A DNA stretch of 32,000 nt from Candidatus Saccharimonadota bacterium (lineage in GTDB: Bacteria > Patescibacteriota > Microgenomatia > UBA1406 > GWC2-37-13): contig CP064967.1 in assembly GCA_016699265.1 (NCBI GenBank), positions 600,001 to 632,000 on the forward strand, in the 5' to 3' direction. Positions 1-32,000 of this stretch are shown piece by piece. The position numbers were made by a program, and so were the translations under genes. A model generated the notes under the pieces. That model searched no databases. It was not told the origin of the DNA and saw only the letters and a program-made list of their open reading frames with translations. How positions within the stretch are numbered: the stretch's first letter is position 1; the number at the start of each line of letters is the position of its first letter.

Positions 1-378
1 CTTTAAATATGCTTCATGTACCTCTATGAATCCCATAGGTTTGAGCTCCATACTTTTTACAAGATTTTTAATGCTAGATAAATGTTGCTTCTTCAACTCA
101 TGAGTTTCTGGTTCTACCAGATGCGAGTAAACAAAGAAGATGATATCATCAAAGGTTTTTTTAGTTCTTACCTCAAGTTTATACAAAGCATCGTCAACAT
201 CATCTGCAAGATGATCCCATCTATTTGTTAGCGTAAACTTTTCGCTGTCAATCTTCACTAGATTTGAAGAATCCGAGTCTGACTCTAGGTACATAATTAC
301 GCCATCGTTTTCACGAAGGAGAAGACCTATAAATCCTTTACTAGTTTTTTTTAAAAACGAAAACGGATTAAGGTTCAT
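1..378 (-). CDS. hypothetical protein, N-terminal part (gene runs off the left edge)
   Basis: My own translation of the minus strand from ATG at 376-378 stays open to the window edge (MNLNPFSFLKKTSKGFIGLLLRENDGVIMYLESD...ELKPMGFIEVHEAYLK). It is absent from the ORF track because no stop lies in the window. No family recognised; only a faint resemblance to actin-fold FtsA/PilM-type N-termini. Confidence 0.4.
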   Translation of the reverse strand, partial: MNLNPFSFLKKTSKGFIGLLLRENDGVIMYLESDSDSSNLVKIDSEKFTLTNRWDHLADDVDDALYKLEVRTKKTFDDIIFFVYSHLVEPETHELKKQHLSSIKNLVKSMELKPMGFIEVHEAYLK

Positions 379-387
379 AGGTATAGT

Positions 388-1824
388 CTACTTTGCTGAG
401 GAAGGTAAAATCTTAAAATTCGTTAACACCTGATTTACCCCAGTCTCAGCAGTATTTAGCGCCTGCTCGTATGAGACTCCTTTAATTGTTTCATTAATTG
501 CATTCTGCACATATCCAGATATCGAGTCGTTTAACCCTGAATCGTAGGTCCGAGTAATCATTGGAACTGAACGGAACACCCCTTCCCCCTGCGCTTGTTT
601 AATTACAGCACCTAAATATTCATGTTTTACAAGAAGATCACCAAGATCCTGTCGAGAGTATGCTGTTCCGAAAAATCGCACCTTAGACTGGAGCTCAAAT
701 ATCTTCGTTTCCGATTCCTTTTCAGATAGATACTTTAAAAACTTCCAAGCTTCAATTTGGTTTTTACTATACCTCGATACTCCCTCAACCCAGTAAGAAG
801 CTATCGAAAGTGGCTTACTTCCTGGTATTACCGGTACAGGAACTACCTTCATAGAAAGATCGGGATTCATTGATTTAATCGTTAGGGCTTCCCAAGACGG
901 GGCTATAATCATGGCTACTTTCTCCTGAGAGAATGCCTGAACTGAGTTTGGCATCTGCTCATCCCACGTTGCAGTATCTGACTCTGCAAATCGTCTATAG
1001 CTTTCCAGTGCTCCCGCAGCCTCTGGCCTGCTCAACTGAGCTACATCTCCGCCGTTTTGAGCAAGAAAAAGTCCAAAGATGTCTGAGTAGTGTTCTACAT
1101 TCGATGCAGTTCCTAATGCAATACCTGAGGTTACAATTCTTCCTGTTTGATTCTTAACGGTTAGCTTAGAGACGTCATCTAAAATATCTTCCCAACTTAC
1201 TGGTCCGGAAGCAATGCCTGCTTTTCTGAACAACTCCTGGTTGTACATTAAGACAAGTCCATCTACGCTTAATGGCATTCCATATGCACTGTCACTTATT
1301 ATAAGATCGCTACTATGTATGGGATAAAACAACTTCTTAAACTCACTTACAGACATGATGGTATTTGGCAATGGACTGAGAATGTCACGCATCTCTGGCA
1401 CCCAAGTGTTGTGAAAACGAAATATGTCTGGACCACTCCCATTTTTACTTCTTGCTACAACCTTTTCTCGATAGTCTGTCGGAACCATTTTCGTATATGT
1501 AATGGTTACGTTTGGGTTTTTTTTCTTATAGTCATCGATAAGAGGCTGCATAACATTCCTATCCTCCCACAGTCCCCAGTAACTCAGTGCAATAGCCTTT
1601 TCTGATCCAGACCCTTTCAGAAAGAAGCTAAGAAGCAGTCCAAAAATGACCACAAAAAATAGAACAGATCCTCCCACAATTACATATTTAATACCATGAT
1701 CAGAGTGCGGTTCAGGCATGGGAGCTGTTAAAGGAGATGCAGTCGGTTTTTGAATTGGTGGGACAAGCTCGGCAGGTACCTCCTCAGCTTGCAAAGGCTG
1801 TGGATTTATTTTATCATCAACCAT
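388..1824 (-). CDS. ABC-transporter extracellular solute-binding protein (family 1, sugar type) with Pro-rich N-terminus and a single TM anchor
   Basis: 478-aa ORF with hydrophobic segment YVIVGGSVLFFVVIFGLLLSFFL followed by a typical SBP_bac_1 start (ALSYWGLWEDRNVMQPLIDDYKKKNPNVTITY). No lipobox Cys. No permease or ATPase gene adjacent in the window. Confidence 0.8.
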   Translation of the reverse strand: MVDDKINPQPLQAEEVPAELVPPIQKPTASPLTAPMPEPHSDHGIKYVIVGGSVLFFVVIFGLLLSFFLKGSGSEKAIALSYWGLWEDRNVMQPLIDDYKKKNPNVTITYTKMVPTDYREKVVARSKNGSGPDIFRFHNTWVPEMRDILSPLPNTIMSVSEFKKLFYPIHSSDLIISDSAYGMPLSVDGLVLMYNQELFRKAGIASGPVSWEDILDDVSKLTVKNQTGRIVTSGIALGTASNVEHYSDIFGLFLAQNGGDVAQLSRPEAAGALESYRRFAESDTATWDEQMPNSVQAFSQEKVAMIIAPSWEALTIKSMNPDLSMKVVPVPVIPGSKPLSIASYWVEGVSRYSKNQIEAWKFLKYLSEKESETKIFELQSKVRFFGTAYSRQDLGDLLVKHEYLGAVIKQAQGEGVFRSVPMITRTYDSGLNDSISGYVQNAINETIKGVSYEQALNTAETGVNQVLTNFKILPSSAK

Positions 1825-1831
1825 ACGATTT

Positions 1832-3247
1832 ATGATACCAAATCAAGAGGCCGAACGCTCTCTCTATTATCATTCTGCAATGGCATTTGCACTGGTCGTT
1901 GTCGGAACAATGGGACTTATTGCTGCGTTTACTGTTTTAATGACCCAAAGAGTCGGATCGCGTATCTACCCAAACGTCTACATTAACTCATATAACGTGG
2001 GCAATCTCACCAAAGAAGAGGCTAAAAAACTACTTTCACGCTCTGATTCTCGATACCTTAGCACCTCTGTGACGGTACTTTATAAGTCTGATCCAGTTGC
2101 TACTCTCTCAGCCAAGATCCTTGGTCTCAAGCTTGATACAGACTTTATTCTAGAAGAAGCGTACATGATCGGACGCTCAGATCAGTTTCCTATAAAAATC
2201 GGGCAAAAACTTGGCTCATTTTTTGGACTAAGTAAGCACAACTTTAGTACATCTCTTCAATACGACGAACAACATTTTACTGAGGTTATAACCACCGCGG
2301 AAGATTCGTACAACAAGCCTGCAAAAAATGCCCTCTTCACCTTCAAGGATGGGCGCGTACTTAAGTTTCAACCTGAGGCAAACGGAGTAAAAATTGAGTC
2401 AACGAAATTTTTAAGCGATGTCCGACAAAAAATTCAGACCATTAAGACTAATCCAAGAAATATTAGCGTGTCCATTGAGGAAACTCTTCTTAAGCCTGAA
2501 ATCACACTCGCTCAATCGAATAACTTTGGCATAGAGGAACTAATAGGAGAGGGTCAATCTGATTACAATGGCTCCATTCCTGGACGAGAACATAACGTAG
2601 TTCTTGGAACCTCAAAGTTTAACGGTGTTCTAATTCCAAAAGGAGAAACTTTTTCCTTTAATCAGACTGTTGGTGATATTTCTGCTTTAACAGGATACCA
2701 ACCAGCATACATCATCCAGAATGGAAAGACGGTCCTTGGAGATGGGGGTGGAATCTGTCAGGTTTCCTCTACTCTCTTTCGAGCCGCTTTGAATACGGGT
2801 CTACCAATAATTAGTCGTACAGCACATGCATATCGAGTTCACTACTACGAAAATGATACCGGTCCTGGATTTGATGCAACGGTTTTTTCACCATCGGTAG
2901 ATCTCAAGATTCAGAACGATACTCCAGCAGCAATTCTTATCCAGACCAGCGTGGATGAAGTGAACAGACTTGTCTACTTCAAACTCTATGGTAAAAAGGA
3001 TGGGAGGAAAGTAGAGGTTTCAAAGGCTGAGGTATGGGATGTGTCTCCGCCTCCCGAACCTTCATATGAGGATGATCCCACGCTTCAACGAGGAATAACA
3101 AAGCAGATTGATTTTGGTGCATGGGGTGCAAAAGCACGATTTAGCTACAAGGTTACCTATCCAACAAATGAGGTTAAGGATGAAATATTCTACTCAGTTT
3201 ATCGACCATGGAAAGCTATCTTCATGGTCGGCACTAAAGATAGTTGA
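1832..3247 (+). CDS. VanW-family protein (N-terminal TM helix plus VanW domain)
   Basis: 471-aa ORF carrying the VanW signature block GDGGGICQVSSTLFRAALNTGLPIISRTAHAYRVHYY...GFDATVF, with an N-terminal TM helix (MAFALVVVGTMGLIAAFTVL). Confidence 0.85.
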   Translation: MIPNQEAERSLYYHSAMAFALVVVGTMGLIAAFTVLMTQRVGSRIYPNVYINSYNVGNLTKEEAKKLLSRSDSRYLSTSVTVLYKSDPVATLSAKILGLKLDTDFILEEAYMIGRSDQFPIKIGQKLGSFFGLSKHNFSTSLQYDEQHFTEVITTAEDSYNKPAKNALFTFKDGRVLKFQPEANGVKIESTKFLSDVRQKIQTIKTNPRNISVSIEETLLKPEITLAQSNNFGIEELIGEGQSDYNGSIPGREHNVVLGTSKFNGVLIPKGETFSFNQTVGDISALTGYQPAYIIQNGKTVLGDGGGICQVSSTLFRAALNTGLPIISRTAHAYRVHYYENDTGPGFDATVFSPSVDLKIQNDTPAAILIQTSVDEVNRLVYFKLYGKKDGRKVEVSKAEVWDVSPPPEPSYEDDPTLQRGITKQIDFGAWGAKARFSYKVTYPTNEVKDEIFYSVYRPWKAIFMVGTKDS

Positions 3248-3248
3248 T

Positions 3249-3812
3249 TTATCTGAAGAGACTTGGGCGACCGAGTTTGTATGAAGGGTCTTTGACCTTT
3301 CGTTCCCCAATCTTCTTAGCAGGAACTCCAGCGACAATAGTGAGTGGCTCAACATCCTTTGTAACAATTGCTCCCGCAGCAACAATTGCTCCTCTACCTA
3401 CCGTGACACCGGGCAATATGATGGCACGGGGACCAACAAAAACATAGTCCTCTATAGCAACCGGTTTCGTGATCGCCTTGAATGAACTGTCATGAATATC
3501 GTGCTGAGAGTTGTAGACCATCACCTCAGAGGCGAGAGCTACATGATTGCCTATGGATAGCTTATCTCTTCCATCAAGCACCGCCCTCTCTCCAATGACG
3601 GTATCCTCCCCAATTGCAATATGGCTTGGATCATAGAATACCGCTCCCATATGGATGGTTGAGCCTTTTCCTATCTTTATTCCCGATGCTCGCTGAAAGG
3701 TCTTTCTGAGATTGTGAGAAGGTATTGCTCCGGTGATATGCAGCAAGAAAATTTCGGTTTCTTTTATGACTGCCGTTAATCTTCTGATTATTTTATTAAG
3801 CATATATATCAT
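3249..3812 (-). CDS. hexapeptide-repeat (left-handed beta-helix) O-acetyltransferase, WcaF/maltose-acetyltransferase-like
   Basis: 187-aa ORF with repeated [LIV]-G-x4 hexapeptides ([46 protein letters not shown]). Confidence 0.8.
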
Positions 3813-3854
3813 TGTACATTATTAATGTACTATAGCTGCCTGCCGGCAGATAGG

Positions 3855-4947
3855 CTACATTCCTAACGCCCTCTTATATACCGCGACCGTCTCCTTTGCC
3901 ATGGTTTTAAATGACATATTGCCTAACAATATAGACGCGTCTACTTTTGGAGTATCTCTAAGAACTTGCTCAATTGTTTCCTGGATATCAGAAACTGAGT
4001 TCGGATTGAATGCGGTGTAAATGGTCTCCTAAGGTTTCCTTAAAGACCTCGATGTTTGAGGCAATAACAGGAGTATTAAAGTACAACGCCTCCATTGGCG
4101 TTAGTCCGTAACCTTCAGATAATGATGGGTGAACTAATGCATTTGCATGTTTATAGAAAAACACAAGGTCCGACAACGAAGCATTATGATACATAACAAT
4201 TCTGTTGCATCTATCTAAAGACTTAATTAAGTCTCGCATCTTCCCGGAAAAATGGTCTTCCGGACCAACTAATACCAACTGGCAGTCGGACTTAATATTT
4301 GCGTACGCCTCGATCAACTTATCCACATTTTTATGGGGATAAAAGTTGCCTACGTACAACAAGAAAGGTTTTGTAAATTGCTTACCTAACAATCTATTTT
4401 CAGTTGCAGTTATCAACTTAAGATTAAGTCCTTCTGGAGTCACGAATATTTTTTCTTCCGCTGCGCTGTACAGTTTCAAAACCTGTCTTTTTACAAACTC
4501 TGTTGGCGTGATAATCGCTCGGCTATTTTTTATTGACTGCTCGATTACCCGAGTCATAGCAAAGTACTTTGGATAGTACTCTAGACCGGACTTTGTAGAT
4601 GCTTTACCTGTCTTAAACAACACGGGAGTTAAATCATGAATCGTTGAGACGAACGGATCTTTATACAGTAACGGATAGCTAAAGTAAGTAAAGTGCATAA
4701 GATCGAGTTTGTAGCTGATTAGTTGTACCAAAAAACCTGTTTGCTCGGCGATCGTATGCCATCGATAATCTGCTTTTACGATATTATACCGATCAGAATG
4801 AGGCACCTGCGATATATCCTCAGAACGCACAAACACAAACACCTTCCAGTCCTTGGGAAGAAACTGTGGCAGGTGATAGAGAAGATTATAAGTGTACACA
4901 CCTACACCAGTTTGCGTAAGTAGTCGAGCGTCAATTCCTAGTCTCAT
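3855..4947 (-). pseudogene. GT4-family (Glycos_transf_1) glycosyltransferase, reading frame broken once near 4021-4026
   Basis: The 319-aa ORF 3988..4947 ends abnormally (…NIEVFKETLGDHLHRIQSELSF*). The next frame continues with a normal GT4 C-terminus (TIYTAFNPNSVSDIQETIEQVLRDTPKVDASILLGNMSFKTMAKETVAVYKRALGM*) and stops at 3855-3857. The EGYGLTPMEA motif is present. Confidence 0.7.
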
Positions 4948-5019
4948 ATTAATTTGAATTTTGAAGTTTAAATCTTGAATTCAATTTCAAATATTTAGTT
5001 TGAAATTTTTAACATTTGA
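4948..5019. repeat. AT-rich spacer containing a TTGAATTTTGAAgTTTAAAT motif shared with 17176-17200
   Basis: 4951 aatttgaattttgaagtttaaatcttgaa compared with 17176 attttgaattttgaaatttaaaatttgaa. Both lie just upstream (in the minus sense) of a start codon: GT4 and rplE. Confidence 0.5.
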
Positions 5020-5911
5020 TCATGACTTCGAATTTCGAATTTTAAATTGAAAATTTATTAATGCATGTACCATACGTGTTACTAACTTAGGATATTTAGT
5101 CGAATAATGCTTGTCAAAAAAGATTCTCATCGCTTCATAAAAAAAATTCGAAGTAGCTTTTTTCTTATTTTTGTCGTCATGTTTCATTCCACTTTTTCCT
5201 TTCAGATGGGTGATTGATTGACCAGGAAAAAGATAATCTTGTAACCGGCTTCCTTAATCCTTTTTGCAAGATCAAGATCCTCCCCATACATAAAAAATCC
5301 TCATCAAAGCCACCAACTACATCAAGAATCGATTTTCTTGTGAGAAAAAATGCCCCACTCGGAGAATCTATTTCATGAGTCTTGTTTAGATCTAAGTGAA
5401 TTAGATGATACCCACCAAAGAATCTATTTAGTAATGGTACATTTTTCGTCACTAACTCAAGTTTGGAAAAGTAGGTAAAGGATCTCCATAGTGTTGGGAA
5501 TCCCCTATGAGAAGCCGGATCAAGTGCGCCGTTTTCAAGATTAACTCGTACTGTCAAAACACCGATTTTGGTATCTGAATCCATTATTTGAAGAAGCTCT
5601 TTTAAATTAAGCTCATGGACCATAGTATCAGAGTTCAAAAAAAGGATATACTTACCTCTTGCCTTCTTGAGCCCTATGTTATTTGCCTTTCCAAAGCCGA
5701 CATTTGTATCATTCTTGATTACTGTACAGCCAAGAGGATATAACTTTGTTTTCTTAATCCTATCAACCGAGTCGTCTGTTGAGGAATTGTCCACCACGAT
5801 AACTTCCAAATCAATCGAAGATTTACTCAATGAGCTTGCTATAGAATCTAGACACTGTGTTGTAAGTTCTACTGTATTGTATGAAACAATAATGATGGAG
5901 AGATCGAGCAT
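5020..5911 (-). pseudogene. GT2-family glycosyltransferase, reading frame broken twice (about 5292-5297 and about 5232-5241)
   Basis: The N-terminus is a typical GT2 (LSIIIVSYNTVELTTQCLDSI, VVDNSSTDDS, FLNSDT). The frame is lost at an A6/T6 run. Restoring one base gives [27 protein letters not shown]. Restoring a second base gives PGQSITHLKGKSGMKHDD...RMVHALINFQFKIRNSKS* with the stop at 5020-5022. 892 nt plus 2 equals 298 codons. Confidence 0.7.
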
Positions 5912-5950
5912 ACTAGTATTTAGTATAGAGTATAAAGTATCCAGTATGGA

Positions 5951-6409
5951 TTATCGTTTTGGTGACTGTTTCTGTCTTCGTGCCTTTCCACCGGTACCGA
6001 CCTTGCGTCGTTCTCGGACTCGTGCATCTCGTGTAAGAAGTCCGGCTTTTTTAAGAATAGGACGGTACTCTTCGTTAACCTTTTCTAGGGCTCTTGCTAT
6101 TGAATGAATCAAAGCATCAAGCTGACTTGATCGGCCACCACCTCTGATATGTGCGGAGATGATAAATCGTTCGTCTGACTTAGTTAATAGTAATGGTTCT
6201 AAATATCGAATTTTTTCGTTTGTTGCAGAAAAAAGGGTTGCGATCGGCTTCGCATTAACAAAGATATTCCCAATAGTTGCCTTGTTTCCCTCTACTAACA
6301 TCGACTTTTCCTTACCGGGCACATATAGCCTAACTCGAGAGATGGCAGACTTTCGTCTTCCAACTGCTTCGTGATATAGATTTGATTTTGTCTTTACTTT
6401 AGTAGCCAT
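5951..6409 (-). CDS. rpsI: 30S ribosomal protein S9
   Basis: 152 aa; the C-terminal block GGGRSSQLDALIHSIARAL...AGLLTRDARVRERRKVG...ARRQKQSPKR is diagnostic. Confidence 0.93.
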   Translation of the reverse strand: MATKVKTKSNLYHEAVGRRKSAISRVRLYVPGKEKSMLVEGNKATIGNIFVNAKPIATLFSATNEKIRYLEPLLLTKSDERFIISAHIRGGGRSSQLDALIHSIARALEKVNEEYRPILKKAGLLTRDARVRERRKVGTGGKARRQKQSPKR

Positions 6410-6412
6410 ATA

Positions 6413-6841
6413 TTAGTTTTTAAACTTATCTTGATGTGGATGATTGTTATCTTTATAAATAAATAGTCGACCCATTCTCACGTCTCTAAGTTTGTTCTTC
6501 GGCAACATTCCAGATACAGCATGATGTACGACCTCAGTTGGTCTTAATCTCAGCTTGTCACCAAGAACCTGCGATGCTAAACCTCCTGGATATCCAGAGT
6601 AACGAGTATACACCTTGCTTTTAAGTTTGTTACCAGTAACAACTAACTGAGCTGCGTTAATTACCACAACACAGTCTCCGCTATCGATATTTGGTGAGTA
6701 TCCAGCCTTTTGCTTACCTTGGAGTAACGAGGTTATATCAGAGATAACTCTTCCGAGTACTTTACCTTTTATATCGATAAGATGCCATTTTCTTTCGACA
6801 TCCTCCGTTCTACCTGGTTTCGTTGAATGTGTTACTTTCAT
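6413..6841 (-). CDS. rplM: 50S ribosomal protein L13
   Basis: 142 aa; motifs WHLIDIKGKVLGRV, DCVVVINA and YTRYSGYPGG; lies directly upstream of rpsI, the conserved pairing. Confidence 0.93.
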   Translation of the reverse strand: MKVTHSTKPGRTEDVERKWHLIDIKGKVLGRVISDITSLLQGKQKAGYSPNIDSGDCVVVINAAQLVVTGNKLKSKVYTRYSGYPGGLASQVLGDKLRLRPTEVVHHAVSGMLPKNKLRDVRMGRLFIYKDNNHPHQDKFKN

Positions 6842-7338
6842 ACAGTTTTCTTCCGACCTGAGGTCGATCGCCCTTTGGGCGAAGCTTTTAATGTTGCCTT
6901 AACTTCTGGTTTTTTCTTTGGCTTTTCGACCGCCGCTGGTTTTGCGGACACAGTTTTTTGCGCTTCGTTCTTTGTATAGATGACGGGACTTACCCATGAA
7001 ATCTGAGCCATAAGCGCTCCATCGCTTGAACGTCGACCAATCTTTGTAATCCTAGTAAAACCACTTGTCCTATCAGCAAAAACACCCTTCACTGCCTTTT
7101 TTAGGTTTACAGGTACATCGTCGACTCCAAAGAAACTTTTAAGCATATTCATCGATGAGTTTGTATCCTTCTTAGCATGTGTCACGAGTCTATCAACAGA
7201 CGCTCTCATATAAAGAGCTTTCTGATGAGTGGTTACAATTTTGCCTTGCATGACAAAGTTCGTTACCAACTTTCTCAACAGCATCGAGTTTGAGTCGACA
7301 CCGTAACCGAATTTTCTCTTGGACACTCTATGATTCAT
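6838..7338 (-). CDS. rplQ: 50S ribosomal protein L17 with a Lys/Pro-rich C-terminal extension
   Basis: 166 aa; N-terminus MNHRVSKRKFGYGVDSNSMLLRKLVTNFVMQGKIVTT matches L17; follows rpoA. The tail contains the double-hairpin repeat listed separately. Confidence 0.9.
   Translation of the reverse strand: MNHRVSKRKFGYGVDSNSMLLRKLVTNFVMQGKIVTTHQKALYMRASVDRLVTHAKKDTNSSMNMLKSFFGVDDVPVNLKKAVKGVFADRTSGFTRITKIGRRSSDGALMAQISWVSPVIYTKNEAQKTVSAKPAAVEKPKKKPEVKATLKASPKGRSTSGRKKTV
6855..6881. repeat. double hairpin GACC-tga-GGTC / CGCCC-ttt-GGGCG inside the 3' end of rplQ (encodes SPKGRSTSG)
   Basis: Read directly. The 15-mer gacctgaggtcgatc at 6855-6869 is identical to 18250-18264. Confidence 0.7.
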
Positions 7339-7343
7339 AAAAT

Positions 7344-8279
7344 TTATTCCTCTGATTTAATATCGATACCCATTTTCTTCAACTCATCCTCAATGAGAAC
7401 GAAGGACTTCTTTCCTAGTCCCTTGACTCCAATGAGTTTATCCTTACCAACTCTTACCAAGTCAGCAACCGTTTCGATGTTTTCTCGAAGCAGAGCATTT
7501 ATAACTCGTGATGGAAGGTTTAACTCATCAATGATAATGTCATTGAGCTTTTGATCAACTTCTTTTGTAACGCTTGCAGCGGTTGCCTGCTCTTCCTTTA
7601 ATTCAGGATTATCTTTTCCTGAAAGAAGGTGATTAAAGTGCTCAGAAATAATAGAGGAAGCATCCTTAATGCTTTGTGTTGGACTGGTAGTACCGTCTGT
7701 CCATACCTCCATTACCAATCGATCAAAGTTTGACTTTCTACCAACTCGAGCTTCCTCAATCTTGAAGTTAACTCTCTTGACCGGTGAGAAGAATGCTTCA
7801 ACTGCGACATAATCAGACTCCTTTTTTTGAATTTCATCTTCACCAAGCGTACCAACGCCAGTCTCTACGACGAAATCAATGTCTATCTTAGCTTTTTCAT
7901 CGGTAATCTCTGCGATATAAAAATCACTGTTTACCACTTTTGCTTCACCACTGATATCTTTTCCTGTAATTTTACCGGCACCTTTAACGTCAAGATGCAT
8001 CATAAAACTACCTTCTCCAGTGGTCTCAAACTTCAACTGCTTAAGATGAAGTAAAATCTCAAGAACAGATTCTTTAACACCTTTAATGGTGCTAAACATG
8101 TGATCAGCATTTGCCGCTCTTATTTGGGTAATTGCAGATCCCTTTAGCGACGATAATAATGTTCTTCTTAGGGCATTACCCATGCTGTTACCAAAACTTA
8201 GTGGTAAAGGCTCGATAATAAACTTACCATAAGTAGGAGTTTCCTCTACTTTTTTAGTGAAAAAATTGGGTTGAACCAT
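7344..8279 (-). CDS. rpoA: DNA-directed RNA polymerase alpha subunit
   Basis: 311 aa; N-terminal domain GNSMGNALRRTLLSSL, C-terminal domain ELNLPSRVINALLRENIETVADL; canonical position after rpsD. Confidence 0.93.
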   Translation of the reverse strand: MVQPNFFTKKVEETPTYGKFIIEPLPLSFGNSMGNALRRTLLSSLKGSAITQIRAANADHMFSTIKGVKESVLEILLHLKQLKFETTGEGSFMMHLDVKGAGKITGKDISGEAKVVNSDFYIAEITDEKAKIDIDFVVETGVGTLGEDEIQKKESDYVAVEAFFSPVKRVNFKIEEARVGRKSNFDRLVMEVWTDGTTSPTQSIKDASSIISEHFNHLLSGKDNPELKEEQATAASVTKEVDQKLNDIIIDELNLPSRVINALLRENIETVADLVRVGKDKLIGVKGLGKKSFVLIEDELKKMGIDIKSEE

Positions 8280-8301
8280 ATATATAAAATTTGTTTTACT
8301 A

Positions 8302-8333
8302 GTCGAGTTTGACTCGACGCCCTTAGATCGGGC
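8302..8333. repeat. double hairpin in the rpsD-rpoA spacer (GTCGAG-tttga-CTCGAC followed by GCCC-ttagatc-GGGC)
   Basis: Read directly: a perfect 6-bp stem followed by a 4-bp GC stem. Same two-hairpin layout as the elements at 6855, 18250, 24326 and 24936. Confidence 0.55.
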
Positions 8334-8354
8334 AAATAATAATTGTAAAACTAC

Positions 8355-8981
8355 CTATCTAGAATAGAACTCAATAACAGATCTCATATTTACTTGCTTC
8401 TCAATACTTTGGCTGTCTGGCATCTTTACAACCTTTCCTTGTGTTGCCTTTCGTTCTAACCACTCAGGAACGATCAGTGTTTCGTTTGCCATCTGTGTCT
8501 CAATATAAGGAATCTTGGTTGTTTTCTCTTTGTTAAATGAAATCTTTTCACCTGCTGTTACTCTGTAAGATGCTACCGATACTACCTTGAACTCAACGGC
8601 AACATGACCATGGTTAACTAGCTGTCTGGCGCTTGCTCTAGTTGGAGCAAACCCTAGTCGATAGATAACATTATCCAATCTCTGTTCAAGTAGTTGGCCA
8701 AGTATTACTCCGGTGTTTCCTTTTGTATTAACTGCCTCGTTGTAATAATTCTTCAACTGAGTTTCAGTAACTCCAAACATAAATCTTAGCTTCTGCTTTT
8801 CCCTCAACTGCTTTCCACGCTCTGACTGCTTCTTTCTCTTTCTGGTTCCGGCACCATGTTGTCCAGGCTTGATTGTCAACTTTTTCAGTAGAGTGGCGTG
8901 ACCCTTTGTTCCTGGAGTCTTCAGTCCAAGATCTTCACCTTCACGTCTCGATACTTTATTTCTAGGTCCTGTATATCTCAT
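8355..8981 (-). CDS. rpsD: 30S ribosomal protein S4
   Basis: 208 aa; MRYTGPRNKVSRREG N-terminus and an S4 RNA-binding domain (RLDNVIYRLGFAPTRASARQLVNHGHV). Confidence 0.93.
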   Translation of the reverse strand: MRYTGPRNKVSRREGEDLGLKTPGTKGHATLLKKLTIKPGQHGAGTRKRKKQSERGKQLREKQKLRFMFGVTETQLKNYYNEAVNTKGNTGVILGQLLEQRLDNVIYRLGFAPTRASARQLVNHGHVAVEFKVVSVASYRVTAGEKISFNKEKTTKIPYIETQMANETLIVPEWLERKATQGKVVKMPDSQSIEKQVNMRSVIEFYSR

Positions 8982-8984
8982 ATT

Positions 8985-9359
8985 TTAAACTCTTCTCAAT
9001 TTTGGTGGTCTCACTCCATTGTGAGGCACCGGCGTAATATCTATAATTTTTGATATTTCCAAACTTGAGCCTTTAATAACTCTGAGAGCTGATTCACGTC
9101 CAGGGCCTATACCTTTGACATATACCGCAACCTCTCTCATAGCAAAGTCGCCTGTTGCTTTTTTTATTGTACCGTCTGTGGTCACAGTAGCTGCGTATGG
9201 AGTCGATTTTCTTGTTCCTGCAAAACCATGTCGTCCACTTGAACCAGTCACAATTGGTGAACCTTTTTCGTCAGTGATTGTAACCATTGTGTTGTTAAAG
9301 GTTGCAACCACATAGATTCGACCTTTTTCGACGATTTTTTGATCTTTCTTTTTTTTCAT
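8985..9359 (-). CDS. rpsK: 30S ribosomal protein S11
   Basis: 124 aa; motifs FNNTMVTITDEKG, GFAGTRKSTPYAA and ITPVPHNGVRPPKLRRV. Confidence 0.93.
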   Translation of the reverse strand: MKKKKDQKIVEKGRIYVVATFNNTMVTITDEKGSPIVTGSSGRHGFAGTRKSTPYAATVTTDGTIKKATGDFAMREVAVYVKGIGPGRESALRVIKGSSLEISKIIDITPVPHNGVRPPKLRRV

Positions 9360-9374
9360 ATGATTATATTTGTC

Positions 9375-9419
9375 ATTCCCTATTTAGTCGGGAATCAATG
9401 GATCCCCGCTTCCGCGAGG
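9375..9419. repeat. GC-rich double hairpin in the rpsM-rpsK spacer (ATTCCC-N9-GGGAAT plus CCCCGC-ttcc-GCGAGG)
   Basis: Read directly. The second hairpin has 5 of 6 pairs. It produces the spurious peptide MDPRFREDD in the plus-strand ORF 9302..9568. Confidence 0.5.
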
Positions 9420-9438
9420 ATGACCAAGCTCAGCTTGA

Positions 9439-9861
9439 TCACTTTTTGGCTGCTGGGGCTGCTGCCTGTCCTGTTTCTAACTTTGCCCAAACTTCTTTCT
9501 TAAGTGCTCCAACTGTCTTTCTCTTACCACGCTTAGTTCTCGCGTTTGATTTCGTTCTTTGTCCATAGATTGGTAACCCACGGACATGTCTTATGCCTCT
9601 ATAAGCGCCGATCTCTCTTAATCGTTTTATATGATCGTTCACTTCTTCTCTTAAATTTCCTTCAACAACATAGAGTTTCTCTATTTCTGCACTTATTTTT
9701 TTGAGTTCTTCTTCCGTTATCTCCTTAATTCTTTTCTGCTTATCGATTCCGGTATTTTTAAGAATCTTACCTGATCCATCCCACCCAATGCCGTAAAACA
9801 ATGTCAATGCATACTCTACTCGAGCTGTGTCAGGTAATATGAGTCCTAAAAGTCGTGCCAT
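9439..9861 (-). CDS. rpsM: 30S ribosomal protein S13
   Basis: 140 aa; motifs YALTLFYGIG, IGAYRGIRHVRGLPIYGQRTKSNARTKRG. Confidence 0.93.
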   Translation of the reverse strand: MARLLGLILPDTARVEYALTLFYGIGWDGSGKILKNTGIDKQKRIKEITEEELKKISAEIEKLYVVEGNLREEVNDHIKRLREIGAYRGIRHVRGLPIYGQRTKSNARTKRGKRKTVGALKKEVWAKLETGQAAAPAAKK

Positions 9862-9953
9862 GATTTAATTCGTGATTTTTAGTTTGTAATTTTTATTAAA
9901 TATTAAATTTTTAGTTTTAAATAGAACTTATGAATTAAGAAATATAAATTATA

Positions 9954-10067
9954 TTATCCTTGTCGTTGCTTGTGCTTTGGGTTGGCGCAAATAATATAAA
10001 GTCTACCTTTTCGCTTTACAAGCTGGCATTTTGGACACATTTTTTTAATTGATGATCTAACTTTCAT
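9954..10067 (-). CDS. rpmJ: 50S ribosomal protein L36 (Zn-ribbon type)
   Basis: Not in the ORF track because it is under 60 aa. My translation: [37 protein letters not shown]. Its ATG overlaps the infA stop in an ATGA overlap at 10064-10067. Confidence 0.9.
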
Positions 10068-10279
10068 ATTCGATATACAATTCTTCCTCGATCAAGATCA
10101 TATGGAGTGATCTCGATGCGAACCTTGTCTCCGGGTAGAATCTTAATATAATGCTTTCGCATTTTCCCAGATAAATAGCACATGATCATTTTATCGGAGT
10201 CTTTGATTTTAACACGAAAAAGTGTATTTGGTAGGTTCTCTACGACCTCCCCCTCAACCACAATAAAATCACTTGCCAT
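10064..10279 (-). CDS. infA: translation initiation factor IF-1
   Basis: Motifs [21 protein letters not shown]...[36 protein letters not shown] prefer the MASDF start at 10279 (71 aa, normal IF-1 length) over the track start at 10300. Confidence 0.9.
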
Positions 10280-10301
10280 CAAGCTAAAATTATAGCACAA
10301 A

Positions 10302-11054
10302 TTATGTCAAAATGAGCGTATTTTTATCTGAAACAGCTAGACTATGTTCAAACTGGGCAGATAATGACCCGTCCTTGGTAATGAGACTCCAGTCGTTTCC
10401 GGGTTCTTGGATCATCTCTCCTGACCCCATAGCGTACATTACCTCCACGGCTATTACCAACCCAGGTGTAATTTTCACAGTCTGTTCCCTCGGTTTACTC
10501 ACAAAACACGGCACATACGGCTCTTCGTGAAGCTCTTTACCCACGCCATGACCGGTCAGACGCCTAATGATACTGTAGCCTTCCGACTCTATTCTGTCCT
10601 GAAATGCTTTGGAGATATCGCCTATATAATTACCTACCTTCACAGCCTTTATGGCATCGATTAAGGCATCTTTTCCTGCCTGTAAAAACCTCTCAATTGT
10701 TTCATCGCGGCTATCTCCAACCATAAAAGAAATTGCATAGTCGGTGTGAAATCCACCAAAATATGCGCCAGCATCTATTGTTAACAGATCTCCATCCTTC
10801 AGAACATAGGATGAAGGGGGCGTGTGCACTATCTGAGCATTTACCGAGGTACAGGTTGCCCAACTATAGTTGTCGACTTTGTTAAAGGATATATCCGCTC
10901 CTCTTTTTTTAAGACCTTTTTGAACTAACTGATCAATCTCCATGGTAGTAATTCCTGGCTTGACCTGCAGCACTACCTCCCGCATCACTTCTTTAAGAAT
11001 AGCTCCACCTTGTTGCATGGTCTTAATCTCATCTGGGGTTTTATAGTGAATCAT
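10302..11054 (-). CDS. map: type I methionine aminopeptidase
   Basis: 250 aa; metal-ligand blocks [41 protein letters not shown] and QFEHS. Confidence 0.92.
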
Positions 11055-11066
11055 ACGGATAGAAGA

Positions 11067-12197
11067 TTATGAGAAGTAAACAGTGTCGTACACTTCATCA
11101 AGTTTATCCTGAAACTCTTCTTTGGAAAAATTATTTTTGACTAAGAAGTCTGCAAATGCAATAGTTGGTCCCATATTTGTTCCGAAAAGTTCATTAATGT
11201 CTCTCTTCTCACCTCCATGTCCTGGCCTATCTTGAGTTCTGGAACCAAGCCGAGAATAACGTATATTCTTTTCTGCGAATAATGCCATTATGTAAATGTC
11301 GGTATTCTTAAGTTCTAATGTAAGGTATTCATATTCTTTCCAAGATCTCATTCCATCGATCACAACGATATTATTTTTTTTAAGATCCTTCTTTATGCTG
11401 TCTAGATTTAACTTTGCCATTGCTTCCATTCCATGGGTTCTGCGCAATTCTTCACGTACAATCTTATGATATTCCTCTTTCTGTGCATGATATCTTTTTT
11501 GAACCTCATCAGTTACCACTTTACCAAAATGTATAACCGGAACTTTTCGAGACTTAAAGTGAGCAGCTGCTTCAGACTTACCAGACCCTGGTAGACCGAC
11601 GATGGCGATTATCGCCTTTTTGTGCTGTTGCCATGCGCTCAATTTATTCTCAATAAGCTGTTTTCCTAAACTCTTAAGAATTTCTTGATTTACCTCCTCA
11701 ACAGTTTGAGTACCATCTATGTCGGCAAGTTTTCCTTTCTTTCGGTAGTAATCTAAAACTGGTACCGTTAACTTTTTGAATGACTCAATTCTTTTTTTGA
11801 GCGCTTGTATGGTGTTATCTATTCGATCATCATCTTTACGATACGCAAGTCTCCATAGGGCGTCTTTATCGGGAATATCGACATAGATTACCTTATCAAC
11901 GTGATTGATAAATTTCTTTGCCTGAGCAAGTGTTCGAGGAAACCCATCGAGAATATATCCGTTTGCGTATTCTTTACGAGATAGGTAGGAGTTCACGATC
12001 TCAATCGTTTTGTCATCAGGAATAAGAATTCCGGCATTCATCACGGTCTTGATATATCTTCCAAGCTGCGTCTTCTCCTTCGCAATCTTACGGAAGATGT
12101 GACCGGTTGAAAGGTATGGAAGTCCGAGTTGCTTGACTAGTAGATTACCTTGAGTGGATTTTCCAGCACCCTGAATACCCATCAATACTAATTTCAT
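11067..12197 (-). CDS. adk: adenylate kinase fused to a second P-loop nucleotide-kinase-like domain (UPF0200 / dephospho-CoA-kinase-like)
   Basis: A single uninterrupted 376-aa ORF. Residues 1 to about 185 are short-LID Adk (GIQGAGKSTQ, GYILDGFPRT). Residues from about 193 carry a second Walker A (IVGLPGSGKSE) plus VIDGMRSWKEYEY and KRDINELFGTNMGPTIAFADFLVKNN. There is no Met or stop in the linker. Confidence 0.85.
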   Translation of the reverse strand: MKLVLMGIQGAGKSTQGNLLVKQLGLPYLSTGHIFRKIAKEKTQLGRYIKTVMNAGILIPDDKTIEIVNSYLSRKEYANGYILDGFPRTLAQAKKFINHVDKVIYVDIPDKDALWRLAYRKDDDRIDNTIQALKKRIESFKKLTVPVLDYYRKKGKLADIDGTQTVEEVNQEILKSLGKQLIENKLSAWQQHKKAIIAIVGLPGSGKSEAAAHFKSRKVPVIHFGKVVTDEVQKRYHAQKEEYHKIVREELRRTHGMEAMAKLNLDSIKKDLKKNNIVVIDGMRSWKEYEYLTLELKNTDIYIMALFAEKNIRYSRLGSRTQDRPGHGGEKRDINELFGTNMGPTIAFADFLVKNNFSKEEFQDKLDEVYDTVYFS

Positions 12198-12204
12198 TGT
12201 TTGT

Positions 12205-12300
12205 CTATAAAGTTTATAAAGTCCTTTAAGTCCTTAAAGTGTTTTTGTTCAAAAATTTGTTTTGACATTATAGACTTTTGACTTTATGGACCTTTGACTA
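12205..12300. repeat. motif array spacer between rpmG and adk: four ataaagt-type 9-mers, then about four units of the reverse-complement motif gactttat
   Basis: Read directly: tataaagtt tataaagtc ctttaagtc cttaaagtg ... gacattata gactttt gactttatg gaccttt gacta. Confidence 0.55.
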
Positions 12301-12471
12301 ATCAAGCTTCTTTTTTTCCTTATGGGAAGCTCGTTTACGACATGCTCGACAGTATTTGTTCAGCTTTAATGGTTCGGTTGTATTTACTTTGTTTTTTTGT
12401 GTGGTGTAGTTCTGTGAACCACATACTTCACAAACTAATCCAACCAAAACTCTTGATCCTTTTCGTGCCAT
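12298..12471 (-). CDS. rpmG: 50S ribosomal protein L33 (Zn-binding form)
   Basis: Not in the ORF track (57 aa). My translation: MARKGSRVLVGLVCEVCGSQNYTTQKNKVNTTEPLKLNKYCRACRKRASHKEKKKLD*. It has CxxC...CxxC and the KNxxxxxxxLxLxKYC pattern of L33. The plus-strand track ORF 12294..12509 is its antisense. Confidence 0.85.
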   Translation of the reverse strand: MARKGSRVLVGLVCEVCGSQNYTTQKNKVNTTEPLKLNKYCRACRKRASHKEKKKLD

Positions 12472-12562
12472 ATATCTTTAATTTAAAATTTTTAATTTGT
12501 AATTTGTAATCAATTTTTAATTTTTAATTTCTAAATAAAAATTTAAAACTATAAATTAAAAA

Positions 12563-13831
12563 TTAACGTGCGTATCGATCGTAATTTTTCATGACCATCT
12601 GTGACTCAACCGTCTTGAAGGTTTCCAAAATTACTGACACAACTATTAAAATCCCTGTTCCTCCGATCACCAAACTAGTTATCCCAGTTATTGATGAAAG
12701 GATTGCAGGCAAGATAGCTATTATACCTAAAAATAATGCTCCAACACTAGTGATTTTATAAATTACCCCAGATAGGTAGTTGCTCGTGGCTGATCCGGGT
12801 CTAATTCCTGGAATAAAACCCCCGGCTTTTTGAATTTCTTCTGCAATTTTTTGAGGGTTAAACACAACCAAAGTATAGAAAAATGTAAACCCAACTACTA
12901 AGAAAAAATAAACGAGATTATATACGGCTCCTGCTGGATTAAATAGTTGGGCTAGGCCAAGTGCTGCTGACGCTACCGTTTTGTTACTTACCTGCCCTAG
13001 AAAATTTCCCAAAAGTTGAGGAAGCAACACGAATGAAACAGCAAAGATTATTGGAATAACACCGGCCTGATTAAGCTTTAAAGGTAGGAAGTTAGTTGCA
13101 GACTGGTACATTTTATTGCCTTTTACGCGCTTAGCATAATATACCGGAATTTTTCGTATCGCTTCGTTTACAAATACGACTCCTGCAATAACGAGTAACG
13201 AGAGACTAAGGAAAATAACTAGATTTAAAGCCGTCTCAGGAGTTACGGTACCTAATACTTGTTGGAATATAACCGGTGCACGTCCCACTATACCGGCGAA
13301 AATAAGAAGAGATATGCCCTGCCCTAAACCGTACTCTGTCAGGAGTTCGCCAAACCATACGAGAATAAATGTTCCGGCCACAAGTGTGAAAATGAATGAG
13401 AAAACCACAGGGCTGATTGAAATAATGTTCTGATTTCTTAGTAAAAATAAATACCCACCGCCTGAACAATGGTTAATGGAACAGTAAGCAATCGAGATAT
13501 TGATTTATCTCAAACCTACCGTATTCACCCCTTTCGCAAGCTGTTCGAAACGAGGTACTACCACAGTCAATAACTGAAAATAATCGATGCGTTGATATAA
13601 GGGTTTAGTCCAAAGCCATTACCGAAAAATTAACCAGTGTTCCTCCAGAGAAAATATCAAGAAGAGATAGAAATTGATTTGGCTGAATAGTGCCTTAAGT
13701 TTGATGAGATCGACTCGAAGGAACTGGTAAAGCAAAGACTCTAAAACAAAAAAATGAATAGCGTGAAGTAAGTTTTCTTTTTAGTTCAGGGTCCTTTACA
13801 AGGAGCTTAGTTTATCGGTTATTTGACGCAT
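12563..13831 (-). pseudogene. secY: preprotein translocase SecY; 3' two-thirds intact, 5' third (about 13447-13831) broken by multiple frameshifts
   Basis: The intact 281-aa ORF 12563..13408 is the SecY C-terminal part (GGFIPGIRPG...). Upstream, pieces in shifting frames read MRQITDKLSSL / KDPELKKK / [47 protein letters not shown] / PLTIVQAVGIYF / LLRNQNIISISPVVFS. The first break from the 3' side lies in a T-run at about 13447-13451. Confidence 0.8.
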
Positions 13832-14269
13832 GAGTTTCAACAGTTCCGCCTGCTTTTTCTATTACCGCTTTGCAGATTGAGTAATTGGTAATTTTACTGT
13901 CAGTTTTTGCTGGAGAGTACCCTTGCCAACAATCTTAATAATGCATCCGTATCGCTTTTGGTAATTATTTTTGTCTTCAAGCAACCCAGCAACTGTTACA
14001 ACATCATTATCTCGCAAACTCTCTAACTTTCTACAGCAACTGGGAACACAACCGCTCTGTGGGAGTTGTTTTTACCTTTTCCACGAAGTAAAGGATATTT
14101 TTTGACCAATCGACCCTGACCTCCTCAAAATGAAGTGGCGTATCGACTCTCGCTTTCTGGTGTCTTGTGATTCCTCTGGTAGATTTTGCTCCTTTCCACT
14201 ACCATAACCACGACCCAATCGTTTTGATTTCTTTCTTCCGATGCTGGTTAGATTTGATAGAAATGCCAT
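13812..14269 (-). pseudogene. rplO: 50S ribosomal protein L15, reading frame broken several times
   Basis: The N-terminus MAFLSNLTSIGRKKSKRLGRGYGSGK is L15-like and then drifts out of frame. The C-terminal piece ...IEKAGGTVETHASNNR* is recovered in another frame. Boundaries are approximate. Confidence 0.7.
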
Positions 14270-14328
14270 ATATATTACTTAGTCCCTTTAACTTTCTTGA
14301 CATCCGCAGCCTTGACTGGAGGATTCGC

Positions 14329-14856
14329 TTATGTGGACATAACTTCCTCGGTCTTTTCAACTACTGTTTTTGTTTCTCCTGCCGTTATTCGAGGTTTCAG
14401 TTTTTTCAACGCCTCAATTATTGCATAGGTATTCGCTATTTGATTTCTAGAACGGATTATTTTTCCTGAAGATTCTCTACCCAGCAAGTTTAGTATTGCG
14501 CGCAACGCTTCCCACCTTAAGACCGGTTCCAAGTGGAGCGGGCTTTAGCAATACCCCTTTGCTGCCTTGTATTTGAGAAGTATCATGTGGAATTGAGGAC
14601 TTAACAAAGGAACAACAATAATGTTTTTGCACTGCGTGATAGCCTTTTAATTGCTGCGGAACCTCAGCAGAACTTCCAAGACCAACTCCCACCTTTCCTT
14701 TTTATTACCAATCACAACAAGTGAGGAGAAAGTGACTTTGTTACCTTCCAGTTGTCTTTTTAACCACTCTTCGGATAAGCAGGACTCTCTCCTCAAACTC
14801 TTTATCCTTTGGCCCTCGTATCTCCTATTATTTGGTGTTCTTGTATTATTAAACAT
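14329..14856 (-). pseudogene. rpsE: 30S ribosomal protein S5, reading frame broken several times
   Basis: Fragments across three track ORFs: MFNNTRTPNNRRYEG...GNKVTFSSLVVIGNKK, GVGLGSSAEVPQ...KPAPLGTGL and KIIRSRNQIANTYAIIEALKKLK. Confidence 0.75.
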
Positions 14857-14863
14857 ATTTTTC

Positions 14864-15188
14864 TTAAATTACTACTCCGTTCTCCCTCAAACTTTCTGCA
14901 AATTGTTTCACTCGACCGTGATATAGATATCTACCTCGATCAAACAAAGCTTTCTGCACCTTTAGCCTTTTGAGTTTCTCAGCCAATCTGACTCCAATAG
15001 CCTTTGGGTCTGTTCCTTTAGCTGCTGCGATTGTAACACGCTTCACATCATCTATTGCTTGGCCATACAAAATTTATTAGATCGAAAACGCTTATGCGAG
15101 GTCTTTCCTCAGTGCCTGAAGCTTTGCTCGGACTCTTTTACCTTTCTTTGAATTCTGTTTAATATATATATTAGTTCTTAATTTTCAT
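14864..15188 (-). pseudogene. rplR: 50S ribosomal protein L18, 5' part frameshifted
   Basis: The intact C-terminal 68 aa read YGQAIDDVKRVTIAAAKG...LFDRGRYLYHGRVKQFAESLRENGVVI. The upstream ATG at 15186-15188 gives MKIKN... followed by stops and frame changes. Confidence 0.75.
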
Positions 15189-15204
15189 TTCTTAGTTGTT
15201 AATA

Positions 15205-15746
15205 TTACGCCGCTCCTGCTGCCTTCGCCTTCTTTCCAGGCTTAAGTTTTAGATACCGCCCGCATATCGAATTCCTTTCCTTTGTATGGATCCGGTTTTC
15301 TGTTAACTTAACTAAATATGCTACCTCTCCCGCTAACTGTTTATCGACGCTTGATATAGTGATCAGATTTGTACCTCAACACTAAAGGTAACACCCGGTC
15401 TCGCCTTAAAGACAACTGGATGTGAAACCCAGTTTTTAAAGCTAGATTCTGACCTTCCATCTTAACATTAAATCCAGTTCCAACGATTTCCAACTTTTTT
15501 CCCAAGGTTTTGAACACCTTCAACCGCATTTGCTATCAGACTTCTAAACAACCCGTGTAATGACTTGGTCTTTTATCATCTTTTGTTCGTCCTACTGTGA
15601 GAACACCGTTCTCTTGAATCACTTTAATGGTATTTGGTACCTCAATTTTAAGCTCACCCTTGGTCCTTTTACAAGCACGGAACTACTCTGATATCTACGG
15701 TTACTACTGGTTCTACTTTAATTATTTTTTCTCCAATTTTTGACAT
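15205..15746 (-). pseudogene. rplF: 50S ribosomal protein L6, reading frame broken many times
   Basis: From ATG at 15746: MSKIGEKIIKVEPVVTVDI.. / VKGPKGELKIEVPNTIKVIQENGVLTV / LIANAVEGVQN / ...GKK...EIVGTGFNVKMEGQNLALKTGFH / IRYAGG..LKLKPGKKAKAAGAA*, spread over all three frames. Confidence 0.72.
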
Positions 15747-15770
15747 ATTATTTATAGTGAGTTTATCGAA

Positions 15771-16151
15771 CTACCAAATCTCAAATAATAACTTCCGCCT
15801 AACTTCGACTTTCTTGCCTCAACATTGGTCATCAATCCTCTTGAGGTCGAGATGATCATGTATCCTGTCCCGCTCATAACTGGCTTGATATCGTTTACCG
15901 TTATATACCAACGCCGACCTGGTTTTGATCTAATCGTCACATTGGTAAAGACTGCTTCACCATGCTTGTATCTCAGCACGATATTTATTTCTTTTTACAC
16001 CGACAGTCTCAACACTGTAGTCCTGGATGAATCGAGCGACTTTAATTTTTAAGCACTTGCTCCTTTAGTTTAGAGTGTGGTGAAGAAATTTCTCTCTTTG
16101 GCGAGGTATCCATTTTATTCTGATCACTAAATCAATTATTCCGTTGTTCAT
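15771..16151 (-). pseudogene. rpsH: 30S ribosomal protein S8, reading frame broken several times
   Basis: ATG at 16149-16151. Adding one base at the run at about 16113-16116 gives MNNGIIDLVIRIKNGYLAKEREISSPHSKLKEQVLK. Later pieces read LDFIQDYSVETVG and LRYKHGEAVFTNV...ISTSRGLMTNVEARKSKLGG, and (after one more shift) KLLFEIW* with the stop at 15771-15773. Confidence 0.75.
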
Positions 16152-16154
16152 ATG

Positions 16155-16439
16155 TTAGGTTGCTGAAATCACTTTCTTTGTAACTTTTCCATGGCTTCTG
16201 AATGTTCTGGTCAATGAGAACTCACCCAAACGGTGACCAATCATCGACTCTGAGATTAAAACCTCAATATGTTTACGTCCATTATGAATTGCGATTCTGT
16301 GACCTACAAAATCTGGCGCGATTACAGACTGTCTCGCCCATGTCTTTATCGGAGTTCTCTCTCCTGTATTTTTCTGAGTTGCAATTCTCTTCATTACGTT
16401 CTCGTCGATGTATGGTCCTTTTTTTGATGATCTACTCAT
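16155..16439 (-). CDS. rpsS: 30S ribosomal protein S19, in a non-canonical position
   Basis: 94 aa: MSRSSKKGPYIDENVMKRI...IKTWARQSVIAPDFVGHRIAIHNGRKHIEVLISESMIGHRLGEFSLTRTFRSHG is unmistakably S19. It sits 6 nt after the rpsN stop and 3 nt before the rpsH start. Confidence 0.92.
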   Translation of the reverse strand: MSRSSKKGPYIDENVMKRIATQKNTGERTPIKTWARQSVIAPDFVGHRIAIHNGRKHIEVLISESMIGHRLGEFSLTRTFRSHGKVTKKVISAT

Positions 16440-16445
16440 ATATTT

Positions 16446-16631
16446 TTACCAAGAAACTTTTTTAACTCCTGGAATTTCGCCAGCTAACGCTCTCTGTCTG
16501 AAGCATATTCTACAGAGCCCAAATCGTCTCATATAGCCTCGAGCTCTACCGCACAATGCACATCTGCTCACATGACGAACATCGAACTTCTGCTTATGTA
16601 AAAACTTAACTACTGATGATGTTTTTGCCAT
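16446..16631 (-). CDS. rpsN: 30S ribosomal protein S14, short Zn-binding (type Z) form
   Basis: 61 aa with [22 protein letters not shown] (CxxC...CxxC) and a C-terminal GVKKVSW. Confidence 0.92.
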
Positions 16632-16633
16632 AT

Positions 16634-17170
16634 TTATTTCTTAAATGGAATACCGAACGCTTCAAATAATTTCTTTCCTTGTTCTTTTGTCGTTGCGGTC
16701 GTAACTATTGTGACCTGTAAACCTCGCGATTTATCAATTCGATCAAACTCAATCTCTGGGAAAAGCGTTTGCTCTGTAAAACCAAGATTCATATTCCCAT
16801 AGGAATCAATAACGCTGTCGTCAATACCTCGAAAATCTCTCATTCGTGGCATTACAATACTAATCAATTTCTGCAAAAACTCATACATTGCGAAACCACG
16901 AAGCGTTACCTTTGCTCCGATTGGTAATCCTTTTCTAATCTTAAAGGCAGAAACTGATTTACGCGCTTTTGTGATAATTGGCTTTTGACCGCTTATCCAA
17001 CCTATTTGCTCTTGTATTTTATCAAGAACATTCTTATTTTGCACTGCCTCACCAGCTCCTACATTAATTACAACCTTTGTAATCTTTGGAACAGCCATTA
17101 CATTCTCTATCTTCAGATCTTCCTGAAGTTTCTTTTTTAGTTCTTTGTTATATCTATCTTTTAGTTCCAT
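16634..17170 (-). CDS. rplE: 50S ribosomal protein L5
   Basis: 178 aa; motifs [37 protein letters not shown] and [16 protein letters not shown]. Confidence 0.93.
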
Positions 17171-17222
17171 ATCGTTATTTTGAATTTTGAAATTTAAAAT
17201 TTGAAATCAATATAAAATTTAA

Positions 17223-17243
17223 AATGTTTAAAAATTAAACATT
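17223..17243. repeat. perfect 9-bp inverted repeat AATGTTTAA-aaa-TTAAACATT inside the AT-rich rplX-rplE spacer
   Basis: Read directly from 17223-17243. It lies inside a 110-nt spacer of nearly pure A/T (17171-17280). Confidence 0.6.
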
Positions 17244-17280
17244 AAAAATTGAATAAAAATTAAAAACTTCAAATTAAAAA

Positions 17281-17589
17281 TTACTTAAATGTCGCTTTAC
17301 ACTTTTTACAACTTCTAACCTTCTTACTTTTATCTAATTTAAATCCTACTCTGGTCGTTTTCTCGCATTTGGGACATATCAACATTACGGACGAAGACTG
17401 CACAGCTTTTGGAATATCTATTATCCCACCGTCTGGTAGTTCTTGATTTTTTTTAATATGTCTTTTAATTAAATTTATTCCTTGGATTAAGATCTTCTCC
17501 TGTTTTGGATAGACACGATCAATGACCCCATCCTTTCCTTTATCCTTACCAGCCATTATCCTAACTTTATCGCCTTTTCGTAGTTTCAT
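17281..17589 (-). CDS. rplX: 50S ribosomal protein L24 with a C-terminal CxxC...CxxC zinc-ribbon-like motif
   Basis: 102 aa; KOW region KLRKGDKVRIMAGKDKGKDGVI; C-terminal CPKCEKTTRVGF...SCKKCKATF. Confidence 0.9.
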   Translation of the reverse strand: MKLRKGDKVRIMAGKDKGKDGVIDRVYPKQEKILIQGINLIKRHIKKNQELPDGGIIDIPKAVQSSSVMLICPKCEKTTRVGFKLDKSKKVRSCKKCKATFK

Positions 17590-17637
17590 ATGTTTTATAT
17601 TTAATTTTTGCCCGCCAAAGACTTATGCGTCGGTGGG

Positions 17638-18012
17638 TTAGTAAATCTCCTCTGCTAAACTTGCAATTTTATTAAAACCTCTATCCTTAATTTCTTTTGC
17701 AATCGGGCCAAATATACGAGTTCCTCTTGGATCAGGAGTCTCTTTAGCTACCAAAATCACACATGCATTATCGTCAAATCTAATATAGCTTCCGTCTTTT
17801 CTTCTCTTCTCTTTTCTTGTTCTGACAATTACAGCTGGCACAACCTCTCCCTTTTTAACCTGTGCGTAAGGAATTGCTGCCTTGATTACAACCATAATCA
17901 CATCGCCAATAGAGGCAATGAGCAAATTACCCTTCCGGGGTAACCCGATCATCTGGACCAACTTTGCGCCGGTGTTATCGGCCACATGCAACATTGTTCT
18001 TAGTTGAATCAT
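17638..18012 (-). CDS. rplN: 50S ribosomal protein L14
   Basis: 124 aa; [17 protein letters not shown]...[10 protein letters not shown]...[11 protein letters not shown]. Confidence 0.94.
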
Positions 18013-18239
18013 ATTTTTTTAGTTACGTTAAAATGAACAGTTTTTGAGATTGGTCTTGTTTCTGTAATCTCAACCACATCCCCCAATTTCAAATCCGCTA
18101 TCTCGTTATGCGCTTTATATGTCCGATGCGTTGTCACAACTTTTTTATAGATCCTGTGTCTCATTCTGCTTACTACCCTGATGACGATCGTTTTATTCAT
18201 TTTTATTGAGGTGACGGTACCGGTAAATGACTGTGCCAT
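18009..18239 (-). CDS. rpsQ: 30S ribosomal protein S17
   Basis: 76 aa; [16 protein letters not shown]...[16 protein letters not shown]...[15 protein letters not shown]; its stop overlaps the rplN start by 4 nt. Confidence 0.92.
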
Positions 18240-18241
18240 AA

Positions 18242-18463
18242 TTATTTTTGACCTGAGGTCGATCCTCTATTGGAGGATTTTTGATTCAAAACTGTTAAAA
18301 TAACTGCTATCTGTTTTCGTTTTTTCATGTTTGTATTTGTGTCTTTTTGAGGAGCCATTTTGCTCTCAAGTTCTGATTTAATAATTTCTTTACGCAACTG
18401 AGCTAGCTCTTTATGAAGCTCTATTTCCGTCTTTTGTGTAATTTTTGTAACTTCTTTTTTCAT
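18242..18463 (-). CDS. rpmC: 50S ribosomal protein L29 with a C-terminal extension
   Basis: MKKEVTKITQKTEIELHKELAQLRKEIIKSELE... is an L29-type helix. I prefer the start at 18463 (73 aa) to the track start at 18505, which overlaps rplP. The tail ...SSNRGSTSGQK is encoded by a double-hairpin repeat. Confidence 0.85.
   Translation of the reverse strand: MKKEVTKITQKTEIELHKELAQLRKEIIKSELESKMAPQKDTNTNMKKRKQIAVILTVLNQKSSNRGSTSGQK
18250..18278. repeat. double hairpin GACC-tga-GGTC / ATCCTC-tattg-GAGGAT inside the 3' end of rpmC (encodes SSNRGSTSGQ)
   Basis: Read directly. It shares the exact 15-mer gacctgaggtcgatc with the rplQ copy, while the second stem differs in sequence but still pairs. Confidence 0.7.
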
Positions 18464-18491
18464 ATATTTTATCCTGAACTTGATGTGCGGA

Positions 18492-18899
18492 TTATTCTTT
18501 TGCAATAAACTTTGTATTTACTGAAAGTTTTGATGACACAACTCTAAAAACTTCTCGAGCCTCTGTTTCAGGTAACCCATCTATTTCAAACAGCATTCTT
18601 CCCGGCGTAACGGATGCAACAAAATGTGAGACGTCTCCTTTTCCAGATCCCATCGTTACCTCTGGGGGTTTTTTCGTAAATGGCTTATCAGGAAAAATCC
18701 GAACCCAAAATTTTCCTGCTTTTCGTGTTGCCCGTGCCAATACAACTCTACAAGACTCTATCTCTCGATCTTTGATCCACGCTGCCTCGATTGACTTTAA
18801 ACCAGTTGAACCAAAGTTAAGATCTCCACCCTTGACGGCGATTCTTCTCCACGTTCCTCTAAACTGCTTTCGATATTTTTGTCGTTTTGGGGCTAACAT
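18492..18899 (-). CDS. rplP: 50S ribosomal protein L16
   Basis: 135 aa; MLAPKRQKYRKQFRG N-terminus and IWVRIFPDKPFTKKPPEVTMGSGKG. Confidence 0.94.
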   Translation of the reverse strand: MLAPKRQKYRKQFRGTWRRIAVKGGDLNFGSTGLKSIEAAWIKDREIESCRVVLARATRKAGKFWVRIFPDKPFTKKPPEVTMGSGKGDVSHFVASVTPGRMLFEIDGLPETEAREVFRVVSSKLSVNTKFIAKE

Positions 18900-18901
18900 A
18901 G

Positions 18902-19546
18902 TTATTTACAGATCCAAACCTTAACTCCGATATAACCTGATTTTGTCAATGCTGGGTATGCTATAAAGTCAACGTCTTCTCGAATTGTAGAGGTGGGAAC
19001 GGTTCCCAAGAAGTACTTCTCTCGTCTAGAAATTTCGGCTCCCTGAATTCTTCCACCTAACTGAATCTTAATTCCCTTTGCTCCCGACTCCATAACTCTA
19101 CTCATCGTGTTGTGAACCACACCCCTATGAGGAAAGTTTTTCACTAATTTTTCTGCAATTGTCTGCGCAACATATCGAGAACTAAGATAAGGTTTCTTTA
19201 CCGGTTCAATTCTTAGATCTACTTTCGTTTCCTTATTTTTCTTAGTTTTAGATTCGTTTAAGTACTGCATTATTACCTTTTTTACATCCTCAAGTCCCTT
19301 ACCTCCACGACCGATTATCATTCCTGGTTTGACCGCATATATAATGACAGTAATTTTATTGATCGCTCTTTCAATAATGACGCTGGTAACTGAAGCAAAA
19401 GTAAACTTCTCATAAATAGTTTCTCTAATTTTTATGTCAGAGATGAGGGTGTCTTTAAACTGTTTCCTTTTACTAAAAAACCATCTGGAATCCCAGTTAT
19501 AAATAACCCCTGTTCGTAAACCTTTTGGATTAACTTTTTGTCCCAT
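18902..19546 (-). CDS. rpsC: 30S ribosomal protein S3
   Basis: 214 aa; MGQKVNPKGLRTGV, KH domain IIGRGGKGLE, LGGRIQGAEISR. Confidence 0.94.
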   Translation of the reverse strand: MGQKVNPKGLRTGVIYNWDSRWFFSKRKQFKDTLISDIKIRETIYEKFTFASVTSVIIERAINKITVIIYAVKPGMIIGRGGKGLEDVKKVIMQYLNESKTKKNKETKVDLRIEPVKKPYLSSRYVAQTIAEKLVKNFPHRGVVHNTMSRVMESGAKGIKIQLGGRIQGAEISRREKYFLGTVPTSTIREDVDFIAYPALTKSGYIGVKVWICK

Positions 19547-19582
19547 GTATTAAATTAAAAATTCAAAGTGAAAAATTCAAAA

Positions 19583-20068
19583 TTATTTTTCTGCTTTTGG
19601 TTCTTTGGTTGCATTTTTAACTTTTAACTTTGTACTTTTAACTTCTTTTAGCTCCGTCTTTTTTACTTCAGTCTCCACGGGCTCTGTCTCCGACTTTATA
19701 GACTTTACGGACTTTATTGACTTGTCAGTATTATCTCCTGTGGTTAAAACCAACTTAATATGAGAATATTCATGCCTAAAAGGCTTGGCCATTCCTTTCG
19801 AGCCAGCTCTAAATCTCTTAAGTCGAAGTCCTTCCTCAATTGCGACAGACTTAAATTGTAACAAACCTGAATCAATATTCATAGTGTTCTTAGCATTGGA
19901 AAGGGCTGAACTAATTGCTTTTCTTAAGAAAGTTGCGCCCTTTTTTTGTGTATACATAAGTGTATGAACAGCCTGTACTGGGCTCTGCTTCTTCACGTTA
20001 CTCACTAAAAATCTCAATTTTTTTGGTGAAATCTTAACGTTTTTTATATAGACCTTAAAATCACTCAT
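19583..20068 (-). CDS. rplV: 50S ribosomal protein L22 with a long Lys/Ser/Glu-rich C-terminal tail
   Basis: 161 aa; the core ISPKKLRFLVSNVKKQSPVQAVHTL...RFRAGSKGMAKPFRHEYSHIKLVL is L22; the tail is partly encoded by a 9-nt tandem repeat. Confidence 0.9.
   Translation of the reverse strand: MSDFKVYIKNVKISPKKLRFLVSNVKKQSPVQAVHTLMYTQKKGATFLRKAISSALSNAKNTMNIDSGLLQFKSVAIEEGLRLKRFRAGSKGMAKPFRHEYSHIKLVLTTGDNTDKSIKSVKSIKSETEPVETEVKKTELKEVKSTKLKVKNATKEPKAEK
19692..19727. repeat. four tandem 9-nt units (gactttata/gactttacg/gactttatt/gacttgtca) inside the rplV tail
   Basis: Read directly. On the coding strand it gives the periodic peptide DKSIKSVKSIKSE. The same gactttat motif array occurs in the non-coding adk-rpmG spacer (12263-12300). 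Confidence 0.7.
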
Positions 20069-20074
20069 ATGTGT

Positions 20075-20824
20075 TTATATACTTCTTCTTTTAACAATAT
20101 AACGGTTACTCCACTTAACCTTTGGACGAGTTCTCGTTCCTCTTGCTGACTTACCCCAAGGCGTCTTTGGATGCATACCTTCTCCAGACTTACCTTCTCC
20201 TCCACCATGTGGATGGCTTCTTGGATCTTGAGCAACTCCTCGGACCGTTGGTCTAATACCCATTCTTCTCTTTCTTCCAGCTGTTCCAATGAGCTCATCT
20301 TTATGCTCAATGTTTCCTACCATTCCTACTGTTGCTCTACAGTCCAGCAAAAACAGTCTGATTGAACCGGAAGGTAACTTTATCTGTGCGTAGCTCTCAT
20401 CCTTAGCAACAACGATTGCTGTTCCTCCTGCACCACGCACCATCTTTCCACCCTGTCCAGGTCGAAGCTCGATATTGTGGACTCCGGTACCAATTGGGAT
20501 GTTCCTTAAAGGCGCGGCGTTTCCAGTCATCATTTCTGGATTATCTGATGAAATAACCTTATCTCCAACCTTAAGATCTTTAGGTTGAAGTATGTATCTT
20601 TTTTCACCGTCCGCGTACTCAACAAGACTAATTCTGGAATTTCTATTTGGATCGTACTCTACTGTCAATACAGTACCAACAACATCAAATTTATCTCTCT
20701 TAAAATCAATAATACGATAGTAACGTTTATGTCTACCACCCTGATGACGTACCGAGATCGACCCGGTCGCGTCTCTTCCTGAGTGCTTCTTAAGAATTTC
20801 TATTAGATGTTTCGCTGGTTTCAT
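20075..20824 (-). CDS. rplB: 50S ribosomal protein L2, with a short N-terminus
   Basis: 249 aa; motifs RHQGGRHKRYYRIIDFKR, YDPNRNSRISLV, GQGGKMVRGAGG and HPHGGGEGKS. It starts only 5 nt after the rplW stop, so the usual N-terminal KPTxPGRR segment has no coding room. Confidence 0.92.
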   Translation of the reverse strand: MKPAKHLIEILKKHSGRDATGSISVRHQGGRHKRYYRIIDFKRDKFDVVGTVLTVEYDPNRNSRISLVEYADGEKRYILQPKDLKVGDKVISSDNPEMMTGNAAPLRNIPIGTGVHNIELRPGQGGKMVRGAGGTAIVVAKDESYAQIKLPSGSIRLFLLDCRATVGMVGNIEHKDELIGTAGRKRRMGIRPTVRGVAQDPRSHPHGGGEGKSGEGMHPKTPWGKSARGTRTRPKVKWSNRYIVKRRSI

Positions 20825-20829
20825 ATAAA

Positions 20830-21111
20830 TTACGCTTTTGGAAATATATCAATTTCACCTTCTTTTAAGGTTACTAATGCGATTTTGTAATCTGGCTTCT
20901 TCAATGTTTGCATTTTTTTTCCTACTCGTTGCTCTTTTCCTTTTCGGACAGAGACTCGAACTGCAGAAACCTTAACTCCATAGACCAATTCTACTGTTTG
21001 CTTTACTGCGTGCTTATTTGCGTAAGAATCAACAACAAACGTATAAACCTTTGATTTGGTTAACTGCGTTGATTTTTCGGTAATAAGTGGCTGAATTAGG
21101 GTTTGTTTCAT
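20830..21111 (-). CDS. rplW: 50S ribosomal protein L23
   Basis: 93 aa; PLITEKSTQL...YTFVVDSYANKHAVKQTVELVYGVKV; canonical position. Confidence 0.92.
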   Translation of the reverse strand: MKQTLIQPLITEKSTQLTKSKVYTFVVDSYANKHAVKQTVELVYGVKVSAVRVSVRKGKEQRVGKKMQTLKKPDYKIALVTLKEGEIDIFPKA

Positions 21112-21869
21112 GTTGTTTTTTTACCCTGAACTTGCTGAACGGGTGGATAGAAATGATCAACTAATGTCTTTATTGTCGACTCGAAAAGTACGATCTTTCT
21201 AGCGCGTAATATTTCGTATGCATTGAGCGACTTTGCCTCAATTGAGGACGCAGACTGAATGTTTCGAGAGGCCCTCATAAATGCCTGAGTTTTTTCTCCC
21301 GGCATAATAAAGAGAACTCCTTTGTCTGCTAAACCTGAATCTTTAAGAAACTTTGCAAAGTTCTTGGTCTTCGGTTCCATTCCAAGAACAGTATCCAGAA
21401 CTCCACTTATCTTTTTCTCCTTGAGAGAGTAAGAAAGTGCGCTTACTAAGGCAAGCTTTTTCTGCTTCTTATTCATTGAAAGAGCGAAGATTCTTGGTTT
21501 TGGTCCAAAGGTTATGCCTCCTCCAACAAAAATAGGAGCCTTCTTCGCTCCATGTCTTGCCCGTCCGGTTCCTTTCTGTCGATAAATTTTTCTTGTTGAT
21601 CCTCTAACCTCACTTCTAGTCTTTGTGGAGACCGTCCCTTGACGTTGATTTGTAAGATAGATGTGCACGTACTGCTGCATCAGTGCGTCATTTACCTTAC
21701 CACCAAACAACTCTTTAGGAAGTTGCATCGATCCCACCTCTTTTCCCAACTTATCGATGAGGCCAAGAGTCAGACTAGATGATGCTGGCTTTGGCGCAGT
21801 TGTTTTTTTAGCCACTGCGGTTTTTGCTGAATTGGTTGTCGCTGTTTTTGTCTTTTCTATAGTTGCCAT
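21108..21869 (-). CDS. rplD: 50S ribosomal protein L4 with an Ala/Thr/Lys-rich N-terminal extension
   Basis: 253 aa; RSEVRGSTRKIYRQKGTGRARHGAKKAPIFVGGGITFGPKPR. Confidence 0.93.
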   Translation of the reverse strand: MATIEKTKTATTNSAKTAVAKKTTAPKPASSSLTLGLIDKLGKEVGSMQLPKELFGGKVNDALMQQYVHIYLTNQRQGTVSTKTRSEVRGSTRKIYRQKGTGRARHGAKKAPIFVGGGITFGPKPRIFALSMNKKQKKLALVSALSYSLKEKKISGVLDTVLGMEPKTKNFAKFLKDSGLADKGVLFIMPGEKTQAFMRASRNIQSASSIEAKSLNAYEILRARKIVLFESTIKTLVDHFYPPVQQVQGKKTT

Positions 21870-21871
21870 AG

Positions 21872-22528
21872 TTATGAGTTTGAAACAATACTAATTAATG
21901 CAGTTCTCGCTCCGGGAATCAGACCTTTCACAATTATTTGGTCATCGGAAACTCCCATCACCATTAATCCCTTTACACTGACTCGGTCATTTCCCATTCT
22001 CCCAGCCATTCTTTTTCCTTTATCAACTCGTCCAGGAGTAGTGGTCTGTCCGATTGATCCAGGAGCTCTCCATCTATCTGACTGACCATGAGTCTTCGGA
22101 CCTCCGGCAAAACCATGCCTTTTAACTACGCCCTGAAATCCTTTACCTTTTGAGATTCCGGTAACAGTCACAAGCTCTCCTTCTTTAAAGATTGCGTTTG
22201 GCTTGATCTGATCTCCTACAACTATTTTGAATTCTCCGAGAGTTAAGGTTTTTTTACCATTTTCATCAGCGATTGAAGCGTCTTTCAATTTGTTCAGCTT
22301 GATTTCTCTAAAAAAACGAAGCGGGGTCTCTATCCCCGCCTTTTTAAGTTCTCCGACCTGTGGTTTTTTGACGTTTTTACCACGACCGAAGCCTAGCTTA
22401 ATTGAGGTATCTGTCAGACCAATGCAGTAGCATGAAGCGGACTTAATGGTTGTTGTTGGAACACGAACACCATCAGAGGTGAATTGTTGAGATTGGTGAG
22501 CTTTCTCGCCAAGAATATATCCTGACAT
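21872..22528 (-). CDS. rplC: 50S ribosomal protein L3
   Basis: 218 aa; VTGISKGKGFQGVVKRHGFAGGPKTHGQSDRWRAPGSIG...PGRVDKGKRMAGRMG. Confidence 0.93.
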   Translation of the reverse strand: MSGYILGEKAHQSQQFTSDGVRVPTTTIKSASCYCIGLTDTSIKLGFGRGKNVKKPQVGELKKAGIETPLRFFREIKLNKLKDASIADENGKKTLTLGEFKIVVGDQIKPNAIFKEGELVTVTGISKGKGFQGVVKRHGFAGGPKTHGQSDRWRAPGSIGQTTTPGRVDKGKRMAGRMGNDRVSVKGLMVMGVSDDQIIVKGLIPGARTALISIVSNS

Positions 22529-22546
22529 AATTGTGCTTTAGTTAAT

Positions 22547-22570
22547 AAAAAAAGACCCCAGACTGAGGCC
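22547..22570 (-). terminator. intrinsic-terminator-like hairpin plus U7, 18 nt upstream of the rplC start codon
   Basis: The minus-strand RNA reads GGCCUC-AGUCU-GGGGUC-UUUUUUU: a 6-bp stem (4 GC plus 2 GU), a 5-nt loop and seven U. The plus strand shows aaaaaaa-gacccc-agact-gaggcc at 22547-22570. Confidence 0.5.
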
Positions 22571-22640
22571 CATCCCGTGGAACCAATCTGTGGAGTATTA
22601 CTGAATACCAGTCCTGACACTACGAATAGTCATTAACGTA

Positions 22641-22669
22641 ATTATATAGCACGCTCGGATGTAATTCAA
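22641..22669 (-). promoter_or_regulatory. sigma70-like promoter between rpsJ and rplC (TTGAAT-17 nt-TATAAT)
   Basis: The minus strand reads TTGAAT (22664-22669), a 17-nt spacer, then TATAAT (22641-22646). It begins 31 nt after the rpsJ stop. Confidence 0.5.
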
Positions 22670-22699
22670 CTCTAAGCGATCAAGAATGAGTATACATCT

Positions 22700-23008
22700 T
22701 CACCTCAACTCACCTCTTCCTACGCCGGCTGGAAGTTCAAGATGCATGAGAGAATCAATGGTTTGATTAGTGGGACCTTCGATATCAAGAATTCGCTTAT
22801 GAGTCTGCATCCCAAAGTGTTCACGAGCATCCTTATCAATAAATGGCGACTTATTGACCACGAATACCTCCTTCTTCGTTGGAAGAGGTATCGGACCAAT
22901 AATCGAGGCACCCGTCTTGATAGCGGTGTCCACTATCTTCTGACAGGTGTCATCGATTAATCGATGATCATAAGACTTTAGTTTGATACGAATACGTCCT
23001 TTGGGCAT
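22700..23008 (-). CDS. rpsJ: 30S ribosomal protein S10
   Basis: 102 aa; [60 protein letters not shown]. Confidence 0.94.
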
Positions 23009-23047
23009 AATATAAATGTGCGAACTTAGCTCTCAGTTGTCGGATTT

Positions 23048-23071
23048 CAGTGGTCAGATTGCTGACAACTG
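23048..23071. repeat. hairpin CAGTgGTCAG-attg-CTGACaACTG at the centre of a TCAG/CTGA motif array (tuf-rpsJ spacer)
   Basis: Read directly. On the minus strand the spacer starts with 7-nt periodic units TCAGacg TCAGcag TCAGttg TCAGcaa, followed by CTGA units. No U-tract follows the hairpin. Confidence 0.5.
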
Positions 23072-23086
23072 ACTGCTGACGTCTGA

Positions 23087-24274
23087 TTACTTGGTGACTT
23101 TAGTTACGACTCCAGCGCCGACTGTGTGGCCACCTTCGCGAATAGCGAACTTAAGACCATCTTCCATAGCGACTGGGTAGATCAGCTTTGCTGAGATCTT
23201 GATGCTGTCTCCAGGCATAACCATCTCTACTCCTTCTGGTAGGGTGACTTCTCCCGTTACATCAGTTGTTCTGATGTAGAACTGAGGTCGATAACCCTTA
23301 AAGAATGGGCTGTGTCGTCCACCTTCTTCTTTTGTAAGAACGTAGATCTCAGCCTCAAACTCAGTGTGAGGAGTAACTGTTCCTGGTTTTGCGATGACCT
23401 GCCCTCTTTGGACGTCGGTCTTCTCAATACCTCTAAGAAGTAAGCCTGTGTTGTCACCTGCTCGTGCCTCATCAAGAGACTTTCTGAACATCTCGATTCC
23501 GGTTACAACAGTCTTCTTTCCACTCTTGGAAAGTCCGACAATCTCCACCTCTTCATTGACCTTCAAAACACCTCTCTCTACACGTCCGGTTACGACTGTT
23601 CCGCGACCCATGATGGTAAAGACGTCTTCGACAGGCATTAAGAATGGCTTATCGATGTCTCGTACTGGATCAGGAACATAGTCATCCACTGCCTGCATAA
23701 GGTCTTCAATGGCCTTGGTTGCATCAGCATCTCCTTCAAGAGCTTTAACAGATGATCCCTTAATAACAGGTACTTCATCACCTGGATATCCGTACTTCTT
23801 CAAAAGGTCTCGGACTTCCATCTCGACGAGTTCGAGAATTTCTTTATCCTGAACCATGTCGCACTTATTTAAGTAAACGACAATTGCAGGAACGTTTACC
23901 TGTTTTGCAAGAAGAATATGCTCTCGTGTCTGAGGCATTGGACCGTCAGGAGCAGATACAACTAAAATTGCACCGTCCATCTGAGCGGCACCTGTGATCA
24001 TGTTCTTAATATAATCAGCATGACCTGGAGCATCTATGTGTGCATAGTGACGCTTTAAGGTCTCATACTCAGAGTGATGAATGTTAATTGTAACTCCACG
24101 AGCTTTTTCCTCTGGAGCTTTATCAATCTCTTCATACTTCATCGCCTTTGCAAGACCTTTTTTCGAAAGGACGAAGTGAATTGCTGATGTGGTTGTGGTC
24201 TTACCATGATCAACGTGACCAATAGTACCAATGTTCAAATGAGGTTTGTTTCTTTGAAAAACACCTTCTGCCAT
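23087..24274 (-). CDS. tuf: translation elongation factor Tu
   Basis: 395 aa; G1 [10 protein letters not shown]3 DAPGH, G4 NKCD, plus conserved domains II and III. Confidence 0.97.
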
Positions 24275-24325
24275 ATTAGTTAAATAGTATAAAAAATAAT
24301 AATAAAACCGACCAATGTCGAAAAA

Positions 24326-24372
24326 TCACCCAGAGGGTGATCGCCTTTTAGGCGAAATCTCTGCAAAAGCAG
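24326..24372. repeat. three consecutive small hairpins (TCACCC-aga-GGGTGA, TCGCC-tttta-GGCGA, CTGC-aaaa-GCAG) in the tuf/helicase divergent spacer
   Basis: Read directly. The reverse complement of 24326-24355 (tcgcctaaaaggcgatcaccctctgggtga) aligns to helicase-internal 24936-24965 (tcgcccaaagggcgatccccctctggggga) at about 25 of 30 positions. Confidence 0.65.
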
Positions 24373-24434
24373 TTACCTTCTATAATACTTCCCAGCTACT
24401 CAAAAATCAAGTGGTATTTGAGTCTTTTTTCATC

Positions 24435-24443
24435 TGATACAAT
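24435..24443 (+). promoter_or_regulatory. extended -10 element TGaTACAAT ending 6 nt before the helicase ATG
   Basis: TG at 24435-24436, TACAAT at 24438-24443, ATG at 24450. No Shine-Dalgarno sequence in the 6-nt gap. Confidence 0.4.
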
Positions 24444-24449
24444 GACACC

Positions 24450-27423
24450 ATGCTTAACGCCGATCAGAAAAAAGCGGTTCAAAACATTAAGGGACCACTA
24501 CTTATAATCGCCGGTGCAGGCACGGGGAAAACTACAACTATAATAGAGAAGATAGCCTTTCTAATTGAGAAGAAGAAAGTAAAACCGGAAAATATTCTTG
24601 GACTAACCTTCACCGAGAAAGCCTCAAACGAAATGGAGGAACGTATCGATCAACGACTCCCCTTTGGTTACTTTCAGCTAAATATATCTACGTTTCACTC
24701 ATTTTGCGATCAGGTACTTCGAAGTGAAAGTTCTCACATCGGAATTTCGCCTCTATACAGACTACTTTCAGAAGCAGAGACCGTTATGTTTCTGCGAGAG
24801 AATCTTTTTTTATTCAAACTTAAGTACTTTCGTCCTTTAGGAAATCCCAATAAATTTCTCGATGCTCTTCTTCAACATTTCTCGAGACTCCGAGATGAGG
24901 ATATTTCGCCAGCTCAGTACCTAGCATGGGCAAAGTCGCCCAAAGGGCGATCCCCCTCTGGGGGAAAGAATAAGGAAAAAATGACAAAAGAAGAGCGTGA
25001 AAAAAATCTTGAGCTTGCAACTGCCTTTGACACTTTTCAGACAATCAAACAAAGAGAAAATGTCTTCGACTATGCCGATCTTATTTACTATACGCTAGAG
25101 CTTTTTCGAAAGCGGCCCCACGTACTCAAACGCTTTCAAAAACAGTATGAACATATTTTGGTAGACGAGTTCCAGGATACAAATATCGCACAGTATTCGC
25201 TAATTAAACTTCTCGCAACGCCAAACAAGAAACCTAACTTAACGGTGGTCGGCGACGACTCACAGGCTATCTATAAATTTCGTGGCGCCTCTGTTTCGAA
25301 CATTCTTGCATTCATGAAGGACTATAAAGGCGCAAAGCAGATAACACTGAGAAATAATTACGCTCAACTCAGACTCATTCTTGATAGAGCTTATAAGCTC
25401 ATCAAACATAACGACCTGAGACACTCTCGAGGCAAAGCTTCGAATCTCTAAAGAATTGATTGCGGTATGAAAAGTATCAATGAAATACGGAATACGTTAT
25501 ACGATATTACGCACCTTGGTCTCCGATCGTGCGAGGATGAGGCTGACCATAGGTTACAAAGAGATCAAAGCTCTGAATAAAAATATAAGTACTGGATATT
25601 GGCAATTCTTGTTCAGCAAATAATCACGCTGAGGTAAAGTTACACGAGACTGTCTCAGAGAAAGGTGCATTCCATTATCAATTTTTGGGTCCACGGGAGC
25701 TTGTTCAAACAACCAGAGGTCAAGGGACCTTACTGCCTATCTCAAATGTTCTGGCAAATTTAGACGACTCAGCTCTCCTTTATAGAGTGCTTCCGAGATG
25801 GAGTTGTTCTGACATAAATAGTAAGGACATCTCTACTTCTCCTAACCTTTGGCCGACGCTCGTCCCTTTACTTTGTTTGAGGCAATCGAGATAATTGTAA
25901 CCCTGAATCAAGCGAAATAATAACTAACATAAAGTATCTGCCAAAGCATTAGATCGACACAAAAACAATCCATATATATATACATTATTCGCAGATAGCA
26001 CCTGAATCGGTAAAAGGATACTGCGGCAATTCTTACTACTTTTAGGAGACTCTGGATATCTTCAAAATCGCCAATACAAACTGAAAAAGATGAACGAGTC
26101 GCACTCAACATCTCTAAGTTATTTCGATAAGCTGAAAAGTTACGAAATCACTCATGAAGACGCAAACTATATATGCAGTGGACTTTATCAAAATGAGTAT
26201 GGAGCTGGGAGAATCAAATCGCCGTTGATCTAGATAAGGAACTTTACGATGTGCTGTCAAAATTCCTTCACCATTCATTCTGCAAAGGGTCTTGAGTTTC
26301 CAGTCGTGTTCCTAATTAATCTAACGCAGAGACCGTTTTCAACTCGTGAAAGAAAAGAGACAATTCCTGTTCCTATGGGAGCTGATAAAGGAAACAAGCT
26401 TCCTATCTGGAAGCGACTTCCATCTGCAGGGGAAGAGAGAAGGCTTTTCTAGTGTGGGAATTGACAAGAGCCATTGCGAGAGACTTTACTTCACGGCAGC
26501 TCAAGCAACATAACGGTGAGGGAGAAGCGGCTACGCAAAGTTTTCACTCATTTATCTGGTGAGTCTCGTATGAAAACAATCCTATGCAAAATTTTCGAGA
26601 CCCAAAAGGATGAAAAATCAACAAGTATTTTTGATATAAATAAGTCGCCTAGCAAGGGATCAGCTCCTTCTGGGGCGAAAAATTAGACCAACAAACCATG
26701 CTCTATTCAACGAGATTGACACTTATCAAATGTGTCCGCTCAAACATAAATATTCAATATGTATTAAAATTCAATAATCTGCTGAGCTAAGCGTCTCTTA
26801 AACCTTGGTCTACATTACATTACAATTTTATACAGAATATATGAACAACAAAACATTAAAAAAGGGAATGTCTTCTAGAACTCTTGATGAGTCTTGATTC
26901 CGTGGGCTTTATATCTAAGTATTAGCGAACGCAATTCAAAAGAAGCGGGAAAGAAAATGCTATTAAATTACTACAAACTTTTCTACACTAAAATGCTTAA
27001 TATTCTTGATCTGGAGAAAGCATTCAAGATTAAGGTTGGCCCAGGTGACGATATCTTCATTAATTGAAAAATAGATCGACTCTGACAGCACATCTAAAAT
27101 GGTATTGAGATAGTAGATTATGCAAGACTGGCAAGACACATAAAGAAAAACTAAAGAACAGTCTACAACTTTCGATATATTTAGGACAGCAGCGACAGAC
27201 AAAGGGCACAGAAACAAAAACCAAGCGATGCCTTTAACCTTCTACTACCTTCAGACAACAAAAAATTACCGTTGACCAAACCGGAAGAAACTGTACAAAA
27301 AGCCAAGGAAAATACTTGAGGCAGATGATACATGGAAGCTGAGAACTTGAAGCCTAAAAAAGGTCCTGCTTGTAACTTCGCCAGTTCAAGATGATCCGCG
27401 CTTCCGGTAGTATCAAGACTTGA
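24450..27423 (+). pseudogene. UvrD/PcrA-family (SF1) helicase fused to a C-terminal PD-(D/E)XK Cas4/AddB-type nuclease; intact for the first 305 or so codons, then densely frameshifted
   Basis: The intact N-terminus has Walker A AGAGTGKTT, motif II DEFQDT and motif III VVGDDSQAIYKFRGA. After about 25365 the family motifs are found only in shifting frames: TLEAKLRISKELIAV, SLFEAIE, TIHSAKGLEFPVVFLINL, EERRLF, (Q)MCPLK.KY, DDIFINGKIDRLD....IEIVDYKTGKT and a terminal CNF..QFKMI. The end coordinate is approximate. Confidence 0.75.
24936..24965. repeat. double hairpin TCGCCC-aaa-GGGCGA / TCCCCC-tct-GGGGGA embedded in frame in the helicase (encodes SPKGRSPSGG)
   Basis: Read directly. Its first 17 nt are identical to the reverse complement of the rplQ-tail element at 6865-6881. 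Confidence 0.7.
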
Positions 27424-27588
27424 GCCGATCAGCAAGCTTCCGGCAGTGATTGGAGCTGAGTCAGATTCCAGGGTAGCAATTGGATGAAATTCAACGACAA
27501 GAACTATTCGAGATTGTCTGAAGAATTGCTCAAGAACATCGCTCAAAATAAGACGAGCGATTCATTAAGTTTTAAACAAAGATTAGGA

Positions 27589-27594
27589 TATAAT
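27589..27594 (+). promoter_or_regulatory. TATAAT box 6 nt upstream of an in-frame ATG (27601) of the GT2 synthase gene
   Basis: TATAAT at 27589-27594, gap atcttc, ATG at 27601. This is the same spacing seen at the helicase and glyA starts. Confidence 0.35.
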
Positions 27595-27600
27595 ATCTTC

Positions 27601-29079
27601 ATGTCTGATCGGATTGCTCAGTCGCGCTTTTTCAACCGCTTATTCCATGTCATCGTTCCTATTTTGGCTTGGCTTCTCATTACCTTACCGGTTTGGCTCT
27701 CACCCTTTCACCCAGCAATTGTTGCCTATTTTATTCTTTCTTTCAACATCTACTTTTTTTATAAATCTGCGGCTACGGTCTACTATGCTGTGCTTTCCTA
27801 CAAAACCATAGGATTCCATCAAAAGATCTCATATAGTTCTAAACTTAAGAAAATCGAAAAAGCAAAAAACATTCATCATTTTATCGTTATCCCGAACTAC
27901 AAGGAGCAACTACACAAACTCGATGAGTCGCTGACATTACTAGCAAAGATGGACTATCCTCACAGGAAGCCTTCCATTGTTCTTGCATTTGAGTCACGTG
28001 AAGCGGAAGCTAAATCTAAGGCTCAAGCACTTATCGCAAAGCATAAAAAATCTTTCTCGAGCATACTCCAGACTTATCATGAATTACTCCCGGGAGAAGC
28101 AGCCGGAAAAGCAAGTAATCAATCATATTCGTGCAGACAGGTTGAGAAGCACTGTAATGACGAAGGAATTTCACTCCGAGACACCATAATTACTATTGCA
28201 GACGCTGACAGTATGTTTCCAAAAAATTACTTTTCGTATCTAACGTACGAGTTTCTTAAAGATACCGAGAACCTCTACCACTTCTACTGGGCTCCAGTAC
28301 TTCTTTACAACAACTTTTGGCAACTTCCATTCTTTATGCGAATGCAGGCAACTTTGTCATCGATCTTTCGACTTGCATTTTTATCTCAAGGAAAAAAACT
28401 TATTCAGATCTCTACCTACTCAACGAGTCTCTGGATGTTAAAAGAACTTGATTACTGGGATACTGACATCATTCCTGAAGACTGGCACATTTACTTCCAG
28501 GCTTTTTTTAAGTTTGGAGAACGCGTGAAAACTCTACCGCTCTTCACGATCATTAATGCTGATGCTGTTTATTCGGGAGGAGTTTTTAAAACCTTGGTGA
28601 ATAGATATGAACAGGAAAAAAGATGGGCATGGGGAGTGAGTGATATTGGGTATGCTCTCACAAACAGTTTTAAAGATGTTTCGATCCCAACCATGACAAA
28701 GGTCAGAAAAGTACTATACCTTGTCGAAACCCATCTACTATGGCCCACCTCATTTTTTATTCTGACAGTAAGCGCGCTCATTCCTCCTCTGATTAACCCC
28801 GTATTCAAGCGAACGGTTCTTGGATTTTTACTGCCTCAGTTTTCAAGCTTTGTACTCACTCTCTCAACCTCATTCCTATTGGTCTATACCTACCTAGACA
28901 TCAAGTTGAGAAAAAAATTGAATCAACACACATCGGCATCATCACTACCGTTTATGATTATTCAGTGGTATCTACTACCAATTGTTTCATTTGTGCTTTC
29001 TTCACTTCCCGCCTTGGATGCGCATACTCGAATGATATTTGGAAAGAAACTCGACTATAAAGTGACAGAAAAGGTTTAA
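27601..29079 (+). CDS. membrane-embedded processive family-2 glycosyltransferase (cellulose/chitin/hyaluronan-synthase-like)
   Basis: The track ORF 27484..29079 is 531 aa. It has two N-terminal and about four C-terminal TM helices and a cytoplasmic GT-A core with VIPNYKE, IADADS and the QxxRW-type motif YEQEKRWAWG. I prefer the start at Met-40 (27601), just before the first TM helix and preceded by TATAAT-N6. A start at 27484 remains possible. Confidence 0.75.
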   Translation: MSDRIAQSRFFNRLFHVIVPILAWLLITLPVWLSPFHPAIVAYFILSFNIYFFYKSAATVYYAVLSYKTIGFHQKISYSSKLKKIEKAKNIHHFIVIPNYKEQLHKLDESLTLLAKMDYPHRKPSIVLAFESREAEAKSKAQALIAKHKKSFSSILQTYHELLPGEAAGKASNQSYSCRQVEKHCNDEGISLRDTIITIADADSMFPKNYFSYLTYEFLKDTENLYHFYWAPVLLYNNFWQLPFFMRMQATLSSIFRLAFLSQGKKLIQISTYSTSLWMLKELDYWDTDIIPEDWHIYFQAFFKFGERVKTLPLFTIINADAVYSGGVFKTLVNRYEQEKRWAWGVSDIGYALTNSFKDVSIPTMTKVRKVLYLVETHLLWPTSFFILTVSALIPPLINPVFKRTVLGFLLPQFSSFVLTLSTSFLLVYTYLDIKLRKKLNQHTSASSLPFMIIQWYLLPIVSFVLSSLPALDAHTRMIFGKKLDYKVTEKV

Positions 29080-29216
29080 AAAAATAACCGAATTAACCTA
29101 ATTTCTAATCGACCTAAAAAGTACTAAACTCTAAATATCAATTACTTGTAAAAACTTGGGTAAATTGGAATTGTTTAGAGTAATCAGAGCAATTAGAATA
29201 ATTAGAAATTAATTAT

Positions 29217-30509
29217 ATGGATTTCCTACTAACCAAAACACCTCTCATCTTTCTAACCCAAAGTTTCTGGCGGGATGAGGCATTCAGTTACTTGATGGCT
29301 CATCAAAATCTCTGGCAGATACTTCTTACAACCGCAAAAGATTTTAGCCCTCCATTTTATTATGTGTTACTCAACTTCTGGATGCGTATCTTTGGTAGTT
29401 CAGAGATATCACTACGATCACTGTCCTTAGTTTTTTTCTATGCTACGATCTATATCGTAGACCATCTCCTGATTGACGTTCTCAAGATCAAAACCAAATG
29501 GCGTTTTGCATATCTTTTCCTTGTGGCGATAAACCCATTTCTTATTTACTACGGATATGAAGCCCGCATGTACAGTATGTCCGCATTTTTTGTGACTCTG
29601 TCGTGGTACTCCTTACTTACAGGAAAGAAAAAAATGCATATCATATCTTCGGTGCTTGGACTTTATACTCACTATTTCACCGCACTGGCTTTGATTTCTC
29701 AGTTCATTTATGTGCGACTACTTAAGAATAGTAAACAACTTATTATTCATTTCGTTTGGATAGGTTTTTTATTTGTGCCATGGGTAGTCTTTACCTTAGT
29801 TTTTCACGGTTCTTCAGACAGTTCTTTTTGGATACTCAGTCCAACCATATCTCTCATTAGATTAACTCCTGGAATAATTCTTACGGGTTTTGAGGAGTCG
29901 TTTCAGAAGTACTCAACGCCTTTAGTAGGTCTTACTATCATAGCCTACGGCGCTATATTCATTTCATTAAAAAATACCTTGAGAAGTAAAAGGGACCAAG
30001 GCAAGTCTGCCTTCTTACTACTTTGGACCTTAGTTCCAGCATTAATATCGCTCGTTATCTCGGCCATGAAACCTATATTTTTACCACGCTACTTTATTTA
30101 TTCTGCAACTGGAATTTCTCTTCTCATTATTCATTCTCTGGAACAGATTAAACCTTCGGTAAGAGTGCTCGTCTACACATTGATAATCATTTTTCTCTTG
30201 CAGTACAATTCAATTCAGATCACCGAGCGAGCAAAAGGCGATGTCCGAGCGCTAGTCAACAAACTTCAAAAGGTTATGTCTCGCGATGATGTGATCTATG
30301 TGGAGAGCGAACTTGACTATCACACCGTCCAGTATTACTTCGAGCCAAGCAGAGTTTACATTTATCGAAAAAGCTTTCAAGAGATTCCTGAGTACGTTGG
30401 AAAAGTTCTCATTTCAGAATCACATGTGGTCTCTACTCTTCCTCAGTTTCCTAAAAAAGCCTACGTTATTCACACTAATTTGTCCTTCGACATTTTGTCG
30501 ATGAACTGA
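29217..30509 (+). CDS. GT-C fold polyprenyl-phosphate-sugar-dependent glycosyltransferase (ArnT / PMT_2 / GT39-GT83-like)
   Basis: 430 aa with about 10 or more TM helices. The first-loop acidic motif is WRDEAFSY, followed by SPPFYYVLLNFWMRIFGSSEISLRSLSLVF, typical of the PMT_2 family. Confidence 0.75.
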   Translation: MDFLLTKTPLIFLTQSFWRDEAFSYLMAHQNLWQILLTTAKDFSPPFYYVLLNFWMRIFGSSEISLRSLSLVFFYATIYIVDHLLIDVLKIKTKWRFAYLFLVAINPFLIYYGYEARMYSMSAFFVTLSWYSLLTGKKKMHIISSVLGLYTHYFTALALISQFIYVRLLKNSKQLIIHFVWIGFLFVPWVVFTLVFHGSSDSSFWILSPTISLIRLTPGIILTGFEESFQKYSTPLVGLTIIAYGAIFISLKNTLRSKRDQGKSAFLLLWTLVPALISLVISAMKPIFLPRYFIYSATGISLLIIHSLEQIKPSVRVLVYTLIIIFLLQYNSIQITERAKGDVRALVNKLQKVMSRDDVIYVESELDYHTVQYYFEPSRVYIYRKSFQEIPEYVGKVLISESHVVSTLPQFPKKAYVIHTNLSFDILSMN

Positions 30510-30512
30510 GGT

Positions 30513-30596
30513 TAGTATTCGGTATCTCGTATTTGGCATCTCGTATTAAGATACGTCATACGGCATACGTAATACGATATACGATATACGATTCAT
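30513..30596. repeat. motif array spacer: tcgtat-type units followed by atacg units, centred on hairpin CGTAT-taag-ATACG
   Basis: Read directly: ggtatctcgtatttggcatctcgtattaagatacgtcatacggcatacgtaatacgatatacgatatacgattc. Confidence 0.6.
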
Positions 30597-30605
30597 GTTG
30601 TGCGG

Positions 30606-30611
30606 TATAAT
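30606..30611 (+). promoter_or_regulatory. TATAAT box 6 nt upstream of the glyA ATG
   Basis: TATAAT at 30606-30611, gap agtcgt, ATG at 30618. No Shine-Dalgarno sequence. Confidence 0.4.
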
Positions 30612-30617
30612 AGTCGT

Positions 30618-31955
30618 ATGAAACATCTCCCGAAGATTGATCCAGAAATAGCCCAACTTATTAAGAGCGAGGAAAAAAGACAAGAATCAACGCTCATGAT
30701 GATCCCTTCTGAAAACGTCGCATCCTATGCGGTTGAGGAGGCGGTCGGATCCGCTTTTGGAAATAAGTATTCTGAAGGGTATCCGAATAGACGATATTAT
30801 CAAGGTCAGGAATTTGCAGATAAACTCGAGTCATTAGTCATAGAAAGAGCCAAGAAACTTTTTAAAGTAGCCCATGTAAATGTCCAGGCATTGTCTGGCT
30901 CTCCAGCCAACTTCGCCGTCTATACCGCTCTTCTGAAACCTGGGGCAACCATCATGGGACTTTCATTAAGCTCAGGAGGCCACCTCACTCATGGAGCTAG
31001 ATTTAACGCAAGCAGTATTTACTTCAACGCAGTTAATTACAATGTTCGACCAGATGGTTACATCGACTACGAGGCTCTAAAGAAGCAAGCAAAAAAAGTT
31101 AAACCAGACATTATTATCGCTGGCACAACGGCATACGCTCGAATTCTTAACTGGAAAAAATTTGCAGAAATTGCAGATAGCATCGGAGCATTGCTCTTGG
31201 CGGATATGTCGCATATCTCGGGACTAGTTGCTACTGGGGTATATCCTTCCCCAGTACCATTCGTCCACGTTGTGACGACTACCACTCACAAGACGCTTCG
31301 TGGTCCACGAGGAGCCCTCATCATGGTTACTAACAAAGGACTTAAAAAAGATCCGGATATGTCGACTAAAATTGACAAAGCTATAATTCCTGGGATTCAA
31401 GGAGGACCACACCTTAACACGATCGCTGGAATTGGCGTAACTTTAAAAGAGGCAAGCTCAAAAAAGTTTGTTACCTACTCTAAACAGATTCTTAAAAACG
31501 CAAAGGTGCTCGCCTCTGAGTTAATCAAGTATGACTTTTCATTAGTTACTGGAGGTACCGACTCCCACCTGATGCTTGTAGACTGTCGAAATAAAAAAAT
31601 CCTTGGCAACACTGCAGCGCTTGCCTGTGAGGCCTCCGGAATTATTCTCAACTACAACGGAGTACCATTTGATCCTAATCCCCCATTTTACCCTTCTGGA
31701 ATTCGTCTTGGGACACCAGGGATAACCAGTAGAGGAATGAAGGAACCAGAAATGAGGAAGATTGCATCATATATCGACGAAACTCTTACTGCTGTAGCAA
31801 AAACAAAAAAACGTCTTAACATCACCGATGAACAGGAACGCAAACGAGATATTCGTAAATCCCTGATTGACCAAACACCAGAGCTCAAGGAAATAAAAAA
31901 GCAAGTAGAGTCCTTATGTAAGCGTTTTCCTCTAAATAAGGTCTACCCGATATGA
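30618..31955 (+). CDS. glyA: serine hydroxymethyltransferase
   Basis: Motifs MMIPSENVAS, YPNRRYYQG, SGGHLTHG and the PLP-lysine block TTTTHKTLRGPRG. The start at ATG 30618 (MKHLPKIDPEIAQLI) is preferred over the track GTG at 30600. Confidence 0.93.
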   Translation: MKHLPKIDPEIAQLIKSEEKRQESTLMMIPSENVASYAVEEAVGSAFGNKYSEGYPNRRYYQGQEFADKLESLVIERAKKLFKVAHVNVQALSGSPANFAVYTALLKPGATIMGLSLSSGGHLTHGARFNASSIYFNAVNYNVRPDGYIDYEALKKQAKKVKPDIIIAGTTAYARILNWKKFAEIADSIGALLLADMSHISGLVATGVYPSPVPFVHVVTTTTHKTLRGPRGALIMVTNKGLKKDPDMSTKIDKAIIPGIQGGPHLNTIAGIGVTLKEASSKKFVTYSKQILKNAKVLASELIKYDFSLVTGGTDSHLMLVDCRNKKILGNTAALACEASGIILNYNGVPFDPNPPFYPSGIRLGTPGITSRGMKEPEMRKIASYIDETLTAVAKTKKRLNITDEQERKRDIRKSLIDQTPELKEIKKQVESLCKRFPLNKVYPI

Positions 31956-32000
31956 CATATTTGTTAATCGCTGCAAACGTAGCAATGCTCCTTACATTAG
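31952..32000 (+). CDS. possible start of a downstream gene (hydrophobic N-terminus), truncated by the window edge
   Basis: An ATG at 31952 overlaps the glyA TGA in an ATGA overlap. The translation is MTYLLIAANVAMLLTL..., only 16 codons, so this is weak. Confidence 0.25.
   Translation, partial: MTYLLIAANVAMLLTL

Follow-up and report, generated by a model that had tools for sequence, protein, structure and literature searches.

The window, i.e., the whole stretch of 32,000 nucleotides (32 kb) that was analysed, carries five copies of a 30-nt module that consists of two tandem hairpins, which is an unusually high density, and four of these copies fall in coding sequence. They belong to a dispersed repeat family of the Patescibacteria (CPR). 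The explanation that we favour, with moderate confidence, is that of a non-autonomous palindromic mini-insertion element whose hairpins are under continuing constraint. With their minimal genomes, the CPR/Patescibacteria form a very large branch of the bacteria, most of which has not been cultivated, and for one complete Microgenomates genome a lack of mobile-element genes was reported (PMC7143001). The full-text literature that was searched describes neither this motif nor any palindromic repeats of CPR.

Architecture of the module and its copies in the window

Each of the two 15-nt hairpins has the form TC-N-CCC-loop3-GGG-N'-GA, in which a G+C-rich 6-bp stem is closed by a 3-nt loop. The hairpins end in TC...GA and, therefore, the junction between them is GATC. 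The window lineage, which belongs to the Microgenomates group, has its own loop variant with AAA in the first hairpin and TCT in the second. Single 15-nt units are rare, and the double module is the unit. The five copies and their host genes are listed in Table 1.

Table 1. Module copies and host genes in the window (the two hairpins are separated by a slash; minus-strand copies are given as minus-strand sequence)
Feature	Position	Strand	Location or product	Sequence	Translation	Pfam
Copy 1	6853..6882	-	inside rplQ (L17)	TCGCCCAAAGGGCGA / TCGACCTCAGGTCGG	SPKGRSTSGR	
Copy 2	18248..18277	-	rpmC (L29) tail	TCCTCCAATAGAGGA / TCGACCTCAGGTCAA	SSNRGSTSGQ	
Copy 3	24326..24355	-	divergent tuf/helicase spacer	TCGCCTAAAAGGCGA / TCACCCTCTGGGTGA		
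Copy 4	24936..24965	+	in-frame in UvrD-type helicase, site 1, residues 163-172	TCGCCCAAAGGGCGA / TCCCCCTCTGGGGGA	SPKGRSPSGG	
Copy 5	26645..26678	+	in-frame in the same helicase as copy 4, site 2, residue ~728 of 986	tcgcctagcaagggatcagctccttctggggcga (as read in the window)		
rplQ, host of copy 1	6838..7338	-	ribosomal protein L17			PF01196 (E 2e-19)
rpmC, host of copy 2	18242..18463	-	ribosomal protein L29, 73 aa			PF00831
Helicase, host of copies 4 and 5	24450..27410 (end approximate)	+	UvrD/PcrA-type helicase with PD-(D/E)xK nuclease domain			PF00580

The similarity among the copies exceeds what chance would produce. With up to one mismatch, TCNCCCNNNGGGNGA has five matches in the window compared to 0.33 expected, a number that was reached in none of 100 shuffles, and the window has four adjacent pairs of G+C-rich 15-nt hairpins, whereas 100 Markov shuffles gave 0.05 on average and never more than one. 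A preliminary description of the window, which was made from the sequence alone, had reported four clear copies, and all of them were confirmed where it had placed them, with the exact 30-nt boundaries now refined. Its statement that copies share exact 15- to 17-mers also held, as the 15-mer GACCTGAGGTCGATC, which is common to copies 1 and 2, and the 17-mer TCGCCCAAAGGGCGATC each occur exactly twice in the window. The same is true of the in-frame peptides that it had assigned to rplQ, rpmC and the helicase: the rplQ tail ends in SPKGRSTSGRKKTV and the rpmC product in SSNRGSTSGQK, each followed by the stop codon, while the helicase reads SPKGRSPSGGK. A further stretch near 26645-26690, which had been described as a degraded copy, is instead a genuine fifth copy that is perfect in other strains.

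This correction is explained by the quality of the assembly, as the window has patches of dense indels and mismatches, including a low-quality patch at 25.0-27.6 kb. Copy 5 is garbled only in the window. In each of the nine further assemblies of the species in which the site is present, it is a perfect copy that reads TCGCCCAAAGGGCGA / TCGCCCTCTGGGCGA and is translated as SPKGRSPSGR. The helicase gene encodes 986 aa in nine other assemblies of the species, whereas in the window its frame is broken past codon 333 by assembly errors. Similarly, the open reading frames at 13.4-16.1 kb are broken because the window has dense indels relative to the other assemblies; an alternative genetic code was considered for them and rejected, as re-reading TGA restored no genes. 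The window copies are identical in at least ten independent assemblies (JGI, ENA, NCBI and Logan). No strain-level polymorphism was seen within the window species, and the nine other assemblies that carry the sites have identical copies.

Distribution of the family across Patescibacteria

A degenerate pattern of the module was found at a minimum of 120 loci in species-representative genomes, approximately 90% of which are Patescibacteria of many classes. Explicit CPR lineage names are attached to 84 of these loci, while 17 are labelled 'uncultured Gammaproteobacteria', and ten loci with more than 60% G+C include chance-like matches. Because these loci are a lower bound and the Gammaproteobacteria labels are unverified, the specificity for CPR is regarded as strong but not absolute. 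At least 100 loci from different classes have one consensus in common. The narrower pattern of the window subfamily gave 21 metagenome loci in about 17 contexts, and identical sequence of at least 26 nt recurs in about 17 unrelated metagenome contexts, both coding and non-coding.

The covariance model R1, which was built solely from the loci of other genomes, recovered three of the window copies at an E-value of 8e-6 or better, i.e., copy 1 (17.3 bits, E 8e-6), copy 3 (26 bits, E 1e-9) and copy 4 (38.4 bits, E 6e-15); copy 2 was missed by R1. None of the window elements had a match in Rfam 15 at E<=1. Copy number appears low in most CPR genomes: apart from the seed copies, 700 kb yielded about nine more, and relics in decay were few. 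In one related species, the orthologous operon was free of copies over 9-11 kb. The contigs that carry the family are bacterial chromosomal ones and reach 0.9 Mb in length. A phage origin was rejected, as there were no matches in the IMG/VR viral contigs.

Stem pairing, loops and constraint

The two stem positions that are not fixed by the consensus co-vary and are paired in 94-95% of the copies: out of 117 copies, 111 have complementary bases at N3:N13 and 110 at N18:N28, and all four pair types (UA, AU, CG and GC) are used. A single long cruciform or hairpin was rejected as the conserved structure, as the free positions are unpaired in that register. As a separate observation, fully symmetric copies can nevertheless fold as a single long hairpin. 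The loops are DNA triloops of the C(GNA)G type on each strand, and their order is chiral, with the chirality fixed as 5'-TNC / 3'-GNA. In genes, the asymmetric subfamily has 14 sense copies compared to two antisense copies. The flanks have the consensus TTG / (C)AA and are inverted rather than direct.

Copy 4 is present at the identical site in the orthologous helicase of the relative L145 (93.7% aa identity), and the two orthologues differ at only two of its 30 nucleotides, which form one compensatory pair, while the flanks differ at 20% of positions and at 47% of third codon positions. Copy 4 thus evolves several-fold slower than the synonymous sites that flank it. Taken together, the co-varying stems, the compensatory pairs and this slowly evolving genic copy show that both hairpins are constrained after insertion.

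Filled and empty sites in the host genes

Individual copies are missing in close relatives at all five window sites. Copy 1 lies in a lineage-specific C-terminal tail of rplQ, five codons ahead of the stop codon and beyond the L17 Pfam domain, which stops at residue 116 of 166. It was found in only two of 22 rplQ homologues (P0001 and P0002), the copy of P0002 differing by a compensatory change from C-G to T-A, and in P0003 the equivalent position is taken by another small palindrome, AAGGC-AAA-GCCTT. Copy 2, the most diverged of the window copies, occupies ten of the last 12 codons of rpmC, whose true length according to the gene calls of other assemblies is 73 aa and not 87. Most L29 homologues stop 7-10 residues sooner, and only P0144 shares copy 2, in decayed form. 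Copy 3 lies 52 nt upstream of the start of tuf, which is on the minus strand with the helicase on the plus strand; in the relative L165, the spacer is otherwise conserved and the copy is missing within a 43-nt gap. Copy 4 is missing from the helicases of P0024/L131 (90%) and L165 (69%).

At two of the sites, helicase site 1 and the spacer, the comparison of filled and empty states revealed that 30 nt had been inserted cleanly into a run rich in A, without duplication of the target in either comparison. At rplQ and helicase site 2 there is no gap; instead, the orthologue without the element carries a K/P-rich segment that is unrelated to it and exactly as long. The empty sites, together with identity over at least 26 nt in unrelated contexts, show that the module arrives at its sites as a unit.

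Genomic context of the copies

Half of the copies (59 of 119) are genic, with the frames split 20/14/23, and they are found within catalytic-domain regions of unrelated housekeeping proteins. The hosts confirmed by Pfam are UvrA, RecG, UvrD, class I aminoacyl-tRNA synthetases, RelA/SpoT, Pol A and GatA. The module equals exactly ten codons and most of its variants are open in all frames, yielding peptides that are unrelated between frames (SPFGRSPEGR, LPTGDLPKGD and SLREISRRET). Among the genic metagenome copies, seven of 12 are in the frame giving SPKGRSxSGR, as are three of the window copies. In frames 0 and 1, none of the 22 deep genic copies contains a stop codon, although 34-39% of the element-by-frame combinations do. 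These open frames, and the lack of stop-bearing variants in genes, indirectly show that the genic copies are read through as extra residues. The share of genic copies, 50% against an ORF coverage of about 86%, suggests that copies damaging a gene are removed by selection, which is an inference.

Genic copies are distributed evenly along the full length of the ORFs, and among the intergenic ones the split between tandem, divergent and convergent spacers (35/10/7) is unremarkable; the family therefore has no signature of 3' ends or terminators. Additionally, no T-run (U-tract) follows the hairpins, and a terminator scan of 24200-25100 flagged no element. Based on the lack of a T-run and of positional bias, and on half of the copies being genic, an intrinsic terminator or 3'-end signal was rejected.

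An adjacent transposase or nuclease was likewise rejected, as no such family was enriched among 148 flanking ORFs and no transposase was among their top 25 Pfam families. The 770 kb that flank the elements revealed no related insertion sequence (IS). The relative L165 has two ORFs of 349 aa that are mutually unrelated and without a Pfam match. Copies are enriched approximately 2-fold near tRNA genes, even among non-coding positions, and seven insertions lie exactly within T-arm-like motifs. Nevertheless, tRNA introns or tRNA-borne elements were rejected, as deletion of the element restored no convincing tRNAs; the Rfam tRNA model applied at the elements found only intact neighbouring tRNAs. 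Finally, CRISPR or TIGR guide arrays were rejected, as the copies are solitary, have no spacers and are located among housekeeping neighbours, whereas the TIGR architecture comprises a repeat array with variable spacers, tas genes and box C/D motifs (PMC12045711).

Interpretation and rival explanations

The preliminary description had inferred a miniature palindromic element that tolerates in-frame insertion, comparable to the Rickettsia palindromic elements, and every test that was run supports this inference. The covariation on which it relied held, as the stem pairs co-vary widely and orthologous copies change in compensatory pairs. The covariance model, built from other loci, recovers three window copies, and relatives of rplQ, rpmC and the helicase without the insert were found. 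As an alternative, it had named a signal for RNA processing or stability that is reused at the ends of genes; the gene-end part of this is unsupported in the wider sample. The architecturally similar pairs that it had listed at 8302-8333 and 9375-9419 exist, but they are not members of the family, having no 15-nt units and giving no R1 hit even at E<=10. That the family is phylum-wide rather than genome-specific is beyond what a reading of a single window could see.

In the proposed mechanism, the module arrives at a new site as one unit, as shown above. On indirect evidence, a copy that comes to lie in a permissive loop, linker or tail is translated as ten extra residues, because the module equals ten codons and few of its variants close any frame. 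After insertion, both hairpins stay constrained, and from this constraint it follows that something reads the hairpins. We infer a trans-acting, hairpin-recognising activity that would act on single-stranded DNA to copy or insert the module and would not be encoded beside it; the enzyme and its chemistry are unidentified. Recognition of hairpins in single-stranded DNA is suggested because there are triloops on each strand, a chiral loop order and an orientation bias in genes. Several facts speak against the element reading, namely that no mobilising enzyme was identified, that no strain polymorphism was seen in the window species and that, at two sites, orthologues without the element have an unrelated segment of equal length in place of a gap. 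Moreover, a low copy number with few relics is unusual for a selfish repeat and fits a selected signal at least equally well, and the slowly evolving genic copy and the phylum-wide conservation of sequence hint at a function beyond parasitism. Since inserted copies are genuinely constrained in their structure, a function of some kind is not ruled out, and neither is a secondary use of the structure by the host.

The most serious rival is a host cis-acting structured signal, in which a conserved CPR protein binds or processes the double hairpin at the RNA or DNA level (at the RNA level for stability, processing or pausing), the signal being kept by selection wherever it is present and its spread being secondary. 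This reading is possible. It is supported by the co-varying stems, the helicase copy that is conserved at the nucleotide level with its sole change compensatory, an architecture and loop chirality that hold across only remotely related CPR classes, with copies being few and seldom decayed, the sense bias of the asymmetric subfamily, the lack of an adjacent transposase and the enrichment near tRNA genes, non-coding positions included. However, the positions are not conserved and individual copies are missing in close relatives; copies lie inside catalytic-domain regions of unrelated proteins in three frames; they are spread evenly along ORFs and among spacer types; the hairpins lack a T-run and are not flagged as terminators; and no Rfam family matches. 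Far less probable is an origin in place, in which template switching or slippage produced the hairpins locally within low-complexity K/P/S/G-rich linkers or A-rich spacers and no pre-formed element moved. The equal-length K/P-rich segments in the element-free orthologues of rplQ and helicase site 2, and the other palindrome of P0003, would fit it, but it is contradicted by identical sequences of 26-30 nt in about 17 unrelated contexts, by one consensus at loci of different classes, by the clean 30-nt length differences at helicase site 1 and in the spacer, and by the rarity of single units.

Two further readings are effectively refuted. If a peptide motif (KGRSxSG or SPxGR) were selected and the hairpins were a by-product of codon choice, the frame shared by the three window copies and most of the genic metagenome copies would be expected, but half of the copies are intergenic, three frames with unrelated peptides are used, the rare codons CCC and GGG are retained despite an A+T-rich genome, and the stems co-vary at the nucleotide level, including in a pair with one nonsynonymous and one synonymous change. 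The remaining reading, chance similarity or an assembly or adapter artefact, gains some weight from the window itself being from an error-prone assembly. Chance, however, is ruled out by the shuffle controls, while an artefact is contradicted by identical copies in independent assemblies and by the preserved open reading frames of the hosts, and the taxonomic restriction to CPR speaks against a library artefact.

A bolder reading is also possible, in which a so far undescribed nucleic-acid transaction, specific to hairpins and conserved across the Patescibacteria, uses the double hairpin as its cis-site and is performed either by a single-strand DNA cut-and-paste or copy-in system with its enzyme encoded elsewhere or by a conserved host protein that uses the structure. 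If true, this would explain the phylum-wide conservation at low copy number, the loop chirality and the sense bias as well as the T-loop-like insertion targets and the slowly evolving genic copies, and its by-product would be a continual remodelling of the loops and tails of essential CPR proteins, ribosomal ones included. The module is tolerated inside UvrA, RecG, RelA, tRNA synthetases, DNA polymerase I and ribosomal proteins. Among bacteria, no smaller in-frame insertion element would be known, and the module would be an unnoticed source of variation in protein length, including lineage-specific tails of ribosomal proteins. The pattern or the covariance model provides a searchable handle on the unknown recognising activity and could serve as a marker of CPR contigs in metagenome binning. 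For annotation, ten-residue segments of the SPxGRSPxGR / LPxGDLPxGD type should be treated as element-derived.

Comparison with known systems

The Rickettsia palindromic elements (RPEs; Ogata et al. 2000, summarised in the MITE review PMC10969869) are, like the module, non-autonomous palindromic repeats that are found in-frame and translated in unrelated housekeeping genes of a reduced-genome bacterium as well as in non-coding sequence, and the mechanism of spread is unknown for both. In contrast to the 30-nt module, RPEs are ~100-150 bp long and are confined to one genus, with about ten families that each encode one conserved peptide, while the module uses three frames and two minimal hairpins and has a whole superphylum as its host range. 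Thus, the translated in-frame insertion of an RPE is matched and its size and Rickettsia host are not; sequence similarity to RPEs was not examined. The double-hairpin elements (DHEs) and GC clusters of mitochondria are also short G+C-rich hairpin modules, the DHEs consisting of exactly two adjacent hairpins, and they occur in A+T-rich compact genomes, in spacers and in-frame in protein genes, are optional between close relatives and encode no transposase. They differ in being organellar, variable in length (~26-80 bp) and of other consensus sequences, and GC clusters have target preferences and duplications that are absent from the module. The optional two-hairpin module is therefore shared with them, but mitochondrial residence and a common consensus are not.

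Another comparison is offered by the REP elements and REPINs that are mobilised by RAYT transposases (PMC3733652, PMC3116915). REPs are dispersed, non-autonomous, G+C-rich palindromes of 20-40 nt in bacterial chromosomes, are often paired and, in a further likeness, are recognised as single-stranded DNA hairpins. Unlike the module, with its many copies inside ORFs, they are extragenic by definition; they have a GTAG or CGTC tag, neither of which is found in the module with its TC...GA ends, and they number hundreds per genome, where a RAYT gene with REPs on either side is also present. In a REPIN, two inverted REPs form one long hairpin, whereas the module has two independent tandem hairpins. 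As for RAYT, the absence of a transposase family noted above concerns the top 25 Pfam families of the 148 flanking ORFs only and not whole genomes. The module does not qualify as a MITE either, as it has no target-site duplication, measures 30 nt (36 with flanks) compared to about 50-500 bp and has no parent IS in the flanks that were searched. The small dispersed repeats (SDRs) of cyanobacteria are reported to be palindrome-containing, mobile-looking repeats of 20-30 nt in spacers and occasionally genes (Elhai et al. 2008, Genome Res 18:1484); they resemble the module in being very small, palindromic and mobile-looking but belong to another phylum and have another consensus.

GATC is not over-represented in the window (140 occurrences compared to 141.5 expected), and on this basis an account of the module through restriction or methylation around GATC was rejected. 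HIP1 (GCGATCGC; PMC4390886, PMC5861425) is a GATC-centred palindrome as well, but it is an 8-mer that occurs approximately once per gene and has no hairpin arms. Some of the window copies contain GCGATCGC at the point where their two hairpins join.

Distribution of the family

The modules appear to represent a hitherto undescribed family of 30-nt double-hairpin elements that is largely confined to Patescibacteria (CPR); they insert as units, are translated when they lie in genes and are structurally constrained, although neither their means of movement nor what reads the hairpins has been shown. The preliminary description had proposed a miniature palindromic element that tolerates in-frame insertion. 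Its observation held and its main interpretation was supported; its scope was too narrow, as the family extends beyond this genome.

Bacteria and archaea, at one genome per species, were scanned with the pattern TCNCCCNNNGGGNGATCNCCCNNNGGGNGA, which has 20 specified bases, and at least 120 loci were returned. According to the record titles, 84 of these belonged to named Patescibacteria lineages, 8 to unnamed bacteria and 11 to other taxa; the remaining 17 were labelled 'Uncultured Gammaproteobacteria', an unverified co-assembly label. The named lineages included Parcubacteria, Saccharibacteria, Nomura-, Azam-, Kuenen-, Komeili-, Berkel-, Doudna-, Staskawicz- and Moranibacteria. Ten loci exceeded 60% G+C, including nine of the 11 from other taxa, one CPR-named and one from an unnamed bacterium, and most of the non-CPR loci in this range had atypical loops or were tandem 15-nt repeats. 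In loci of up to 60% G+C, bases at the unconstrained positions were clearly non-random: the first loop was TNC in 101 of 117 copies, the second was GNA in 98 of 117, the reverse loop order occurred once, and the elements were flanked by TTG and (C)AA. In some CPR genomes, two or three copies were arranged in local tandem with a repeated spacer of 7-270 nt between them (see the table), which may reflect local duplication besides dispersal.

When the window was searched with a family model, i.e., a covariance model that was built from 112 copies of other genomes, helicase site 1 (38 bits, E 6e-15), the copy in the tuf/helicase spacer (26 bits, E 1e-9) and the rplQ copy (17 bits, E 8e-6) were recovered; nothing further was found at E < 1, and the diverged rpmC copy was missed. 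The subfamily of the window is defined by the sense-strand loops AAA or AAAA and then TCT or TCA. Its pattern was found in 21 metagenome loci, in approximately 17 contexts unrelated to the window, and the variant TCGCCCAAAGGGCGA|TCGACCTCTGGTCGA in at least six contexts. Judging by the nearest named homologues of the UvrD/PcrA-type helicase, the organism belongs to the Microgenomates group.

Copies in the window

The four copies that had been reported from the sequence alone (the rplQ and rpmC tails, the spacer and helicase site 1) held, with G+C-rich modules of a single architecture at all four positions of a window that has 39.5% G+C and carries its ribosomal-protein cluster on the minus strand. 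Each module comprises two adjacent 15-nt units, TC-N-CCC-(3 nt)-GGG-N'-GA or a near variant, whose junction reads GATC. The unit pattern occurred five times at up to one mismatch (0.33 expected) and the 17-mer TCGCCCAAAGGGCGATC had five matches at up to three mismatches (0.01 expected), while a scan that ignored sequence and sought adjacent pairs of 15-nt hairpins with 15 or more G+C returned exactly the four copies (shuffle mean 0.05). The three clear genic copies share one reading frame, in which each unit begins with a Ser codon.

Helicase site 2 had been described as degraded, which failed: in each of the nine further assemblies of the species that include this site, a perfect module, TCGCCCAAAGGGCGA|TCGCCCTCTGGGCGA, is present in frame in a 986-aa helicase. 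The species therefore carries five copies within 32 kb, and one gene accounts for two of them. The assembly behind the window is error-prone, with 72 gap openings in 17 kb relative to other assemblies of the species. The dense-error patches, one of which contains site 2, reached a difference of up to ~10% in 500-nt bins, with the remaining window being near-identical; they split secY, rplF/R, rpsE, rplO and the helicase into short ORFs and are likely to be unpolished long-read sequence rather than pseudogenes.

Two further hairpin pairs that had been compared with the family do exist, but their membership failed, as they have no 15-nt units and the family model is blind to both. They might be processing or regulatory structures.

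Coordinates of the features (positions in the window unless a locus from another genome or metagenome, L, is named)
Feature	Position	Strand	Remark
Helicase site 1	24936-24965	plus	
Helicase site 2	26645-26678	plus	
Hairpin pair outside the family	8302-8333		G+C-rich; rpoA-rpsD spacer
Hairpin pair outside the family	9375-9419		G+C-rich; rpsK-rpsM spacer
Single unit-like sequence	16222-16236		TCACCCAAACGGTGA, inside rpsS; one stem mismatch
Small extra hairpin	24308-24321		CGAC-CAAT-GTCG; adjoins the tuf-upstream copy
rpsS (S19)	16155-16439	minus	Pfam E 3e-32
Adenylate kinase gene	11067-12197	minus	376 aa
rpmG (L33)	12298-12471	minus	Between secY and adk
PreQ1-riboswitch match	12382-12428		Overlaps rpmG
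A+T-rich repeats	4950-5012, 9866-9921, 12474-12567, 17177-17283, 19548-19586		Spacers between ribosomal-protein blocks
Dense-error patches	~13.4-16.1 kb, 22.5-23.0 kb, 25.0-27.6 kb		Indels and mismatches against other assemblies of the species
Local tandem copies	L046 418-484; L062 4180-4246; L084 5730-5803; L088 5880-5998; L043 914-1026; L148 941-1266		
T-arm-splitting copies	L027, L038, L043, L060, L072, L077, L121		
Element-free rplQ tail	L135 1230-1290		AKPSVKTAKP versus SPKGRSTSGR
Element-free helicase site 2	L165 ~2080-2130		PEPEPKKKSA versus SPKGRSPSGR

Structure and constraint

The conserved feature is two separate hairpins. The two stem positions left free by the search, the only such positions, were complementary in 111 and 110 of the 117 copies, with U-A, A-U, C-G and G-C pairs all present. 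One long hairpin was rejected as the conserved structure, since it leaves the free positions unpaired in 44-74 of 112 sequences. The stem letters of hairpins 1 and 2 are mutually independent (identical in 40 of 117 copies), and solo units are rare, which makes the double module the unit. An unbiased scan revealed the further stem variants TC-N-GCC...GGC-N'-GA and CC...GG. The window copies fold into two hairpins at -11 to -20 kcal/mol as RNA and -6 to -12 kcal/mol as DNA.

Once inserted, the hairpins are constrained. Compensatory C-G to T-A changes distinguish two copies on contigs with related genes, that of rplQ in L132 (hairpin 1) and that of the helicase in L145 (hairpin 2). Of the 30 positions in the helicase copy, two differ between the window and L145, and together they form one pair; divergence in the flanks is 20%. 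At third codon positions, divergence is 46-49% in the flanks, against 1 of 10 within the element. The rplQ and rpmC copies, which are older, show decay.

Genic copies and their gain and loss

Genic copies accounted for 59 of 119, compared with an ORF coverage of ~86% in the same loci, a depletion that is compatible with purifying selection on harmful insertions. They occur in all three frames and at all relative positions along the ORFs. Pfam-confirmed hosts are UvrA, RecG (wedge domain), UvrD, two class I aminoacyl-tRNA synthetases, RelA/SpoT (synthetase domain), family A DNA polymerase and GatA. Where both flanks had 70 or more open codons, no copy contained a stop codon in the host frame. 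In two of the frames, 34-39% of all combinations of element and frame contain one, and the count there was 0 of 22 (P ~4e-5 under indifference); therefore, the 30 nt are read by ribosomes and not removed.

Among 22 rplQ homologues, the KGRSTSG segment was found only in the window species and one relative (80% amino acid identity). The helicase site 1 copy is shared with L145 (93.7% amino acid identity) and is absent in the homologous protein P0024 (90%) and in L165 (69%); L145 and L131 differ by a clean 30 nt between ...CAAAG and AAAAT..., without a duplication. L165 also lacks the spacer element, with the rest of the spacer conserved, and most rpmC homologues terminate 7-10 residues sooner. 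In one related species, 9-11 kb of this operon contained no copy. At the rplQ tail and helicase site 2, element-free relatives have equal-length, unrelated K/P-rich segments (see the table), and in the rplQ homologue P0003 another small palindrome, AAGGC-AAA-GCCTT, occupies this position.

Mechanism and relation to known elements

In what they do, the modules most closely resemble Rickettsia palindromic elements, which share in-frame insertion in housekeeping genes (PMC10969869), and mitochondrial double-hairpin elements or GC clusters (PMC7218506, PMC4478555). They belong to neither, as size, host and consensus differ, and full-text literature searches yielded no account of repeats like these from CPR bacteria. 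REP/REPIN membership was rejected because the modules are not extragenic and lack a GTAG/CGTC tag, and no RAYT was seen among the families of the flanking ORFs; a MITE was rejected because there is no target duplication and no parent IS was seen. Terminators do not fit either, the intergenic copies being distributed 35/10/7 among tandem, divergent and convergent spacers; CRISPR and TIGR arrays were likewise rejected. A selected host function for the double hairpin remains possible and is a serious rival to a palindromic element that tolerates in-frame insertion.

The genes next to the modules are of the ordinary housekeeping kind, and among 148 flanking ORFs neither a transposase nor a nuclease family stood out. 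The 2.9 million viral contigs searched contained no copy, GATC was not in excess and there was no Rfam match here. The asymmetric subfamily lies in sense relative to the host gene in 14 cases and in antisense in 2. This bias and the fixed chirality of the loops suggest that the process is strand-specific. In the main family, the 3' hairpin has a C(GNA)G triloop whichever strand is read. C(GNA)G is an exceptionally stable DNA mini-hairpin motif, and single-stranded DNA may thus be the more attractive substrate.

Many copies lie within tRNA gene clusters: 21% are within 150 nt of a tRNA gene compared with 4.3% of all positions, or 39% compared with 21% when only non-coding positions are considered. 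In 7 of 116 CPR copies (0.37 expected), the T-arm core motif (GGTTCRAnnCC) is split exactly in its loop. These cases could be pseudo-tRNAs or could reflect a preference of the element for TT|CAA-like loops; a tRNA-borne element was rejected, as its removal gives no convincing tRNAs.

Other features of the window

The unit-like sequence inside rpsS could be half an element on its own or could match by chance. The gene itself lies between rpsN (S14) and rpsH (S8) rather than rplB/rplV, and no S19 gene was found between L2 and L22; the order rpsN-rpsS-rpsH is common to all related assemblies and represents an unusual rearrangement, given how highly conserved this operon is. The small extra hairpin overlaps a promoter-like -35 hexamer and a terminator-like call on the minus strand and, like the tuf-upstream copy, is missing in L165 (JGI 3300038404, Ga0393997_0000538). 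The EF-Tu protein of this contig is identical to that of the window and its rpmC 3' region has 100% identity over 130 nt, with the helicase at only 69%; recombination with a breakpoint at the tuf start may account for this drop. Inserted between rpsJ and rplC, the contig carries two additional ORFs of 349 and 89 aa, neither with a Pfam match.

The PreQ1-riboswitch match is weak (28.9 bits, E 0.04, below the gathering score) and probably spurious. Adenylate kinase has an ADK domain at residues 5-155 and then a second P-loop kinase-like domain at ~196-326. The A+T-rich repeats, with motifs like AATTTTTAATTTGTAATTT, form a second family that occurs in both orientations, with arms of up to 57 nt at 82% identity; promoter/UP-element regions are one possibility and another dispersed repeat is the other.

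Follow-up and report, generated by a model that had tools for sequence, protein, structure and literature searches.

Six neighboring essential genes, coding for the ribosomal proteins S8, L6, L18, S5 and L15 and for SecY, have no intact reading frame in the deposited sequence, and this raises the question whether they are broken in the organism or only in its assembly. The analyzed stretch of DNA, referred to here as the window, comprises 32,000 nucleotides. An earlier note on this DNA had described the six genes as riddled with frameshifts and had favored a low-quality consensus over a biological cause, with a long-read patch left unpolished, a gap in coverage and a collapsed strain mixture as candidate origins.

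Extent and lesions of the frameshifted block

On the minus strand the ORF listing contains no frame longer than 75 aa between positions 13408 and 16151, and from 13404 to 16116 no intact frame exists for rpsH, rplF, rplR, rpsE, rplO and codons 1-147 of secY. The intact conspecific contig L081 served as source of the reference proteins and as reference for the base-level alignment. All six L081 proteins match the window, each of them split over several frames (tblastn), and the genes are thus still recognizable across frames, as the earlier note had maintained. The features of this region are:

13404..16116, minus strand: error block 1, with 58 deletions, 9 insertions and 14 substitutions against L081 (net -58 nt)
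15771..16151, minus strand: rpsH (S8), 381 nt in the window with seven frame-shifting deletions; reference 390 nt, 129 aa
15205..15746, minus strand: rplF (L6), ten frame-shifting deletions; reference 552 nt, 183 aa
14864..15165, minus strand: rplR (L18), eight frame-shifting indels; reference 306 nt, 101 aa
14275..14856, minus strand: rpsE (S5), 16 frame-shifting indels; reference 594 nt, 197 aa
13812..14269, minus strand: rplO (L15), eight frame-shifting indels; reference 462 nt, 153 aa
12563..13831, minus strand: secY, 15 frame-shifting indels in codons 1-147 (about 13404-13831); reference 1287 nt, 428 aa
16155..16439, minus strand: rpsS (S19), intact and 100% identical to the references, located between rpsN and rpsH

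Sixty-five of the 67 indels in block 1 shift the frame. Against L081 one indel occurs every 41 nt on average (median spacing 30), which is denser than the one per 60-100 nt estimated before, and the longest stretch over which the frame is kept measures 203 nt. Indels make up 83% of all differences (67 against 14 substitutions), in line with the few substitutions that the earlier note had described, and the overall error level of about 3% is biased to deletions. Searches with Rfam and for tRNAs detected no RNA gene in the window, so the ORF-poor regions are not explained by RNA genes.

The flanks of the block carry intact ORFs, namely the C-terminal part of SecY (281 aa), L33, S19, S14, L5 and onward up to tuf, and differ from L081 by 12 substitutions and no indel over 16,067 nt; secY is free of indels and substitutions between 13403 and its end at 12563. 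Two of the lesions that had been singled out in the earlier note were recovered: the loss of one T from a run of six in secY, placed by the alignment at 13442, and the loss of a G at 15793 near the 3' end of the S8 gene. A third, suspected as a single missing base at 16113-16116 of the S8 gene, turned out to be a loss of two bases (A6 to A4), beyond which a further pair of deletions lies at a distance of 20-24 nt. The last indel of the block, at 16116, lies 35 nt inside rpsH, and the block edge does not coincide with the displaced rpsS gene as had been thought. The gene order S14-S19-S8 was found in every intact conspecific assembly and in two more distant Patescibacteria. Judged by this gene order, the displaced position of rpsS is a real property of the lineage and has nothing to do with the error block. 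A literature search on rpsS relocation in Microgenomates returned nothing relevant.

Comparison with conspecific assemblies

Many independent contigs encode S19, EF-Tu and S9 proteins exactly identical to those of the window (239, 56 and 278 collection blocks, respectively), and the S10 variant of the window is unique. Exact-protein searches with the SecY fragment, this S10 variant and three further ORFs gave no match, and a scan of genome_contigs yielded only relatives with an L5 identity of at most 65%. We inspected about 20 independent contigs of the same Microgenomates population, drawn from JGI, ENA, Logan and NCBI MAGs. All six genes are present there in identical order and with intact lengths of 129 aa (S8), 183 aa (L6), 101 aa (L18), 197 or 198 aa (S5), 153 aa (L15) and 428 aa (SecY). 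The sole call below full length among the contigs inspected is the L18 of the short-read contig L082, for which a start further downstream had been chosen. The organism is a Microgenomates-group Patescibacterium whose rpsH-rplF-rplR-rpsE-rplO-secY series is almost certainly intact.

The indels are the same against every conspecific reference, with about 14 substitutions in the block. In a MAFFT alignment there are 68 indel columns at which nine references (L081-L089) agree and the window alone deviates, and pairwise BLAST with seven further block-spanning contigs gave 58 deletions and 9 insertions each (59 and 9 for L100). All 67 indels of block 1 are therefore private to the window, together with about ten substitutions, and no lesion is shared with any of the about 20 other assemblies. 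A 49-mer specific to the window, covering three of these deletions, has no match in the metagenome contig collection; the intact version was found.

Genuine pseudogenization, in a decaying lineage, as relic DNA or in a redundant transferred copy with the intact copy elsewhere in the genome, would agree with the real destruction of every frame in the deposited sequence, and a second copy would be compatible with a view limited to 32 kb. We nevertheless regard it as extremely unlikely. The block sits in its native operon between flanks which are at least 99.9% identical to conspecifics with intact genes, and none of its lesions recurs in the other assemblies. Moreover, natural divergence in this population has the opposite composition: substitutions and indels between references amount to 137:2, 57:1 (a 3-nt in-frame indel) and 33:0, and the indel to substitution ratio of 67:14 in block 1 thus contrasts with about 1:40 or lower. 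Within the block the references differ at only about 30 SNP columns, without any frame-shifting indel among them. Pseudogene-rich reductive genomes, like those of Mycobacterium leprae or recently host-restricted symbionts, show frameshifts plus substitutions and larger deletions; their lesions recur in related strains, and the core genes for translation and secretion remain unbroken. The window resembles them in the multiple frameshifts within recognizable genes, but differs in its few substitutions, its private lesions and the fact that translation and secretion genes are hit.

Dependence of deletions on homopolymer length

Tabulation of the indels against run length, as suggested in the earlier note, revealed a steep increase. 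The deletion rate per run in block 1 is 1.1% for single nucleotides, 2.4% for runs of two, 3.4% for three, 30% for four, 43% for five and 77% for runs of at least six. Runs of at least four nucleotides account for 26 of the 54 homopolymeric deletions, although just 10% of all bases belong to such runs (binomial p = 1e-12), and 24 of the 54 single-nucleotide-type deletions lie in runs of 1-2 nt. Runs of at least 6 nt are contracted in 77% of cases inside the block, but nowhere in the 16 kb of flanks, which is a further argument against pseudogenization.

The deletions of block 1 cluster in homopolymers and purine tracts. Deleted A outnumbers deleted T by 31 to 10. A strand asymmetry of the deletions was considered and rejected, since A-runs outnumber T-runs on the coding strand and this accounts for the excess; deletions affect 19 of 45 A-runs and seven of 11 T-runs of at least four nucleotides. 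A bias is left over among the isolated deleted bases outside runs, of which 13 of 14 are purines.

As many lesions fall within coding-strand A-runs of 4-7 nt, restoration of the frames by transcriptional slippage on these runs or by programmed ribosomal frameshifting was also considered. In endosymbionts with reduced genomes certain frameshifts at poly-A tracts are restored at expression, and transcriptional slippage is reported to rescue them. Slippage rescue and programmed frameshifting, as in prfB and dnaX, use one conserved site per gene which is kept across relatives. The window shares with these systems the frameshifts at A-runs. It departs from them in having 65 frame-shifting events in six genes, with 7-16 private sites per gene, many of them outside runs and without a conserved slippery site. 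The 24 of 54 deletions in runs of 1-2 nt are beyond the reach of slippage, and the conspecific genomes encode the same proteins unshifted. The probability of recoding is accordingly vanishingly small.

Further damage and strain structure of the window

The flanks had been described as clean, which holds for the immediate surroundings of block 1. Farther away the window contains a second block and three isolated indels:

25361..27400, plus strand: error block 2, in the gene for a 986-aa UvrD/PD-(D/E)XK helicase (gene start 24450)
4023..4023, unstranded: isolated 1-base insertion, window-only, a G beside a G; shortens a GT4 glycosyltransferase from 363 to 319 aa
5227 and 5292, unstranded: two isolated 1-base deletions, window-only, in A-runs; break a GT2 glycosyltransferase

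The GT2 glycosyltransferase has 297 aa in the references and consists of 244 aa and a fragment in the window. Block 2 comprises 62 insertions, 57 deletions and about 90 substitutions, a raw-read-like error level of about 10% with balanced insertions and deletions. The helicase gene carrying it is non-essential and located 9 kb from block 1. Because unrelated genes, i.e., the helicase and the two glycosyltransferases, carry damage of the same kind, the damage tracks the position in the assembly and not gene function. The same lesion type in these genes likewise speaks against pseudogenization.

The window combines segments of two haplotypes from the population. The S10-L3 spacer and the segment 27478-27739 match the type of JGI 3300038404 (L104) with two substitutions each, and the remainder matches the L081/L096 type. 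The right edge of block 2 adjoins the switch to the allele of the other strain at about 27478, and several short-read contigs from other samples terminate at 26648 and 27685. A 349-aa ORF that one strain carries as an insertion between S10 and L3 was examined as a repeated mobile-element gene and rejected, as the two 349-aa ORFs of the contig are unrelated and without Pfam hit.

These observations, the mosaic of haplotypes as well as the end of block 2 at a haplotype switch and the contig ends at 26648 and 27685, would suit a collapsed consensus of mixed strains, or a chimera joined from strains that occur together, instead of a long-read patch. We consider such an origin highly improbable: strains differing by SNPs collapse to mixed substitutions and not to run-length-dependent deletions, and within block 1 the references differ at few SNP columns and by no frame-shifting indel. 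Hypervariability of the blocks in the population was rejected as well, for the SNP density among references is not raised in block 1 or block 2, but only at about 21500-22000 and 27000-27500. Strain heterogeneity is thus no obvious reason why block 1 stayed uncorrected. At block 2 it is a possible reason that a gap needed patching, not a source of the indels.

Origin of the frameshifts

Taken together, the 2.7 kb of block 1 are almost certainly a technical sequencing or assembly artifact, and the six genes of the organism would be normal and intact. This assessment, made by sequence comparison, upholds the explanation given in the earlier note, on the grounds of the intact conspecific genes, the private indels, the indel to substitution ratio and the homopolymer dependence. 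Block 1 would stem from data that are prone to errors and compress homopolymers, most plausibly from a long-read consensus (probably nanopore-like) with thin coverage or without polishing, and the remaining contig would represent accurate or polished sequence.

Residual homopolymer indels are said to fragment gene calls in long-read consensus assemblies. The window shows the same single-base, deletion-biased indels which rise with homopolymer length, few substitutions, and split short ORFs that are recognizable across frames and correctable by a conspecific reference. In nanopore consensus sequences, homopolymer indels are documented to persist and to break up gene calls (Sereika et al., 2022, PMC9262707; Kastor, PMC12007338). 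Unlike usual errors of this kind, those of the window are not evenly spread, but restricted to two blocks (2.7 and 2.0 kb) and three sites, with the rest essentially error-free. This confinement to sharply bounded blocks suggests that blocks 1 and 2 escaped correction through a local polishing failure or a local patch. A point against the artifact explanation is that the two blocks differ in their errors (about 3% and biased to deletions in block 1, about 10% and balanced in block 2), so that two states of coverage or polishing are required. That the sampled DNA itself contained the indels, for instance as a non-viable, recently dead or hypermutated variant (relic DNA) of an otherwise common Microgenomates population with slippage-type mutations in tracts of 2-3 kb, appears exceedingly doubtful.

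Consequences for annotation

The significance of the locus concerns data quality only, and the frameshifts reveal nothing new about the biology of the organism. With at least one further bad block and scattered indels in the record, it should be re-polished or replaced by an intact conspecific assembly. Automated annotation would call S8, L6, L18, S5, L15 and SecY missing or pseudogenized. Such calls would lower completeness estimates and lead to markers being dropped from ribosomal-protein phylogenies, and they could feed false claims of gene loss for a reduced CPR genome.

Ribosomal-Protein Cluster and Reference Contigs

The minus strand of the window carries a Patescibacteria-type str/S10/spc/alpha ribosomal-protein cluster, which starts with tuf and continues with S10, L3, L4, L23, L2, L22, S3, L16, L29, S17, L14, L24, L5, S14 and S19, then S8, L6, L18, S5, L15 and SecY, and finally L33, a double adenylate-kinase-like gene, map, infA, S13, S11, S4, rpoA, L17, L13 and S9. 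The EF-Tu has a 100% identical counterpart at NCBI under the name 'Microgenomates group bacterium', with Roizmanbacteria next closest. Rfam families and tRNAs were sought across the window and none were found. At 11067-12197 (minus strand), the adenylate kinase gene codes for a 376-aa protein of roughly double the usual length, which has two ADK/AAA_17-type regions; all conspecific contigs keep the gene.

The exact S19, EF-Tu and S9 proteins of the window are common in public assemblies (the collection lists them in 239, 56 and 278 blocks, respectively). Exact-protein look-ups yielded about 20 distinct conspecific contigs, drawn from metagenomes at JGI and ENA, from Logan assemblies and from three NCBI MAGs (GCA_049642925.1, GCA_044224595.1 with a 707-kb contig, and GCA_049290975.1), all with identical gene order.

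Frame Disruption in Six Consecutive Genes

The longest minus-strand ORF within 13408-16151 comprises 75 aa, and the neighboring genes on both sides are intact. Six query proteins were taken from the intact conspecific contig L081 and all were located at their expected places, each spread over several frames only. The broken frames described in the earlier note are therefore real and lie where it placed them.

Features of the damaged region and its surroundings (footprints are those of the L081 proteins; indels are frame-shifting indels against L081)
23087-24274, minus: tuf
16446-16631, minus: S14 (rpsN), 0 indels
16155-16439, minus: S19 (rpsS), 0 indels
15771-16151, minus: S8 footprint, 7 indels
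15205-15746, minus: L6 footprint, 10 indels
14864-15165, minus: L18 footprint, 8 indels
14275-14856, minus: S5 footprint, 16 indels
13812-14269, minus: L15 footprint, 8 indels
12563-13831, minus: SecY footprint, 15 indels in codons 1-147, 0 in the rest
L5 and L33: 0 indels

In all of the approximately 20 contigs S8 (129 aa), L6 (183 aa), S5 (197 or 198 aa), L15 (153 aa) and SecY (428 aa) are full-length, as is L18 (101 aa) in all but one short-read contig, whose L18 call begins at a later start. Outside this first block the window differs from L081 by 12 substitutions and no indels over 16,067 nt; within 13404-16116 there are 58 deletions, 9 insertions and 14 substitutions (net -58 nt), and 65 of the 67 indels shift the frame. 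In a multiple alignment, 68 indel columns were found in which all nine references (L081-L089) concur against the window, and seven more block-spanning contigs reproduce the count of 58 and 9, the exception among them being L100 with 59 and 9. Among the references, about 30 SNP columns, a single 23-nt intergenic indel and a single in-frame codon vary within the block. Their natural variation looks completely different from the lesions of the window: substitutions and indels number, for example, 137 and 2, 57 and 1 (3 nt, in frame) or 33 and 0. A window 49-mer covering three deletions was not found in the metagenome contig collection, whereas its intact counterpart was.

Homopolymer Dependence of the Lesions

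Only one kind of base is removed in 54 of the 58 deletions, and the probability of base loss climbs with homopolymer length. Runs of at least 4 nt make up 10% of the bases, yet hold 26 of these 54 deletions (p = 1e-12).

Shortened homopolymer runs in the first block
1 nt: 1.1% of runs shortened
2 nt: 2.4%
3 nt: 3.4%
4 nt: 30%
5 nt: 43%
6 nt or more: 77%

A-runs are abundant on the coding strand, which accounts for the surplus of deleted A. Isolated-base deletions hit a purine on the coding strand in 13 of 14 cases, mostly within mixed A/G tracts; single-strand read support or basecaller context may be the source of this strand-specific bias.

Recoding, whether by slippage or by programmed frameshifting, does not account for this pattern: each gene has 7-16 shifts, many of them outside runs, and the relatives are unshifted. 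A collapse of mixed strains alone would be expected to produce mixed SNPs, not length-dependent deletions, and neither a haplotype switch nor raised polymorphism was found at this block when the references were compared.

Displaced rpsS

In all conspecific contigs S14 and S8 flank S19, and L22 directly follows L2; two more distant Patescibacteria MAGs (L001 and L002, 64-76% protein identity) share this placement. In the window, rpsS is missing from its place between rplB and rplV (19583-20824) and sits between rpsN and rpsH. Jeotgalicoccus (Firmicutes) and an Anaerolineaceae MAG (Chloroflexi) have the canonical order L2-S19-L22; in a WPS-2 MAG S19 directly follows L2 and L22 had no match. The displacement is a real lineage trait, of which no published description in Microgenomates was found in a literature search. 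The proposed tie between rpsS and the block edge proved to be a coincidence: the last indel lies 35 nt inside rpsH, at a mean indel spacing of 41 nt.

A Second Damaged Block and Strain Mosaic

Alignment to L090 and L096-L105, further conspecific contigs, revealed a second block at 25361-27400 inside the gene of a 986-aa UvrD/PD-(D/E)XK helicase (start 24450, plus strand). Against every conspecific reference it contains 62 insertions, 57 deletions and about 90 substitutions; at roughly 10% error, this profile recalls a single raw long read. All other assemblies have an intact gene, apart from L103, in which two pieces of 718 and 232 aa were called. Three isolated single-base indels, again window-only, lie further left:

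4023: +G, GT4 glycosyltransferase cut from 363 to 319 aa
5227 and 5292: -A each, in A-runs, GT2 glycosyltransferase shortened from 297 to 244 aa

The damage tracks assembly position, not gene function. Genuine pseudogenisation of the six genes fails as an explanation: non-essential genes bear the same damage, the window alone has these lesions, there are more indels than substitutions, and the flanks share 99.9% identity with genomes in which the genes are intact.

A haplotype switch adjoins the right edge of the second block. Starting at about 27478, the sequence follows the allele of a different strain, L104 (JGI 3300038404); 2 substitutions separate them over 27478-27739. References of the L096 type could not be aligned at 27400-27582, and at 27582-27684 they show 26 substitutions, mostly third-codon. 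In other samples, short-read contigs break off at 26648 and 27685. The window is thus a mosaic in which sequence from two co-occurring strains was joined, by real recombination or by chimeric assembly.

The S10-L3 spacer (window 22620-22722; L083 2398-3760, L104 6066-7428) is likewise strain-polymorphic. The JGI 3300038404 haplotype has a 1.45-kb insertion there, whose 349- and 89-aa ORFs had no Pfam match; the window has the downstream flank of this haplotype without the insertion. Its S10 C-terminus, PAGVEVEVKM in all references, is altered by two extra 4-nt stretches. No record of the same protein was found elsewhere, and the variant could be one more artefact, from a join or from sequence error.

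Origin of the Damage

The evidence supports an artefact as the cause of the six-gene frame destruction, which is no real biological feature. The low-quality consensus suggested in the earlier note agrees with the intact genes in about 20 assemblies, the private indels, the homopolymer dependence and the non-specific damage. In the best explanation, most of the contig would be accurate or polished sequence, and the damaged stretches would derive from error-prone, homopolymer-compressing data: the first block probably from a long-read consensus that had thin coverage or was left unpolished, the second from what would essentially be a raw read. At the second block, co-occurring strains may have caused a gap in the accurate assembly that was bridged by a long read, which fits the haplotype switch at its edge and the contig ends from other samples. 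We infer the platform, and likewise the reason why both blocks escaped correction. Nanopore consensus sequences are documented to retain homopolymer indels as their residual error, which breaks up gene calls (PMC9262707), and reference-comparison tools for correcting such indels exist (PMC12007338). The sole value of the finding is a quality warning for this record.
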